64,000 bases of DNA from Phallusia mammillata (lineage: Eukaryota): NCBI GenBank assembly GCA_965637545.1, contig OZ281495.1, positions 21,328,001-21,392,000 of the forward strand, read 5' to 3'. The position numbers and the translations under genes are program-made. The notes under the pieces are model-generated. The model did no database searches. It had not been told where the DNA came from and worked only from the letters and a program-made list of their open reading frames with translations. Positions 1-64,000 of this stretch are shown here, in pieces. How positions within the stretch are numbered: position 1 is the stretch's first letter; the number at the start of each line of letters is the position of its first letter.

Positions 1-99
1 ATTTATGCAGACATGAAATAAATTAACAAAGCGTTTGACTGTCCCGTCGAACCACAGTTTGGCAAGTCACGTGTCTGGTAAAAGCACGCCGAGCGTTAG

Positions 100-165
100 C
101 AAAAAGTTGTATTAGACAACAAATTATTTGGCCCCTCCCAAAATTTTTGGCTGCCTACGCCACTG
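100..165. mobile_element. Right end of a MITE-like repeat (ends ...GGCTGCCTACGCCACTG); left end not seen
   Basis: GGCCCCTCCCAAAATTTTTGGCTGCCTACGCCACTG resembles a CAGTGGCGTAG-type terminal inverted repeat (TIR). The partner TIR and TSD are not visible, so the start coordinate is approximate. Confidence 0.4.
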
Positions 166-338
166 TAACCTATATGTGTTTCCTAAACTTTGTTAAACAA
201 ATACAAATAACTTTGGGGAACTTGATGAGATAACGGTGTGAGCCACAAATCAATCCCCGCGTATTTTCTTATTTCCTGTCAAAAAGCAAGAAACAACAAA
301 TATAACTACCAGCTCGATCAGACCCGGTTATTTTGCAG

Positions 339-3044
339 TTACACGCCCCGCGGGTTAATATTTATTAACAAATGGGGTCCACTACGCCACGCAGCGGGTG
401 TGTCGTATATCTGCATGGGAGCAGCGAACCTGGGTATCGAGCCCGAAACTTACCGGGATTTTGCAAAAAGACAAATTCACTACATGCTGGGAGACAGCGG
501 ACTTGGAAGTTACGTGGTCGGGTATGGACCCAATCCACCAACGAGGCCTCATCACAGGTACGATATAAACTGATTATCCAACTTCGAGAAAGTTATACCA
601 ATTAATGCAACAGGATAATAGCAAGAGAGCTTGTATACTCATTGAATACGTTTTCATTACAAACGTTGATGTTGGCATCATCGAAAAGCGAATTTCTGTG
701 CAGAGTGATAATTATAACAGCTTCTATTGTGCAAAGATAAAAAAATCGTTTGGAAACGCAAGGGTTCAATAAACAACAATGAAAACACTGACATTAAAGT
801 CGCATGCTGAAAATTTTGACTGGTTCATTTAGCTGTACCACATTCGTGCTAAAGAACATTTCCACAAAAACGATTGACTGGGCATCAACCATTATGAATT
901 GTTCCAGGTATTTCTGAACTACATTCTGTATTTGTTCATTCAGAGCAAGTTCATGCCCAGACGATGTCGTTTGTGGATACGAACATTTTTCAAGTGAACT
1001 CAGGAATCCCCATGTGTTGTATGGAGCATTGGTCGGAGGGCCTGATATCAACGACCAGTACACTGATGATCGAAAGTCTTTTGAGTAATACATTATTAGC
1101 ACGTTTGTCTTATGTCTAAGATTTATCCTTATTTTAATGTTATCTCGGGGTCTGTGGTTTTCAACCTCTTTCATTGTCGACACCGCCTATATTTAAACAG
1201 TTAACAAAGCTCTTATTCTACTACACCAACGATGCGGCATCGATGGCAACCCTGTCTATATGCAGGGTATCTATAGGCTACTAATGCTCAGTGCCGGATT
1301 AACCATTAGGCAAAGTAAGCACGTGCCTACAGGCCAGTCAAAAATCCAGACCACTTTGCAACAACGATCTTTGTGACAATGATTTGGCAACACTGATAAT
1401 TCTATTTTTTTAGTTGGCAACCCTGATCTTCGGGCCACTTATAAAATGTGCCTACAGGCCAGCAGACCCTTAATCCAGCACTGCTATTGCTTACCAATTA
1501 CAAAAGTGTTAAGACTGATTAGGTATATTTATAAATGCCTAATGTTATTTTAGTTGTCTTGTGATGTTTCTATAATCAAAATGTATGGTTTTAGGCACAA
1601 TGAGGTGGCGTTAGATTACAACGCCTGCTTCCAGTCTGCCATCGCCGGTTTAAAGTATCTTGAGTTATATCCACCATTGACCACGACCCCTGAACCGAAC
1701 ACTGCCACCACCACAACTACAGTTCAAACCACCACTCCTGTACCCGGGGAAGCTCCAATCAATCCAGAAGATCTCGAAGAATTCTTTGAAAATAACAACA
1801 ATATTGACTGGGGAAATTACGGCCCGGGTGGCGAAGTTGTTGCAAATACAACTGTCATGGCTGTCAGCAACGGCACAGCGTTCATAAATCAAACTCTACC
1901 CAATAATGGAGAAACAAATATGACAGCTTTTGCGACAACAACTGTTGGAGTAACGGCATCTTCTGCTGCGTTTCAAACAACAACACAGCCATTGGATACG
2001 ACTTACATTACTTCAGCAACTACAGATTTAACCACTTTGAATCCGACCAGTGTTTCGCCTAGCACTTCTCAGCCAGTTAAAACCAGTAGCATTATAACCA
2101 GAACAACGACTTCGGTTACCCCTGTAATCGTCGTGTTGCAAAAGACGACCACAGAAGCACCGAAGGATTTGGTTTTCAAAGGTGAATGCACGTGTCATTA
2201 TTTGTTGTCGTGTGATAGATCATGTTTTACGTATTCGCATTTGAAGCAAATTTTGACAAATGCCATTTGTACAGGTGGAATTTGTGATCCAATGCAAGTT
2301 TTTGACTTCTGTGCCATCGAGCGAAGAAAATTCCTCACGCATCCCGCCCGACAAAAATACGAATGCCGGTACACTGCTTTCGAGGTGCGTTAAAGTCTTC
2401 GTGCGAGCTTGTAATTACATAACAGGCTTTGGTGTTTGAATAATTGATGTTTTAAATTGTATTTGCTACAGGAGTGCGCAGACAAACAGGGTGCCACCTG
2501 CGATGACTTGTGGAGTTTTTATAACTTTTGGAACAACGACGCTTCATACGATCGCTACTTTACTGAACTGGAGTTAAAATGCAAGGAAAAGGAGGAACGT
2601 AAGGAATTCAGAGCTCTAGCTAACTGGAAATTACTTTTTAAACTAGTAATCCGATTTTCTATTGTGTAGTGTACAAACAGAAGTGCTTTGTCCGAGGAAT
2701 TCAAAATACATTCAATGAATGCAACGATAAAGTGCAATCTATTCCCATTCATCCTAAGGAGTCCAATGTGATTTGTCGGTACGTGTTTTCCTGGTATCTT
2801 TCTAAATTTAACTTCCCAAAATTGTAAGTCGTAATTATTTTGCAGGTGGCACGCGTTTCAAAACTGCACGAATGAACAAGTCGGCCACTGTCTTGTTACC
2901 TGGAACACATGGAAATATTGGAATTTCAACAAAGGAAAGCCTCACTTTACACCCGAGGACCGAACATGTTCTAGCGCAGTTATTCGACCGACTTTGTGGC
3001 TGATAAATATTATTTTTGTTTTCTATTTTACTCAACTTGTTTGA
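339..3044 (+). CDS. Glycoside hydrolase family 9 endoglucanase (cellulase), 3' part; 5' exons lie before the window. Exons 339-557, 944-1084, 1595-2181, 2275-2384, 2472-2598, 2670-2778, 2846-3044
   Basis: Spliced translation gives GH9 signatures KWGPLRHAA, QIHYMLG...SYVVGYGPNPPTRPHHR, NPHVLYGALVGGPD and DDRKSFEHNEVALDYNA (catalytic Glu in NEVA). All introns are GT-AG with matching phases. Then a Thr-rich linker, a Cys-rich region and a hydrophobic tail ending at TGA 3042-3044. Confidence 0.93.
1289..1483. mobile_element. hAT-type MITE (195 bp) in a GH9 intron
   Basis: TIR CAGTGCCGGATTAA / TTAATCCAGCACTG; 8-bp TSD CTAATGCT / CTATTGCT (1 mismatch); internal direct repeat GTGCCTACAGGCCAG twice. 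Confidence 0.8.
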
Positions 3045-3519
3045 TTTGGATCCAATGCCTGAATTGTTGCAGTCACTGTGCAAAAGTGCCTTTATTATGT
3101 AAATGCATATATATCACATTGATACAGCCTTCGGTTTTAGAAGTTATGATGTAAGCTTTTCAGCCAAAACCCACTTGGAAAAAACATTGCTAATCATTTT
3201 CATGCGTCGCTAAGCGAGAACAGGAGCACTTTTACACTGCTTTGGCCGCTGGAGTTAGTCTTGTAGTATCGGAAATGCCGATCTGTCGCGTACTTTACGC
3301 TAAATTCATGTGGCAAAATATCACTTTCCATTATGGCCAGCAAAACTTGACTTAATGAGTGTGGTCAAATTCGCTTATCGTTACACCAATGCAATAAACT
3401 TTTATATGATTTTTATGAAGGAATTTAATTTTAGTCAGCAGTTCGGAAAAAATAGAAAACGGTTTAGTATCAGCAGCAAGATAAATAGTGACCCACCACC
3501 ACAAAAAAATCCAAAAAAT

Positions 3520-6064
3520 CTAGATGTGTTCATCACTTTTATCAAAAAAGTTGTTTTCCACAATAAAACGAACACATTGCAAAATATCGTTGCGTTCCCG
3601 GCGCATCTCTGGTTCCAAAAGCTATAAACAGATCACAAAATTAGACAAACCACTAAAATACTTAGTAGGACAAACCAATCCTGTATACTTGCCTTTCGTA
3701 AAAGCGAAGGTCTAGCTAAGCGTGATTTATATGCTGGTCTACTTTGCTGCTTGTTTCTTCCCTTTTTATATTGTCCAGGTTTTTCAGACAATGCAGGTTT
3801 AGCCCCATCTTTTGAGCTACTGTTTGGCAAAGGTATACAACGGTTAAGATCATTTAACCTTTAATCACAACTAGCTTAATTATTCTTACTTGAACTTACT
3901 TAATATTTTTAACTGCTGTTTCCGTGTCACTTAGTTTAGTGACTTCATTTGGCGTTTTTTCTGAGTCATCAGAATCTTCACTGTCATAATTTGACATCAA
4001 CATTCCTAAACCACCCAAGCCTTTCCCTATTGAAGGAATTGCCTCTTCTGCAGGAGTTTCACCATCTAATACATCTGTGGAAAAAGGCAGGAAAAGCTAT
4101 ATGATAAACTGAAGTGCCAAAGCCTTTACCTCAAGCTAACACCTTAAGTTTTAAGTTCATTTATGAAAGTTTGTGTTTGTTATGTCATAAAACCATCTGA
4201 AATAAAAAATGTCTTTGTTGAAATAAGATTATTAAAACAGTAAAGCAAAAAAGAATTAATGTAATAACTAAAACAAACAGTTAATTTCAACATAATACAG
4301 TTATATTTAATTTAAATATGAGTATGTACAGAATGTTCATGTCCTACCATTCTGTAAATCTTGATTAGCAGCAAAGAAATCCATTGGATTGTTTGTGGGC
4401 TTCTGTTGCTCATAAACCACATATTTATTGTTTTCAACATTCCTTGAATTTCCTCTTCCTCTACAGATTGAAAGCAAAAATGATTTTTTCACAAATAGAT
4501 TTGGATTATTTTTATTAAATTTTTTATTAAATTTTTTACCTAAATCTATTTCCCCTGGATCCTCTTCCACCTCTATTTGATCGTTTGCCTCGAAACTTGC
4601 TAGTTAAATAAATTGCAAAAAATTAGAACATCTTAAATTGAAAAAGGTGTAAAAAATGTTGCATAAAGCAATTCTGCTATTTAAAATTTTAGCCATTTTT
4701 TAAATCAATTCCTGAATAATATAATCCTATTTTAGTTGATAATGTATATTTTTTTACACAACAATTTTTTAGTACCTAAAAGATTGGGGCTGTAAAATTG
4801 CACCAGACTTGTGTCTTTCAATTTCTGTGGCTTGTTTCTCTTGAATACGAGCGCTGGTGGGAAATTTTTTTCTTCTTTCCTCTCTCCATTTTTTAATTTC
4901 TTCTGGGCTTTCCAAACTTGTCTTAGGTCCATCTGTATGAACAGACAATAAAACTTTTGTAATAGGTTCAAAAGCAAGGTTGTGTTGAGTAATTGTATTG
5001 GATTCTTTTGTTTGATTGAAAATATAACAAAAGGTATTCTATAGCATTGCAGCATTTTGTTTCTAATAAGCTAATAAATAAATTTATTTTGCTTGCAAAA
5101 AATATGACAAAAATAGTAAAAGTAAAAACACATTTTCGTGTTATGAGATGACTCTTTAAATGTCAAAGAAAATATTTTGAAAGAGTTTCCAATTTATTTT
5201 ACAAAACAACCTATTCTTAGGTGTGGATTTTTATCTGCACAAAATATATTTCCTCCAAATATCAAGGAGTTTCACCACCATGGTAATAAAACTATACTTA
5301 CAAGGGCCATGAAAATTGCGACGGTGAATTTCAACAATTTTAAAATGTGCTTCAAATTTACAACCAGTTTCTGAGCACTGCAAATAAAAATAACATGTAA
5401 AAACACACAAATACATTTTGTAAAAAAATAAATTTAACTTAAGTTACAATTCAGGGTTTACCAACAAAGTCTATGCAAAACACCTAATGGCACCAGTCTG
5501 CAGAACATGGCAGTTCCGCGTGCGCGCATGCACGACCGGTAGGTTCGCATGCGAGACAAATTTCAGCAGATGCAAAAGCAAGTTCAAGAGGTCAATACAG
5601 GCCAATTAAACGCCTTTGGTGCAAAATTTGCGCGTGCAAACCCAAAAAATTGGCGTGCAAAAAATTTTGTTTAAAAAAAATTGCGCGTGCCACATTCTGC
5701 ACTCTGCAGACTGGTAATGGCATATGTTTACACCAAGTATGCAACAAACCTTTATATGTTGTGAAAAGTGCTCTTGCTTTTTCTCTTGTGTTTTAAAACC
5801 TCTGTCACATACATCACAAAAGTCAATAAAGTTTTCAGATTTTTGTTTTTTACCACCCCAACCTGCTGAACAGTTCTCAAGCGTACGTTTCTTGTTAAAC
5901 TTTTGTTTTTGGTAATAGTGTCCATCTCTTGGCAATGCTGATGTATGTACGTTGGTGTAGCTTTTATCTTGACTGGTCTCATACTGCTGTCCACCAAGTG
6001 CAAATTGATTAAATGCGCTTGCGTTGTTAGCCAACTCTTGAAATGTAAAGCAGTTTGGATTCAT
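3520..6064 (-). CDS. NUFIP1: NUFIP1 (FMRP-interacting, box C/D snoRNP assembly factor, Rsa1 homologue). Exons 5750-6064, 5302-5377, 4776-4932, 4540-4599, 4348-4460, 3900-4074, 3693-3819, 3520-3621
   Basis: Two C2H2-like fingers (CDVCDRGFKTQEKKQEHFSQH; CSETGCKFEAHFKIVEIHRRNFH), the NUFIP1 motif LESPEEIKKWREERRKKFPT, an RG-rich segment and the C-terminal RPSLLRKLLEPEMRRERNDILQCVRFIVENNFF. Intron phases are consistent; the last intron is GC-AG. Confidence 0.92.
5493..5714. mobile_element. 222-bp MITE with CCAGTCTGCAGA TIRs and 8-bp TSD, in NUFIP1 intron 1
   Basis: CCAGTCTGCAGA ... TCTGCAGACTGG flanked by exact TAATGGCA (5485-5492, 5715-5722); internal GCGTGC repeats. Confidence 0.85.
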
Positions 6065-6946
6065 ACTTTCCTATTTCAGAATACGCTCATATGATTGATT
6101 TATTCATAAACATATAACACCTACAGGTTTATCTGGAAAACAGTGCCGGAAAGTTACTCTGTCAACGCAACCTTACACTTTGTAAAGAATCCTAAGAACT
6201 TCGAAAAGAACATGCTCAAAACAACAACACGTGCATATGTCGCATTGACTGTAAACAATACAACCGACAGCGACAAGCGGCACAGTCATAGAAACATAAA
6301 TAAAAATAGCTCTGGACAAAGTTGAAAAGACGTTTTTCCACTCAAAGGTAAACAAGTGGAAGGATAGTGTAGTCACAACAAAGTTTTTTTTGGGTTCCTT
6401 AAGACATGAAATTTTGTATAACTTATGGGAGGGTAAAAAGGATGAGGAACATTGAGTTGAGTTGATTCTACTATACTAGAGAATCAGGAAAAAGCTAATC
6501 GCTGTTGCCTAAAATTCGTCTGGTATTCACGAGGTAAATAAACTTAAATCAAATTTACTGCTTTCTTGCTACTTATTGTCGCGACTAGCTATGAGCATGA
6601 TTTCTGTTGGAAGTGCGGATGACTGAAGACAAACAAATGACGCAAAATATTTCAAGCCCCTCTGTGAAAATACAAAATTCTTCGCACCGCAGTGAAGAGT
6701 TCCTCCCTCATACGGCTTTCTCAAAATATACCAATAAAATATGCCTTTACGTTTTGAAAAACAAAACAATCTTAAAACGTTTTCCAGCTGCAGCTGCTTG
6801 ACAACTTCATTCTTCTTCGGTTTCATTGTTAAAGCATTTACATAAATTCTACATTTCCTTCCGGGCAACAACAAACAAAGACTGTTCGTAACGGTTTTGT
6901 TGCTGTCCACAACAGTTTCTAAGTTTTCTAACAAAACCTTTTAGAC

Positions 6947-7258
6947 CAGGGGTGCCCAACCTTTTTTGACTTAAGATCGACTTTTGAGGTAGTCCAACTC
7001 TCGAGATCTACCATTCCAATACAAATTAGCAAAGACATAGCGAGTACCAGAACAAAGTAACAATTACTACTGCAACTATTACCTATGTAACGTAACAAAG
7101 CGCCAACTTATGAACTTATTAACATGTCGTTGTGATTCACACAGTAAAGTCATCTATGTAAAGCAACTATTTAAAATAATTTTTGCAACCCTCGCGATCG
7201 ACTTGATATCAGTCCGAGATCGACCAGTCGATCGCGATCGACGGGTTGGGCACCCCTG
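6947..7258. mobile_element. hAT (Buster/Charlie-type) MITE, 312 bp
   Basis: 15-bp perfect TIR CAGGGGTGCCCAACC; exact 8-bp TSD TTTTAGAC (6939-6946, 7259-7266); subterminal GATCGAC repeats. Confidence 0.93.
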
Positions 7259-7579
7259 TTTTAGACCATTTCCAACATTCTAATCGTGAACTTTAAAAAA
7301 AATACGAACTAGTGTCAACTTGTAAGTATAGTAAAAGCAGTTTTGTTGCAAGGACCCTGACATTAAAAGAGATTAAAGCATCAAACAAATGTTCATTGAT
7401 TTTGTTAGTTAATCTGCGTTGAACTGCATGCGGTGTCGTACGTTCGCACCATCTTAACAAGTAACAAAAAGCACAATAAAATGTTAACTGCACCGCAGTC
7501 AGAATAAGTTAGTTTTATTTACTTGTTTGGTAGATTGTTGTGCGTAGTTTAGCTAAATTTTACAACAGTTAATGATTTT

Positions 7580-7665
7580 TAAGCTGCAGACAGTGCACAC
7601 TGTTTCGACCTATAAGGTCTCATGAGACCTTATAGGTCGAAACAGTGTGCACTGTCTGCAGCTTA
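7580..7665. repeat. 86-bp perfect palindrome (no loop) built from a hammerhead-ribozyme-like motif, probably derived from a Penelope-like element
   Basis: Two 43-nt arms with the centre between 7622 and 7623. Each half reads ctcATGA-GACC-ttata-GGTC-GAAAC-AGT-gtgc-ACT-GTC: near-complete core, stem II, stem III and a GUC cleavage triplet. Confidence 0.85.
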
Positions 7666-8854
7666 TCATTTATTGGCTCATATGCTTTTACATTAATGAT
7701 TTTTTTTCCTGAATCGTTCCCGGTTTCCCTGTACACCATAAAAAGAAAGCAAATTGGACCTGATTTGTTTCCGGTTCTGGTAATAGTACCATATTCTGCT
7801 AACACAAACATGTTTTTGTCAATGTGTTTTTGTTTGAAATGTGCAGCATAGCGAATAGGCCGTTACACCATAAGGGTTTCGCAATGTCAAGAACCGTGCC
7901 GTTTTTACTACATCGGAAAAGCAGTAAAATCACGTCAACGCCTGTCACCGTTCATTTCCATTATTTGCTCCAGTAATTTCATCGGGTGGTACTATGTCAA
8001 CAAACGGGCAGCAATTTTTGATGTTTTACCACGTGCAAACAATTAAGCTCGATGAGAAATCAAATTGCTGTTTTGATGAAGCAAAATGTCGTAAAACGCA
8101 ATCTTGTTCGTTTCTTGAACTTTTAACTCGCTTCCTAACATCCTATTTTTGAACATCAATGGGTTATCGTCAACGACTTACATTAAAAGGGGTTAAACGA
8201 AAACGCACCTTGCTCCGCAAACTATAACAAAGGCAATAAAATTTCGTTTAAGAGTTAAGAGTTTCAGAGTAAAATACGGGTTTGCAGTCGCTAGACTCAG
8301 ATACTAAAGAGTTGAAACTGGGTCAAAGGCGTTGCTGGATACGATGTGACTTGTTAAATAATGCATTATTGGAGTCTGTCGGAGTTGATTGGTTCTCTCT
8401 TTCTTTGTGACGTGTGCCATGGGGAAATCGCTCGGATTTAGCTGGTACGGCAGCAGCCACGCGTCTAATCGCGCTGCTGGATGTTGCTTTACAAATGGGG
8501 ACAATCGTTGGTTTACTTACAGCGATAATTTGTACCGCATTCCCAGTTAGTGTTGATCGAAGAGTGCAGTGTGGAGAATGTAGTTCCAGTATTCAAGTGC
8601 TTTTTCAAGAAGCAGGCAGGTAAAAAGCAAACACAAGGTATATCAGATGACTCAAATCAGTTGCTAGTTGGCAAACATTAAACGATCAAGCAAACCGGAA
8701 CCGGCGGTTTTTGAGCTCAAGGTTTAGAATTACGCGAGAGTTGTTTGCTGCTTTCAGGCCAGGTGGGGAGAAACTCGCATCGCGAAGAACCGCTGCGGGG
8801 CTGGAAACGTAGTATTTTCCCCAACGAGCACGCGCACATACTTAGGCGGCGTGG

Positions 8855-8875
8855 TTACGTCACCCATGTCACGTG
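8855..8875. promoter_or_regulatory. CRE-like (TTACGTCA) plus CLEAR/E-box (GTCACGTG) pair upstream of the MITF/TFE coding region
   Basis: TTACGTCA at 8855-8862 and GTCACGTG at 8868-8875 in a GC-richer island; motif match only. Confidence 0.4.
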
Positions 8876-10186
8876 TGGCGTGAGGTATGTGACGACACCG
8901 TCTTGTGATTCTCCGCGTTTTTTGAATGGCCACTTTTCGCAGCTATTACTGGAAATGATGTAGCGCGCAATTTGGTTTATTGACAAAGTCAAACATGTCA
9001 GCACTGCAGGTCAACTGTACATAGTCTATTTGTCCCAAGGCCCATTGGGCCATCAAAACACATTGCACCACACGCCCAATCTTCGTGTGTTGTCCTGCCT
9101 GAATGTCCCCCGCTGGATATCTACGATTAAAACGAAGAGATTTTCGTCATATGACCCTTACAACGGCGTTTTTCGTCGCTGCGGATATCGGCCGCATCGA
9201 CCTTCCCGTGGCTTGTAGTGCTACGATCAATCGGGCCTGGCCCTATGTCTCTGCATTGATCTAAAGCCGCTAGTTTGTCTCCTATCTGCTGCAATCTATG
9301 TGTTGCAAGGATATTTGTAGTTTCTTTTTTAATAAATCAAGTTAGCAAGAAATATATTGCATGATAAGTTTACCACAAGCAAAACCGTACGTTTTTATGA
9401 GAGTTGTCACAAGCACATGAATAGTAACATAGATTACAGGATTGTACGTTTGAAGACGAACTTTACTACAAGCTGCAAATCAGCATATATCAAACGTGAA
9501 CCGGTATATGCCAGATGTGATAGTGCCGGCGTCTGTTCTGCCACAACGTGGGGCGCCAATCCTATCCCAAAGAATTCTTGCATTTAAGCCGGATAAGTAC
9601 ATTGACGGATGTTCTTTGTCAGTCAGTTAGTTTGTTTGCTGGTAGTTTAAGTTGGTTCATATGACCGGTTGAGTAATCAGCGTTCTAACCTAATTTTAGC
9701 GAACGAGTAAATAAATGTACCTCGCAAGCGCTTTGATGCAAGGATATACAATGTATTTTATAGCGAGCTTTAGGAAGCAAATCTGCACTTGTACAGTAAA
9801 TTTATCGATCTTGCGGTAATTGCCATTTTCATTTTAGCGCACCAGCAGAAGAAGTCACACTTTCCTCTCGGGAGCCGATTGCAGCGCATTGTATAACGTT
9901 GCATACGAAAGGCTTGTAGAATGGCATTGTTGCCTGTGGTGCCTTTGCTTTGACGAATTCATGCCCATGCGAAGCAATTCAGAGATAACTTCCTGGCCAT
10001 TAATCAACGAAGCAGTTTATGCCAAGCGGTTTACAGCAACCAGCGGGTCACAGAGATTTTCTACCATGTCAGAGTACAGCACTACTTTTCTAAGTGTTAG
10101 AAAAAAACTATTGTTGCTTTTTCAGCTTATGTTAGGTTTAAAATCGGTTAAAACAACGACCTCTATTGAATTGTGGTTTAAAAGGA

Positions 10187-13100
10187 ATGAAACTGATTGA
10201 CGTGACATCCGCCTGTGCTGAAAAGCGACCAGCGCCGGATGATTTGCTTTCCATTGCAAGTTTGCCCACAGCGAAGCAGATAAAACTGGAATCAACTCCT
10301 ATTGTGCCTGCCGGGTAAGTGCGTATCTATTTAATTTCGACGCTTGTGAAAAAAAAAACAATTTGCGTAACGTTTGTTACTTTTTTACGCCGATTAAACT
10401 GCTAATAAGGATATTTATTTCTAAAAAAAGTATGAAAGTAGATATTGATGAATGAGTTGTTTTAACAGTATTTGCTCATGCATGTAAAACTTAAAAAAAA
10501 CTGACACAACACAGCTAATTTGGTGCCCTGGTGTAGTGCTAAAAATCGATAAACAGGGCAGGCGACAGAGTCATTTCGAAATGTTACTGTACCATGGAAG
10601 TTGTGTTGATTGATGATAAAGCCATATCCACCAGATCCGTTAATGGGAAGTGCTCTGCTAAAATTGCCTTTACATCTCCAACACACGCGAAGTATTCAAT
10701 CTACGTCGCATGTTTTCGTTGAATGTATTCCATTCTTTTCCATGTAGGCCTACTGTTTCGCGTAAATAACATCTAGCAGGCACTTGCGACATTTCGCCAC
10801 TAATATATCCATGTTGTATAACTGACCATCCTTTTAGACATCGACTATTCGTTTGACCATCTGATTTCTTTTAGCACTTCAATTTGTTCGAGCTCCAGCC
10901 TTTTATCGATTGAAAACGACCATTGCTACCTCGCTTCGTCTTTACCGAGTCAAGAGAAAAGTTCAAGTACGAACGACTTATGCGCAATTTTTCCAGCTGG
11001 TGCCCAAGAAGAACTTGAATCTGACTTTGAACCTTTGTTTGACGATTGGGACAGTTTACCATATGACAGTGACGACGATGACGGCGAACTGTTTCGATCA
11101 CTTATGGCGTCGCCAGTCGGAACCACAGATAACACATCAGTTCACGGATCGGAGGGCTATGGAACTGACACTTCCGACACTGCCGATACGTTAAACGTGG
11201 CTTCATCAAAAGACTCAGAAGTAACATCCAAACCTGCTCAAGTTGTGGCATCACCAAAACTGATAAAAGACAGTAATAAGCCATTTACACCTGTTTTTCA
11301 AGCGCATTCGCTTATACGTACACAGGCCACAAAAACTGTTGCATCAAAGTGTAGCCCTGTATTATTTTTAAACAAAAATTTAGAAAAAGGAAAGAACGCT
11401 GTTACAAGAGTGTATCACATTCCCAAACCCGACCCCACTCAAGGTAATAAAGTGGAAACACAAACACGAAAAACCGTCTTACTCCGAGTTGTACGACCTG
11501 CCAAAAGGTAAGATGAGTTTTCTACTTGTTACAAATTAAAGTCACAATATTAAAAAAATATTAATAGGGATATTTGCGATCAACACAGTTCGAGCCTGTT
11601 TTCTGAATTCTAAAATTGTTTTGCGTTACCAAAACTTTGCGTGCGCACGTAGCATGCTTGAGGTTAAATAATACCGGTAACCGGTGTGTTTACGTGGGCT
11701 GAATATTTTAAAAAAGTTTTGGCGGTCATGGTTATTTTGTTGAAAGAAAGTATTTCCCAAATTTTTCCCAAAAAATCTTACACGCTACGATCAGAAATGG
11801 AGAAGGCCGAGTGTGAAGGTAAAGAGAATACAAGAGCACGGCTACCAATCGGCGCGGGAAACCACCGCACGTTTATAAGCAATCGCGCCCTTTGCCGAGC
11901 TTCACTCCATTTGCCTCGTGACGTCTGGCTGGGCGTAGGGCTGGCTGCTACGTGTACGTTTTTGCTGCTTTTGGTTTTAGTTACTGTTCAAGTTATAGCC
12001 AGTACATTAGGCTGTTGTTTACTCACCAGAACTGCAAACAAAAAGCCATTTTTGGACAGTACTCAGATATTGCTGTTGACAAGTACTATTTTCAAAAGTC
12101 CAGATTAGAGTATTGATTGACTCAAGACAGCACAAAACTCATTTCATACTTTACCAAAACTCTGGCAGAAATTAACCGAATTATATTTGATTCAGAACTT
12201 TAGCTCAGGAGTTTGGGTTGTTGTGCCTTTATTACACATACCAAACATGGCGACGTAGTAAGACTCCATTTTGTCGAGGGTCTGGTTGTTTTGTCGATTT
12301 CGTCACGCCTGGTTGCACACGGATTGCTGGTACAGGTTGCGTTAAGTTAAGCGAGCCGACTGGTAGTTATCTGAAACAGCCTGCAGCGTTTTTTCTGCTG
12401 ATTTTCCGAAAACCGGAAGACCACTTTGAACAGGTTAATGCAATTTTTTGCCTTACATGATAGAGCTGTTGCATTAAAACACGCCATTGTTTCAAAAAAT
12501 CACGCTGTAGTTTGTCACGTCACGTTTTTAGCTGTCAACCAATCACATAATCGTTTAATTTCTCCGGATCGATGTTACTTATCCAAACCCGTTAGACTTT
12601 TTAATACCTCTTTTTCATGTTTGTATTATACTGAAGGAAAATTATATATTTTTAGTGCTTCTTTACTACAACAAAATCGAAACAACAACAATATCACGAT
12701 GAGTCGAGCAAATTTAAAGATGGAAATGGAGAGGGCAAGGGTAGGTTTGATGTATAGTAATAACAACAGTGGTTTGTTAAACTGATGTTTCCATTTGTAT
12801 TGGTGTTGTTACTGATGTGCACCTGCTAAACGAACAGTCAATAATAAAGCCACTACTTTAACTTTAATTAATCCAATACAAATTCACAACAAAGCCTTAT
12901 TATGGTCTAATTTCATATTTTTTGTTGTTAACTGATGTTTCTATGCAAAACTGATTATTTCAAACATAATATTGTCATGATATCATAAATTGTATGGATT
13001 GTTTTTCTGTGATTTTACACTTAGCATCACACACAATTTCTGGCAGTGCATCTAAAATATACAGGATCGCTTGATGCACTCAACATCAGTTGGTGCACCC

Positions 13101-16100
13101 TTATATCCCTTGATGCACCTTTATATCGTGCAGTGCACCCCTATATTACTTGGTGCACCTTTATATCATACAGTGCACCCCAATATTAGTTGGTGCGTCT
13201 TTATACCATGCAGTGCACCCTTATATCCCTTGATGCACCTTTATATCATGCAGTGCACCCCTATATTACTTGGTGCACCTTTATATCATACAGTGCACCC
13301 CGATATTAGTTGGTGCATCTTTATATCGCAATATTGGATCGCTTTGTGTACCTTTATGAATGTTAAGGTGCACCAAGCGATCCAAGTTTTTATGTATATT
13401 TTAGGACTTTAGATGCACCCAACTTTCAGCTACATTATCTACTTTGTAACAAATATTTGTTGTAGCATTTGAGTAATAGCAAGTCAACTATGTCATGTGT
13501 ACAAAATATTATGATAGAGATGCAAAATTGTTTTTGATCCTCTGGAAATCGTTGCTTAAAGTTGCTTTTTTGACGGTTGCTGCAAATGGATTAGAAGATA
13601 TGTTTTTTTTACTTCTTCAATATCAATCAACATTTTTCAGGCCCTGCAGGAGGAAAAACAGTCGCAAGAAATCCGTGTAAACAAGCAGCTTTCTGCCCCT
13701 AAAAGTTCAGCTACCTCTTCCATTAACTTTCCATCTATATCAGTATCTACTCCACAGCTGCCTTCAGCCATATTAAAGGTTTGTAGCAAAAAGTATTAAA
13801 ATCAAATGATAGCAAGGCACAGTTGTGTTGTAGCATATTGCTAATAACATGCATATGGTATGAATATGGGTTAGCTTAACAAGTTTTTGTAGTTTTGCTT
13901 TAGAACCACAGAAAAGCTCAATGCAAAAGCCCAATGGTAAGATATGTAACCTATTTATGAAAGTCATTGTTGATTATTATGCAGAAATATTACTATGTAG
14001 TTTATGTATTCATATAACTTAACATAGTTATATATCACACACAAAGTCATGTTGTATTTTTATGTTTTTGTCAATTCATTATGTATTTTGGAGGGGAACT
14101 TGCCATTTTTTGTAACATATGACTCCAAAGACATGATTTTTCAAATTTGTTTTGACACACAAATTTGTTTGACACAGAACAATAGTAAATGTAGGCTTAT
14201 AACATTCTTCGTTCTTGCAGTATATATTTGGTTTACATGGATTGACCTTTTTTTGAAGGGGCATATTGGCTAAGTAACTTTGTGTAAAAAGGTAGTAAAA
14301 GTAATACCCAAGCAAAAATAAACAGATGTAAAACTTTATAGCCGTTCCCAAACAATACTGAATTGTCATCCATTTTACTATTACTAAATCAATCTACTTT
14401 TGTTTTATAGTATGTGTTGTGCAGTTGGCACTTCACTGTTTTTTTTTAACTATTTTATTCTAGGTGTAGATTGTTTGAGTTTGGATAGGCAGAAAGCACA
14501 ACATAGCATCGTTTCTTAACCTTACATGTGTAAAGGATGCTTCAGTATCCAAGCAGAACATGCATAAAGATAGCCGCTTGATTTGCCTAGGTTGCTAAGC
14601 AACTTTAACATAAATGAAGCTTTGAGACACATATTGACGAACGATGTTTAGATTCGAACATTGTCTAAAGTGGAAGTCAATATCGAGTTTCCCGTATTAG
14701 CCACGCATTTCCCTTATCCGATTGCTATGTGAGATTAAGTAGTTCGTGGGTGAAAACCATTAGCCATAGCGGGCGTCACTTTCTATCCACACCGGATTAA
14801 AAACTCCTACGGCTTTTAACTTCCTAGTCATTCCCGCATCGTCTGATTAACTTGATATTAAATTTGCGTTCTAAAGTTAAATCGCATCCGAAAGCATTTT
14901 TTCCTGCGCTACATCATCAACACGTTCAGTTGAATTTAGACTTGCAGTTCGTAACATTGAGCCAGTGTAAGGTATATGGTAGAGGATGACGAACGGTGGT
15001 GTACAGTTGGAAAGCATGTCAGACCATAGTAGCTCAGCATGTCCGCCGCTAGTGGGCGATGTATACAGCAAGAACTCATCAGCTAATAGTTTTAATCCTA
15101 TGAGGTACATTCCACCGAAATGTCGCCTCAACAAAGATGATACAGGTTGTCATGCACAGAATACAGGTCGCATGCCGTGGCAAGACGGCCAGGCTATAAC
15201 GCATGCTGATAGTTTACAGTCAGTGCCAGCACAACGGCCCCATGCCCTTGAATGCTCCCCACATTCATGGCAAGGCAGTAACGGCCAAAGCGGTAACGTT
15301 GCCGAGGCCAATATGCGGTACAAGAAAAGTGTTGTATACGGAGCTTATTATCAATGCCAGGTTCGAACTTGTATTCTTTTTTATTTTAGTTTATGGGTGA
15401 AATCAAGTGACTTTTAATAGTTCACAGTAATTGTACACCACCATACAAGTGGAATAAACAACACCTGTAATATATTGTACAAACCGAACTGTCTATAAAA
15501 CAAAGTAATTTAGATTACATTTTGGCACCATTACAATCCCATTTTTCGGTTTTGCAACTTAAATTCAAACAAAACGGGGACTTCGCAGAATTTGCATATT
15601 TCTTGTGGCCGTTCCAAAATCTCTCAACACGCCGCAAAATTTCCATAAACTTGGTTGCCAATAATGACGTAATCTTATTTTGTGCCAGGTCGAAACTCGT
15701 CTCGAGAATCCCACGCAGTATTACGTGAAAGAAACGCAGCGTAACCAAGTGCGTGACTACCTCAGCCAATCACACGATGGTACGAAGTATGTTGTCCGCC
15801 AGCTGCTTAACCCTGCATCAAGTGCTCCTGCAGGCGGTAAGTTTGTTAGAACTGTAAAAGTTCATAAAAGGCAGCCAACTGTTTATTCCAACGTAGAAAA
15901 GTAAAGTAAGATTGTTTTGCCAATCCCGATTCCAGAACCATTCACCGACAATCAATCGAACTTAATGTTTGAATTGTCTTTACATAAGTAAAACATATGA
16001 CATTACTTTTTTCTTACCTTAACCGTGATAAAAAGTGTTTTGTCCAGCATGCTTTTCGTTAATAAATTTACACAAAGGTTTCTTTATCTATTGCGAAACT

Positions 16101-19100
16101 TGGCACTTGGTCTTCAAAAGGCTCTTGCGTAAGGGCAGTAACATTTCTGCAACCAAATTTCAACGACACTAGTCGTTATATGTAGCACATGCGCCGTTAC
16201 CATTACATACTCCAACATTCACTTGTGGCAATACACGAAATCAAAAGGCGCCGTTATTTCCATGTAACACGTGCTACTTTCATGCAATACTTGTGTGGTT
16301 ACAGGTGATGGGCACCTCGGCAGCACACCGGCCAGTCCGATGGCGCGACTCAATCTCTCTACTGATTCGGTGAGTCATTCCCACCTTTAGCTGTGTAGGC
16401 CAGTCATAAGATGGCTTGCTGTGGATTGCAACATGTCATTTTTGTTTTATTGATTACAGCTTGCTAAATTGTTGGCGTAACTCGTTAGGTTACTGAAGTG
16501 TAATTGGCGCGAATGTTGACGAATCAAGACCCGACTGAGATCGAAATGTCAACCGGGCAGTGCTGGTTTACATTGGGCACTGCACACGGTCCGCATATGG
16601 ATTTTTCTGCTAACTATAGATTCGTGCGCACTTTACATAAGCTACTGTTGTTGCGCTTGTTGCATACACACTCTAAAAGTTGATTTTCAAATAGCTTTGT
16701 GTACAAAACAACCTTTCTTGGCGCTAAATAGATTTTTGCAAAGGTTTAAAATGCGTAGGGTAGAAACTTCAATCAAGGGTTTGGTATAAACGCTTTATAT
16801 CTGTTTCCCTAAAAAAACTTGATAAGGGTTTAATTAATAGTAGTTTGATAAGTTGCTTGACACATTGGAGAGTCGTGCTTATCAACAGACCTTTAGTTGA
16901 TGCAAAACATGGTTAAAAATATTCTGTCTGAATCCCAAAAACCTTTTACCAACTAAGCATTAACTAAGCCGTATGAAAGTTACCAAATATGGGCATACGT
17001 TATAACGAGAACAACGATAGTAGATTTTTCACTGCACTGGTTCTCAAAGACGTAAATGCGTGAATTTTTATTCACCCCCATCGCGTATTGTTGATTCATT
17101 CCGCGAGCGTTGATTATTACGTCACATGGGTTTGATTGACGTGCAGGTCTCCATCTACCTGCCCGCACTTTTTTGCTTGCCGCAATCCTGTGGATATAAA
17201 TATCGTTGATGGTGAGGGTTTTGCGACATGCGTTGCAAGCTGGCAGCAAGTTGGTTCTTGTAATTTATCTGTTAAAAAGTTGGTTACTGACATTTTTGAG
17301 TTGCGATAAAGATTTAATACACTGACATGCGTTGTGGTAAACTGAGGTAAAGCCTTGTAGTGTTGCGAAATTTCTCGGTTTTGTTGGCATCAGCCGGTTG
17401 CGTCATTCCCTGTAGTCCGAGGGGCATTTTCCCATAGCTCAAAAAACACCGCCCAGCGCGTATTGTTCTGTCGATGTTGATTCCGCGATCAAGGAAAATG
17501 ACAGTGGGGTCAGTCATTTTGCTGGACGCTGATCTTTCGCATCTGAAAGATTGCGTGGTGTGACTCAGCGCCTGGAGTTGTGTTGAGGACAATTGGGCGC
17601 TGCCCTGGAAGCTTTCTCTCGACAAAAGCCAACTCCGTGTTTGGAAGGCCCCGCGCGAGATGCATTGGATACTTGCGATGACCGGGATGGCGTATTATAA
17701 TCATTTGTCTGTGGCGGGTTACGTTTAGATGAGAAAAACATGCGGTTGGACCTTGTGATGTTTTCAGTCTTCGCGCGTCTGTGTTTTCGAGGAGTCTAAA
17801 CTGTTTACAATAGTGAGGTATATCTTAGGCCCAGGTGTGAACTTGGCATGGTTTGTTTAAAATATTTTTGAGAGTTGGTTGGAAATTGCCAGGTTTTGGA
17901 AAAAATACTAAATAAGACAGAAATAAAATTTAGTTTGGACAATTAGCTGGACCGTCTGTGCAAATTTTTCGATTTTCTAGAAATTAAGTTCATATGAAGT
18001 CGCTGACACAAGTAACAGTCATAGTTGTCAAATTAATTTAACTAGAGGTAGAGTAGGAGGTATTTGAATTATAACGGTGGTTTGGTAAAATAACAGAACG
18101 GAAGTTTGGACGTCGTAATTCTGGAAAATGCCACAGCAATCACATTTTAGTGTTTTTGCGAGTCAGAATTAAAAAAAAAACTATTCCGAGTATCAACGCT
18201 TCAGCTCGCTTTGCGTCAGTTTTGCGTTCATTTTAAATAATTAGGAATACCCCTTTTCCGTGCTCACCCGCACTTACAGTGTATGTAGATTATGCGCTTA
18301 AAGTTTTGCGGTTGAGACTAGAGAAGAGGAACCAATTACTTGTACTGCTGCAAATCGTTAAATTTGGGAATGTATATACTTTTGCTTTTAAGCACCTAAA
18401 ACATAAAAATACTATAACCCAAACAGTTTTAATTTTGGGGGAAACAACACAAGCTAAACGTTGTATAAAAAGACTTCACCCTAATGCAGACGGCTAAATT
18501 TAACATTGGGGTTCACCATATGCGAAGTTGATTTTCCATTTCCTTGCTGTTATTGACTCGTGCATCCACGTGATGATATTGAACTCGTTGGAGTCATATC
18601 TAGCCCACAATGTTCTAATCGCGGAAGTATATTAAAGTTTCCCACAATCGATGTTAGTCTGTCGTGAAAAGATTCATCCAGTCGGCATTGTTTAAAACCC
18701 AGAATAGTGTTTTGGATCGCCATGCGGAAATTGCTTTAAAACTGCCTCGCTTAGTTTCCGATTTCGGTGTAATATCCATTCAGTCAAATATAATCACAGG
18801 ATGAAGTGCAACCAGAGTAGGGTCACCACAAATAAAGAACTGTGACTGTGCTGACATTTTTCGTTTCTATAGAGTTCATCATTGTATTGTGTGTCCTAGA
18901 CTTTGACTTTGGAATATTTAGAAACGAGGCAGCGCAACCAACGCTTAAACGCAACTGCTTTAAATATAGTTTTCATTGATACCAAACTGCGTCAAAGCAC
19001 TATTTGTGGTGATGTTAATAACGTTACCAAAAATTAGCAATTTTTTGCCATTTACGATACCAACTTCTTTTACGTTATTCTGCCTTAACTTGAAAAGTGC

Positions 19101-22100
19101 TTCTGAAAATACGAAAGCCGCAAAATATTTTGTCGTCAGTGTATTTTCGCTAATTTCCCCACAAAGCGTTCTAATGGGCACGGTTACACAAGTATGCGAA
19201 GGGGTGAAATAGTTACATCATGCGAATGGTGAATTTCGTAGGGAAATTCCAGCAACGAACTTGGCAACGTTCCAAATAAAGTTATCTTGCGCCACGTTTC
19301 AATAACCTTGATGAAATACGTGCACAATCAGGGCGTCACCTCATACGCGGCCCCGCCCCTCGTGGGCTGACAATATTTCCAGTTTTATCGCCACGTCTAA
19401 CCATCGATCTTCAGAGCTGCCCTGTCGCTGGCTTTCGCAAGTTCCTGTCATTGAAACTTTGTTTACCAGTTTGTAAAGCCATAAGCAACGATGACAACAC
19501 AGTTTTTTCATTGCAATGGATTTTATTCTTGCATCCGTTTTCCCGTATCGGAAGCATCTATGTCGCAATATTCGTTTGTCCTCTGTTCTTGTTTTAGATT
19601 TTAATTTGTCTCGTGCTATTCACTCTAGCGCAACACCTGCTTTGGCAAAGTCCGCGTGAATAGAACAAATTTAGGCATCGATTGTTAAGTTAGTTGCCTT
19701 GTGTAACAGTCCACTGCTATCTGAACCTGCCATGACGTGGATGTATGAATACGCACATTGGCAGCCTTGGTGGCAATATGAAAACCCTTATTACCACACG
19801 TCCCAGGTAAATAAAAAAATAAAAAAAAACATAGCGCCACTCAATCGATAACATGCCGTGTGTGGATGCATTGTATACTTATGTTTCTATTGTTTGTAGG
19901 TAAACGAGATTGTGGACGACATTGTGAGCATTGAGTCGAGTATGGGAGATGAGCACTTCCGATATGATCGCACTGCGAATACGGTACACTGATTGGCAAA
20001 ATTTTTAATCATATATCGATCTGTTGATAAATAACAAAAAGCACCCAATTGTGAATGTTTTTGCACCTCTCCAACATACAAAGCAAGCAATAACATGTAA
20101 CCTTCGCAAATGCAATTCCCACAACATATTTGTATCATGATTTGTACATTTTTGTTTGCAGCTTCCAACAATTTCACCCAACCAACTTGACACGTTTGCG
20201 TTGGGAGCCTCACAAAATCTCGGGGTAGTTCGGAAAGAACAAACTTCATCGTCGTATCCTCTCGTCAAACGGGAACTAACGGACGACGAGATTCGACATT
20301 TTACGAAAGACAGAATCAAAAAAGACAACCACAATATCAGTGAGATACAACTCCTCACAATATTACTTTATTTTCGTAATAAACTCTCTCGGTTAGGCAT
20401 TCTTGGAAAAGACTTTGCTTCTCGAACAAACTTACACGATTTACTTTTTTTTTAAGTTGAAACATTGTTCAATCTAAGTTTAAACCGAGTTTCGGTAAGA
20501 ATTCCAATGCGAGCAACACGGTAGTCGTCATGCACCATAGACATGAGCAGTTATGAATCACCAACTATTCGTGCTCCTGTGTAGTTGAGGGTTGCGATAT
20601 TCCAAACATCTAGTTTGCTCTTCACCTATTGCGGCTTTTAGCACGAAATTTTATAGCATAATTTTTACTTTCAGTTGAGAGAAGGCGACGTTACAACATC
20701 AACGACCGAATTAAGGAGCTGGGACACATGGTTCCGAAGTCACTCGACCCGTAAGTTGTTGTATTCAACTTTTTGGGTGGCTTAGGAATGTAGGAACGCC
20801 TTTTCACCCCTTAAAAAAGTTTGTGGGGGTACGACCACTCACATCAGTGGTAAAGTCATCATCATCATGTCACCATTTAAGTGCTTAAAGTTTTGTTTTT
20901 TGAACGTTACGTGAAGGGATGTACATTTTTTTGTAGTTACTAAAGGGTTACTTTTTTGTAAGTCAATTTTTTTGCATTGGTAGTAAATTTATTGTGTTAT
21001 CTATGCAATGTCCTTAACTTAATCAAAAATGCTTGCTATTCCGGGCCTATTGGGAAAAGGGTCTAATTTTTTATTGGCCGTCGCATTGAGGTAGATTGTT
21101 CTCTAATGGTCTAATTCCTATTGCTTGAACACAGGGACGTTCGCTGGAATAAGGGATCGATTTTAAAGGCAGCAGTCGATTATATTCATTCGCTTAAGAA
21201 CGAGCAAGCACGCTCCCGGCAAGTTGAACAGAGGGCAAAGCAAATGGAAAACATGAATAAGAAGTTACTGCTACGAGTTCAGGTACTATTTAATGGACCT
21301 AAAAAAACAATGGACACTACATCGCTTTTTTTGGGGGGAAAAATTAACTGGAACATTTATGAGGTTGTGTCCAAATTTCTGACCGTTGCTTTGTGTTTAG
21401 GAACTAGAAATGATGGTCCAACAAAGCGGGATCCCCGTCTCTAGTGATCAGACGGACAAACAAAACATGGTACAAACCCTGCTTACCGACTCAACGTCCC
21501 CCACACGCGATTTAAACTTCACAAAAGGTTTGATACAGCATCATATATTAAACCAGGGGCCGGTAACCTTTTTAACACTGCGGATCGGTTTGAAACTGAA
21601 ATTATTATCACGGACCGGCCTTTAAAAGCCACAAATGTTTCGCACTGAAACTAATTACAGTTACTACAACTTTGATTTAATGTGAACTTTGAGCAAGTTT
21701 TATGCGGCCCGGTAACAAACTCCTCACGGACGCCCGGTGGTTGGCGACCACTGTATTAAACCGTATCAAATTTTGGGATTCCACCGTACTTTAAAAAGCT
21801 GTTTTTTGTTTTTTATGTTTTGCATTAAACTGAAGTTTTGGACTTGTATTAATGCTGTATTTTGTCAGCATGGGTACTAACATGATATTCGTATTTTAGA
21901 GCAAGAATTGCAAGTTTCAAGTTTTCCCTCGAATCCCGTGACACCATCGTCACATTCCCCTATACTGGTCACAAGTCCACCCGGCACATCCAATGACCAA
22001 GTTCTGGTGTTTCAGCCAGGCCAGCATCATCACACGCCTGTCGGTAGCAGCGACCAGCAACAAATGGGACACAACCAGGTACTATCATACCTAAGAAAAG

Positions 22101-25100
22101 CAATATTTATCATTTGTTTACAAACGTTACAAGTTTCATGGGAGAGAAAATGTATTGGGGAACGAAATTAAAAAAGGAAATAACGCAACGATAAAATGTT
22201 TCGGTTTTTACCCATGTGGATGAAAGCTAGCCAATTGATTCTGTTAGGTACGTTCTAATTGGCAGAGGTAATTTTATGCGACCACAAACCATTTTCCAAT
22301 AATTCGGTGACAAGAAATACATGCATTGGGCGAAGCATTATGCGAGTCAACACAACAAATCTTATTGAAAAATCAATAGACGGCGCATGAAGATGTAAAG
22401 GCTAATATCTAAAATCAATAGTAAAAGTGCACTGGGCTAAATGGATTTCGGTCGTTATAAAACCCATTTGTCGTGGTCGTGGATTAAATAGTGATTTTGT
22501 AATAATATAATAAGCAATTTAACATTGGCGCATAGTTGCTATGGACGTACTTTGACAGCCCATTGAGACTGTTCCATACCGCTACTAATGCTTAATCGCG
22601 TTTGCACTAAGTTTAGATAAGTTCATGTTGTTGTTGTCAAGCGTATACCAATGGCGGTAAACTGTATCAGAATGACGGGACACAAATGGACTTGTATCTT
22701 GATACACAGAGATAGAAAAAACGTTACTATTTAGAACTTACAATTTTGATCCAAAACTGACTCAGGGTCCCGCTGAATTTAAATATGAACGTACACCAAG
22801 CTAAAGTTAACAAAGATAAAATAATTTCCTAGCAACTTAAAATGTGTCAATTTCTGAAACATCGTATATTTTTGCAGTTGATGGTGGACGGTGCATTCAC
22901 TGAATTGCAGCAGATGAATTCTGTAACATCCCACCAACAGCACCAGCATCATCACCAGCAACAACAACAACAGCAACAGCAGCAACAACATCATCATCAA
23001 CAACAACAAATACAACAGCAGCAGCAACATCAAATGTTAAACATTTCGCCTGTGCCCACCTATCCTTCTCATTCACCCAATCCTCAAGACAACTTGAGTT
23101 TAGGAAACCAGCAAGTACTGGATCCCCTCACCAGTAACACAGTGCTGAGTAAGTTATTTTCGCCACTAATTCGTGATAGCTCTTACAAGGGTAAACTCAA
23201 ACGAAACTTTAACAAAGAAATTAGTAAACCAACATTGTATTGAAGAGCAGATTGTTTTGCGGCACATAGTATGTGTTCGCAAATTTTGGTAAGCGTTGAC
23301 CACCAGAAAAAAGGACGTTTTAGAATTTTCATTGTGCCTTTTTTAGGTCTTGGTGACATGGATATATCCGATTTGAACTTTGACCCCACTGGTGCCTCAG
23401 ACGTCAGCACGTTGATGGGCGGAAGCGATTTTAGTGCCTTTTTAAACGAAAACTCGCAGGTATGTCTATTGACTTGTTATTTTAAGCCAATCTTTAAATT
23501 TTGTTGAGTCATGGTTTTAAATCAATTCTGGCCATCTGTTGGAAATCACATGATTTTATTAAGTTCATAAACTTCGTAAAATTAGCTAGCTCGTGCGCCG
23601 TGTAGTCACATGATGTCATGGTATATGTTGTGATTATACCAGACGTTAGCTAGTATTTATGCCGGTAATTACACTACCGGCCTGGGGCTATAGTGTGGAA
23701 TGAAAACCAGCATCATTAGCTAAATTTTGAAAAAAACTTTCTCCTAATTCCAATACTGTAGAGCAGGGGTGGCCAACCGGTCAAAGCCCAAGAGCCATAT
23801 TTTTTATTGTGTTACCACAAAGAGCCACATTAAACACATAAGCACATTTGTTAAATGGCTCGTCCCTTACTCACACACAGAGACCTGAGCTTAGCCAGAT
23901 CTATTCTAAATGTCGCACACCAACATAATAATGACACAATTTGACTTGTACAGACCACGGGCCAGTCATTTTCAACAATAAATGGTGAGTGCAAACACTG
24001 TCTCTCACACAAAACTCTCATTTCAACGAATCCATCGAACAAAAACATATGAATTAAAATACCCCTTTTTTCTCATTCTATAAATAACGTGCGGTGAGAT
24101 TCATTTCTGGTGAATTGCTAAAATCTTTTTTCACTGCCAATTTGAAGGCTAACTTGACAAAAATTGTTTATTTAAAAGATTTTCCCTGCTGAAAAAACTT
24201 GCGGTATTTTCATCTAACGGGCACGCGCCCCAAACACCTAACGCGCATGTGCCCCAAGTGCAAAGTGGCGAAACTAAATTCATTGCGACGTCATTAATGC
24301 ATTCACCACCAACAATCGCTCAATTCAAACCCAAGACAAACTGCCGATAAAATATAACGTTCGTCATAACCCGAAAAACAACGGATTGAAGCATTATTTA
24401 CTCTGGAACACATTTGTTGTAAATATTGCTGTTGCTTCGTGTCTCATTCGCATTGTACGCAACAATGAGCAACCATTCATTGTTCACAATTAAATATATG
24501 CCATCATAATCAAGCCATTTGCCACATAAAGTTGCAGTTTTAAGGCAAGGTTTGTGGCCACATCGATAAAAAGTTTGTTCAAAAGCAAAATTGTTAAAGC
24601 TTTACTTTAAATTTAACGATTTTTTTACCAGATCGCCCCATACTAACCCAAATATACACAATGGCCCCAAACTTCGACAACAACTTAAGAGCCGCATAAA
24701 ACCAGGCGAAGAGCCGCATGCGGCTCGCGAGCCGCGGGTTGGCCACCCCTGCTGTAGAGAGTCACGTGGTTTGTGGTGTTGTAATGGTTTAGGTGGTTTG
24801 CGCATTGTATGTGACGTCATGTAGTTCCTCAATCTTCCAACGTGTGTTTATAAGCAAGCTGATTGGCTAATGTAAAAAACAATAGAAAAACAGTGTTATT
24901 GCAGTTTCATAAAATGCAGTGAGACTCGAAATCAAATCTCGCCGCGTGATGTAAAGCAGTGTTTTCCCATGGCTTGTGGCACACCAACAAACTAAATTAT
25001 TGTTCATGGGACACATTTGGGTGGTAAAACACACACAAACACTTTAGGCAGGTTTACTTTTATGTGATTTTGGTATCAAATAAGATTACAATAGAGTTCT

Positions 25101-25398
25101 ATCGTTGTCGTACACTGCCGCATTTAGTCATCAAAACTCGAAAACATGAGCTAATTGTTTTGCTCCGAAAACACAAATATTTTGCGGCACATTTGGTAAT
25201 CTCTCACTGCATTTTAGTGTGCTGCAACACAGTGGCTAAAACATGCGTGTGCGGGCCCAACTATCATGTGATGTACTAGACTAGGCATTAAGTCATTCTT
25301 TCCCTTTTCCGCAGTATTCGGATGTCATGATGGACGATATGATTAAGGACGACATCTTCCTCTCGGACGCCAATAACCCGAACAATCTGAACCAGTAA
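10187..25398 (+). CDS. MITF: MITF/TFE-family bHLH-ZIP transcription factor, long isoform. Exons 10187-10314, 10875-11507, 12656-12739, 13641-13778, 15689-15836, 16305-16369, 19900-19983, 20162-20339, 20675-20750, 21135-21282, 21401-21527, 21900-22078, 22878-23148, 23347-23459, 25315-25398
   Basis: Motifs [13 protein letters not shown] (Rag-binding-like), PQLPSAILK|[97 protein letters not shown], a leucine zipper and DVMMDD. Phases are consistent across all junctions. The 5' exons are less certain than the core. Confidence 0.9.
13046..13418. repeat. Inverted-repeat-flanked minisatellite: about 20-bp GTGCACC-containing monomers with an exact 120-bp higher-order period
   Basis: The blocks at 13096 and 13216 are nearly identical (six 20-mers). 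Ends GTGCATCTAAA...GGATCGCTTGATGCAC and GTGCACCAAGCGATCC...TTTAGATGCAC are inverted repeats. Confidence 0.8.
14986..15360 (+). CDS. MITF: Putative alternative first coding exon of MITF/TFE (125 codons, ends YGAYYQCQ)
   Basis: ATG-initiated open frame ending CAG|GT in phase 0, joining the VETRLENPT exon in frame. As a phase-0 cassette from the AG at 14947-14948 it would hit a stop. Confidence 0.55.
19732..19806 (+). CDS. MITF: Putative internal alternative first coding exon of MITF/TFE ([25 protein letters not shown])
   Basis: GCC-ATG context, 25 codons, strong CAG|GTAAAT donor in phase 0 with the exon at 19900; GC-box GGCCCCGCCCC about 380 bp upstream. Confidence 0.55.
21554..21753. mobile_element. 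hAT (Buster/Charlie-type) MITE, 200 bp, in a MITF intron
   Basis: Imperfect TIR CAGGGGCCGGTAACC / GGTTGGCGACCACTG; exact TSD TATTAAAC (21546-21553, 21754-21761). Confidence 0.85.
22932..23033 (+). repeat. CAA/CAG/CAT-rich coding microsatellite (poly-Q/H tract) in MITF
   Basis: Encodes [34 protein letters not shown]. Confidence 0.95.
23764..24751. mobile_element. Non-autonomous hAT (Buster/Charlie-type) element, 988 bp, in the last MITF intron
   Basis: 15-bp perfect TIR CAGGGGTGGCCAACC; exact TSD CTGTAGAG (23756-23763, 24752-24759); subterminal GAGCCGC/GCGGCTC repeats; no transposase ORF. Confidence 0.93.
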
Positions 25399-27038
25399 CC
25401 TTGCGGGAAATACGTTTCTCTGCACTGAACTGTGCTGGTCGTATAGCTGGTCTTATGCCAAATACCTGGCACTCTGTACTTATAGGTGTTAACGATACCC
25501 TTCTGTCCTGGTACGGCGGTGACTTCAATCCAAGAGACAAACTTGGTTTACATGCTGCCTACACAATGTCTGTAAAGGTAGCACCTGATTCCAACAAGAC
25601 CTTAGTGGTTGGTGACTGTCAGTTTTGTATCAATGGAAATATTCAAGGAAAACGTCGACTTTTGAAGCAAAAACGATTTTATTTTAAACCTTCTTTTACT
25701 GCTATGTTCGTTTAAAATCCAACCACGCGCCCAGATTGTTTCTACGCTTAGCAAGAGTATTTTGCCCCATCGTGATCGCTTACCCTTCATCGTTTACTTT
25801 TTCTATCATTGTCTAGTACACGGTCCGAGCGCTTGCGGACGTTTTGTTTCATGATCAAACGTGCAATTTGCTTTACAGACCAGATGTGGTGGGCAAAAAT
25901 AATGTTCACCGTTTTTTCCTGTCTTTTTTGATAAGTTTCATCCTGGAGCACACTAGGTACGTGCACCCAACGTTGCATTAATTTTATCATGTTGTATGTG
26001 AGTGCGCTTGTTGTGAATAACCATGAAACCAAATGACTGGCTTTGCTATGCAGCATGCGATCTGACATGATTTTAACTTCGTGGATTATTTCCTCGTTTT
26101 TGCGGCTGTTTGACTACTTCGAAAATATTTTTTTAGTGGTTGAGCTTTTAACGTGGTGTGTTTTGTTCTAAAGATCACTTTTTTAACCTTTTATGTATTT
26201 TTGCCAACATTCAAGTCGTAAATACGTTTGTGTGGATTCTATGATTTACTGCAAATTTTTCTTCGTATATCCCTTTTACAAGTCAGTACACAATAAAATG
26301 AGCGTTTTTCGCTCACATTGAACTATTTTTTTATCACAAACTGGTAATAGCAGACACTAGCTTGGTCAGTAACTCGGTGGGTCTCACCCTTTTATAGTTT
26401 GTGCCCCCCTTAAAATGACCCCCAACCCATGGCTCTTGATTATGTACGTTACAAAGGAAAAATGGCTACTTCACAAAGAAAACTAGCTTACGTTTTCATA
26501 GTGTTTAAGTTTGCTAGGACTATTGCTGCTTGTTTAATGTCATTGGTATGAGGCTACACCCGAGAGGTCCTGAAAAAAGCATAGTCGTTTAGAATTGAGT
26601 ATTATTTTTTTTTTTTTAACAAATTCGACACAGCCAGGGGTTGAGCTCGTAGATCTTTGGGTTTTAGTGCTAGTTTGCCAGTTTAAGATTGTAAATATAT
26701 TTGTCTTTGTGGTACAAAAACTGGCATTCTTAGGTTTGGAAAAAATTACTGTAAACAATGCTAGCATATCAATAAAATCCAATGTTTCCTGCATTCTACC
26801 CCGATTTATTGGACCAACAAGTATGTCAAATATTCCAACTGCATACTGTATTTATTAGTTTTTTTCTGAATCTTTGCAGAAACTAGTTGGAGACCTAAAT
26901 GGCTGAGAAAAATATTCTTTAACAAGTATGTTTTTTAAATTATCATTTCCGTATTTCATTCTTCTAGGTCAAATCCAAACCAGTAAAGCAAACAGGAACT
27001 GGTAAAATAGTTTAGTAAGAAAAACACATATTAAGGTA

Positions 27039-28698
27039 CTATAAGCACCATTGTGTGGTGTCGCACAAGTGTGATGGTCGCCTCGCATGCATTTTTGAAA
27101 AGCAAAAACTCCATGGAGAATTGGGGAAAACTGAATCATTAATGCTTTTTGTTTTTTGTTTATAAGACCTCCGCTTAGGTGGTTTGGGGTGACCAAATCT
27201 AATAACTATATCAGAGGGAATAATTAGGTTCTTGCGCTCTTCAAACATGTCTTCATAACATTGGGCTCCTTTCACACATACATTAGGGGAATCCACATTT
27301 AGTTTATAGTGAAACATAAACTGAGAGGAATTATTTGTATATGTCATGTCATTTGAGTGTGGTTTATTGCCACATTCCTGCATCCATGTTGTAAGAGAAT
27401 CCCCAAACAAATCTTTTATGTCTTCTACATGTCGTTTACTTAGAGTACATTCTGTGGATGATTGAATGAATGGCAAAGGTTGCTTTTCCATGCACCTTTT
27501 TACTGCACCAAGCACTTTGTGTGCATCTTCCTTAAGGTGAACGTTTGTTAGAGAAAGGTCATTTAAAAATGGGTCAAGCACCTCTGTTACATATTTATTT
27601 AATTGAGGAATAAGCAACCCTTGTGCAGTTTTTGACCCAAGGGCACCAATTGCCATAACTGCTCCATAATGTGAACACAAGGGCCTTGTTGGGTCCATAA
27701 GAATTTGTTTCAGGGAGGAGTGAAGATGGGCAAGTAGAAAATTACTAGAAGCAGGTTGACTGGTAATTATTTTAGCAAGAAGACGTGCTCCATAGTCTCG
27801 AAGTATCCAATGATCATTTAGTGGATTAATTGATGCTGCCAAAGGCTCAAGAACACAATACATGACTGAATTTAAAAGGGGCATGACATATTCATTCAGG
27901 GATATAACTGGATTTGTGAAAAGTGCATTGATTACATACATCATCCATGATAGTTTTCCAAGGTCATGGCTGACCAAATTGGTTGTTGACAAAAAGTTGA
28001 CCATAAATGGAAGTGTAGGAGATATTTTTGCATTTTTTGTAATGTCCTCGAGCAAATGACAAAACAGCTCTTTATTGTCACTGAGAATACATTCCACCAA
28101 TGCAGTGTAATATTCAGTGTAGGAATTGTTGACTTTTCTGGGTGAAGATTCCACTATTTGTCCTTGAAAAAAGTTAGCTAGTTTAAAACCTATTTATATT
28201 AATGTACAGTATTACAAATTATAAATAGATTATATATACATTCATTTGTATAAACATACCTTCAGCATCAGAACTACCAGCAGGGCTGCTACTAACTGGG
28301 TTGATCCATTGAGAAGTTAATTTTAATGGGTGAGAAACATGCATGGGAATTTCACCATCTGCAACATGTTTGAGATTTGCTATTGAATCAGGCTGACAAG
28401 TAATATCACCAAGTTGAACAAACTCCAACGTTTCTGGAGCTCCAGTGACTGATGGCATGTCACTCCAATACAGAGCTTTGTCAACATCTGCAGCCTTTAA
28501 AAACTTTCGCTTTCCTTGTCGCATGAACAAGCAACTCTTTGAAATCATCTCACGCACACGGTAACTTGCATCTTCCGCAAGAGCGTGCAGCACGTTTTCA
28601 GGGACATCTTTAAAACCCTCCGATTCTGCATAGGTTTGGATAGACAGTGGGGAAAATACAACAAATTTGCGATCTTCTGGTGGATTTCCGGTGGACAT
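27039..28698 (-). CDS. TAF6L: TAF6-like (SAGA/PCAF histone-fold subunit). Exons 28260-28698 and 27039-28162
   Basis: Histone fold LAEDASYRVREM...KRKFL, plus the TAF6L-diagnostic SVMYCVLEPLAASINPLNDHWILRD and DPTRPLCSHYGAV; one phase-1 GT-AG intron. Confidence 0.92.
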
Positions 28699-31317
28699 GT
28701 CAGTGTAAGGTTTATACTTTTGCAAATAACGTTCTCCAAATCCCCCAAAATCGCACTAGCAAAATGATTATCTCGAATATCTCCACTTGTTTTCTTTACT
28801 TCCCAAACTTTTCACGCATCATTGAACCTCGAAAACCAATGAGGCACTTCATAAAACATATTTCAGATTGGGGTTGTATAAGGCTATATGCGATTCGGCA
28901 TCGTGTTTGTTCTGGCATAGTGCATATAATACGGCATTACGAAGTTTCAAATTCCAAGGGCATTTTTTTAATGTTTATCTTTGAATCCTACAAAAGCATA
29001 ACGACGTACGAGCAGACAGTGTGAGGTTAACGTTGTATCAAAACCCTTGCTGAAACATAAAAACTCTTTCTATACATATGTGTGTACATAAACTTAGAGA
29101 CTGTTAGGACCACTGGCTTTAATCCAAAGTAACAAGTACTAGTAAAGTCCCTTATTTTGTTGGAAATTGGTGTTTCGTGATATTTGTCATAGAGGAAAGA
29201 GACCATGCTAGAAGGATCTTTTTACAATCATCTTTTCTGGTTTTATTTTTTTCTTTGCCGTATTTTAACCCATTTTCCAAAACCCAGTATATAAATCCCT
29301 AGGCCGAACACAATCAACCGCTACACAAAGTATTTGCACAGAATATATATTTCACAAAGTTTTGGGCATCTTCGGTTCCTTGTTCAAATAGATCTGCAAA
29401 TACTGTGTACGGTTGATTCTTTTCGGCTCAGGGTTATGCACAGGGTGTTGGATTATATTGATGTAAAAAACAGTAATCATCGGAAAATTTCGGCTGTAGG
29501 GTTGATTTCACTTCAAACTATAGTTTATTTTTATCACATTTTTGTTCATATTTTTACCGTTAAAATACTAACACTAGGTGTCGACAAAGAAACAACTGTT
29601 TGTGCATACGTCACGTTGATGGCAAAACAAGCACCACAAGCAGCTAATCTGGTTTTAAGGATGCTAAAACTTGCGAAGCAGTGTGGTATGGTGTTTTCTA
29701 TTTGCATTCTGAAGGTTAGATTTTGTGCGGTCTGCTTTTTAGAAAACGAAAATTCCGAAGCAATGAAGCACATTACACTGTCAGTGAGGTTGTTTTTGGA
29801 AAACGTGTTGTTTTACATGTGTATAATGTTTAGCACAAGAGTTGTTTTTGACACAATGCATGAAGTAAATTAGTTTAATTAGATTGGGCTGTTTCTCTAT
29901 CCTCATGAAGTTTAACCACAACAAGTTTTTGTAAGCTTCTGTCTTTTTCAGAAGCAGTACTTCTAGCAGCAAAAAAATATATCAGTACAGTTTCCGTACG
30001 TTGCTATCATATATTACCACCAATAAAACAAATTAATAACAACTGTTACGGCCAGTATTGCTTTGGTTCACAAACAGACGATTTATTGCCTTTGGCACAC
30101 CTGTCTCCGTGCTGACCGTGACCGTATATGTAAAACTATATTGTCAATTCTAAAATGAAGCCCAAAAGGGATTTTAACAATTGTATGCTTTTGTCATATT
30201 TTGTCGGTTGTTTTTAATGGTTTAGGTACAACTTTTTATACAGTTTTTACCACAGATTTATATACATTTTAAGTTTGTTTTCATTTTATGATTATAGGTT
30301 TAGGCAACTTTAGAATGAACTCTGTATTAGTTCGAACATGAAATAAACGAGTCCATAAGGGTGTATAATATTTCTAAATATCCTTCACTTCATTAGGCAC
30401 AGAAATCAGCTTTGAATATGAAAGTGATTCAAAAACCCGACTAGACTTGGTTTATCCATTTGAAAATAAGTTCTAAAAGCCTAATTTAGGGGTATAATAA
30501 GCAAGTTGCCTCATTTTGTTTGCCCAAGCCTCTTAAAAACATATTTTACAACTTTGTGTTTGCTTTAAAGTTTTTTTTTCTTGTGTTATGACTTATAACC
30601 ATGCCATTTTTTGTTATCTTTAGGTTTTGTGCAGGTCTCACTTGTTTTTGTCTTTTGTATTATTTTCATTTGATTTGTAAACTAAAATAAAGTCATGGTC
30701 AACTTAAGAACAATGGTTTAAACCAGTGGTAAATTGTTACACTTTAGTATGTAGAACTTATTTTCTATGGTATGCAACTACCAATAAACATCACTCATTT
30801 GTGTAGTGCACAACAAAATGTTTCTCAAAAAATGATTCATACTTTCTTAGTTGAACACTTATGATACACTGTTAACATTCATGGTTTACTTTTGTTTTAC
30901 AATCACAAATTCAAGTGTTTTTGTTTATCTTAATTGCTACAAATAGCCCGGGGGAATTGCCAGTCAATGTAAACAGAAGCCCCTATATGCCAATTGTTTT
31001 TGATCAGGCATTGATTGTTATTGTGTAGGTTGTGGTACACTACTAATAGCTGTTGTGACTGGTTTAAAACATGAGTAACTTAATTTGTTTGTGAAAAACC
31101 ACACAATTAATTAACATGGTATATTTTCAGGACTCTTGCAGTGCCTTATGATGCTGTGTGATGTCTAGGTATTTGCACACTGAGAACTGTTGTGTATATT
31201 TCAGTATGTGACACAATCTAGCGTGGCTTAAACAGATGAAAGGTTTTTAAACTTTTCCATTGGAAATGGTACTCTGGTAAACAAACTGTTTCAACAATCA
31301 ACCAAACAAAAGCTGCA

Positions 31318-34300
31318 ATGAATAACCAGAGGGCACAGGACTTACTTGGTCAATTAAAAACTGTCATTGAAGAACAGGAATCCACAATCGCCCAGCAAAA
31401 CATTCGCATCAAGACACTTGTTGCAGAAGTAGACAATTTGACTAAAACTCGCAATGCACTAGCGGAAAAAGTTCAACTTCTTGAAAATCAAAAGTAAGTA
31501 TATACATCTCAAATTTGCTTGTCATCTTACCTGACTGAAATTGCACCTTTTAGCTCTTACAGGAAATGTTGCAGGTGGGCGTCTAAATATATAGTCCTAC
31601 TGTTTGACTTCATCGGTGCCAGCCACTAGAATGGACAAACACAAATAACTGATCTTTATTATTGTTGCACGCTTTTAGTGCCAGTCACGAACAGGGAGGG
31701 AACTGATAGCATGCTTTGTAGTGAAGGTTATCGCACTTCCTGTGTGTTCGCTCTGTTAATGCTAGGAAGTATGTGGACCTATGATGGTTTTACATGAACA
31801 AGGCAGACTAATCATTGTTTGTGATAGTGGGGAAATGCATCAGGTCACTAGCATTAAGCTCAGTCTGTTTTGATTATGGTTTTCATTTGTTACTGCTGGT
31901 TGACTGTGGCAGGAAAAGTACAGATATGTGTCCGTGTGGTTTTGTATAGCAATAAGGAACAGTGTTACTCCTTTAGGAAACAGTTTGTAGGTTGTCTGTA
32001 CTTAGCAATCCACAGTGCATAATGGAAAGTGTCATATTTGCACCCATGTGTATGTCAAACTTTACCAATGTCTTCATTCATTGGTTAAAATGTACAGCAA
32101 TGAGGAAGTGATATCATTTCCTTTTTAAAGTAGTCTGCTGCATCTTAAGGGCTCTTTTTGTTGCTGCCAATAGCTATGATTTTCTTTTCCAAATGTTTGT
32201 AAAGGAATTACAACAGTTGTTTATTGTTACAATACTGCTTGTATTGTGAAACAATATTTGCCTTACTTATTGCATGTGATCATGTCCGGAGTATAAGACA
32301 TGAGGTTTGTCAAACTTTTGATTGTTTCTAGAGTAAATATGCTATGTGTATGATTTATAGCCTCTTAAAGTTTAATATTTTCAGTGCAAACAACCAGCAT
32401 GCGCTTTGACTTTCATTGTCACGATGAAAAGTTGAGTTACATTTGTTTGCATTTCATACAAAATTCCATGTGCATTTACTTCTTTTCACAAGGTCTGCCT
32501 TAAGGGCTTTGTTGAAAGCACAAGTTTAGCAGTCGGCAGCAGAAATTGTTAGGTTGCTTTGTTATATTTATAATTCTCACTTGTTAATAGCGAAATATGT
32601 ATTTCAGTGTAATGCAAAATTTTTGTGAGGGTGCATGAAAGTGGTAGGTCAAACATGATAAGCACTGAAAAGTTAGCTGCAGCTTTCAACAACTCTCAGT
32701 ATTAAACTATGGACAGTTTTTCAAAATTAATAACTGATCTCCAAGATTGTTTGTTTGAAAGGTACCGAAGCACACAATGTTTAAACATTAAAAACATATT
32801 CCCATGTTTTCCCACAGTGTAAATCATCTTCATAAAAAATTTTTGTTTTTAGTTTGGAACAAACCTCAGCGAAAAAGCATCACAAGCGCCGAACGTCATC
32901 TGGTCGTTCCAAGAACAAACATAGTCGAAGTCTGTCGTCACATTCGAACAATGATCCAGGCATGTTGTAGTCTATGGTCTCTCGTTAAAAAATGTGTTTT
33001 TGCATTGCACAGACTGCTTGTTATATTATAGCTACTTGGTTTGAAATATGCCATATCTGTGAACAATGTGAACCTGTACATTAAAGGTAAAATAATTGCT
33101 CACCTCCTACATGCAATTTTCAGAAAGAAAATTGAAAAAAAACGCGTTAGATAAAAATAAGTTTATATTTGTGCTGTATGTATACATGAATGTATGTTTG
33201 TGTGAACATTTTATGCATAAATATCCTATGAATTGATCATTGATGACAGCATTTAAAAGTTCTAAACACAAAAGTTCAAAAACGTTTTCTTGTCCCAGAT
33301 GAAGAAAGGGAAAGCGGTGTTAACCGCTCAGCCAGCTTTCAGCGAAAACATCTGGAAGAGCAAGATATTAGACAAAATCATTTAAAATATGAATTAAGTT
33401 CTGATCTTCAGGACAAACAAGTCGAAGTTCTCAGAGTAAGTCCTATTAATAATAAGTTTCCACAACTTTGCTATAAATTAGCCTCCAAGATGTATACCTG
33501 TGGACAACAATTGGTGGTCATTTTGTATCACCCAAACTTTTTGCGCAAATTTAGATGCTACCGTTTGTTGAAACATTTTCATAGTGACCACTGTAATTTT
33601 ATGATGTTTACTAATTTAAATTGATTTGAAGAGGTATTAAACTTTGAATTAGTGACTTTTAAATTAGTGAGAACCGATGTACAAGCACTAGTCACCTGAA
33701 GCAATGATTTCAATATGTTTTTAGAAACTGTATGGTGGTGGTTCAAAGGCAGAAAATGCTGCTCGTATAATCCAAGAAGCATACAGAAGACATCGAATGA
33801 CTGTGAATTTCAAAAAAATCAGACACTCAAAAATCAGGAGGTTAACTGTGGACAATGTTCCTCACCCGTTACCTGAAGTCACCGAGACATCATCAACACC
33901 AACAGAAACTCCAAGCAGCCCAACTGAAAATCATGTTGAGGTTGTGGAACTTGTCCTTGAGCATTCATTTGTTGAGTCCAACCAAAAAACATTTGATTCT
34001 GCGCATGAAGAGACTATAGAGGAAACCCCAGTAAATGGAGATATAGCTTCAACTGATTTGAACGATGAAGCAACAACAAAAGAGACTGAAAATGTGGCTA
34101 CAACAGAAAAACCTCAGGATGAAGATACTGTGACTCCAAAAGCATCTGATTCTCCCACAACGCCTCCCAATCAGCCATTATCTAATGAAGAAATTGTTCA
34201 GCGTATTTTACAGGAAGCGCCGACGGCCAACTTTAAAAAAGTTCCAAGGAGAAAGAAAAGACATGGGTAAGTACATGTTAAATACTCGAGGTCATGGGCC

Positions 34301-37300
34301 TGTTGGGTTTAGCCTAGAATTTGATAAAAGTTTACTATGCCCACTCCTAAAATCAAGCGCAATTAGTTAATGTTTAGACAACAAATGTTTGTACTGCATT
34401 TCAGCGAAAAGTTCCTGTAACAATTATGCAATAAATTCCTGGTTGTTTGCCAGCTACCAGGTTGTACCACAGTGCCGTACTGATCAGCAATTGTAAAATA
34501 TTTTACTTTTTTTAAATGGTAACCGAATGTTTTTTGGAAATAACTGTGATTTTCAGCACAGTGTTTTCATCAATCAAATTTACAATTTTGAAATAAGATT
34601 ACAAGTTTAGGTAGCAGTAAAATATGACTTGACTGATACCATCTTGCATTATGAAACATACAATAGCACTACGAAAATATACATGCTGCAACAAAGGAAT
34701 GATTCATCATGCAACTAGATGCCAATTCTGAGTCATCGATTGGCATATGGTTGTGAAATCTGTCTGGATTTAAACACCTGTTGCTGTTTTAATAAGTGAC
34801 AACTCTTACATATTCACCATTCTTGCTTTCAGCTATGAGACAGTGATTTTACCAACTGAGGAGGCACCAGTAACTCCTGAACACACAACTCATGCACTTG
34901 ACCCTGAACCCATGTTGCCACGGTCAAAAGCAACACTTTCTACTCGTTCACGTAACAGTGACAGCGAAATTGGGAATCGCAGCCATTCACCCAAGTGGCA
35001 TCGAACGAACTCAGAATTAAGCTTAACCAGTTATGAAAATGATGCCGATCGAGAAAGCATGCGAAGGTAATGCATAGATTTTATAAAATGAAACTAACTA
35101 TCTAATTTGTACTTAAGTGGTGTTGTTATGGTTAAATTTAATCTGCTTGTAATAGCATTCATTTTTGTAACTTGTATTTGGCTGTAGAATGGCAAAGTAA
35201 TGCTTTTGCTTTGTTATTTGTTGGGTTTGCTAAAGTTAAAAAAACAAATTGCTTTTCTAGAAAATGTAAAAACAAACAATACCAGAAAGTCTATGACATT
35301 ATATATAAGTGTATTTTGTAGTGAAATGGTGGACACAAATTGGTGAAAAAGTGTGATGCATTGCAATTAAAAATCAGTCTGTTTCTGGTATTTACGCTTG
35401 ACAATTATTTGTCATTGTGACAAGTCAACAATGTATTTCCAGTTCCGACACTGCAAGCATATCAAGTGAAATGTCATCCATTATAAGCGACAATATGCTG
35501 CAAACTGGTGGCTACCAACGCAAAAGCAACATTTCTGTTCGAGGGAGCTGGCATTGTGATGTCAACAATGATGTTATGCGCAAACGTTATTACCGCATTG
35601 GCCTCAATCTATTCAACAAGTATGTAAATCATGGTTAAATTTTCTATATTCCTCTGTTACTTAACGTCAAGAAATTACTTCAGGCCTACACATTGCATTG
35701 AAAAAGAAGTCACACTTTTTTCATGACTGTAACGAATATTGACTTTGAACACTGAATGAACTTAACATACAATACTGTTATGCTTGCAATTCGGATGATA
35801 GAATTTATTTCTCTAAATGGATTTTTTGACTGTTTTTAAAGCATGTCTTTACCTTTTTCAGTCAAATTTCAACATTTGTTTGCAGAAAACCTAGCAAGGG
35901 ATTGGCATTCCTTGTTGAAAACATGTTTGTCTCCAACACACCGCCTGCTGTTGCATCTTTTCTATTAAATCGCAAAGGATTAAGTAGACAAATGGTCGGG
36001 GAATATCTTGGCAACACACAAAAAGTTTTTAACCAAGAAGTCCTGGAGTAAGAAATTTGCTCTTGTACAACTATTACATATACATAAATTAAATGCAGGC
36101 ACAACATTTGCTTCCTATTTTGAGTTTGTGAAGTTTAGATGTTGGAGGCATTAAGTATTGTATTGATTTTATAGATTTTTTTTCTTCCATTCTGTTGTTT
36201 CCATTATCCTGGGAGTTAAGAGCGATAATTTAAAAGTTTTTGCCCAGTCATTAAAGATTTTAATCTTTAAACTGCTTTGGTATTAACCTCTGAACTTTAA
36301 AAAAACTACCTTTAGCATCAACAGTTGTTTTGTTTATTACCCACAGCACCCCAAAACAAAACCTATTTATGTTTTTCAGTTCTTTGTGTGAGCTTCTCGA
36401 CTTCAGTGGAATGGAGTTAGATGAAGCACTTCGCCAATTCCAGTCCCAGATTAAAGTTCAAGGTGAAGCACAAAAGGTGGAAAGGCTTGTCGAAGTAAGT
36501 TTACTGGATAGAGATGGATCTATTTATGCTCACCTGGCTTGTAAAATTTATTGTTAACTGTACAAATGTCAGTTACCTGTGTATTTTGGTGTGTGTTGTT
36601 TGTTCACCAACAAGGCAACAACCATAAAATGAAGGGTAGTTGGGCTCTGTTATGTGTCAGTCGGAAATCTCTTTCTGTTTCTTCTCAATAGCGAGGATGG
36701 GTAAATTTGTGCTTTAAAAGTAACAGTAAACAAATGTGAGTGGCTGTCTGGTTAAATTGTATTTTATTACCCAATTATGAGTGGATTGTTGCAGCTACAA
36801 TGTTAAATTGCTTGCAAAAAATTGTGGTGCACTTTAAAACTTTTACAAAATGCAAAATAGTAAATTGCACATCAAAATGCATTGAGTGCCTTGTGGCACA
36901 AACTTGGGTACAAATATTTGGATATTCTGACTTAAACTATATGTAATAGCAGTTTTAAGCTTTAACAGGAAGTATATCTTGAAATAGGCGGACCCACTCA
37001 TTTAATGCAGATCTTTATGACTTATTTGTTCAATTCAGGCGTTTCCAACCTTTTTGTTACCATCTTACCAGTCATCCAATTTTTTCTTTTTTAAGTATAT
37101 AATTGACATGATGAAACATAACTGCCATATATCACAAAAAAAAATAAAAAAAATAAACATATCACAAACCATAACATAAAATAAAATAAAAAACATTCCT
37201 GCCTGATGCCCAATCGTTGTATAGAGCTAACTGATCCCATTCTAAAATAAAAATGTACATATACATCAATGAAAATTTGGTTCATATTTTTGAGTTCTTA

Positions 37301-40300
37301 ACGAGGGTAGAACTTGTACTTTCGCTTACACTGCATTGTTTCTTGTTTTACGTATGCAAAACTGTTTTCTGTGTTAATTATTGTGATAACTGGGATCAGC
37401 AAGCAAGTAGGACATATACACAGTGCTTTATGGTGTAGACAACAATTTATCTTAGTTACATTACAAGGAAGGTACACATACACGTGTTTGTTTGGTCACA
37501 ATCAAGGCTGTTGGCTTATCAATGTTAATGAAAACAAAGAGCACTGTAATTGTCTATTTTTTTCTTTTTCTTGTTAGTAGCTCTCTGACATAAAGCAGTT
37601 GTAAAATCAATAAATTGTGATGAAAATTCAGCAATACGTGAACAAACACTTAACCAATGGTTTCCAAATGAGGTTAGGTTGCACTGTTTTGTATTTTTAG
37701 GAACATAGCATTCTTTTCGGTCTACGATTTAGGACATAAAAGTTTGAAGGGAAATGTGCTTGTTATTTCAAAATTAATACATAGTTTCAATGTCCAAATT
37801 AGCTTACAGCCTCTCATAATTGATTTAACAACATTCCATTCAAAAAATTATGCAGATTATTGTCTAATTTTATTTTAAGGTTAAACATGTATGTTGGGGT
37901 CTTGTAAAATGATATCACAAAGACAATTAATTCATTTCAGGCTTTTTCACAACGTTATTGCACTTGCAACCCAAAGCTGGTTGAAAGTCTACACAATCCA
38001 GATGCAATTTTTGTGCTCGCGTTTGCAATCATCATGCTCAATACCGACCTTCACTCACCCAACATGAGGCATGAAAAGCGGATGACTGAGGCTGATTTTA
38101 TTAAAAATCTGAGAGGTAATAAAACCCACAAACAATATTTGAAAATTTGTCTTTCAGGAAAGAGTCTATTGACAGGAAATGGTTAATCTCCTCTAAAATA
38201 TGACATTGATGGAAAAACTGTCATACTCGATTGGTTTATATATTTTTTGAAGTGTAATACTCTATGAAATCAGATTTTGTGCAAGTTGTCAGTTAACAAC
38301 ATGGCAAATTTATATGTAACTTGTTTTGTTCATTGTTAATATTGCACATTGTATGGTATGTTAAGACTTTATTTATTCTTTAAAAGTTTAGGCTATTCGC
38401 TTGCTAAACAGGGCCGTTTCTTAGTTTATTTTGTGGTCATTTTTAACAAAGTTGTGCTGTAACACTATATTGGTTGGGGATTTATAAATATAAGTTTAGT
38501 CAATTCGGCCATTCCCTTCATAGACACAATGTTGTCAACATTAAATTGTGTTTTTCGCATTTTACCAATAGTCCCCAATATAACAATTTTGGTAAAATTT
38601 AATATTCATGAGAGTTATATATTCACTACAACTGAGACTGAGTCAAAAAAACACCAGAACCTGATTATCCTTGACCCTCACTTTAAACGGCGTAATTTTA
38701 TCAGGCGTGGATAACGGGGACGACTTGGATGAGGCCTTGTTGAAGAACATGTACAACCGAATACGTAACAAAGAGTTCACCACCCTCGATGATCACGTCA
38801 CCCAAGTCTTGGAGGTCAGTCACTAGGCAGATTGCTTGATTTAGAAACATGTCACCATAACCCTGTGACACATCCATAATTGCGACCTATTCCTTCGAGA
38901 CCAGCGCCTAATGGTCGCTGTACGTTTTCGTATTTCTTCCCTAGCGGTGGTGGCTTGTGTGGAAGCGGAAGGCAATACGCCTATGCGTCCACAGATTGTT
39001 GCAACTCGTAATGTTTCAGGCAATTGCAGTCATTAAGAGCGCACCTTTTCATTACCGCCTTAAGTGCTCATTTGTATCGATCCTAATGGGCAAAATAAGC
39101 AACGTCGTTTTCGCTTTGACCGAATCAGTTGGACAGTGTGCATTTTGTTGGCATATATGCGAGTTGTAACAATATGCATTTGGGCAAACTTGTTTTGCAG
39201 TCTGGCTTTTATTCGGTTAATTTTTTCATTCTATGCACAAACCAGTAGTACATATTTCAATTTTCCTGGGCGTGTTTGCAAAGGTGGAACGCAATATCGT
39301 TGGCAAGAAACCAGTCCTCGCAGTCCCCCATCGGCGACTCGTGTGTTACTGTCGCCTTTACCAAGTCACAGACCCCAACAAGCCCCAGAAGATGGGTCTG
39401 CATCAACGTGAAGTTTTCTTATTCAACGATATGATACTGGTAAGTAAATGCCTCTACATTGCCAAAGTAATCTAGGTACCAAGTAGTTGCGGTTTTTCTG
39501 CAGTAAGGTGACATTGAGTAGCGCCTTTGTTTGCTCGAGGAAGTGTAGCGTGTCACACCTGTTATGCGTATTTACGAATTTCCGCGTCAAGGGCTGTGTC
39601 AGGATTTGATAACGTTTGCAGTTTCCTGCTTCGCTGGTGTGTAGTCATCGATGCGTGACTACTAACGAAATGGTGCAAACTGTTTTCAGACCAAAACGCT
39701 ACTTTAAATTCGTAGATAGTATCATATGAGTAAAACTAAATTCAACCTTTTGTGGGTTATAGTAACTGCATGTGCTATAAAGGGGGTGGCATGCATATAG
39801 CAGTTTGTAAATTATCTTTGCTGTTAACGCCAACTGGTCCGTGTTTAGGGCTCAAACAGAACAATACCGAAATCTACTTACGTTATCCATGTTATTTTCA
39901 CCATACCGCCCGCTGTTATCAAGACTATTGGGAGATCAATTTTAATTAAAACAAATAGCACTGTAATTGTCTCTTTTTTTCTTTTTCTTGTTAGTAGCTA
40001 TATGACATAAAACAGTTTATTGTCAAATCAATAAAATATAAGGAAATTCAGCAAAAGGTGAACAAACACTCGACCAGAGGTTTCTAGTTGGGGTTAGGTT
40101 GCACTGTTTTGTATTTTTTGGAACATAGCGAGACTACACATTTTTTCGACCTACGATTTAGGACAGTGGTTCTCAAACTTTTTTTATTGCGACGCCTCTG
40201 GAAAGGTTTTGTGGACTTGCGACGCACCAGCAAATAATAGTAAACGAGGAAACTTAATAATTATTAAAGTTGTGTTTATTGATACAAGTACAACAACAAA

Positions 40301-43300
40301 AGCCCCAAAACTGAACTATTCTGCGACGACCTTGGAAAATTGAAACGACGCGTCGCGATGCACAGTTTGAGAACTACTGATTTAGGACATAAAACAGATG
40401 TACTTTGTCATTTCAAAATTATTGCAAAGTTTTAATGTCCAAATTAGCTTACAGCTTTTTATAATTGATCAAACAACATTCCATTAAAAAATTATGCAGA
40501 TTATTATCTGTTCTTACGTAAAAGTTTGATTGTGTGACTTTGTAGAAGGTTATCACAAAGAAAAATAATTCATTTCTGTACCAAAATCTGTTTACGTTAC
40601 TTATGTTATTTTGGCCATACCGCTGTGGAATGGTTAAATGAAAAACAAAACAAAAATAAACTCACGTGGGTTCCTTAAGCTTGTGTTGGACTAACTCAAC
40701 AATGATTAATCGCGGAGTTTTCAGTGCCTATGACGACATTTTGGTCTATGACGTCATCGTACGTGCAGTCGTTTATCGGATAATCTAAATGTACAGCGCA
40801 ATTATTCTTAGAACCTTACTTTATTGTGGACCATTCAGAAAAGTACAACTATACCACACCCCCTGCATAAAACCATATTTTTATGTCACAGATCACCAAG
40901 ATATTGCAGAAGAAAAAGTTTGCCACAACATACACATTCAAGCAGTCCCTCTCCCTACATGGGATGAACGTGCTGGTGTTTGAGACCACATGTAAGTCTT
41001 AAGTTTTAATCTATATGAGTGTAAAAATATGACGCACTTCCTTTTGTCACTGAACTTTTTCCAAAAAAAGGGAAATGATGTCTAGGAAAACAAACTGAGA
41101 TTTACTAATGGGCTTTCTTTTCCAACCTAAATTTGATTTCTTAAAACGCGCGGGATTTAAATTTCGTTTTGAAGAATAAGCCTGGCATGGATAATGTTGA
41201 ACCGTCTGTTGTTTGTGGCTATTAACGGTAATATTCCGTCGTTTGAAGTGAACGTTCAAGACCTAGTTAATACGCCATGACGAGCGCCCATATGTCAATA
41301 TTGCACTGCAGCATATGTCAGTCGTCGTTAAAAGACCACCGTAATAAAGAAAAAAAAACATTAGCTATACCTTGGCATAAATATGCTCCGATCTTGCTGT
41401 ACTAGAAATTTACAAATGCTTCATTTTGAACTAATTCAGACATACCGATTTGTTTCCGCTAATGTTTGTGCAATGAAGCTAATCATGGGCAATATGCATG
41501 TTGTGACGTTGTGGTACTTTGCATTCAATGAACGCATCTCGCCCGCACATATAATGTGAATGCATTGAAACACGATCGATGGAATGGCGCTTTGCGTTGG
41601 CACCGTTGGATTGAGTTCCTTCCTCGATCGCCCTTCCTAATTAATTCCTTTGCACCGGTGCGAACCACACCAGGCTTAACTACACGATTGGAAACGTGGG
41701 TTAATATGTAGTCGATAATTTTTTAACGTGACAATAGACAGATAAGCGGCCTACACTGTGTGTTCTCAAGCGTAAACTTACCTCCGATTTGAACTTTTCC
41801 GCTAAGGATAGTTATGTGGGGAAAGCGCATGCTGTGCTATGTTGTAACGGACGGCTTTGTTTTAGCTTCTTCATTTAAAAAACATCCACATTTTTGCTTT
41901 AAAAGCCCAAGGAAGATCTGTGTTGTTGTGTGGTTGGTGCAGCTTATTTTAGATTACCGAAAATCAATGCGTTTTCCTGTAAAAAATGCTTATTTTGTTG
42001 GTGTGGCTGGCAACAATTCATGTATGCTGTGCTTCCCCAAAGCAACAACAGTTTACTAAGAATTGGGGTTTATTCCCAGCTTTAACATGCCTTTAGTCAT
42101 GTTGACTATTTTTGACCTAAACACGTACTTGCCTCGTATTTTGACTGTGGTTTGGTTGCTATTTAGGATCCTAGGGTTTCGTTAACTCGTTTATCGCATC
42201 GCTATGGACATGGGGAAGATTTTGTATGTCCTGGGTTTCGCTTTCCACCACTGGTATTTGTGTGTCATCTAAAAATACAACTTTTGCCGACCGGCGCGCC
42301 TGTTTCTTGACATTTATCGTTGAACCGATATAATACTTTCGAGATACACAGTTTTTAGCCTTAAATTTTGATTTTTACAGAAATTTTGTCTCGTTGTTGG
42401 ATTAGAAACCGTGTCGTTGTTTTGACATAAAAATTTACTACAAGATTGTAAACTTCGATTTTCTCCATACAATAGGGTACTTAACGTGTAGCTTCTCATT
42501 TAACAGATTACCCAAACGGTATTCGACTCATCAATTCTCTCGATAATAAAGTTCTCATCACTTTCAACGCTCCCAACGAACATGACCGCAACAAGTTTGT
42601 TTCGGATTTACAGGAAAGCATAGCAGAAGTCCAGCAAATGGAAACCTTAAGGATAGGAGGTGAGTAAAATATCCTGATTTTACTTTGTCTTTATAAACGC
42701 TTGTTAATTGTGTGACCTTAGTTTCGGTTTCGTGTTTAACAACTGGACAAACCAGAGCTCGAATGCTTGTGTGTTGAAAAAACGATGTTGTGGTTTTGTA
42801 CCCTTTGCTGTTGTTTCTTTGTTTACTCATTTGTTTGGCTAATCGACTTTCTTTCAACTCGGAAACAATGATTACAGCCGAGTTAGAGAGGACACAAACT
42901 ACTTCACCCTCCGAATCTCGAACCAATTCCCTGCTAATCGAATCGAAGAAGATGTCAACTTCCATGCAGAACCTTAATGAACCACGTAAGTTGTATAAGA
43001 CATAGGGATGATCATTGGCCAATCTCCCGAAATCGTAAGACTCTTTACCGTAAGGTTAGCAAATCTGCAAAAACAATCATTTGTAAAGACTGTGAAAAGC
43101 CCTGTGTTTTCGTAAAACATAGATTGCAAGCATAAGCTCTACTGTTGATCTTTATGCTATATAAGACATTCCTAGCCCTTTACCCTGTCATAACATTTGA
43201 ATCCTATTTATAAGTTTTAAAATTTTTGGTGCATGTGTGTATTACTAACAGTGTCGTGTGTTTGTCGTTATTGAGCCGTTCCCATAAATACTCATCTCCC

Positions 43301-44378
43301 AAATCTTAGCATGTGGTTTTGTTATGATCCTTTGTTGTTTACAGTCGGCTTACCAACCATCGACCTTTGTCTGTACAAAAAGCAGTTTAATTTGTTATAT
43401 TGTTTAGTGTCTCAACTCAACCCACACTCTTTGTGCCACAGAACCAGCCCACTATCCCACGTAAATACGCGTATATTTAGTTAAATATTACGTACTGTTT
43501 GTATGACATGTATTGGCAACCAGTACGGCTATTTGCATTATATCTTTTTGGTTAGCATCAGTTTACTACTTTTAATGCTCCCTGTGCGGTGCATTTAGGC
43601 AATCATAAGGTGCCGTTTTAAATTTTACCTCTTTTCTCTCGATTGGTGTCGTGTTGGAAAAGGGAAGTAAGGGAGAAAATAAAAATCATATTCAAATGCA
43701 ATAATAATGAACAAACCGACGACTTGACAACACTGTGGTCATTTACATATTTAAATCACAGTTTTATCAATACTTCGCCATTGAATATATAATTCATTTT
43801 TTGAGCCTGTATTTTGAGTGGTATTGGGGAACGAAGCTGTGCTTGCAACCTTAAACTATTTCTTCTTCTCGTACATCAAAGACAAATCAGCAGCCTTTAG
43901 CCTTTTCAACTGGCAAGATAAGCTTGCAGACCGTGCGCTTCCTTGTTGCCCTAACGCAGTCACTGCATATATGTTATCGGGTAAACGGAAGTGCACGCAT
44001 ACAAGACTTATGATCAAATCACCAGCCATCTTTCAAAGCATTAATCTTATACCTATATTGATTGCAGACCCAATGGCAGCGTCGTTCTCCGGCGAAGGAA
44101 GGCCAACGTCTATGTACAACCTAAGCTCGACTTTGGAAAGCAACAATAACAATAATAATAACAACGGCAGCGTGGTTGTAGCGCACCCGCGACAAATGAG
44201 CGATCCAGAGCGCTCCCCAAGTCGTAACGGGCCCAAGATATTTGGCACTTTGTTCAGCAACACGGCGAAACGTTCGTCTGGTATAAAACGTGGCATTCGA
44301 GTTTCGTCGCCAGCTATTCGGGTCTACTCCCCTCCTCAGAACGGCCCGAACTCCGCTGCAACCACTGAATACTTGTGA
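31318..44378 (+). CDS. IQSEC1: IQ motif and Sec7 domain ARF-GEF (IQSEC/BRAG). Exons 31318-31493, 32853-32959, 33299-33435, 33725-34266, 34833-35066, 35443-35619, 35886-36047, 36380-36494, 37941-38115, 38705-38814, 39284-39439, 40892-40991, 42507-42659, 42878-42985, 44068-44378
   Basis: N-terminal coiled coil similar to IQSEC2/3; [15 protein letters not shown]; IQ motif [14 protein letters not shown]; Sec7 domain ([56 protein letters not shown]); PH domain ([25 protein letters not shown]). The single gene is likely co-orthologous to IQSEC1/2/3. Confidence 0.93.
37499..40578 (+). repeat. Diverged local duplication of an about 440-bp intron segment: copy 1 at 37499-37940, copy 2 at 39917-40578
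   Basis: Collinear shared blocks such as AGCACTGTAATTG, GGTTAGGTTGCACTGTTTTGTATTTT, AATGTCCAAATTAGCTTACAGC and AAAAATTATGCAGATTATT. Copy 2 carries a MITE and a mutated acceptor (TTCAG to TTCTG). Confidence 0.9.
40164..40379. mobile_element. hAT (Buster/Charlie-type) MITE, 216 bp
   Basis: TIR CAGTGGTTCTCAAAC / GTTTGAGAACTACTG; exact TSD ATTTAGGA. The empty site is preserved in the paralogous copy near 37726. Confidence 0.92.
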
Positions 44379-46634
44379 TGGCGATGCTCAGCCGTTTTTT
44401 CTTCAATTTATTCATTTATTTACTTTTTTTCGAGCCCGTCGCTGCCCCGTACTTCATTCAAGCCACTCGCTGCATTCAAACGTCGGTGACATTATTTTGC
44501 CATTCCTGTTTTTTAGTTTTATTCAATTTTCTTTTGTGACTCGTTTTTTTTTCTTCACCCCTCCCCACACTCGCTACTTTGTAATGGTTTCCCTAGGCTC
44601 TGATGGTGCGTTCCACGTTTAAACGGCGTCATTTAGGATTTCACGTTACTCTGTATTCGAGTAAAATCAACTACTCGTATCTATTAAGTATATCAATGAC
44701 ACCAGATAAATTGTGATTCGAATTGTGCAATCATATCGGACCAACATTGTTTAAGCAGTAAATTTTACCGACCCATATATGGCCGCATGAAAATACTTGT
44801 CTAAAAGCCCTCGCCTTTACAACCCGCGGCAGCGAAATGGTGTATCCTGTTCATGTCGCGCATCATACGCTTCCAGTGTTATAACGCAAGGCAAACGCAG
44901 CCAGCGCGTGGGTTATGTTTATAGAAGCGGAAGTCATGCATCATCTCGAGGACGTTGTGCAGTGCTGAGCCAGGCGCGTCGTTCAAACTGTTCACCAGCG
45001 ATTTTTGCCGCCAAGACGCCACCGCTCGACCAGGCCACGCCAAAATTTTTCGCGTTGTTTGTATGGCAGAATAGTGTGCAGATGTGTACTATAAAGGGCG
45101 TGTATTTCTTACTCTAACTGCCCTCTTCGTTTGGAAGCCATGATTTTGCCCCTCAAAAAATTTATACATATAAGTTCGACCTTTGCGCCATGTTTCATTC
45201 TGTTTTCTAATCATTTCGCCTAATATATACATACCTAGATATATATCTTGTTTCTTATAGCCCACTTACTATCACTATTATCCGCATTCGTTGGTCTGAT
45301 TCTCGCGTTTACTGATCGCCCTGTTTTTTCGCGTTTCATCGCAGCTTACCAGCCAACATGTAAAAGTGCAATCACCGCTCATTCGCTCATCGTGCGTCGA
45401 TTTGTTAACAACGCCCCAAACACGACCAAGACAACAATCCTTAGCCAAAATATGCCACGTCAGTAGCCATTCGCTTCGAGGGGCAGCAAACTTATTTGTT
45501 AATTTAGTTGTAGCGCAATTCCATACTGGTTTAGATTTGGGGTCCCCTATTCATACGGTTTTTTGATGCTTGCAAATGACCGTTATTTTAAACTTGAACA
45601 TTTCTTGGTTCCTCGTTACAGACACGCATTGGTGTTTATGTGGGTATTGTGCGACAAATTCATTTTTTGAATTAGTGAAATTATGTAGGTCACATTGCAC
45701 TGCATTTAAACGCCTCTAAATTCTATAGTGTGTGAAACATGTCTCTCTTTTGGTAAAACTTCGTCTTGTTTGGTCACACCAATTTAGAGTAGAATCAGCT
45801 TTGGGGTTAAATACTTGGGGAACTAACTTGGTGGCTTATTTTGAATGTAAAGCGAAAACCTGACTGTAAAATCTAATCCTAAAAAATGCATGTACATGTT
45901 TTCGTTTTTATAGCTGATTTTTGTTCCAAACGGTCTTACCAATTCGACTGAGAAAACAGTGTCCACCCCCTTATGGACAAGTATTACCACACGATTGACC
46001 ATTGTTTACTGGGTTTAGCTTTGACCCAATTTAGCATCGGTGTCGGTGTAATGCAGGAGCAAAGCGAACATTCCCTTCTTGTTTTCATTCTATTGGACGT
46101 CGTAAACCCGCTGTGCAATACAATCAGCTTTTGCCTACATGGGATATAGTCGCATGTTCAAACTTGATTTCTGATGCGCTCCCAGTTTTGTGTATTGGTG
46201 TTCGATTTTTTGAAGTACAAGTTACACTGTCGACCCGAATTGAATGATTTGTGTTTGCAGGAGTTTATTTAATTGCAGCAAAACTTAAGAGATGCCTCTC
46301 TGTAAAGGTTTGATGTATGATAGGTGTTACCTTTGTATACTCTCTATCAGTCGATGTGTGGATTAGTACAGTTCAGGCGCGTACTAAGATATTAGTCTTG
46401 AAATTCGTTTGTGTAGTTATAAAAACAGCTTACCGTAAGCAACACACGGCATTTAAAAATAGTTTTTTATATTGTTTTCCTTGTAACATCCAAATTTAAA
46501 GTCGGTTTGTGTATCCAGGGCTAAGCCAGGTAATCATTTCAGTTAAAATTTGCAATAATCTACAAAAATCTTGGACGTTTCGTAATTTCCAATTGCGCGT
46601 TTACTGTTGTCTCATCCGATACAGGTGCTTTTTC

Positions 46635-46648
46635 GTAACCCTGGTAAC
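46635..46648. promoter_or_regulatory. RFX X-box upstream of CFAP54
   Basis: GTAACC-CT-GGTAAC fits GTNRCC-N(0-3)-RGYAAC, about 730 bp upstream of a ciliary gene. A weaker X-box-like site (TGCTATGGCAGC) lies near 46722. Confidence 0.55.
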
Positions 46649-47381
46649 TAAAGCAGCGGTTGTTTGACTTTGGTTCACGCATGTACTGTTTCATTTGTAT
46701 TTTAAAACATAATCTGTAACATGCTATGGCAGCATTTGGCGTAAATGTTTTAATAAAGTGCTGGTCATGTTGTTTTGGAGTTTGTGCTTTCAGCATTTTT
46801 ATTGAAACCTGAAATTAAACTTTGTTATAGCTGCTGTATTTTTTGCCAGTGCTATTCCATTTCAGAACCAGTTGTTTTGAGTCTCCTGGACCCTTTTGAC
46901 ATGTAGCTGAAACTATGGACCCCTTTATAAACCCAGTAATTAATGTACGATTGGTTTCTATTACACCTGGAAAATAATGAAACAAAAAGTTTGCCTTTTA
47001 AAGCAAACAGACTGGATAATTATGAATCATTATATCATGCAAACAATCAAAAGGCTAGTTTCGCAATAAAAATAACAATACAGCAGGGGAAAAATAAGTA
47101 AACATGTTTGTTTATTCTGAGTGAGATCTTTTTCACCCAGCTTGGTTTGTAATGTTGCAATAAATTTGCACCTGTTGCAAGCTGCACCATTATGCATTAA
47201 GTTTTTTAGTCACTTTTATGCTAAACTCACAGACATCAGTTGGGAACCAGTGTACTTAACTAATTTCTTTTTTGTTTAGATCCGGCGTTTGATACAAATG
47301 CTCAGCAGTCATGTGTGAACCCACATTTAACTAAGCTTTCTTAGTATAAATATTAAATGCAACTTTTGTAAATGACTTAAC

Positions 47382-50300
47382 ATGGCCTCAACTCTTATCA
47401 ATGTGGCCTTGTCAAGCATTCGTCCAGCACATGCCTCATACTATGGAAACATTGATGCAAACAATCCAGTTGTCTGTGCAGCTGAAAAAGAGATAAAAGG
47501 AGTTCTAGCATACTTCTTTAAAAAAGCTGAAGGCTCAGATAGAACAGACACTGAAGCATGTTCTCGAGGGTAGGTAATTTGACTGCATTGTTTTCAAACC
47601 AATTGTCTGCATTAAATATTACAAACAAAATCAATGCTGTAACCATATTTCATGGTTTTGTTCAGGTCCAACTGGCTCTTTGATACATGGAATAAATATG
47701 AGCCTCGACTTCCACTGGAGCTCTTTTACAGTAAATTGATTGAGGTTGGAGATTATTTGCATAAACATGGATTTTATGATGTTGCAAGTAGACAATGCTT
47801 TGGACGATACATTGAGACAAGATACAAACAGAGTCCTCATGACCACACGCATGATGTTCACAAATATAAGGAAGCATTTTTTCATGAAAAACAAGAACCG
47901 CAGGATAGCATACTCACAGCAAGGGCATTGCTGGTAAAAATCTGAAACTGTTTTTTTATAAAGTTGTAATGGTATAAAGATGTGATGGTAAAACTGACTG
48001 TTGATTGTGCTTGTTTAAGGGTATTTATTTGTGTGAACACAAGAGCATTTTGGAACTGGATCCAGGCCTGCAGTTATCAAACTCAGTGGAAAAGATTTTA
48101 AACATTCTGGAGGGGTTAAGAACGTTTATGCAATGTCTAATGTCATATGAGTCTCTGTTTTGGATTTTGTACAACTGCACTATTGTCATGTATCAAATCT
48201 GCAGAGTGCTAATGACAACAGGCAACTCATTAAAGGTATGTAATTTTTGACATTATGTTATTTTGTTATACGTCATCAAATTTGGTTTAAGATTTTGACT
48301 AATTTGAATAAATCTTACAGGCTATAGAATATCTGCTTTGGGCTTCTGTGACTATGGAAACATCTGTTCCACTTCTTGGAGTTAAATATTTGACCTGGAG
48401 AGTAACCTTATACTCAGCTGTATGTTTGGCATACTATGATTGCAAGTCTGGTCATCATGCTGAGGTAAGTGTATGCTGAGAAGGTCAATAAAGCTACTGA
48501 GTTTTCAAACTAACAGAACTTTCATACTCACTTCATACAGGCATTTGCACGAAGAGCTCTTGGCAAGCTGCAGGAACTGAGTGAGTTGGAACGGTTAAGT
48601 GACAGTTCTGAGAGCGCTAATACACAATACATATTTCGTCAGGTTTGTCTATTTTATCTCTGTTAGTTTGAATATGCATTTGTAAACAATGTGATTTTGT
48701 TAGGCGACAGCCAAAATGGCATCAATGGTTTTCAAAAGAAGTGTTTATGAAACCAGAAGAAAGCCAAAAGGAATGCTGAGACCCAAAGTCAAGAACAACC
48801 TTAAAGAAGCTGCACAGGTATTTGAAGACATTAATTATGACTTTACATATCACAAGTGCTAACTTTCCAAAAATGTTTTGTCTAGCTGACCTGGCCAAGG
48901 ACAGTCACAGAAAAGCTGTTGAGTGAAATGTTTGAGGGTGGGGCAGCACAGTTTCTGGCAATACTTGAAGCACTTTCAGACACTCACAGAAGGACTCTGC
49001 AAACTGGACCATCTTCAACTGATGCAGATTTAAATGATGTAACAGCAGAATTGTTCTTCGCTGGCAAAGAAATTATTGCTGGTACAGTGCAAAAGTCATG
49101 TTTTGTTGTCATACTTTTAATACAGACGAATCCGGTTAATCACATCATTGATTTGCCAAGACATTTGATGCGATTAACTGGATTATGCGATAATCCGGTT
49201 GCTATGTAAACAGTACACGCCGTTAACATAAATGCTCATTCTTACATTAACGTTATATGTGTGTATAATTGAATTGCATTTTGTATTGTGTGTTTTAGGT
49301 GGTGGAGGAAGCTCAGGTCACATGGCAAGTGGTGCTGATCATTCAGTTCTGGCTGGTGTTCGTCATGACAAGTCTTTGATACAACTTGCTGCTGCTGGTA
49401 TATATGTCTGCTTTGTTTTTAAGGATGTATAATGAGCATTATATTCAATTTTTTGGCAAATACTTTTTGCAGGCGAGGATGGAGTCACTTTGATAAGTGT
49501 TGTGAGGTTTATTAAGCTGGCATTTTGTTATGAGCAGTGGTCCACTTTTAACACTATGTTAGACTGTGCTTTGATCTACATTAAGGTAATTTTGTTGTTT
49601 TTCTCCTATATAGTAGTACAAATTTTATGCACACATGTTCGGTACCGTTTTAAATCAGTCACTGTGAAAGTTTGTGGTTATAGATGTTTTTAAATCCATT
49701 ATGAAAAGTATTGCTTCTTTGCCAAGCATTTAAATGGATGTGTGGGATTGTATTTTTTGCAGAAATCAGGTGATGGCACACAACAAGATGGTTCAAGTGA
49801 ACATAGTGGCACGGAACTGTGTCTTGCCTTGCTGCTTGTCATGGAGCGATTGGTGCATTCTCGTTCACAGAAACGTGTTCAGACAACAACGAGTGGATCA
49901 GTTATGCCCTCTGGTGGTGATGATACAGCTGATTCTATTGCTCCGCCTCCCACACAAGGATCAATTCGCTCTGTGCAAATCAGTGATGATTTAGTGAACA
50001 TGGCAGAAACAGTATTTTACTGTATCAATGAGCCATCCTTGTTTTCACCTCAGGGACTCGATTTGGATGTGCTAATAGACAGGTGAGTTATTGCATTCAC
50101 ATACTGTTAAAAAGCCTAAATAGGAATGGACAAGTCAAAGTTTGGTATAAAGTGGTGTAAAAAATTCGGCATTTTTATACCTATTTTTACAAAAAGTCTT
50201 TAATGTAAAGGGACATGATTGTGGATGCAAGCCTTCTCCTTTGGCAAAAATGCAAGTTAGTATTTGGAAAACTTCACTCAGGATCTAAAACTGACATGGG

Positions 50301-53300
50301 TAGTATTCTCAATAGAACTGGAAGTCCAGGAAAGGTTAATAAAGCATATTGAAGATATTTAAATTTAATGATGATTTAAATCTATTTTAATTCTGCTGAC
50401 TGTTTTAGTGGATTCACATTTTGAGTATTGTCCATTCATCATTGATGTGGAGTGGAATTGGAGCTGTTGATCCTGAGCTTATTGCAGAAGTTTCCTTGAG
50501 ATTGTCATTAGCTTTAGAAGCCCTTGCCAGCTCTGATGGTTGGTAAAATATTTTTGTGTTTAAATTGAAAAAAAAATGGTTTGTTGTGCAATTTGGAAGA
50601 ACTATTACGTTTTTAATTTTTTTATGCTTTTGATATTAACTTTTTGGTAAAAAAAACTCCCAAATGGCTTTAAAACGGCCATTTTTGTGTCTTTAAGGTT
50701 CACCATTTCAAACAGATGAAATTGGCAATATGTCAAGACACTCTATGTATTCCACAACCCAAATGTCACCTGCTTCCCAACTTAGCAACGCACTACAGGT
50801 AGTTAAGGATGGAATGGATTGTCTTTCAACTGGCCGATCTAACATGGCAACAAATGATGCCAAATATGTGGCTGATATCTCGTGGATGCACAAAGATGAT
50901 CAGGTATAGGTATAGTTTTTCACTCACAGGTCCTTATTTCACCATTGGCCACCAAGTGTCTACATGTTTTTGTGACCATTGGGATGGTAATATATCTTTC
51001 CTGTCCATAATCAGTGTGTTCTTTTAGATTGTTGCTGACTTGACACCAACCTCAGAACAGTTTATTAGAGATCTTCATGTGGAACTACTTACAATTCACC
51101 ACAGAATTGCTTTGAAATTAATAAATTACAACACATCCCAACAAACTATACATCAGGAACAAAGCACCTTAAGCAGAGCAACCTCAACTATGTAAGTTTT
51201 ACAGTCATTTGTTCAAACCCCATTTGACAAGTGACATTTTGACGAATAAGTCTGCTTTTACCAAGCATTGGCTTGCAAAAACATTAACTTGTGGATGTTT
51301 ATTGTTAGTTGCTTAGAACTTAAAGGCCCAATCACAAAAATCGACGAACTTGACTGAAATTCAATGATTGAAAATTCTGTTTACATTTTTCAGGGCTATA
51401 AAAAATGTCACTGAAGCAAGCTTGAATCAAAGTATTGGAGGATCACTTTTGTCCAAAGCTATTCTGCTAATGCAGAAAGCTGACCGGCAGTCAGCGGATG
51501 ATACCAAAGCTGAAAAGTTACTTTCAAAAGCAGCAGCAACAATACAAAAGGCCCAAACGGACGAAAAGATGTATGCACACGCTTTACCTTATTGGAACTG
51601 CTCATGGATTTCTTCATTATGTTTTAAGTTTTATTTATTTTGTACAGGTTGTTTGAGGACAGTTGGTTGAGGTTGAACAGAAGTGAAGAGAATGAAGAAT
51701 ATTCTCCAATTCCTCCACCTCCTATTCTTCTCTCACGCTCACCTACTTCCATGACATTCAAACCAGCCTACTTTGTCCCCGACTCCATGAAGGTGCAAAA
51801 ATTTTTTTTTAGTAACTTATGAAGCAGTAATATCAGAGTTATTCCAGGAATTTGTAATTATCTGGTTTTATGTGTAGGTGGCTTGGTACAGAATCTTTGG
51901 TCGTCTTTCTGCTGGACCTAATGTGAAAGTTCGACTTAACGACTACTACTTGCCAGGTTTGTATTTTACGTGATCTCGTGATAGAGTAGAGTAGTAGACG
52001 GACGCTGAACATTGAAAACGTGCTAACTGTTTCGTTTTTCACAACGTGGCGAATCAAACAGCACTAAACACCTTCAAAATGGTTCAAAACTTTAATGGTG
52101 AAAATAGACGTAAAAAGCGACATGCTTTATTGTTCAAACGTTTCGGCAAATGCTCATGTCATCATCAGTGATATGAAGGGACACATCAGTTACATTTACA
52201 CTTTTATTTGAAACAGGAACTGGAGACGAGGTACCAGCTGGTAGAAATTGTGAACTAAGGGTGGACGGCTTGGAACCGAACCAGAGATACGTGTTTGCAG
52301 TAGCTGCTTACACAAGTGATGGAAAACTAATTGGTGGTTCGGTTGGGACGACTGGTCGATCCATCGTCGCTTGTCATCCACTCTCTGTGCTCTCAACCTG
52401 GGGATTCCTAGCGCAGGTTGGTAGACTCTTGTCTGCGAATGTGTGTGTTTTTTAGTAATAAAACTAGGGGGTTGTGACGAATTAATTTAGCTAAGTAGCC
52501 AGTTGCTGGGTCTGACCTACCGTCAAACAGCTCTAAAACGCCTTGTTCAAGAGCAATTGTCTGTTATTGTCCATTGTGATTGTTGTTTTTGTCTTTTCTG
52601 AGGCTTCAAAGTATAGGCCTGTCAATCAAACTTTCGGGCCTAAACGGGCTTTTCTGATTGGACCACCACGTTAGCGCTAACTTTTGTGTTTATAACGTTC
52701 GTTTTACATAGATGAGCTACAAGTTGGGGTGCCTCAGCATCTCGAAACAGTCGTGTTCAGTGTTGTGGGATCATTTCATTGAAGCTCCTTCGGACATTTC
52801 GACCGAGGCGTGGACAAGCACAGCCAGGCAGGATTTTTCACTCACCACCTACCATCTTGACCAGGAGGTGGCGCTGGCGTGCTCCCCGGTGCTGTTGCGT
52901 CACGCGATGACGTCAATTTTTGTCGGAGTGGAGACAGCGGTCAGGGAAAACGAGATTTACTGTGATAAGCTGTGCAACAAGGGCCCGCTTATGCCAAGTA
53001 AGAATCAAGTTTGCGATTTAAAAAAAAAAATAGCGCAAAAATATAATCTCTAACAGCAAATTACACTAAAACGGTTTATTGATCAGACAGCGGCAACGAA
53101 ACAAGAATATATTTTGTATTTTTTTGTTATGGGCTGCATGTCTGTTTTAAGTTATACCGTATATACTCGCAGATAGGTCGCAACTTTTCCTTATATTTAA
53201 AAACAAATATAGGTGCGACCAATCCGCTCGACGTAAGTGCAAATCGCCACCAAGTCGGAACAAAATTGAAAGTTTTCGGCTATTGCAAGTACCGTATTTT

Positions 53301-56300
53301 CCGGCTAAAAGGCGATTTTCAGGACCTTACGTTTTCCACCTAATTTTCTGGGGTCGGCTTATTGGGCGGATATAACGTATTTATTCGAGTATAACGCGCA
53401 AAATTTTATACTAATTTTCAAAGAAAAAATTAAGGGTGGGCGTTATAGACGCGAATTGTAGTGGAAATGTTCTATTGCCACTGTGGTTCCATCGAATACG
53501 GGTGCATGCGCTCGTGCACGCACATACCAATGCGATGGGAGCCTTTCGCATCAAACGAATGAAAACAAATCTCCAGACAACTCTCGGACAACATTAACAG
53601 ATTCAACTTTTTTTACCAGGCCAAATAGCCCGTCTTCGCGAGTGCGAACGTATGCTGGTAGCCATGGAAATCGCCGGTTGGTTAAACGATACCTCTTCAC
53701 TGCTTCAAGCTGTAATACAAACTTACGGGTTGATCGCACCCATCATACAAGCCGACGTGTCAGTCATTCCAGTGCTACAGGTTTCACTTTTTGTTTCATT
53801 TAAACAAAATGTAGTGCAACGGAAAAGTGGCTTAAAAATTATCCTTTTTTTGTGCATTTGTCTCAGGTTGGGTCGAGATGCCACTCAGCTCTACAAGAAG
53901 TGAGTGGCGCACTCAAACTTAAGAAATCGTCGTTTGTCGCCGAATCCCTTCATCACATGGTTGCTGTGCTTACAAATTATATCGCTAAGGTTCGTAGATA
54001 AACACAGAATTTAACTGTAATCGTCCAATGCGTTTACAAGTTCCAATGGAACACACACAGTAGACCGTTAGAAATCAATTGTTGTGTGGGGCAGGTGACT
54101 AAAGCATATGGAAAGAACCAGGCTGCGCTAACTGCAATCGAATCCGGCAAACAAATGCTTCGTATGGAAGGAAATTCCTTTGTGTTGGGCGAAAGTGGAC
54201 ACACCGAAGAACAGACTAGTTCTACCAAGCGAAGCAAGTAGGTTTATTTAACATAAAGCTATTCTAAATAAATTTATGTGCGGTAAGGGTCTGAGAAGAA
54301 TTGTTCACAAAAACATATGTTTTTGCATTTTAAAGCCAGTTTCTTGTGAGGGCAGCACTGAATTTTGCCGTACAGTGTACGGAGAAAAAAATTACGACAA
54401 ACTTATTTTACGCAGAATTGTATGAGAAAAAAAACACACAGACACATTACCACAAATATACGTCGTTGTCTTTTGTTTCATCGCACATTTTATGTCAGAT
54501 CTCGAAAAGGAGCTGTTCCTGAGGTCGTTTCGAACCTGGAGTTGGCGGCGCTCGAAGAACGACTTGCTGAGATGTCACGTGAGACCAGAGCTGCCGGGGA
54601 ACTGACTGGGTTCGAGGAAGCACCGCAAGTACTGGTTCGACTTTCTCGCATGAGACCGATCGTCGCTTATCGCGAGTTGGCGAAGTTTAGGCGCAGAACA
54701 CGATATTTGGAATTCTTCGTATTTGTGAGTGATTATGGGTTTTTGGTATTTTTTGCGTTTTAGATGCGACAATTGAACAATTCGGTAATCGTTACTTCTT
54801 ACAAGTTCATCTCGAACAGTACTTCTCAACCGGTAGTATTTAAACCGCTGATGGTACATGATCCCTTTTTAGATGGTCCATGGGGCGTTTAAAACCAATA
54901 TATATTTCAGAGTTAGCTCTCAATCATGTTACATCATTTTCCAAATTTCTGTTTGGAAGAACTGTATTTCAAGGCAAAATGCTTGTTGTGTTTGCTAAGT
55001 TTAATCTTACTCAAAATATGATGGTCCACGATATTTTGACTGGAACGGTGGTCCATGGCCTAAATCGAGTTAAGATCCATGTCTTAGAACGTCCGTAAGA
55101 TGTTTACGTTTCAAGGCAAAATTAAAAAAGACTTGCTAAATATACTGAAAAGAGTTCCCAGTGTAGGCCTGTCTTAAACCTAAATTCATTATTAAAGCAT
55201 CTCACATAACGCAGGTGCTACGTAAAGCTCTGCGCCTGCAGCAGGTCGACATTGCCATCGATTGGTCAAAGGAAGTCCTTACCACCTTACATCGCCGAAA
55301 TGAAACGTTTGCTGTCAATCGCTCAGTAGTCTCGAAGCAGCCTGGCGGATTGGCGGTTCAGGGGGAAGAGGCGAGAAAATACGCGGCTGCTGTGGTTGAA
55401 TTTTCGCAGGAGGCACCAAAGAAAAGAGTGAAGCAAAAGTAAGTGCAAAGTATTTCCAGTTGTAATGATATAAAACAAACTATCTTTAGGTTACGTTGTC
55501 AAGGTGTAAACTCCGAATATCAACAAATGTAGCGAAGTCAATTAATTATTACATCAAACAGTTATACATGGTTGCACAAATACCAGTACATAAACTTTTA
55601 CTAACAATATTTACTTTTCCTGAAAACGCACATGCTACCAAATAGCCCATAATGTTGACACATTGTCATGGCATTTAACGTAGAGACAAGCAGAAGAAGT
55701 TGGCGATTCTGCGCAAGAGAAGCGGTCCTAGCGCCACGAGTGAAGGTCAGGAAGAAGCTGAGCTTGGTGCTTTGTGCTTGTTGGAACAAAATTTCGTCGA
55801 GTTTTACCGCAATGCTGTCAAACGCAAAAAACTCCGCAGGGTAAGACCTACCCATAGATGTTGCTTGTGTTACCTATAAAATCTTTTTTGGGAAATGGTT
55901 TCTATTGTATTGAACTAAACTGTGTGTTTATCTAATCCAGGTTTCTAATGATGAAATGCCGTGGCGTTCTGAGTTCAACCACTTGGTGGCTCTACTGCAT
56001 TATGACGTTTTTCTTGACAAGATCAAAGACAGAAACCATGTGCACGGCGTAAGGACGCCAAGATCCCACACAGTCGACTTCTTGGACCAGGTAAATTGGC
56101 CCTCATGTGTATCAGGTACACCTCTAATGATCCCACGTAGCCTAGGAATGGCGTACATGGACTGAAGTGTAAAATGAAAAAGTATACAACAGATAGTGGC
56201 TATAACATATTTGGTAAAAATGTTTGTTTATACTGTACATACTGTACTAGAAGTGCAGAGTGTAGGCAGATAGCGAGCCAAAATGAAAAAAGTAAATGTT

Positions 56301-59300
56301 TCCACGAAAGTTGGTGGTTAAAAGTGTTAGTCGTCGCATTCGTGTCAAACTGTAATAATGCTCGACAAAATGTAATTTAAAAAAATCTTTAATCTCTGTC
56401 TCTGTCAAAAAACAAGAAAAAAATGTATTCGGTAGTTATTATTGGCTGTTTCATGTCAGCCTTTATTTTGCTTCTGAAAAAATAACCAATATTCTGTTCC
56501 TGCAAAATTATTAGATCTTATCAGCCATTTAATAAGAGGCATAGGGTTAATTTTCCGGCAATCAATGTAACTTGTATTAATTGTCCTTATGTCTGATCAA
56601 TTTATTGCATTTTAATAATCTAGGGATGGTGGTCATTTGATTCTTGTGGAACTCTGGTGGTCGGATGGAGTGACGGAACTTCTTATCATTACGACACACC
56701 CACTGAGGGAACATCTGACCTTCTTTTAACGCTAGAAAAGGCGGCACATCTTGCCATTTCAACATCACTGGGTTCGTAAAGATTTACAATGATAATGGTT
56801 TGTATGACGAACATGCCACCCATTTGTAAACTTTCTTGAACTCAGGATTCTTAGCTTTGTTGGAACAGTCATTCATTATTTGACCCCAAATTATATACTG
56901 TTCAACAGTGATTATTGTAGCAACTTTTTTTTAGGTTGTCGAAAAAAAAACACTTGCCCCCAGCGTGTGTGACTTGTTTACAAAATCGCGACAATATACT
57001 TGCTCGCTAAACGTATTCTTGCATTAACTAACATGTGTACAAATAATATGTTGTCGTAATTTTCTCGCAATAAAAAAACTTTCTGATGATGTTAGTGGCG
57101 GAACCGATAGCTCCCACACAACCGGCTGCAGCTCCTGTGGTCGACGATGAGACAGCGGCTCGACCGGAAAGTCCGCGAACACTTCGAACAAACTCACCTA
57201 CATCGGTTCTCTCTGCTCACACAATCGACCCTGAAATGCAAGCAATCCAACCTTCTGTTATACTTGATACCTTAAAGGTAGAATAACTATAATGTTGATT
57301 TCAGCTGCGAATAATTAATTGAACTTGCTTACTGTTCGAAACACTAAATCTCTCTTTTGAAGGCAAATCAGTATACGTATTTAAACGGTGCTATACGGAG
57401 TTATTTAAGCATCACTGCCGAGTGAATTTTTTGGTTAGATTTTTTTTTGGGGTGTATCACTGTTATTAAACAAATTCTTTTTAATTCATGTTGTGTCAGC
57501 AGTTTTGCGCTATCTTTCCCTAAATTCCACTGAACAAAAATGCACAATCTACAACAAAAATGCTTCTTCATGACCAAGCATGGGTAGTTTTGGTTACTTT
57601 TGTAGTACTTGTCCAAGAATTACAGGATTACATGGCTATTAAGCTGCTGTTTTAAATAATAGACATCTATGCTGAGTTTCCGTCGGGGCTTGGTACTTGC
57701 ACACCGTGGTCATCACTGGACACTTTTGCAAAATATCGCAAAATCTCTCCTATCGTGTCTCACGTCTGCACTGCAAGCCATGTCTGATAATGTGGAAGCT
57801 GTTGTTACCACTGAACAAATCAGGTGTGTATTGTTTCTTGATTTTACTCGTGTTTGTCATTTTTGGGTAGACAAACTATCATTGTGATATAGTTAAGGTA
57901 TTGCAAAAGCTAAAAAGATGTATGTCTTAAACCTGCATTAAATATGAATACAAAAAAATTCTATATTTTGTGCAATTGCGCTTGCTATATTTTGCTATCA
58001 TTGAAAATTTAGGCAAATGCATGTTAATTTTATCCATTATTTAGTGCAGTTTTGTTTTCGAACAACTTTTTTGTGAACGATAATAATCTGTGGCCCACTT
58101 TTAACAAACTGGTTAAACAGTTTCTGTAACTTTTAGGCGTCAAAATGTTTTTCACCCGAAAAAGTCAGGATTTTGTTAAAAATCTATATAGTTGCCTAGC
58201 AATCACAGATGTTCCTCGCAGATCAATCGTATGGCATCCGGTCGCAATGGCAGCTGATCTCCTGCTTGACATGTTGGTTCGGATGCAAGATGCCAAGCAA
58301 TGTGGCGATTGGCCTGTGGAGAGCCTTGTGGGTGATATGACCAGTGTGAAGGGAGGGGCTTCCCTAAAATTTGAAAACCAAGTGGATGACATCAGTTTAG
58401 CTGACGCGGCCCTGGTAAAACGCATCGTCTTTCAAGCGGTTCAAATCCTTCATTTCGAATCGAGGTGGATTTTTGCGTGTTTAAGTCATATATGTGTGTT
58501 TTTTATTTAATTTTAAATACACAAACAATTTTAGATGGGAAACTTTGGTGGACATCTGTTTGCGTTTTTCCGCACTCACCCACGACCGCTACAGTGACAT
58601 CATAACACCTGTGTTGGTACACGCACAATATCGACTCAGGGATCGAGTGCAAAATTATAGAGGCGAAAAACATCCACAGACGCACTTCATTGAAGCTGCA
58701 CAAGACCTGGGAAAAAAGAAAGTTGACAATAGGTAATAATTTTCATGACAGATTGATTTAACAATAAAACTATGTGTGGTTGAAGAGAGGATGATATACA
58801 GCACAGAGTTGTAAGTCCGGTCGGGTTCGGTTTTAGACCGGTTTCGGCCTAAGTTTGAAAACAAACGCACTACAATCGGGCCAGGCTGGATATGCCTTAT
58901 TTGTGCCACAATTCCACCAACTTTCGGGCGTAAAAAAATCGCGTCCAGTTCTGAGCTTGTACTACTAGGTTATAACTCTGATATAGCCGTACGTGCCTTT
59001 TGAACAATTTCTTGAGTCGTTGATACATAATATGCAGAGATACCTTTTAGAGAATGTTTCACTGTGTTGGTATACAACTTTTTGTTTGCAATCATTTTTT
59101 GCAGTGACTATTTGCGTCTCAATCTACAAATCAACTTTGATAATGACGCGTCGTCTGTAGGAGTTGGTGGTCACATTGATCCTGCTGCACACGACGTATA
59201 CGAAAGTGGAAGACGCGCTCTAGCGCTCTCTCGTGTCCCATTCAACCCCACCCACAGGTAGCAATTACTTACAATGATTGGTCACAATTTATTGTTAACG

Positions 59301-62300
59301 TTTGGTTGTTTCTTGTACAAGTATGGAACGACTCCGTGTGACGATGTCCAAGTCTCAATACATGTCCCGGGCCTTGCAACATTCCAGGCGGCTGCTGTCA
59401 ATCTACTTGGCTTCGCAAAACAGCAAAGTGGCCAAGTCACGCAAAACCAGTGCCAAGTAAGTTAACAATTGCCAGAGGCAACAACAGCAGATAAACCGAC
59501 CAACGTTAAATCGCAATTTTGTTTGGAAAAAACAAACACTAAAACTCATTTACATGTAACCAATTGATGAAATGTAGAAATGGAGAAAAAAAATATAACT
59601 GTTGGAGACTTTCCAGGTCTAAAAATGTGACCCAATGCCAACTCATTTACCTTCTAGGTTGGAATCTGCGAGTTCTTACGTGGAGTTTTCGACAAAACAT
59701 GAGGAGCCTCATTCTACCAGCCCACCTGACGTCACAAATCTCGACTTCAATTCAACTGACGTAGTTGAAACACTTGCCTCGTCACAACTTTCAACAGTTA
59801 TCCAGTCTTATAATCGGTAATTGACATGTTCAATTTCGTAAAAAAAATAATTCGTAAAATTTCGCAAAAAGCGACCATCTGAATGAATGCGTGGCCTTAT
59901 CATGTATAAAATCGCTTTTTAGTTACTTGCATAACAGAATATACCGACTGTTGTTTTTTTGCGTGAAACTTCCTTGAAAGTCTCATTGAGGGTTTTTAAG
60001 TTAACTTTAACGGACTGATTTTAATTAAATTGAGTTCTTTGTAATTGCAGAACGATTGAACTACTAATGTCTCATGGAGAGCGGGATTTGGTTGCCCAAG
60101 CATCCAACGAACTTGCTGACCTTTTTTATCACCAAGGCAACAAGCGAGCTGCACATAAGTGGTGGACAACTGCTCTTGACCAAGTTAGTTCACATTTGTT
60201 TGATGCAGTGTTTTACTGTACCCGAGTCGCGACCCCAAAATTGTTAGGTTAATTTATTGATGAGCATATACAATACCCATTTGTGTCATTTAAGTATTTG
60301 AAGTTAAACCAGGTGAACTAAGTTTAGGATAATCACCTAGCATCTCATTTGATTGCATTTTGAATTTTCAACTATGATTTAGTTATATTAGTTTAGTTAC
60401 GGGGAGAGCGCAATGTAGGTATAATTGGGGTCTATGCCCAAAAAGGTTTAGGTAATGCTTTGAAGTGAGAACAAACACAATTACTGTGGTCCTTAACTTC
60501 ATTTTATTCTGTTTAGATACTCAGATGCAAAGACTCAATACACGAATGGAGAAAATCTATAAAGGATGCAGATAATATTCCTAGTCATTTTCTCGGGATG
60601 TGCGGCGTGTGGGGATGTTTGCTGGCAATATCTTTGGCATGCAAAATAGGTAAACCCCCAGTTGTTATAGCCCTAACCCCTTCTAAAGGGGCCATATTCC
60701 TAATCTGCTTTCGTGTTATTTTTGCTCATTATAGGTGCAAAATTGTTCATTGTACCATTTCCTGATCAATTAACAGCTAGGGCAGTAACTTGGCCGAATG
60801 GATCAGGGCGCCCGGCCCACACAGACATAAAAAACTGTTTAGGATTCGTCCCCGGGAGCGTCGTGGGTTAAAAGAAATTAAGCCAAAATTTGACCTTGTC
60901 ATATTTAAACATACGTGTCATTTAGTTTCGAATTCATATAGTTTATATGGCAACATGGATTTTTTGTTGTATAGGTGAACTGACAATGGTGGACGTGAAC
61001 ATGAAATCGGGATGTGCGCTCCTTGCAGCTGATCTTGTCCGATCCATTTTCCGATCTTCACTTCCTCATCCAACAGCGGATTTTGATTATGCTTCATACG
61101 AGATCATTCCATCGGTGGCCGAGTCTTCACTTTATACATCACCCGTTAAAGCCAGGTGAGAACATTTTATAAAATTAGTTTTCATTTTTAAGAAGGGACA
61201 ATAAAACGACTTTTTGTTCTATTTTCCGACTTATTAGTATTGGAGTGCTTCAGTTTCATGTCCTTTTTGACACTGTGTTGATTAAATTCGTTTTCTGCAT
61301 TTTAAGGCTTTAGGCTATGTTTAAAAATGTAACTATATATATTTTTATATATGCACGGTTTCGTAATTCTTCATAAAATTTGCAGGCAGATTTTGTACGC
61401 GAGTATTTATGTTTATTTTTAGATCATCTGTTTTAAAGTCACGTGTTCAGTCAAACAATCTGATGAATGGAATCGATATTTTCTCCGACCGATTTCGTTG
61501 CAGTCTTCAGAGTGTAGTGGCATCCTTACACTGGCTGTGTGATACACTTGTCAGCTTTAAATTCAATCTTCCCGCGTTGCCTGCGCTAACTTTCTACCAA
61601 TACCTCGCTACATTTGTTTGCAGGTATGTTTGTGTTTTCACTTTATCGTTTGACATGTATTTCGCAGTGATTGAAAACAACAGTAGTCAAGATCAGTCAG
61701 TAACCAAGTACTCGATAAGCCTGGCTATTTTGACAGCACAAAGTATACTAGACATCGCAAAACTTAACAAGTCTACAGATTTCAATTGAATGCGGGTTTC
61801 AATTGTTTTTTTGTTTTTTTTTATTTTGTGTCAGTATCAAATGTCGTTACGTCATGTTTGTGTGATGTCATTTCACCCCGATGGCCCTTTTGCACAGTAT
61901 TTAAGTTAAAATATACTACAACTGAGGTGACAAGTTTTTGTTTTGCAGCGCTATTTGAAAATAGCTTTGTATTAGCCGTTATGGCAAAGACAATTTTGGC
62001 ATCTGACTTTTTCTGTAAATTTTCAGTATGTTCACTTTCGTGCATTGAAGTATTTTAAATCTAAACAAGTGTGACTTATTTTGCAGTGAAAATATTACAC
62101 GATTCCTTTATGTTAACTCCATTTTGTGACCGTTACATTTAAGGGACCTACAGAGATCGGTTCATTGCCGATGCCAAAAGCTTTCCGCCCTCATTGACCT
62201 TCGCATGTTCAAGGAGGCGACCAACGAAGCAATCAACTTGTTGTACGGAGTTCGACTTCCTCATCCCAGTGACGTCTCATACGCGTCACCTGACACACCT

Positions 62301-64000
62301 GTGCCAACTGTCACCTTCAACACAAAGAAATTGATTGAGGACGTGGAAAACTTAAAGGTTGGTTTATTGAAAACCATATTGAACATATTGAAAAAACATA
62401 TCCGAAGCCAATGAGCAGGCCGATTTATTTTATAGAAAGACAACGTTTTAGATCTTTCATATTGACAAAAACACCATACGATTTTAACACATCCAACAAT
62501 TGTTTTAATATTTTTTTCTATAATTGTGTCAAGTGTAAAACAATAGTGCTTGATGGATTCACAGAAAAAAATATGTAGTTTAAACATGACTATTTTTTTA
62601 TAAAAGAAAATTATTTTTTGCAAAACATGTTAGTTTATCGTTTATTAATCCCTGTTCAGGCTATGGAGGTGATAGCAAGCAAACGTTTATCACCGTCTCT
62701 TTCCACTTTGTACGGTCCCCACCTCACCTGTGAAGTAACATTGGGCCAAGCTCGTCTTCTGACTTCCATCGCATCTTCCATAACGAAAATACCTGAGAAA
62801 CCAACAGCACAAGATCTCCAGTTTGTGTCTCCTGATTTTCAAGCCGAAGTTCAACACAGGTAGATGTTTTGTTAAAATATTGGGTTTAAATGCTGAATAA
62901 TTTACATTAACAAATTTGTCTCATATTTGACAACCAAGTGTTCTGACCACATGTTAGTTGAATTACAAAAGCATTTTGAGCGCTGTATACTGGGAGTGAC
63001 TGGGAGGTTTGGTCATGAGTTAACAAGCAGATATTCCGAGTGACATTCAGTCAATAATTGCACCCCTGTTTGTTCTATTTTTGTATATTAGATTTATATA
63101 CAGTACTTTGGTTTGGTGTTTTATTTATAACATTATTCCAAGAAATCATACTCCCAGTCATAACATTAACGTATTAGTGCAGTGTAGCTCGACATTATAC
63201 AAAATCAGTTGAAGTCTAACTTATAGTTGTATTAGGATAAACCCTATTTGGTCGTTGTCACCTGGTTATGTATGTCGCCTAACAAGTGTTTTTATGCCCC
63301 GGTCGAAAAAAAACGTTGGTACTGACCACACGACTCATAACTTGCGCTTTTATTACAGAACTGTGCCGTTGACGCCAAAGTCGGGATCTTTTTCAAACAA
63401 GCTTCCACACTTGTCTGATGATGTGCGATCCAACATCAGTGCCTTCTCATCAGCCTCTGCATCAAAATACGTCAACAAACTCTTCACGAAACGTGAAAGG
63501 CCTGTGGGGCAACAGTTACTGAAAGGTGAATGTTTCATCTTGGTCTGTAACTTTTGGGTCTTTCAAAATTTCACCAGTATTCTCAGTTTTGTAGTTTTAG
63601 CATGCAAACAAAAATACAAAAAAGTATTAAGAAAAGCAACAACAGACTACATGAACAAAAGATGCAAAACAGCAGTGGATTGTGAAGCATAAAGTTTTCC
63701 AAAGAACCATTAAAGCAGAAAATAAGCCCGATTACACAGCAGTGTAAAGGGAACTACTAAAAGAATGGTTGCGAGGCACCTATAGGGATCAATGGATCTG
63801 ACAATTTCTATGACGTTTTCAATAAAGGTTAAACATAATTTTTCGTTTACAAATAAAACAACTGTTATTGATAAATGATAGGCATGCTGCTGTCGGTTGC
63901 TGAGCATTTGACTGCTGTGATGACGCACACATTCGAAACATCCAGTGATGCGTTGATGTCATCCGAACTCTACTTGCTCGTCAGTGGACACTATTTACTC
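47382..64000 (+). CDS. CFAP54: Cilia- and flagella-associated protein 54, 5' part (many short exons; continues past the window end, with an exon open from 63882 to 64000)
   Basis: ASYYGNIDANNPVVCAAEKEI, LFDTWNKYEPRLP...QCFGRY, YLLWASVTMETSVPLLGVKYLTWRVTLYSAV, WPRTVTEKLLSEMF, FKPAYF...VAWYRIFGRLSAGPNVKVRLND, GLEPNQRYVFAVAAY and QIARLRECERMLVAMEIA match the CFAP54 sequence as recalled. Not every exon boundary was resolved. Confidence 0.88.
52118..52180 (-). ncRNA. Degenerate minimal hammerhead-ribozyme-like motif (Penelope-type end) in a CFAP54 intron
   Basis: The minus strand reads CTGATGA-tgacatgagcatttgcc-GAAACGTT-tgaacAATAAA; stems I and II are imperfect. Confidence 0.4.
53155..53455. mobile_element. 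Cluster of three diverged Tc2/pogo-like transposon ends
   Basis: TACCGTATATACTCG (53155), TACCGTATTTTCCGG (53290) and TAACGTATTTATTCG (53373), each followed by an internal subterminal inverted repeat. Confidence 0.5.
58804..58980. mobile_element. hAT-type MITE, 177 bp, in a CFAP54 intron
   Basis: TIR CAGAGTTGTAA / TTATAACTCTG; degenerate 8-bp TSD ATACAGCA / ATATAGCC. Confidence 0.65.

What the first reader, a model, noticed from the sequence alone, without database searches (positions are those of the whole stretch)
339..3044. Cell-surface-tethered GH9 cellulase: catalytic domain, mucin stalk, Cys-rich tandem domain and GPI-type tail
Seen: after the intact GH9 catalytic motifs the protein continues with an about 180-aa Thr/Pro-rich stalk and a 12-Cys region. 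It ends ...DRTC-SSA-VIRPT-LWLINIIFVFYFTQLV-stop, that is small residues, a short spacer and a terminal hydrophobic stretch with no cytoplasmic tail, which is the GPI-signal pattern. Known: tunicates are the only animals that synthesise cellulose. Plant cellulose synthesis needs a membrane-bound GH9 (KORRIGAN) and a GPI-anchored protein (COBRA), whereas typical animal GH9s are soluble digestive enzymes. Inference: this may be a tunic-building or remodelling endoglucanase held off the epidermal surface, a convergent KORRIGAN-like partner of tunicate CesA.
Basis: partly seen in the sequence, partly recalled or inferred. Interest (0 to 1): 0.8.

Follow-up and report, generated by a model that had tools for sequence, protein, structure and literature searches.

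The report
Tethered double cellulase of a tunicate
A sea-squirt gene encodes a large cell-surface protein with one dead and one working cellulase domain on a sugar-coated stalk, ending in what looks like a lipid (GPI) anchor signal; it is a concrete, untested candidate for an enzyme that trims the animal's own cellulose coat, or for a gut-surface digestive enzyme.

Summary
Window 339-3044 contains seven GT-AG exons, every junction present in transcript contigs from three studies. They encode the last third of a GH9 domain, a 171-aa Thr-rich stalk, two homologous 6-Cys repeats and a GPI-type end (SSA, VIRPT, 16 uncharged hydrophobic residues, stop).

This is only the 3' third of the gene. A spliced junction, absent from the DNA run, removes the apparent stop of an upstream GH9 "gene" and joins it in frame. 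My model is one 1,421-aa protein:
- signal peptide
- small N-terminal module with no family match
- Thr-rich linker
- GH9 #1, catalytically dead (DAGD is IDGG; acid Glu is Gly)
- GH9 #2, all three carboxylates intact
- stalk, two Cys repeats, tail

A second species keeps the same dead/live tandem and the same in-frame splice. Three other sequences keep the Cys module followed by small residues, a spacer and a hydrophobic end.

The host carries a tunicate-type CesA (GT2 with GH6 just 3').

Not shown: GPI attachment (no predictor available) and the expressing tissue. The KORRIGAN-like tunic role is therefore a hypothesis; a gut-surface digestive enzyme is an equal rival.

The scan also noted the Cys module (s1-366354, same stretch) and another GH9 pseudoenzyme elsewhere in this genome (s1-380842).

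The parts
339..557 (+). GH9 domain 2, exon with the His signature (SYVVGYGPNPPTRPHHR). It is exon 17 of 23 in my model of the whole gene. Sixteen earlier exons lie upstream of the window, at C2:21319457-21327502, i.e. window -8543 to -498.
   Evidence: Pfam PF00759 at E 3.8e-43. RNA joints L013 2442>3279 and 3497>3884. Upstream exons.
944..1084 (+). GH9 domain 2, penultimate catalytic-domain exon (ends ...YTDDRKSFE)
   Evidence: RNA joints at both borders.
1595..1667 (+). End of GH9 domain 2, carrying the acid catalyst Glu in HNEVALDYNA
   Evidence: Aligns to termite NtEgl 1KS8 residues 410-429 with Glu412 kept.
1668..2181 (+). 171-aa Thr-rich, mucin-like stalk in the same exon as the end of GH9 (aa 1070-1240 of the model)
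   Evidence: Composition; exon borders confirmed by RNA joints.
2275..2598 (+). Six-Cys repeat 1 (exons 2275-2384 and 2472-2598; intron 2385-2471)
   Evidence: No Pfam family at E up to 1.
2670..2969 (+). Six-Cys repeat 2 (exons 2670-2778 and 2846-2969; intron 2779-2845)
   Evidence: Homologues P0001, P0003, P0004 and P0005 found with the last exon (window 2847-3041), which holds the second half of this repeat.
2970..3041 (+). GPI-signal-like C-terminus: SSA (candidate omega site), VIRPT spacer and a 16-aa hydrophobic end
   Evidence: The pattern, but not the sequence, is conserved in P0001, P0003 and P0004.
3042..3044 (+). Stop codon TGA. Transcript contigs continue about 450 nt into the 3' UTR.
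   Evidence: X1 record 4 extends 454 nt beyond L013 5990.

Best explanation
The stretch is the 3' third of one gene for a 1,421-aa secretory, multi-domain GH9 protein.

Shown:
- A single spliced mRNA joins two GH9 domains.
- Domain 1 lacks the catalytic base and acid: DAGD is IDGG, and the position of Glu412 is Gly.
- Domain 2 keeps Asp54, Asp57 and Glu412 (termite NtEgl numbering).
- Domain 2 runs straight into a 171-aa Thr-rich stalk, two helical-looking 6-Cys repeats and a C-terminus with the GPI-signal pattern.
- The dead/live tandem and the tail pattern are conserved in other species.

Inferred:
- The N-terminal signal peptide takes the protein into the ER.
- The C-terminal about 23 residues are exchanged for a GPI anchor at Ser1398 (or a neighbour).
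- The Cys modules sit next to the outer leaflet, and the O-glycosylated stalk holds the active endo-beta-1,4-glucanase tens of nm off the cell.
- The dead GH9 domain and the N-terminal module act as glucan-binding parts at the distal end.

The enzyme would thus cut beta-1,4-glucan only in a shell around the cell that makes it. Which epithelium makes it is unknown. I slightly favour the tunic-facing epidermis or tunic cells (trimming or remodelling the animal's own cellulose) over the gut.
For: - Exon chain and in-frame fusion: 13 GT..AG joints in contigs of three studies and none in the DNA-like run. They include L013 48>329, which removes the apparent stop behind GH9 domain 1. The frame is open throughout.
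- 5' reach: the contigs extend 1,910-1,998 nt 5' of that joint against 1,821 nt of modelled CDS, so they reach the ATG. That ATG has an in-frame TAA 9 nt upstream.
- Catalytic residues: domain 2 aligns to 1KS8 with D54, D57 and E412 kept. Domain 1 has Gly at D57 and Gly at E412.
- Conservation: locus L022/L025 from another organism has YYIDGGYV and RENSVAIDYNAG in domain 1, and DAGD and SNEVAMDYNA in domain 2. It has the same CAG|gt ... cag|GT(G/T)ACTGGACA junction.
- Tail: small residues, a spacer and 14-16 uncharged hydrophobic residues up to the stop in the window protein and in P0001, P0003 and P0004. No other window of 19 residues exceeds the Kyte-Doolittle 1.6 threshold, so there is no internal membrane span.
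- Host: tunicate-type CesA.
- Context: the genome has at least 12 other GH9 loci. In the 8 of 13 sampled loci where the last GH9 exon could be read, the open frame ends 1-14 aa after the domain. This paralogue is therefore specialised.
- Literature: the field treats a transmembrane GH6 as the KORRIGAN analogue and states it is still looking for epidermal cellulases (PMC10986139). GH9 genes are expressed in the cellulose-secreting epithelium of Oikopleura (bioRxiv 10.64898/2026.03.31.715263). An endoglucanase is induced on siphon injury in Polycarpa (PMC10087333).
Against: - No GPI predictor could be run.
- The spacer between the best omega site and the hydrophobic stretch is short: 5 residues here and 2 in P0004.
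- There is no tissue or stage information for any run.
- No Tfap2 consensus site lies in or upstream of the 5' half of the gene.
- The binding role of the dead domain and of the N-terminal module is inference. The N-module has no Pfam or PDB sequence match and only sub-threshold language-model neighbours, COBRA and CBM_2 at 0.78-0.79.
Confidence: 0.55

Rival explanations
1. Same protein and same anchor, but a digestive enzyme. It would be displayed on the apical membrane of stomach, intestinal or branchial epithelium to hydrolyse algal cellulose from filtered food next to the absorbing cell, like GPI-anchored or stalked brush-border hydrolases of other animals.
For: Animal GH9 enzymes are generally regarded as digestive (PMC10334666, Background; PMC6011409). 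The closest solved relatives of both domains are digestive enzymes of termite and earthworm. No epidermal Tfap2-type site was found. A mucin-like stalk plus a lipid anchor suits a gut brush border as well as an epidermis (general knowledge).
Against: The genome already has at least six other GH9 domains with the acid-catalyst Glu kept and no stalk, which could serve digestion. A tethered enzyme with a dead binding domain is an odd design for particulate food. There are no expression data either way.
Confidence: 0.3
2. The hydrophobic end is not a GPI signal. The protein would be held by a short C-terminal membrane span without a cytoplasmic tail, or the end would be clipped and the protein released into tunic or lumen.
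For: No predictor was run. Spacers are short, especially in P0004. A 19-residue window at the very end just passes the Kyte-Doolittle threshold, at 1.63-1.64.
Against: The strictly hydrophobic run is only 16 residues and contains Asn, Thr and Gln. There is no flanking basic residue or cytoplasmic tail. Small residues directly follow the last conserved Cys in all four homologues, while the rest of the tail is not conserved in sequence. That is the usual picture for a cleaved GPI signal (general knowledge of GPI signals).
Confidence: 0.12
3. There are two neighbouring genes (an upstream secreted GH9 pseudoenzyme and the GH9 of the finding), and the joining contigs are assembly chimeras or a minor read-through isoform.
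For: Read straight through, the upstream frame stops two codons after the donor (LQVV-stop). Contigs cannot prove a single molecule.
Against: The junction is a canonical GT..AG, in frame, at the same contig depth as all other junctions in three independent studies. No assembled contig retains the 280-nt intron (tables 2 and 5). The second domain has no ATG or signal peptide of its own between the stop and HDYNEV. The junction and its phase are conserved in another species.
Confidence: 0.03

Closest known systems
KORRIGAN (KOR1, plant class A GH9 endoglucanase of the cellulose synthase complex)
   Same: A membrane-held GH9 endo-beta-1,4-glucanase in an organism that makes cellulose at its plasma membrane. 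The catalytic domain faces the outside.
   Different: KORRIGAN is a type II protein with an N-terminal cytosolic tail and membrane span and a single GH9 domain. Here there is an N-terminal signal peptide, a C-terminal GPI-type signal, a long stalk and two GH9 domains, one of them dead. The best solved relatives here are animal GH9 enzymes, not plant ones. Any likeness is convergent, and no interaction with CesA is shown.
Animal GH9 endoglucanases (termite NtEgl 1KS8; earthworm EF-EG2 3WC3/8IHW)
   Same: Same family and subgroup. Domain 2 keeps D54, D57 and E412 and both GH9 signatures.
   Different: Those are single-domain soluble digestive enzymes of about 430-460 aa. This protein adds a dead GH9 copy, an N-terminal module, two Thr-rich linkers, a new Cys module and a membrane signal.
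Tunicate Gh6 / GH6-1 (transmembrane GH6 cellulase expressed in epidermis; PMC10986139, PMC10334666)
   Same: A candidate cell-surface cellulase of tunicates with the catalytic domain outside the cell, discussed as the KORRIGAN analogue.
   Different: It is in a different family (GH6, acquired by horizontal transfer, against an ancestral animal GH9). It has a membrane span rather than a GPI-type tail, and a single domain. Its epidermal expression is shown; here expression is unknown.
COBRA (plant GPI-anchored cellulose-ordering protein)
   Same: The overall logic is the same: signal peptide, putative glucan-binding N-terminal module, Cys-rich region and GPI signal. COBRA clusters were among the nearest language-model neighbours of the N-terminal exon, at 0.78-0.79, below the 0.9 level at which such hits mean anything.
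   Different: No Pfam COBRA (PF04833) or CBM_2 (PF00553) match even at E 10. COBRA has no glycoside hydrolase domain.
Oikopleura dioica expanded GH9 genes of the house-producing epithelium (bioRxiv 10.64898/2026.03.31.715263)
   Same: Tunicate GH9 paralogues proposed to control cellulose fibres made by a surface epithelium, with unusual added domains (an expansin domain in one member).
   Different: No tandem dead/live GH9, Cys module or GPI tail is mentioned in the passages I read. Orthology was not tested.

Membership tests
Glycoside hydrolase family 9 (domain 2, the one in the finding) | Profile match to the GH9 catalytic domain | tested here: met
   PF00759 at E 3.8e-43, 148.8 bits, for the part in the window. 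Upstream exons match 1KS8 at E 6e-27.
Glycoside hydrolase family 9 (domain 2) | Catalytic Asp pair in the DAGD motif (NtEgl D54, D57) | tested here: met
   GGYFDAGDYMKF aligns to 1KS8 residues 50-61 with both Asp kept.
Glycoside hydrolase family 9 (domain 2) | Acid catalyst Glu (NtEgl E412) in the NEVA.DYNA motif | tested here: met
   HNEVALDYNA aligns to 1KS8 residues 410-419.
Glycoside hydrolase family 9, active enzyme (domain 1, upstream of the window) | Catalytic Asp pair and acid Glu | tested here: not met
   Fold-level match is kept (1KS8 E 3e-18). However, D57 is Gly and D54 is Ile (IDGG for DAGD), and E412 is Gly. The second species has the same IDGG, and Ser at the E412 position. This domain is a pseudoenzyme.
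GPI-anchored proteins | N-terminal ER signal peptide | tested here: inconclusive
   The sequence starts MMHSPN, then a 12-residue hydrophobic core, then KLSSG|Q, which obeys the -3/-1 small-residue rule. It is the most hydrophobic 15-residue window of the protein. No SignalP was available, and the first exon was modelled rather than read-confirmed.
GPI-anchored proteins | Omega site of small residues (omega and omega+2), a short polar spacer, then a hydrophobic stretch of about 15-20 residues running to the C-terminus with no cytoplasmic tail | tested here: met
   S1398-S-A, VIRPT, then a 16-residue hydrophobic end with mean Kyte-Doolittle 1.99 and no charge in the last 18 residues. Same pattern in P0001, P0003 and P0004. 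The spacer is at the short end of the usual range.
GPI-anchored proteins | Positive call by a trained predictor; release by PI-PLC | not testable with these tools
   NetGPI, PredGPI and big-PI are not installed. A bench test is needed.
KORRIGAN-type (plant class A) GH9 | Type II topology: N-terminal cytosolic tail and membrane span before a single GH9 domain | tested here: not met
   The N-terminus is a short signal-peptide-like segment followed by a module and a linker. The only other hydrophobic segment is at the extreme C-terminus. There are two GH9 domains.
COBRA family / CBM2 (for the N-terminal module) | Profile match to PF04833 or PF00553 | tested here: not met
   No match at E up to 10, and no PDB sequence match at E up to 10. 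Only sub-threshold language-model neighbours.
   PF03552 hit at C3:28483830-28484297(-) and PF01341 hit at C3:28480812-28481030(-), same strand, 3 kb downstream. A second GT2 hit lies on C6.

The most novel reading that the evidence does not exclude
Some tunicates may have built their own cell-surface cellulose-processing module from an ancestral animal GH9. It would be a GPI-anchored protein combining, in one chain, what plants split between KORRIGAN (a membrane-held GH9) and COBRA (a GPI-anchored glucan binder with a Cys-rich region). The chain would hold a distal binding tip (N-terminal module plus a conserved dead GH9 domain), an active GH9, a mucin stalk that sets the working distance from the membrane, and a lineage-restricted helical 6-Cys module. 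It would be made by epidermis, would work beside CesA, and would shape tunic microfibrils.
Probability: 0.25. Interest if true: 0.85.

Novelty: new variant of a known kind. Interest (0 to 1): 0.62.

Why it matters
Tunicates are the only animals that make cellulose. How they control fibre length, crystallinity and remodelling is open. The one candidate studied so far, the transmembrane GH6, gives only mild phenotypes, and its authors say they are still looking for epidermal cellulases (PMC10986139). This gene is a precise, transcript-supported candidate with a design suited to acting only at the cell surface.

Whatever its tissue, it also shows three things not described in the literature I could search:
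- an animal GH9 with a GPI-type signal;
- a conserved dead/live tandem of GH9 domains in one polypeptide;
- a 6-Cys module with almost no relatives among 1.8 billion representative proteins.

If it turns out to be a gut enzyme, it is still an unusual membrane-tethered cellulase, but the link to cellulose synthesis falls away.

Tried and rejected
- **Pfam on the Cys-rich tail and the N-terminal module:** no family.
- **Word-index protein search with the 181-aa tail:** nothing among proteins of 100-317 aa. The same search with P0004 region 215-398 found only itself.
- **Exhaustive HMMER with the spliced 181-aa tail:** I did not send that sequence to any other tool afterwards and used the last exon by reference instead. 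That gave four real hits and two repeat artefacts (P0002, P0006).
- **Own-genome search for paralogues of the Cys module:** only the locus itself.
- **AlphaFold2 of the two repeats of P0004 with a 10-row alignment:** all-helical but low confidence, mean pLDDT 63 and pTM 0.42. Foldseek against PDB gave nothing at E <= 0.001. The ESM Atlas shape search gave TM <= 0.39, with an arthropod DUF19 cluster as top row. The fold therefore stays unassigned.
- **PDB sequence search with the N-terminal exon:** no hit at E 10.
- **Tfap2-type site GCCNNNGGC:** 0 matches in the 10 kb of L009, against 0.54 expected by chance, so uninformative to mildly negative.
- **First exon in the second species:** not found in the 3.5 kb available.
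- **Literature:** no paper on a GPI-anchored or tandem animal GH9. Nothing in the supplements of PMC10986139.
- **Two-gene or operon reading:** rejected, see rivals.
- **Processed pseudogene:** rejected, because the genomic locus keeps all introns and the joints occur only in RNA-like runs.
Full report
**1. What is in the window**

Reading window 1-4200 and splicing at canonical sites gives seven exons: 339-557, 944-1084, 1595-2181, 2275-2384, 2472-2598, 2670-2778 and 2846-3044. They form one open frame of 496 aa that ends at the TGA at 3042-3044.
- The first 135 aa match the C-terminal third of Pfam Glyco_hydro_9 (positions 315-443 of 444, E 3.8e-43).
- The catalytic domain runs without a break into a 171-aa stretch with 43 Thr, 16 Pro and 11 Ser. 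T+S+P make 41%, and there are four NxS/T sites.
- Next come 157 aa with exactly 12 Cys.
- The chain ends SSA-VIRPT-LWLINIIFVFYFTQLV-stop.

The two halves of the Cys region are homologous: BLASTP E 2e-9, 28% identity over 50 aa, four Cys in register.

**2. Transcript evidence**

Twenty public runs of one organism hold the stretch. Runs of three studies hold about half of its 31-mers, which is the exonic share, while two other runs hold 84-88%.

I laid X1, X2 and X17 (RNA-like) and X15 (DNA-like) on C2:21325061-21331050 (L013, where window coordinate = L013 coordinate - 2940).
- All three RNA-like runs show GT..AG joints at exactly the predicted borders of every in-window exon.
- They also show five further joints upstream.
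- X15 shows none of these joints and covers the introns (tables 2, 5 and 8).
- Contigs continue about 450 nt past the stop.

This rules out transcripts that end before the last exons, and it rules out a processed pseudogene.

**3. The gene is much larger than the finding**

The window starts inside the gene. Upstream DNA holds the other exons of this GH9 domain and, directly before them, a second complete GH9 unit.

Read straight through, that upstream unit stops two codons after ...GILELQ. The RNA joint L013 48>329 uses the donor CAG|gtagtt and the acceptor catcag|GTTACT. It removes the stop and continues in frame with VTGQTFSEPNPEEL...HDYNEV, the start of the second GH9 domain.
- The joint has the same contig depth as all the others in three studies.
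- No assembled contig retains the 280-nt intron.
- There is no ATG or signal peptide between the stop and the second domain.

I modelled the remaining 5' exons from splice consensus and homology. The contigs reach 1,910-1,998 nt 5' of the joint against 1,821 nt of modelled coding sequence. That fits a start at the ATG at C2:21319457, which has an in-frame TAA 9 nt upstream.

The resulting model has 1,421 aa:

| Residues | Part |
|---|---|
| 1-24 | signal-peptide-like start (MMHSPN, hydrophobic core, KLSSG\|Q) |
| about 25-109 | N-terminal module, no family match |
| 110-165 | Thr-rich linker |
| about 166-607 | GH9 domain 1 |
| about 608-624 | 17-aa connector |
| about 625-1069 | GH9 domain 2 |
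| 1070-1240 | Thr-rich stalk |
| 1241-1397 | two 6-Cys repeats |
| 1398-1421 | tail |

The junction between coding exons 1 and 2 had three possible solutions. I chose the one whose acceptor position and phase match the orthologous exon in a second species.

**4. One dead and one live catalytic domain**

I aligned single exons to the termite endoglucanase NtEgl (1KS8).
- Domain 2 has GGYFDAGDYMKF against residues 50-61, so D54 and D57 are kept.
- Domain 2 has HNEVALDYNA against residues 410-419, so E412 is kept.
- Domain 1 has Gly where D57 stands.
- Domain 1 has QQNGVAIDYNAG where NtEgl has VHNEVATDYNAG, so E412 is Gly.
- The pairwise alignment of the two domains shows IDGG in place of DAGD.

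That D54, D57 and E412 are the catalytic residues of NtEgl rests on my knowledge of the published structure. The GH9 signatures (DAGD and NEVA.DYNA) are established.

Domain 1 is otherwise well conserved. It still matches GH9 structures at E 3e-19 for one exon. It is therefore a pseudoenzyme domain and not a decaying one.

**5. Conservation elsewhere**

An exhaustive HMMER search of 1.84 billion representative proteins with the last exon (window 2847-3041) gave only four real hits. None comes from a named proteome.
- **P0004** is a 398-aa open frame on a 1,485-nt JGI contig. It holds a Thr-rich stalk, two 6-Cys repeats and a hydrophobic end.
- **P0001 and P0003** are last-exon products from an ENA and a Logan contig.
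- **P0005** lies on ENA contigs that hold the same gene in another organism (L022, L025).

That organism has the following:
- Domain 1 has YYIDGGYV and RENSVAIDYNAG, so it is again dead. One exon is 86% identical to ours.
- It has the same CAG|gt ... cag|GTGACTGGACAA in-frame junction and the same VTGQTFSEPNP connector.
- Domain 2 has DAGD and SNEVAMDYNA.
- A stalk and Cys repeats follow, here with one repeat before and at least one after the Thr-rich part.

The dead/live tandem therefore predates the split of these species and is under selection.

After the last conserved Cys, the four C-termini read as follows:
- SSA-VIRPT-(16 hydrophobic)
- GSN-IAQPSRK-(16)
- SSA-AIREFSQSIWTR-(15)
- NGA-TS-(16)

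The pattern is kept and the sequence is not. That is what a cleaved GPI signal looks like, which I infer from general knowledge of such signals.

**6. Host and family context**

The genome has 240 Mb in 312 contigs. A cellulose-synthase GT2 hit on C3 has a GH6 hit 3 kb 3' on the same strand. This is the tunicate CesA arrangement. A second GT2 hit lies on C6. One paper reports two CesA genes in Phallusia mammillata but a single one in most tunicates (PMC10986139). This is a lead to the species only.

The genome holds at least 12 other GH9 loci. I read the last GH9 exon at 13 of them.
- At the eight where my motif search found the end of the domain, the open frame ends 1-14 aa later, with no stalk in the same exon.
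- About half of the domains I could read lack the acid Glu.

The Cys module has no paralogue in the genome at exon-level sensitivity.

**7. What the Cys module and the N-terminal module are**

Neither has a Pfam match.

A shallow-alignment AlphaFold2 model of the two P0004 repeats is all-helical, about three helices per repeat, but of low confidence (pLDDT 63). It has no significant structural neighbour.

The N-terminal exon contains NEWPGEFRAEITF. From memory this resembles the start of CBM2 modules. The only computed support is sub-threshold: language-model neighbours COBRA and CBM_2 at 0.78-0.79. There is no PDB sequence match. I treat "binding module" as inference.

**8. Mechanism and rivals**

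*Shown:*
- one mRNA;
- the domain order;
- the catalytic status of both domains;
- the conservation;
- the tail pattern.

*Inferred:*
- ER entry and GPI attachment near Ser1398;
- an O-glycosylated stalk. At roughly 0.25 nm per residue (general knowledge of mucin-type stalks), 171 aa could span about 40 nm;
- an active endoglucanase confined to a shell around the producing cell, with a dead GH9 domain and an N-terminal module as glucan binders.

The tissue is not known. The tunic reading fits three things:
- the host makes cellulose at its epidermal surface;
- the paralogue is specialised;
- the literature is still looking for epidermal cellulases, reports GH9 expression in the Oikopleura house epithelium, and reports injury-induced endoglucanase (PMC10986139; bioRxiv 10.64898/2026.03.31.715263; PMC10087333).

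The gut-surface reading fits the general view of animal GH9 (PMC10334666, PMC6011409) and the lack of a Tfap2 site. I put them at about 0.4 and 0.3 of the total, given anchoring. A non-GPI fate of the tail gets about 0.12. The two-gene reading gets about 0.03.

**9. Comparison with known systems**

By profile and catalytic residues, domain 2 is a member of GH9. It belongs to the animal branch, judged by its nearest solved relatives.

It is not a KORRIGAN-type protein. The topology test fails and its affinity is with animal enzymes. "Works like KORRIGAN" remains possible but unshown.

It is not a COBRA or CBM2 member by profile.

In the searchable literature I found no animal GH9 with a GPI-type signal and none with a dead/live tandem. 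I file it as a new variant of a known kind.

**10. Limits**

- The exon junctions of domain 1 and of the N-terminal exons are modelled, not read-confirmed.
- Contigs cannot prove single molecules.
- No signal-peptide or GPI predictor was available.
- Run metadata are coded.
- Spliced proteins could not be sent to the large search or the folding tools, so homologue searches used single exons and may have missed distant relatives.

Noticed in passing
window 1-165: One copy of a high-copy interspersed repeat of about 165 bp. At least 40 scored copies at 90-96% identity lie on all large contigs, from 233 candidates. It sits in the intron before exon 339-557.
   Followed up: partly
window about 1261-1660 (L013 4201-4600): An intronic stretch with extreme word depth in the DNA-like run X15 (258,100 against about 85 in the flanks). 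This points to a very abundant repeat family, possibly a SINE or MITE.
   Followed up: no
G000 C5:2144132-2155297, C5:18395943-18409976, C6:15376799-15395080, C4:17614400-17621731: Several other GH9 loci lie as head-to-tail pairs. In six domains the acid-catalyst Glu is replaced (Gly, Gly, Ser, Arg, Thr, Gly). About half of the GH9 domains I could read in this genome look like pseudoenzymes, and more dead/live or dead/dead tandem proteins may exist.
   Followed up: partly
L037 (G000 C5:2155160-2157100): The last exon of a GH9 domain with Arg at the Glu position ends ...GGAASVLSNIGLLHTILLTFLAQWFITWNR-stop. That is small residues plus a hydrophobic end directly behind the domain, a possible second GPI-type GH9 without a stalk.
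   Followed up: no
L022 9148-11064 (ENA contig of another organism): In the orthologous gene of the second species, one 6-Cys repeat sits between GH9 domain 2 and the long Thr-rich stretch, and at least one more follows it. The number and placement of the repeats therefore vary between species.
   Followed up: partly
G000 C3:28480812-28484297 and C6:17812787-17813236: There are two cellulose-synthase GT2 loci. The one on C3 has a GH6 domain just 3'. A paper reports two CesA genes in Phallusia mammillata but one in most tunicates (PMC10986139), which hints at the host species.
   Followed up: no

What the first reader, a model, noticed from the sequence alone, without database searches (positions are those of the whole stretch)
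2275..2969. Unrecognised about 80-aa six-cysteine aromatic-rich domain, present as two tandem copies
Seen only after splicing four exons. Repeat 1 has spacing C-x8-C-x17-C-x7-C-x7-C-x26-C and repeat 2 has C-x11-C-x17-C-x7-C-x7-C-x25-C. Shared positions are HP in the x17 loop, C-R-[YW]-x-A-F-x-x-C, W four residues after Cys5, [FY]-W-N and [YH]-F-T near the end. Both repeats start at a phase-1 intron, so repeat 1 is a symmetric 1-1 module as expected for exon duplication. I do not recognise the domain. Inference: regularly spaced W/Y/F on a disulfide-stabilised module appended to a cellulase suggests a new cellulose-binding module, or an adaptor.
Basis: partly seen in the sequence, partly recalled or inferred. 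Interest (0 to 1): 0.8.

Follow-up and report, generated by a model that had tools for sequence, protein, structure and literature searches.

The report
New helical cysteine-rich module on tethered cellulase
The end of a cellulase gene in a tunicate-like genome encodes two copies of a small, expressed and conserved six-cysteine helical domain that matches no known family, sitting between a mucin-like stalk and a probable lipid (GPI) anchor; what it binds is still unknown.

Summary
RNA contigs from three studies use exactly the four proposed exons (2275-2384, 2472-2598, 2670-2778, 2846-3044), all GT..AG, with intron phases 1/0/1/2. The cysteine spacings are as reported.

The two repeats are homologous (hhalign probability 96.5%, E 1e-9). 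A profile search of 1.84 billion proteins found only seven relatives, in other genome assemblies and in marine metagenome or metatranscriptome contigs. One orthologous locus again has GH9 exons upstream. Six of the seven last repeats that could be read end 21-30 residues later in an uncharged hydrophobic tail of GPI-signal type.

No Pfam family, PDB sequence or PDB fold matches. AlphaFold2 on natural intron-less homologues gives a four-helix mini-bundle (pLDDT 78, pTM 0.68).

So "unrecognised domain" is supported. "Cellulose-binding module" is untested and not favoured: the fold is all-helical, and the conserved Trp/Phe lie on the hydrophobic side of helix 3.

My best reading is a new non-catalytic module of a GPI-tethered cell-surface GH9 cellulase, with its ligand unresolved. 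A faint language-model resemblance to neuritin (NRN1) and DUF1397 remains an untested lead.

The parts
338..557 (+). GH9 catalytic-domain exon (Pfam positions about 315-387 of 444); the gene starts upstream of the window
   Evidence: Pfam PF00759, E 5.6e-19; RNA contig piece 338-554 with a GT..AG joint, cut +3
944..1084 (+). GH9 catalytic-domain exon (Pfam positions 388-427)
   Evidence: Pfam PF00759, E 2.6e-09; joints 554/941 (cut +3) and 1084/1595
1595..2181 (+). Exon carrying the last GH9 residues, then an approximately 170-aa Thr/Ser/Asn-rich mucin-like linker with several N-x-[ST] sequons
   Evidence: Translation; no Pfam family; RNA contig piece 1595-2179 (cut +2)
2275..2384 (+). Repeat 1, first half (Cys1-Cys3 and C-R-Y-T-A-F-E); preceded by a phase-1 intron
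   Evidence: 50% identical exon in the orthologous locus L017:10957-11064
2472..2598 (+). Repeat 1, second half (Cys4-Cys6, Trp-rich helix 3); ends in phase 1
   Evidence: relatives P0008 and L010:7781-7918
2670..2778 (+). Repeat 2, first half (Cys1-Cys3-Arg); ends in phase 2
   Evidence: partial match in L012:2437-2493
2846..2969 (+). Repeat 2, second half (Cys4-Cys6, W-x2-W-x2-W-N helix 3)
   Evidence: relatives P0001, P0004, P0005, P0007 and L012:5932-6060
2970..3044 (+). C-terminal tail: small residues S-S-A directly after Cys6, a short polar spacer, a 16-residue uncharged hydrophobic end, then stop TGA at 3042-3044. This has the form of a GPI-attachment signal.
   Evidence: Translation; six of the seven tails read (window, P0001, P0002, P0004, P0006, P0007) share this geometry: 21-30 residues after the last Cys, mean Kyte-Doolittle 1.7-2.7 over the last 15, 0-1 charges; L012's frame was cut short

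Best explanation
Window 2275-2969 encodes two tandem copies of a previously unclassified extracellular module of about 75-85 residues. The module is predicted to be a mini-bundle of four helices, presumably stapled by three disulfides between its six invariant cysteines. The pair forms the C-terminal end of a GH9 cellulase: catalytic domain(s), a mucin-like Thr-rich stalk of about 170 aa, module 1, module 2, then a GPI-type attachment signal that begins one residue after the last cysteine.

Shown:
- the exons are spliced and expressed as proposed;
- the two copies are homologous;
- the module is conserved in several other, probably tunicate, genomes and marine eukaryotic contigs;
- in one other genome it is again linked to GH9;
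- it matches no known sequence family or solved fold.

Inferred: the protein is a cellulase tethered to the cell surface. The module is its non-catalytic, membrane-proximal part, folded around an aromatic core supplied mostly by helix 3. It probably serves as a holding or recognition module at the interface between plasma membrane and tunic, for a protein partner or a glycan, rather than as a classical flat-faced crystalline-cellulose binder. The ligand is not resolved.
For: - Splicing and expression: identical GT..AG joints in contigs of three studies, none in the DNA run.
- GH9 identity of the upstream exons.
- Homology of the two repeats: shuffle test and hhalign probability 96.5%, E 1e-9.
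- Family: 7 true hits among 1.84 billion representatives. They include P0002 and L009, which have a Thr-rich region, two uninterrupted repeats and a hydrophobic tail. L017 has GH9 exons 79-85% identical to the window's, followed by the module.
- Single locus in its own genome, although that genome has at least 10 GH9 loci.
- No Pfam family, no PDB sequence match, no fold match.
- All-helical models: pLDDT 77.6 and pTM 0.68 for one repeat, pLDDT 70 for two.
- GPI-type tails in six of the seven last repeats read.
- The conserved aromatics lie on the hydrophobic arc of helix 3, with polar residues on the opposite side.
- All alleles seen in the RNA contigs keep the cysteines. One allele changes Tyr to Trp at +7, the residue that repeat 2 has at that position.
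Against: - Function is pure inference; no binding or localisation data exist.
- GPI anchoring was judged by eye and by simple hydropathy, not with a dedicated predictor. The N-terminal signal peptide lies outside the window and was not located.
- The models rest on a shallow alignment (10-11 rows, many of them half-domains). I could not inspect coordinates, so the disulfide pairing and the burial of the tryptophans are not verified.
- Helix 3 is hydrophobic over about 220 degrees, more than a small bundle can bury. Some conserved aromatics may therefore be exposed, which favours a ligand-binding role, possibly for a carbohydrate.
- In L017 an extra copy lies between the catalytic domain and the stalk, so the module is not only a membrane pedestal.
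Confidence: 0.5

Rival explanations
1. The module is a new carbohydrate-binding module, the first all-helical one. It holds the tethered GH9 enzyme on nascent or tunic cellulose through exposed Trp/Tyr/Phe of helix 3.
For: - The architecture catalytic domain, Thr-rich linker, small non-catalytic module is the standard layout of modular cellulases (established knowledge).
- Aromatic content is very high: 14 of 78 and 11 of 76 residues.
- Helix 3 is hydrophobic or aromatic at 5 of 7 consecutive positions across the family, too many to be fully buried in a small bundle.
- Trp +4, Trp +10 and Asn +11 are invariant or nearly so.
- In L017 a further copy sits next to the catalytic domain.
- The host is a cellulose-making animal: GH6 is present in its genome, and tunicates are the only animals with GH6/CesA (PMC10334666).
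Against: - No match to any CBM family in Pfam.
- The predicted fold is all-alpha, whereas known cellulose-binding modules are beta-rich or knottin-like (own knowledge).
- The aromatic periodicity fits an amphipathic core helix.
- The last copy is pinned within 1-3 residues of the presumed GPI attachment site.
- Only one of at least 10 GH9 genes in this genome carries the module.
Confidence: 0.25
2. The module is not new. It is a very divergent member of an existing family of small secreted or GPI-anchored six-cysteine helical proteins (neuritin/NRN1, PF15056, or insect DUF1397, PF07165), captured by the cellulase gene through exon shuffling.
For: - In two language-model feature searches, the only named clusters among the nearest were DUF1397 (0.84, 0.80) and NRN1 (0.76, 0.78).
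- From memory, unverified here: neuritin is a GPI-anchored protein of about 140 aa, with six cysteines at roughly similar spacing and its attachment site just after the last cysteine.
Against: - Those scores are below the tool's own noise level: shuffled proteins reach 0.8 a third of the time.
- hmmscan of P0002, P0006 and the other relatives against Pfam at E up to 10 lists neither family.
- The NRN1 model does not touch this locus in the own-genome search.
- The Atlas fold search with the two-repeat model gave TM 0.34 or less.
- I could not run a profile-profile or model-to-model comparison with these families.
Confidence: 0.15
3. The module is an inert, rigid spacer or folding unit. It only supports efficient GPI processing or keeps the stalk off the membrane, and has no ligand.
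For: - In five of the seven last copies read, the small residues of the presumed GPI site follow directly on the last Cys.
- The module evolves much faster than the catalytic domain: Ea is 50% identical to its L017 orthologue, against 79-85% for the GH9 exons.
Against: - Arg after Cys3, Gly-His before Cys5 (in repeat-2-type copies), Thr-Trp and Trp-Asn are strictly conserved across distant members. That is more than a spacer needs.
- The tandem duplication is retained across species.
- An extra copy lies away from the membrane in L017.
Confidence: 0.08

Closest known systems
Modular cellulases with a linker and a carbohydrate-binding module (for example GH9 with CBM2, CBM3 or CBM49)
   Same: A GH9 catalytic domain followed by a Thr/Ser-rich glycosylated linker and a small non-catalytic, aromatic-rich module, here duplicated.
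   Different: There is no sequence match to any CBM family in Pfam. The predicted fold is all-helical and disulfide-stapled rather than beta-rich. The module is followed by a GPI-type signal. Binding is untested.
Membrane-anchored GH9 endoglucanase KORRIGAN of plants (class A GH9)
   Same: A GH9 cellulase held at the plasma membrane of a cellulose-synthesising cell. PMC10986139 discusses this analogy for tunicate cellulases and says epidermal cellulase candidates are being sought.
   Different: KORRIGAN is anchored by an N-terminal transmembrane helix and has no accessory module. Here the tether is C-terminal and GPI-like, and it is preceded by a mucin stalk and two Cys-rich modules. Expression in the epidermis is not shown.
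Neuritin / NRN1 (PF15056)
   Same: A small six-cysteine, probably helical extracellular domain followed directly by a GPI signal (own knowledge). It is among the nearest named clusters in the feature search.
   Different: There is no HMM match. The feature scores of 0.76-0.78 are within noise. Neuritin is a stand-alone single domain, not a tandem module on an enzyme.
RAMP extracellular domains (three-helix bundles with two or three disulfides)
   Same: The best-ranking class of PDB entries for the single-repeat model, about 80-100 residues, helical and disulfide-linked: 6uun_E, 9bq3_E, 3aqe_D, 9mni_E, 6umg_r.
Insect DUF1397 / 27 kDa haemolymph proteins (PF07165)
   Same: The nearest named clusters by language-model features (0.84, 0.80); secreted animal proteins.
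   Different: There is no HMM match at E up to 10. The scores are below the reliability threshold. The family's function is also unknown, so it would add little.

Membership tests
Glycoside hydrolase family 9 (the host protein) | Pfam PF00759 match above the 27.7-bit cut-off | tested here: met
   69.2 and 37.3 bits on exons 331-555 and 942-1085. Further GH9 exons lie upstream on the same strand.
Known carbohydrate-binding module families (as represented in Pfam) | Significant sequence match to a CBM profile | tested here: not met
   No Pfam family at E up to 10 on the four exon peptides or on the homologues P0002, P0006, P0007, P0001, P0004. dbCAN/CAZy profiles were not available.
Known carbohydrate-binding module families | Experimental binding to a polysaccharide | not testable with these tools
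   Needs recombinant protein and pull-down or ITC.
Known carbohydrate-binding module families | Exposed planar strip or cleft of aromatic residues | tested here: inconclusive
   The conserved aromatics at +4, +6, +7, +9 and +10 of helix 3 cover a 220-degree arc.
Neuritin NRN1 (PF15056) | HMM match above the 27-bit cut-off | tested here: not met
   Not listed for any homologue at E up to 10. The own-genome search with PF15056 hits only an unrelated place (23.6 bits, with stops) and not this locus.
Neuritin NRN1 (PF15056) | Shared fold, or a profile-profile match | not tested
   No NRN1 sequences or models could be obtained through the tools. Only weak feature scores of 0.76-0.78 are available.
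DUF1397 (PF07165) | HMM match above the cut-off | tested here: not met
   Not listed at E up to 10. Feature scores are 0.80-0.84 only.
GPI-anchored proteins | C-terminal signal: small residues at the attachment site, a short polar spacer, then an uncharged hydrophobic end of about 15-20 residues with no cytosolic tail | tested here: met
   By inspection and hydropathy, the window and five homologues fit. No dedicated predictor was available.
GPI-anchored proteins | N-terminal signal peptide | not tested
   The 5' end of the gene lies upstream of the window. GH9 exons were mapped there, but the first exon was not identified.
RAMP-like extracellular helical bundle | Significant structural superposition | tested here: not met

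The most novel reading that the evidence does not exclude
The module is the founding member of a new, animal (tunicate)-specific carbohydrate-binding family with an all-alpha, disulfide-stapled fold. It holds a GPI-tethered GH9 cellulase on nascent cellulose microfibrils at the epidermal cell surface. That would be a tunicate counterpart of the plant KORRIGAN/COBRA functions combined in one protein.
Probability: 0.2. Interest if true: 0.8.

Novelty: new variant of a known kind. Interest (0 to 1): 0.55.

Why it matters
Tunicates are the only animals that make cellulose, and how they trim, order or remodel it at the cell surface is poorly understood. PMC10986139 states that epidermal cellulase candidates are still being sought. 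A 2026 Oikopleura preprint (10.64898/2026.03.31.715263) notes an expansion of GH9 genes linked to cellulose-producing epithelia.

A GH9 enzyme that carries a mucin stalk, a lineage-specific Cys-rich tandem module and a GPI-type tail is a concrete candidate for a surface-tethered cellulose-processing enzyme. The module itself is a compact and apparently new fold family. It could be expressed and tested directly for cellulose or partner binding. If it binds cellulose it would be a structurally new kind of CBM. If it does not, it is one more lineage-specific extracellular domain of modest general interest.

Tried and rejected
- **Pfam on exon peptides and homologues**: only chance-level rows. The DUF3653 row (0.14) is rejected.
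- **PDB sequence search with the family profile**: only a RES-domain row at E 1.4, rejected.
- **Word-based protein searches**: these returned only the query itself, plus P0009, P0001 and P0008. The length filter also excludes full-length fusions, so they say nothing about long proteins.
- **Degenerate DNA pattern on metagenome contigs**: found only two more contigs of the L012 species. Their upstream flanks are too short to reach any GH9 exons.
- **P0003** from the big search is a low-complexity repeat without the cysteine pattern; rejected as spurious.
- **Three weak own-genome tblastn hits**, L002-L004 (E 0.009-0.05, each with a stop), were not recovered by the family profile; rejected.
- **Thrombospondin type-1 repeat** was considered because of W-x2-W-x2-W and six Cys. 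Rejected: the motif lies after Cys5, the domain is predicted helical, and there is no Pfam hit.
- **GFRalpha/GAS1, saposin, kringle, PAN/apple, CBM14, CHH and OBP**: their Cys patterns, recalled from memory, do not fit, and none was hit.
- Exons were searched by reference, and natural uninterrupted homologues (P0002, L009, P0007) stood in for the joined model.
- **No complex prediction was run,** because no specific protein-protein binding is claimed.
Full report
**1. What is in the sequence**

Window 1-3044 (+ strand) holds the 3' part of a GH9 cellulase gene. Exons 338-557 and 944-1084 match Pfam Glyco_hydro_9 (69 and 37 bits).

Exon 1595-2181 finishes the catalytic domain. It then encodes about 170 residues rich in Thr, Ser and Asn, with several N-glycosylation sequons, which I read as a mucin-like stalk.

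Four short exons follow: 2275-2384, 2472-2598, 2670-2778 and 2846-3044. The spacings are C-x8-C-x17-C-x7-C-x7-C-x26-C and C-x11-C-x17-C-x7-C-x7-C-x25-C.

After the last cysteine come S-S-A, a five-residue spacer and a 16-residue uncharged hydrophobic end, then TGA at 3042-3044.

**2. Are the exons real?**

Laying Logan contigs of four runs on window 1-4000 showed seven joints in transcript-like contigs of three different studies (X1, X5, X17). The joints are 554/941, 1084/1595, 2179/2273, 2382/2470, 2598/2670 and 2777/2845, plus upstream continuity. All are GT..AG once the stated cut offsets are applied. None appears in the genomic run X15.

The gene model is therefore confirmed, and so are the intron phases (1, 0, 1, 2).

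The 93-nt intron 2182-2274 is in frame and open, but it is spliced out in all three studies.

The alleles seen in these contigs leave every cysteine intact. One allele (2521 A>G with 2522 T>G) turns Tyr into Trp at helix-3 position +7, the residue that repeat 2 has at that position.

**3. Is it a repeat, and a conserved domain?**

Within the window, the second halves are significantly similar: score 44 against 23 +/- 5 for shuffles, reached by 14 of 5000. The first halves are not.

A profile of the two second halves was searched against 1.84 billion representative proteins. It returned eight hits at E up to 0.001, seven of them genuine.

- P0002 is a 5'-truncated metatranscriptome contig. It has a long acidic/Thr-rich region, two uninterrupted repeats and a hydrophobic tail.
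- P0006/L009 is a metagenome scaffold with a Thr-rich region, two repeats in one ORF and a tail.
- P0007/L018 is a Tara metagenome scaffold.
- P0001, P0004, P0005 and P0008 are exon-sized ORFs from other genome assemblies.

Profiles of repeat-1-type and repeat-2-type second halves from different species align with hhalign probability 96.5%, E 1e-9.

The family signature is:

- the six Cys;
- C-R-[FYW]-x2-F-x2-C;
- usually G-H before Cys5;
- Trp at +4 and +10, an aromatic at +7 and Asn at +11 after Cys5;
- F-[ST] about nine residues before Cys6.

The loop between Cys2 and Cys3 varies from 10 to 21 residues.

Intron positions inside repeat 1 and repeat 2 differ from each other, but each is conserved across species. 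The planktonic members are intron-less there. The duplication is therefore old, and the introns are not simple copies of one another.

**4. Context in other genomes**

In L017, GH9 exons 79-85% identical to the window's lie upstream on the same strand, so this is the orthologous gene.

L017 has an additional copy of the module. Its first half is fused to the end of the linker exon, and its second half lies at 10037-10189. This copy comes before a Thr-rich stalk, which is followed by an exon 50% identical to the window's 2275-2384.

In the window's own 240-Mb genome there are at least ten GH9 loci. The module, searched as exon peptides and as a family profile, occurs only here.

The genome also has a GH6 match. 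That fits a tunicate, since tunicates are the only animals with GH6/CesA (PMC10334666). The organism's name was not available to me.

**5. What is it? Comparison with known families**

- No Pfam family matches the exon peptides or the uninterrupted homologues at E up to 10.
- The family profile finds nothing in PDB sequences.
- AlphaFold2 on P0002:296-380 with the 11-row alignment gives pLDDT 77.6 and pTM 0.68, with four helices at 6-24, 40-52, 58-68 and 77-83 and a disordered Cys2-Cys3 loop.
- The two-repeat model (pLDDT 70, pTM 0.51) shows the same helices twice.
- Foldseek against PDB finds nothing below E 1.8. The best-ranking class is the RAMP extracellular three-helix bundles, at TM 0.29-0.37.
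- The Atlas fold search with the two-repeat model gives TM 0.34 or less.
- Two language-model feature searches put DUF1397 (0.80-0.84) and neuritin NRN1 (0.76-0.78) among the nearest named clusters. These scores are inside the noise range the tool quotes.

From memory, neuritin is a GPI-anchored six-cysteine protein with roughly comparable spacing. I therefore keep it as a lead. The NRN1 HMM does not match, and I had no legitimate way to obtain its sequences for a profile-profile test.

**6. The tail**

In the window and five homologues (six of the seven tails read; L012's frame was cut short) the last cysteine is followed by 21-30 residues. These begin mostly with small residues (SSA, GSN, SSA, NGA) and end in 15 uncharged hydrophobic residues with no cytosolic extension. 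This is the form of a GPI-attachment signal. It was judged by inspection, not by a dedicated predictor.

**7. How it most likely works**

Shown: the architecture and its conservation.

Inferred: the protein is a cellulase tethered to the cell surface. The catalytic domain(s) sit on a glycosylated stalk above two compact helical modules that lie directly on the lipid anchor.

Helix 3 carries the conserved aromatics at +4, +6, +7, +9 and +10. These fill a 220-degree hydrophobic arc, while +1, +2, +5, +8 and +11 are polar. The simplest reading is that most of these residues form the core of the mini-bundle.

The arc is nevertheless wider than a small bundle can bury. Several polar residues are invariant (Arg after Cys3, Gly-His before Cys5, Asn +11). 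L017 has a copy far from the membrane. A ligand-binding role is therefore likely.

I put 0.5 on 'new non-catalytic holding or recognition module of a GPI-tethered GH9, not a classical CBM, ligand unresolved'. I put 0.25 on a genuinely new helical cellulose-binding module, 0.15 on a divergent member of a known family (NRN1/DUF1397), and 0.08 on an inert spacer.

**8. Novelty and limits**

No relatives turned up beyond a handful of probably tunicate sequences, in a search that read every one of 1.84 billion representatives. No Pfam, PDB or fold match exists. This supports a new, lineage-restricted domain family attached to a known enzyme type, so I rate it a new variant of a known kind.

Limits:

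- the big search used a half-domain profile;
- the word searches cannot see full-length fusions;
- the models rest on a shallow alignment, and I could not read their coordinates;
- the N-terminus and signal peptide lie outside the window.

An earlier first-stage note of this scan (s1-366353) describes the same stretch as a tethered GH9 with a mucin stalk, a Cys-rich tandem domain and a GPI-type tail.

Noticed in passing
Upstream of the window: G000:C2:21321559-21325084 and 21325470-21329085 (L007): Two complete GH9 catalytic domains lie in tandem on the same strand, less than 400 nt apart. RNA contigs X5 and X1 extend 2930 and 2089 nt upstream of window 338, which is enough to include the first domain. 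The gene may therefore encode a double-GH9 polypeptide. L017 shows the same tandem arrangement. The junction was not verified.
   Followed up: partly
Whole genome G000: The GH9 family is expanded to at least ten loci on C1, C2, C4, C5, C6 and others. Only this locus carries the Cys-rich module.
   Followed up: partly
window 2182-2274: This 93-nt intron is in frame, has no stop and would add 31 residues with five cysteines. It is nevertheless removed in the RNA contigs of all three studies.
   Followed up: yes
window about 1207-1480: A very high-copy repeat lies inside the 1085-1594 intron. Depth in the DNA run is 1e5 or more, against about 84 nearby, with many loose ends at 1285-1289 and 1483-1485. 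It is probably a short interspersed element.
   Followed up: no
window about 3100-4000, minus strand: A convergent neighbouring gene: joints 3621/3693 (CT..GC) and 3819/3900 (CT..AC) are minus-strand introns. The RNA contigs run from the cellulase's 3' UTR straight into it, so the two 3' ends overlap or abut.
   Followed up: no
L017:9148-11064: The orthologous gene of a related species has a third copy of the module between the catalytic domain and a Thr-rich stalk. The copy number and position of the module therefore vary between species.
   Followed up: partly
window 2521-2522: An allele in run X5 changes Tyr to Trp at helix-3 position +7 of repeat 1. This recreates the W-x2-W-x2-W pattern of repeat 2.
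   Followed up: yes
window 7571-7670, 14986-15360 and 19732-19806: Other first-stage notes on this window report a palindrome of hammerhead-ribozyme motifs and alternative MITF first exons. I did not examine them.
   Followed up: no
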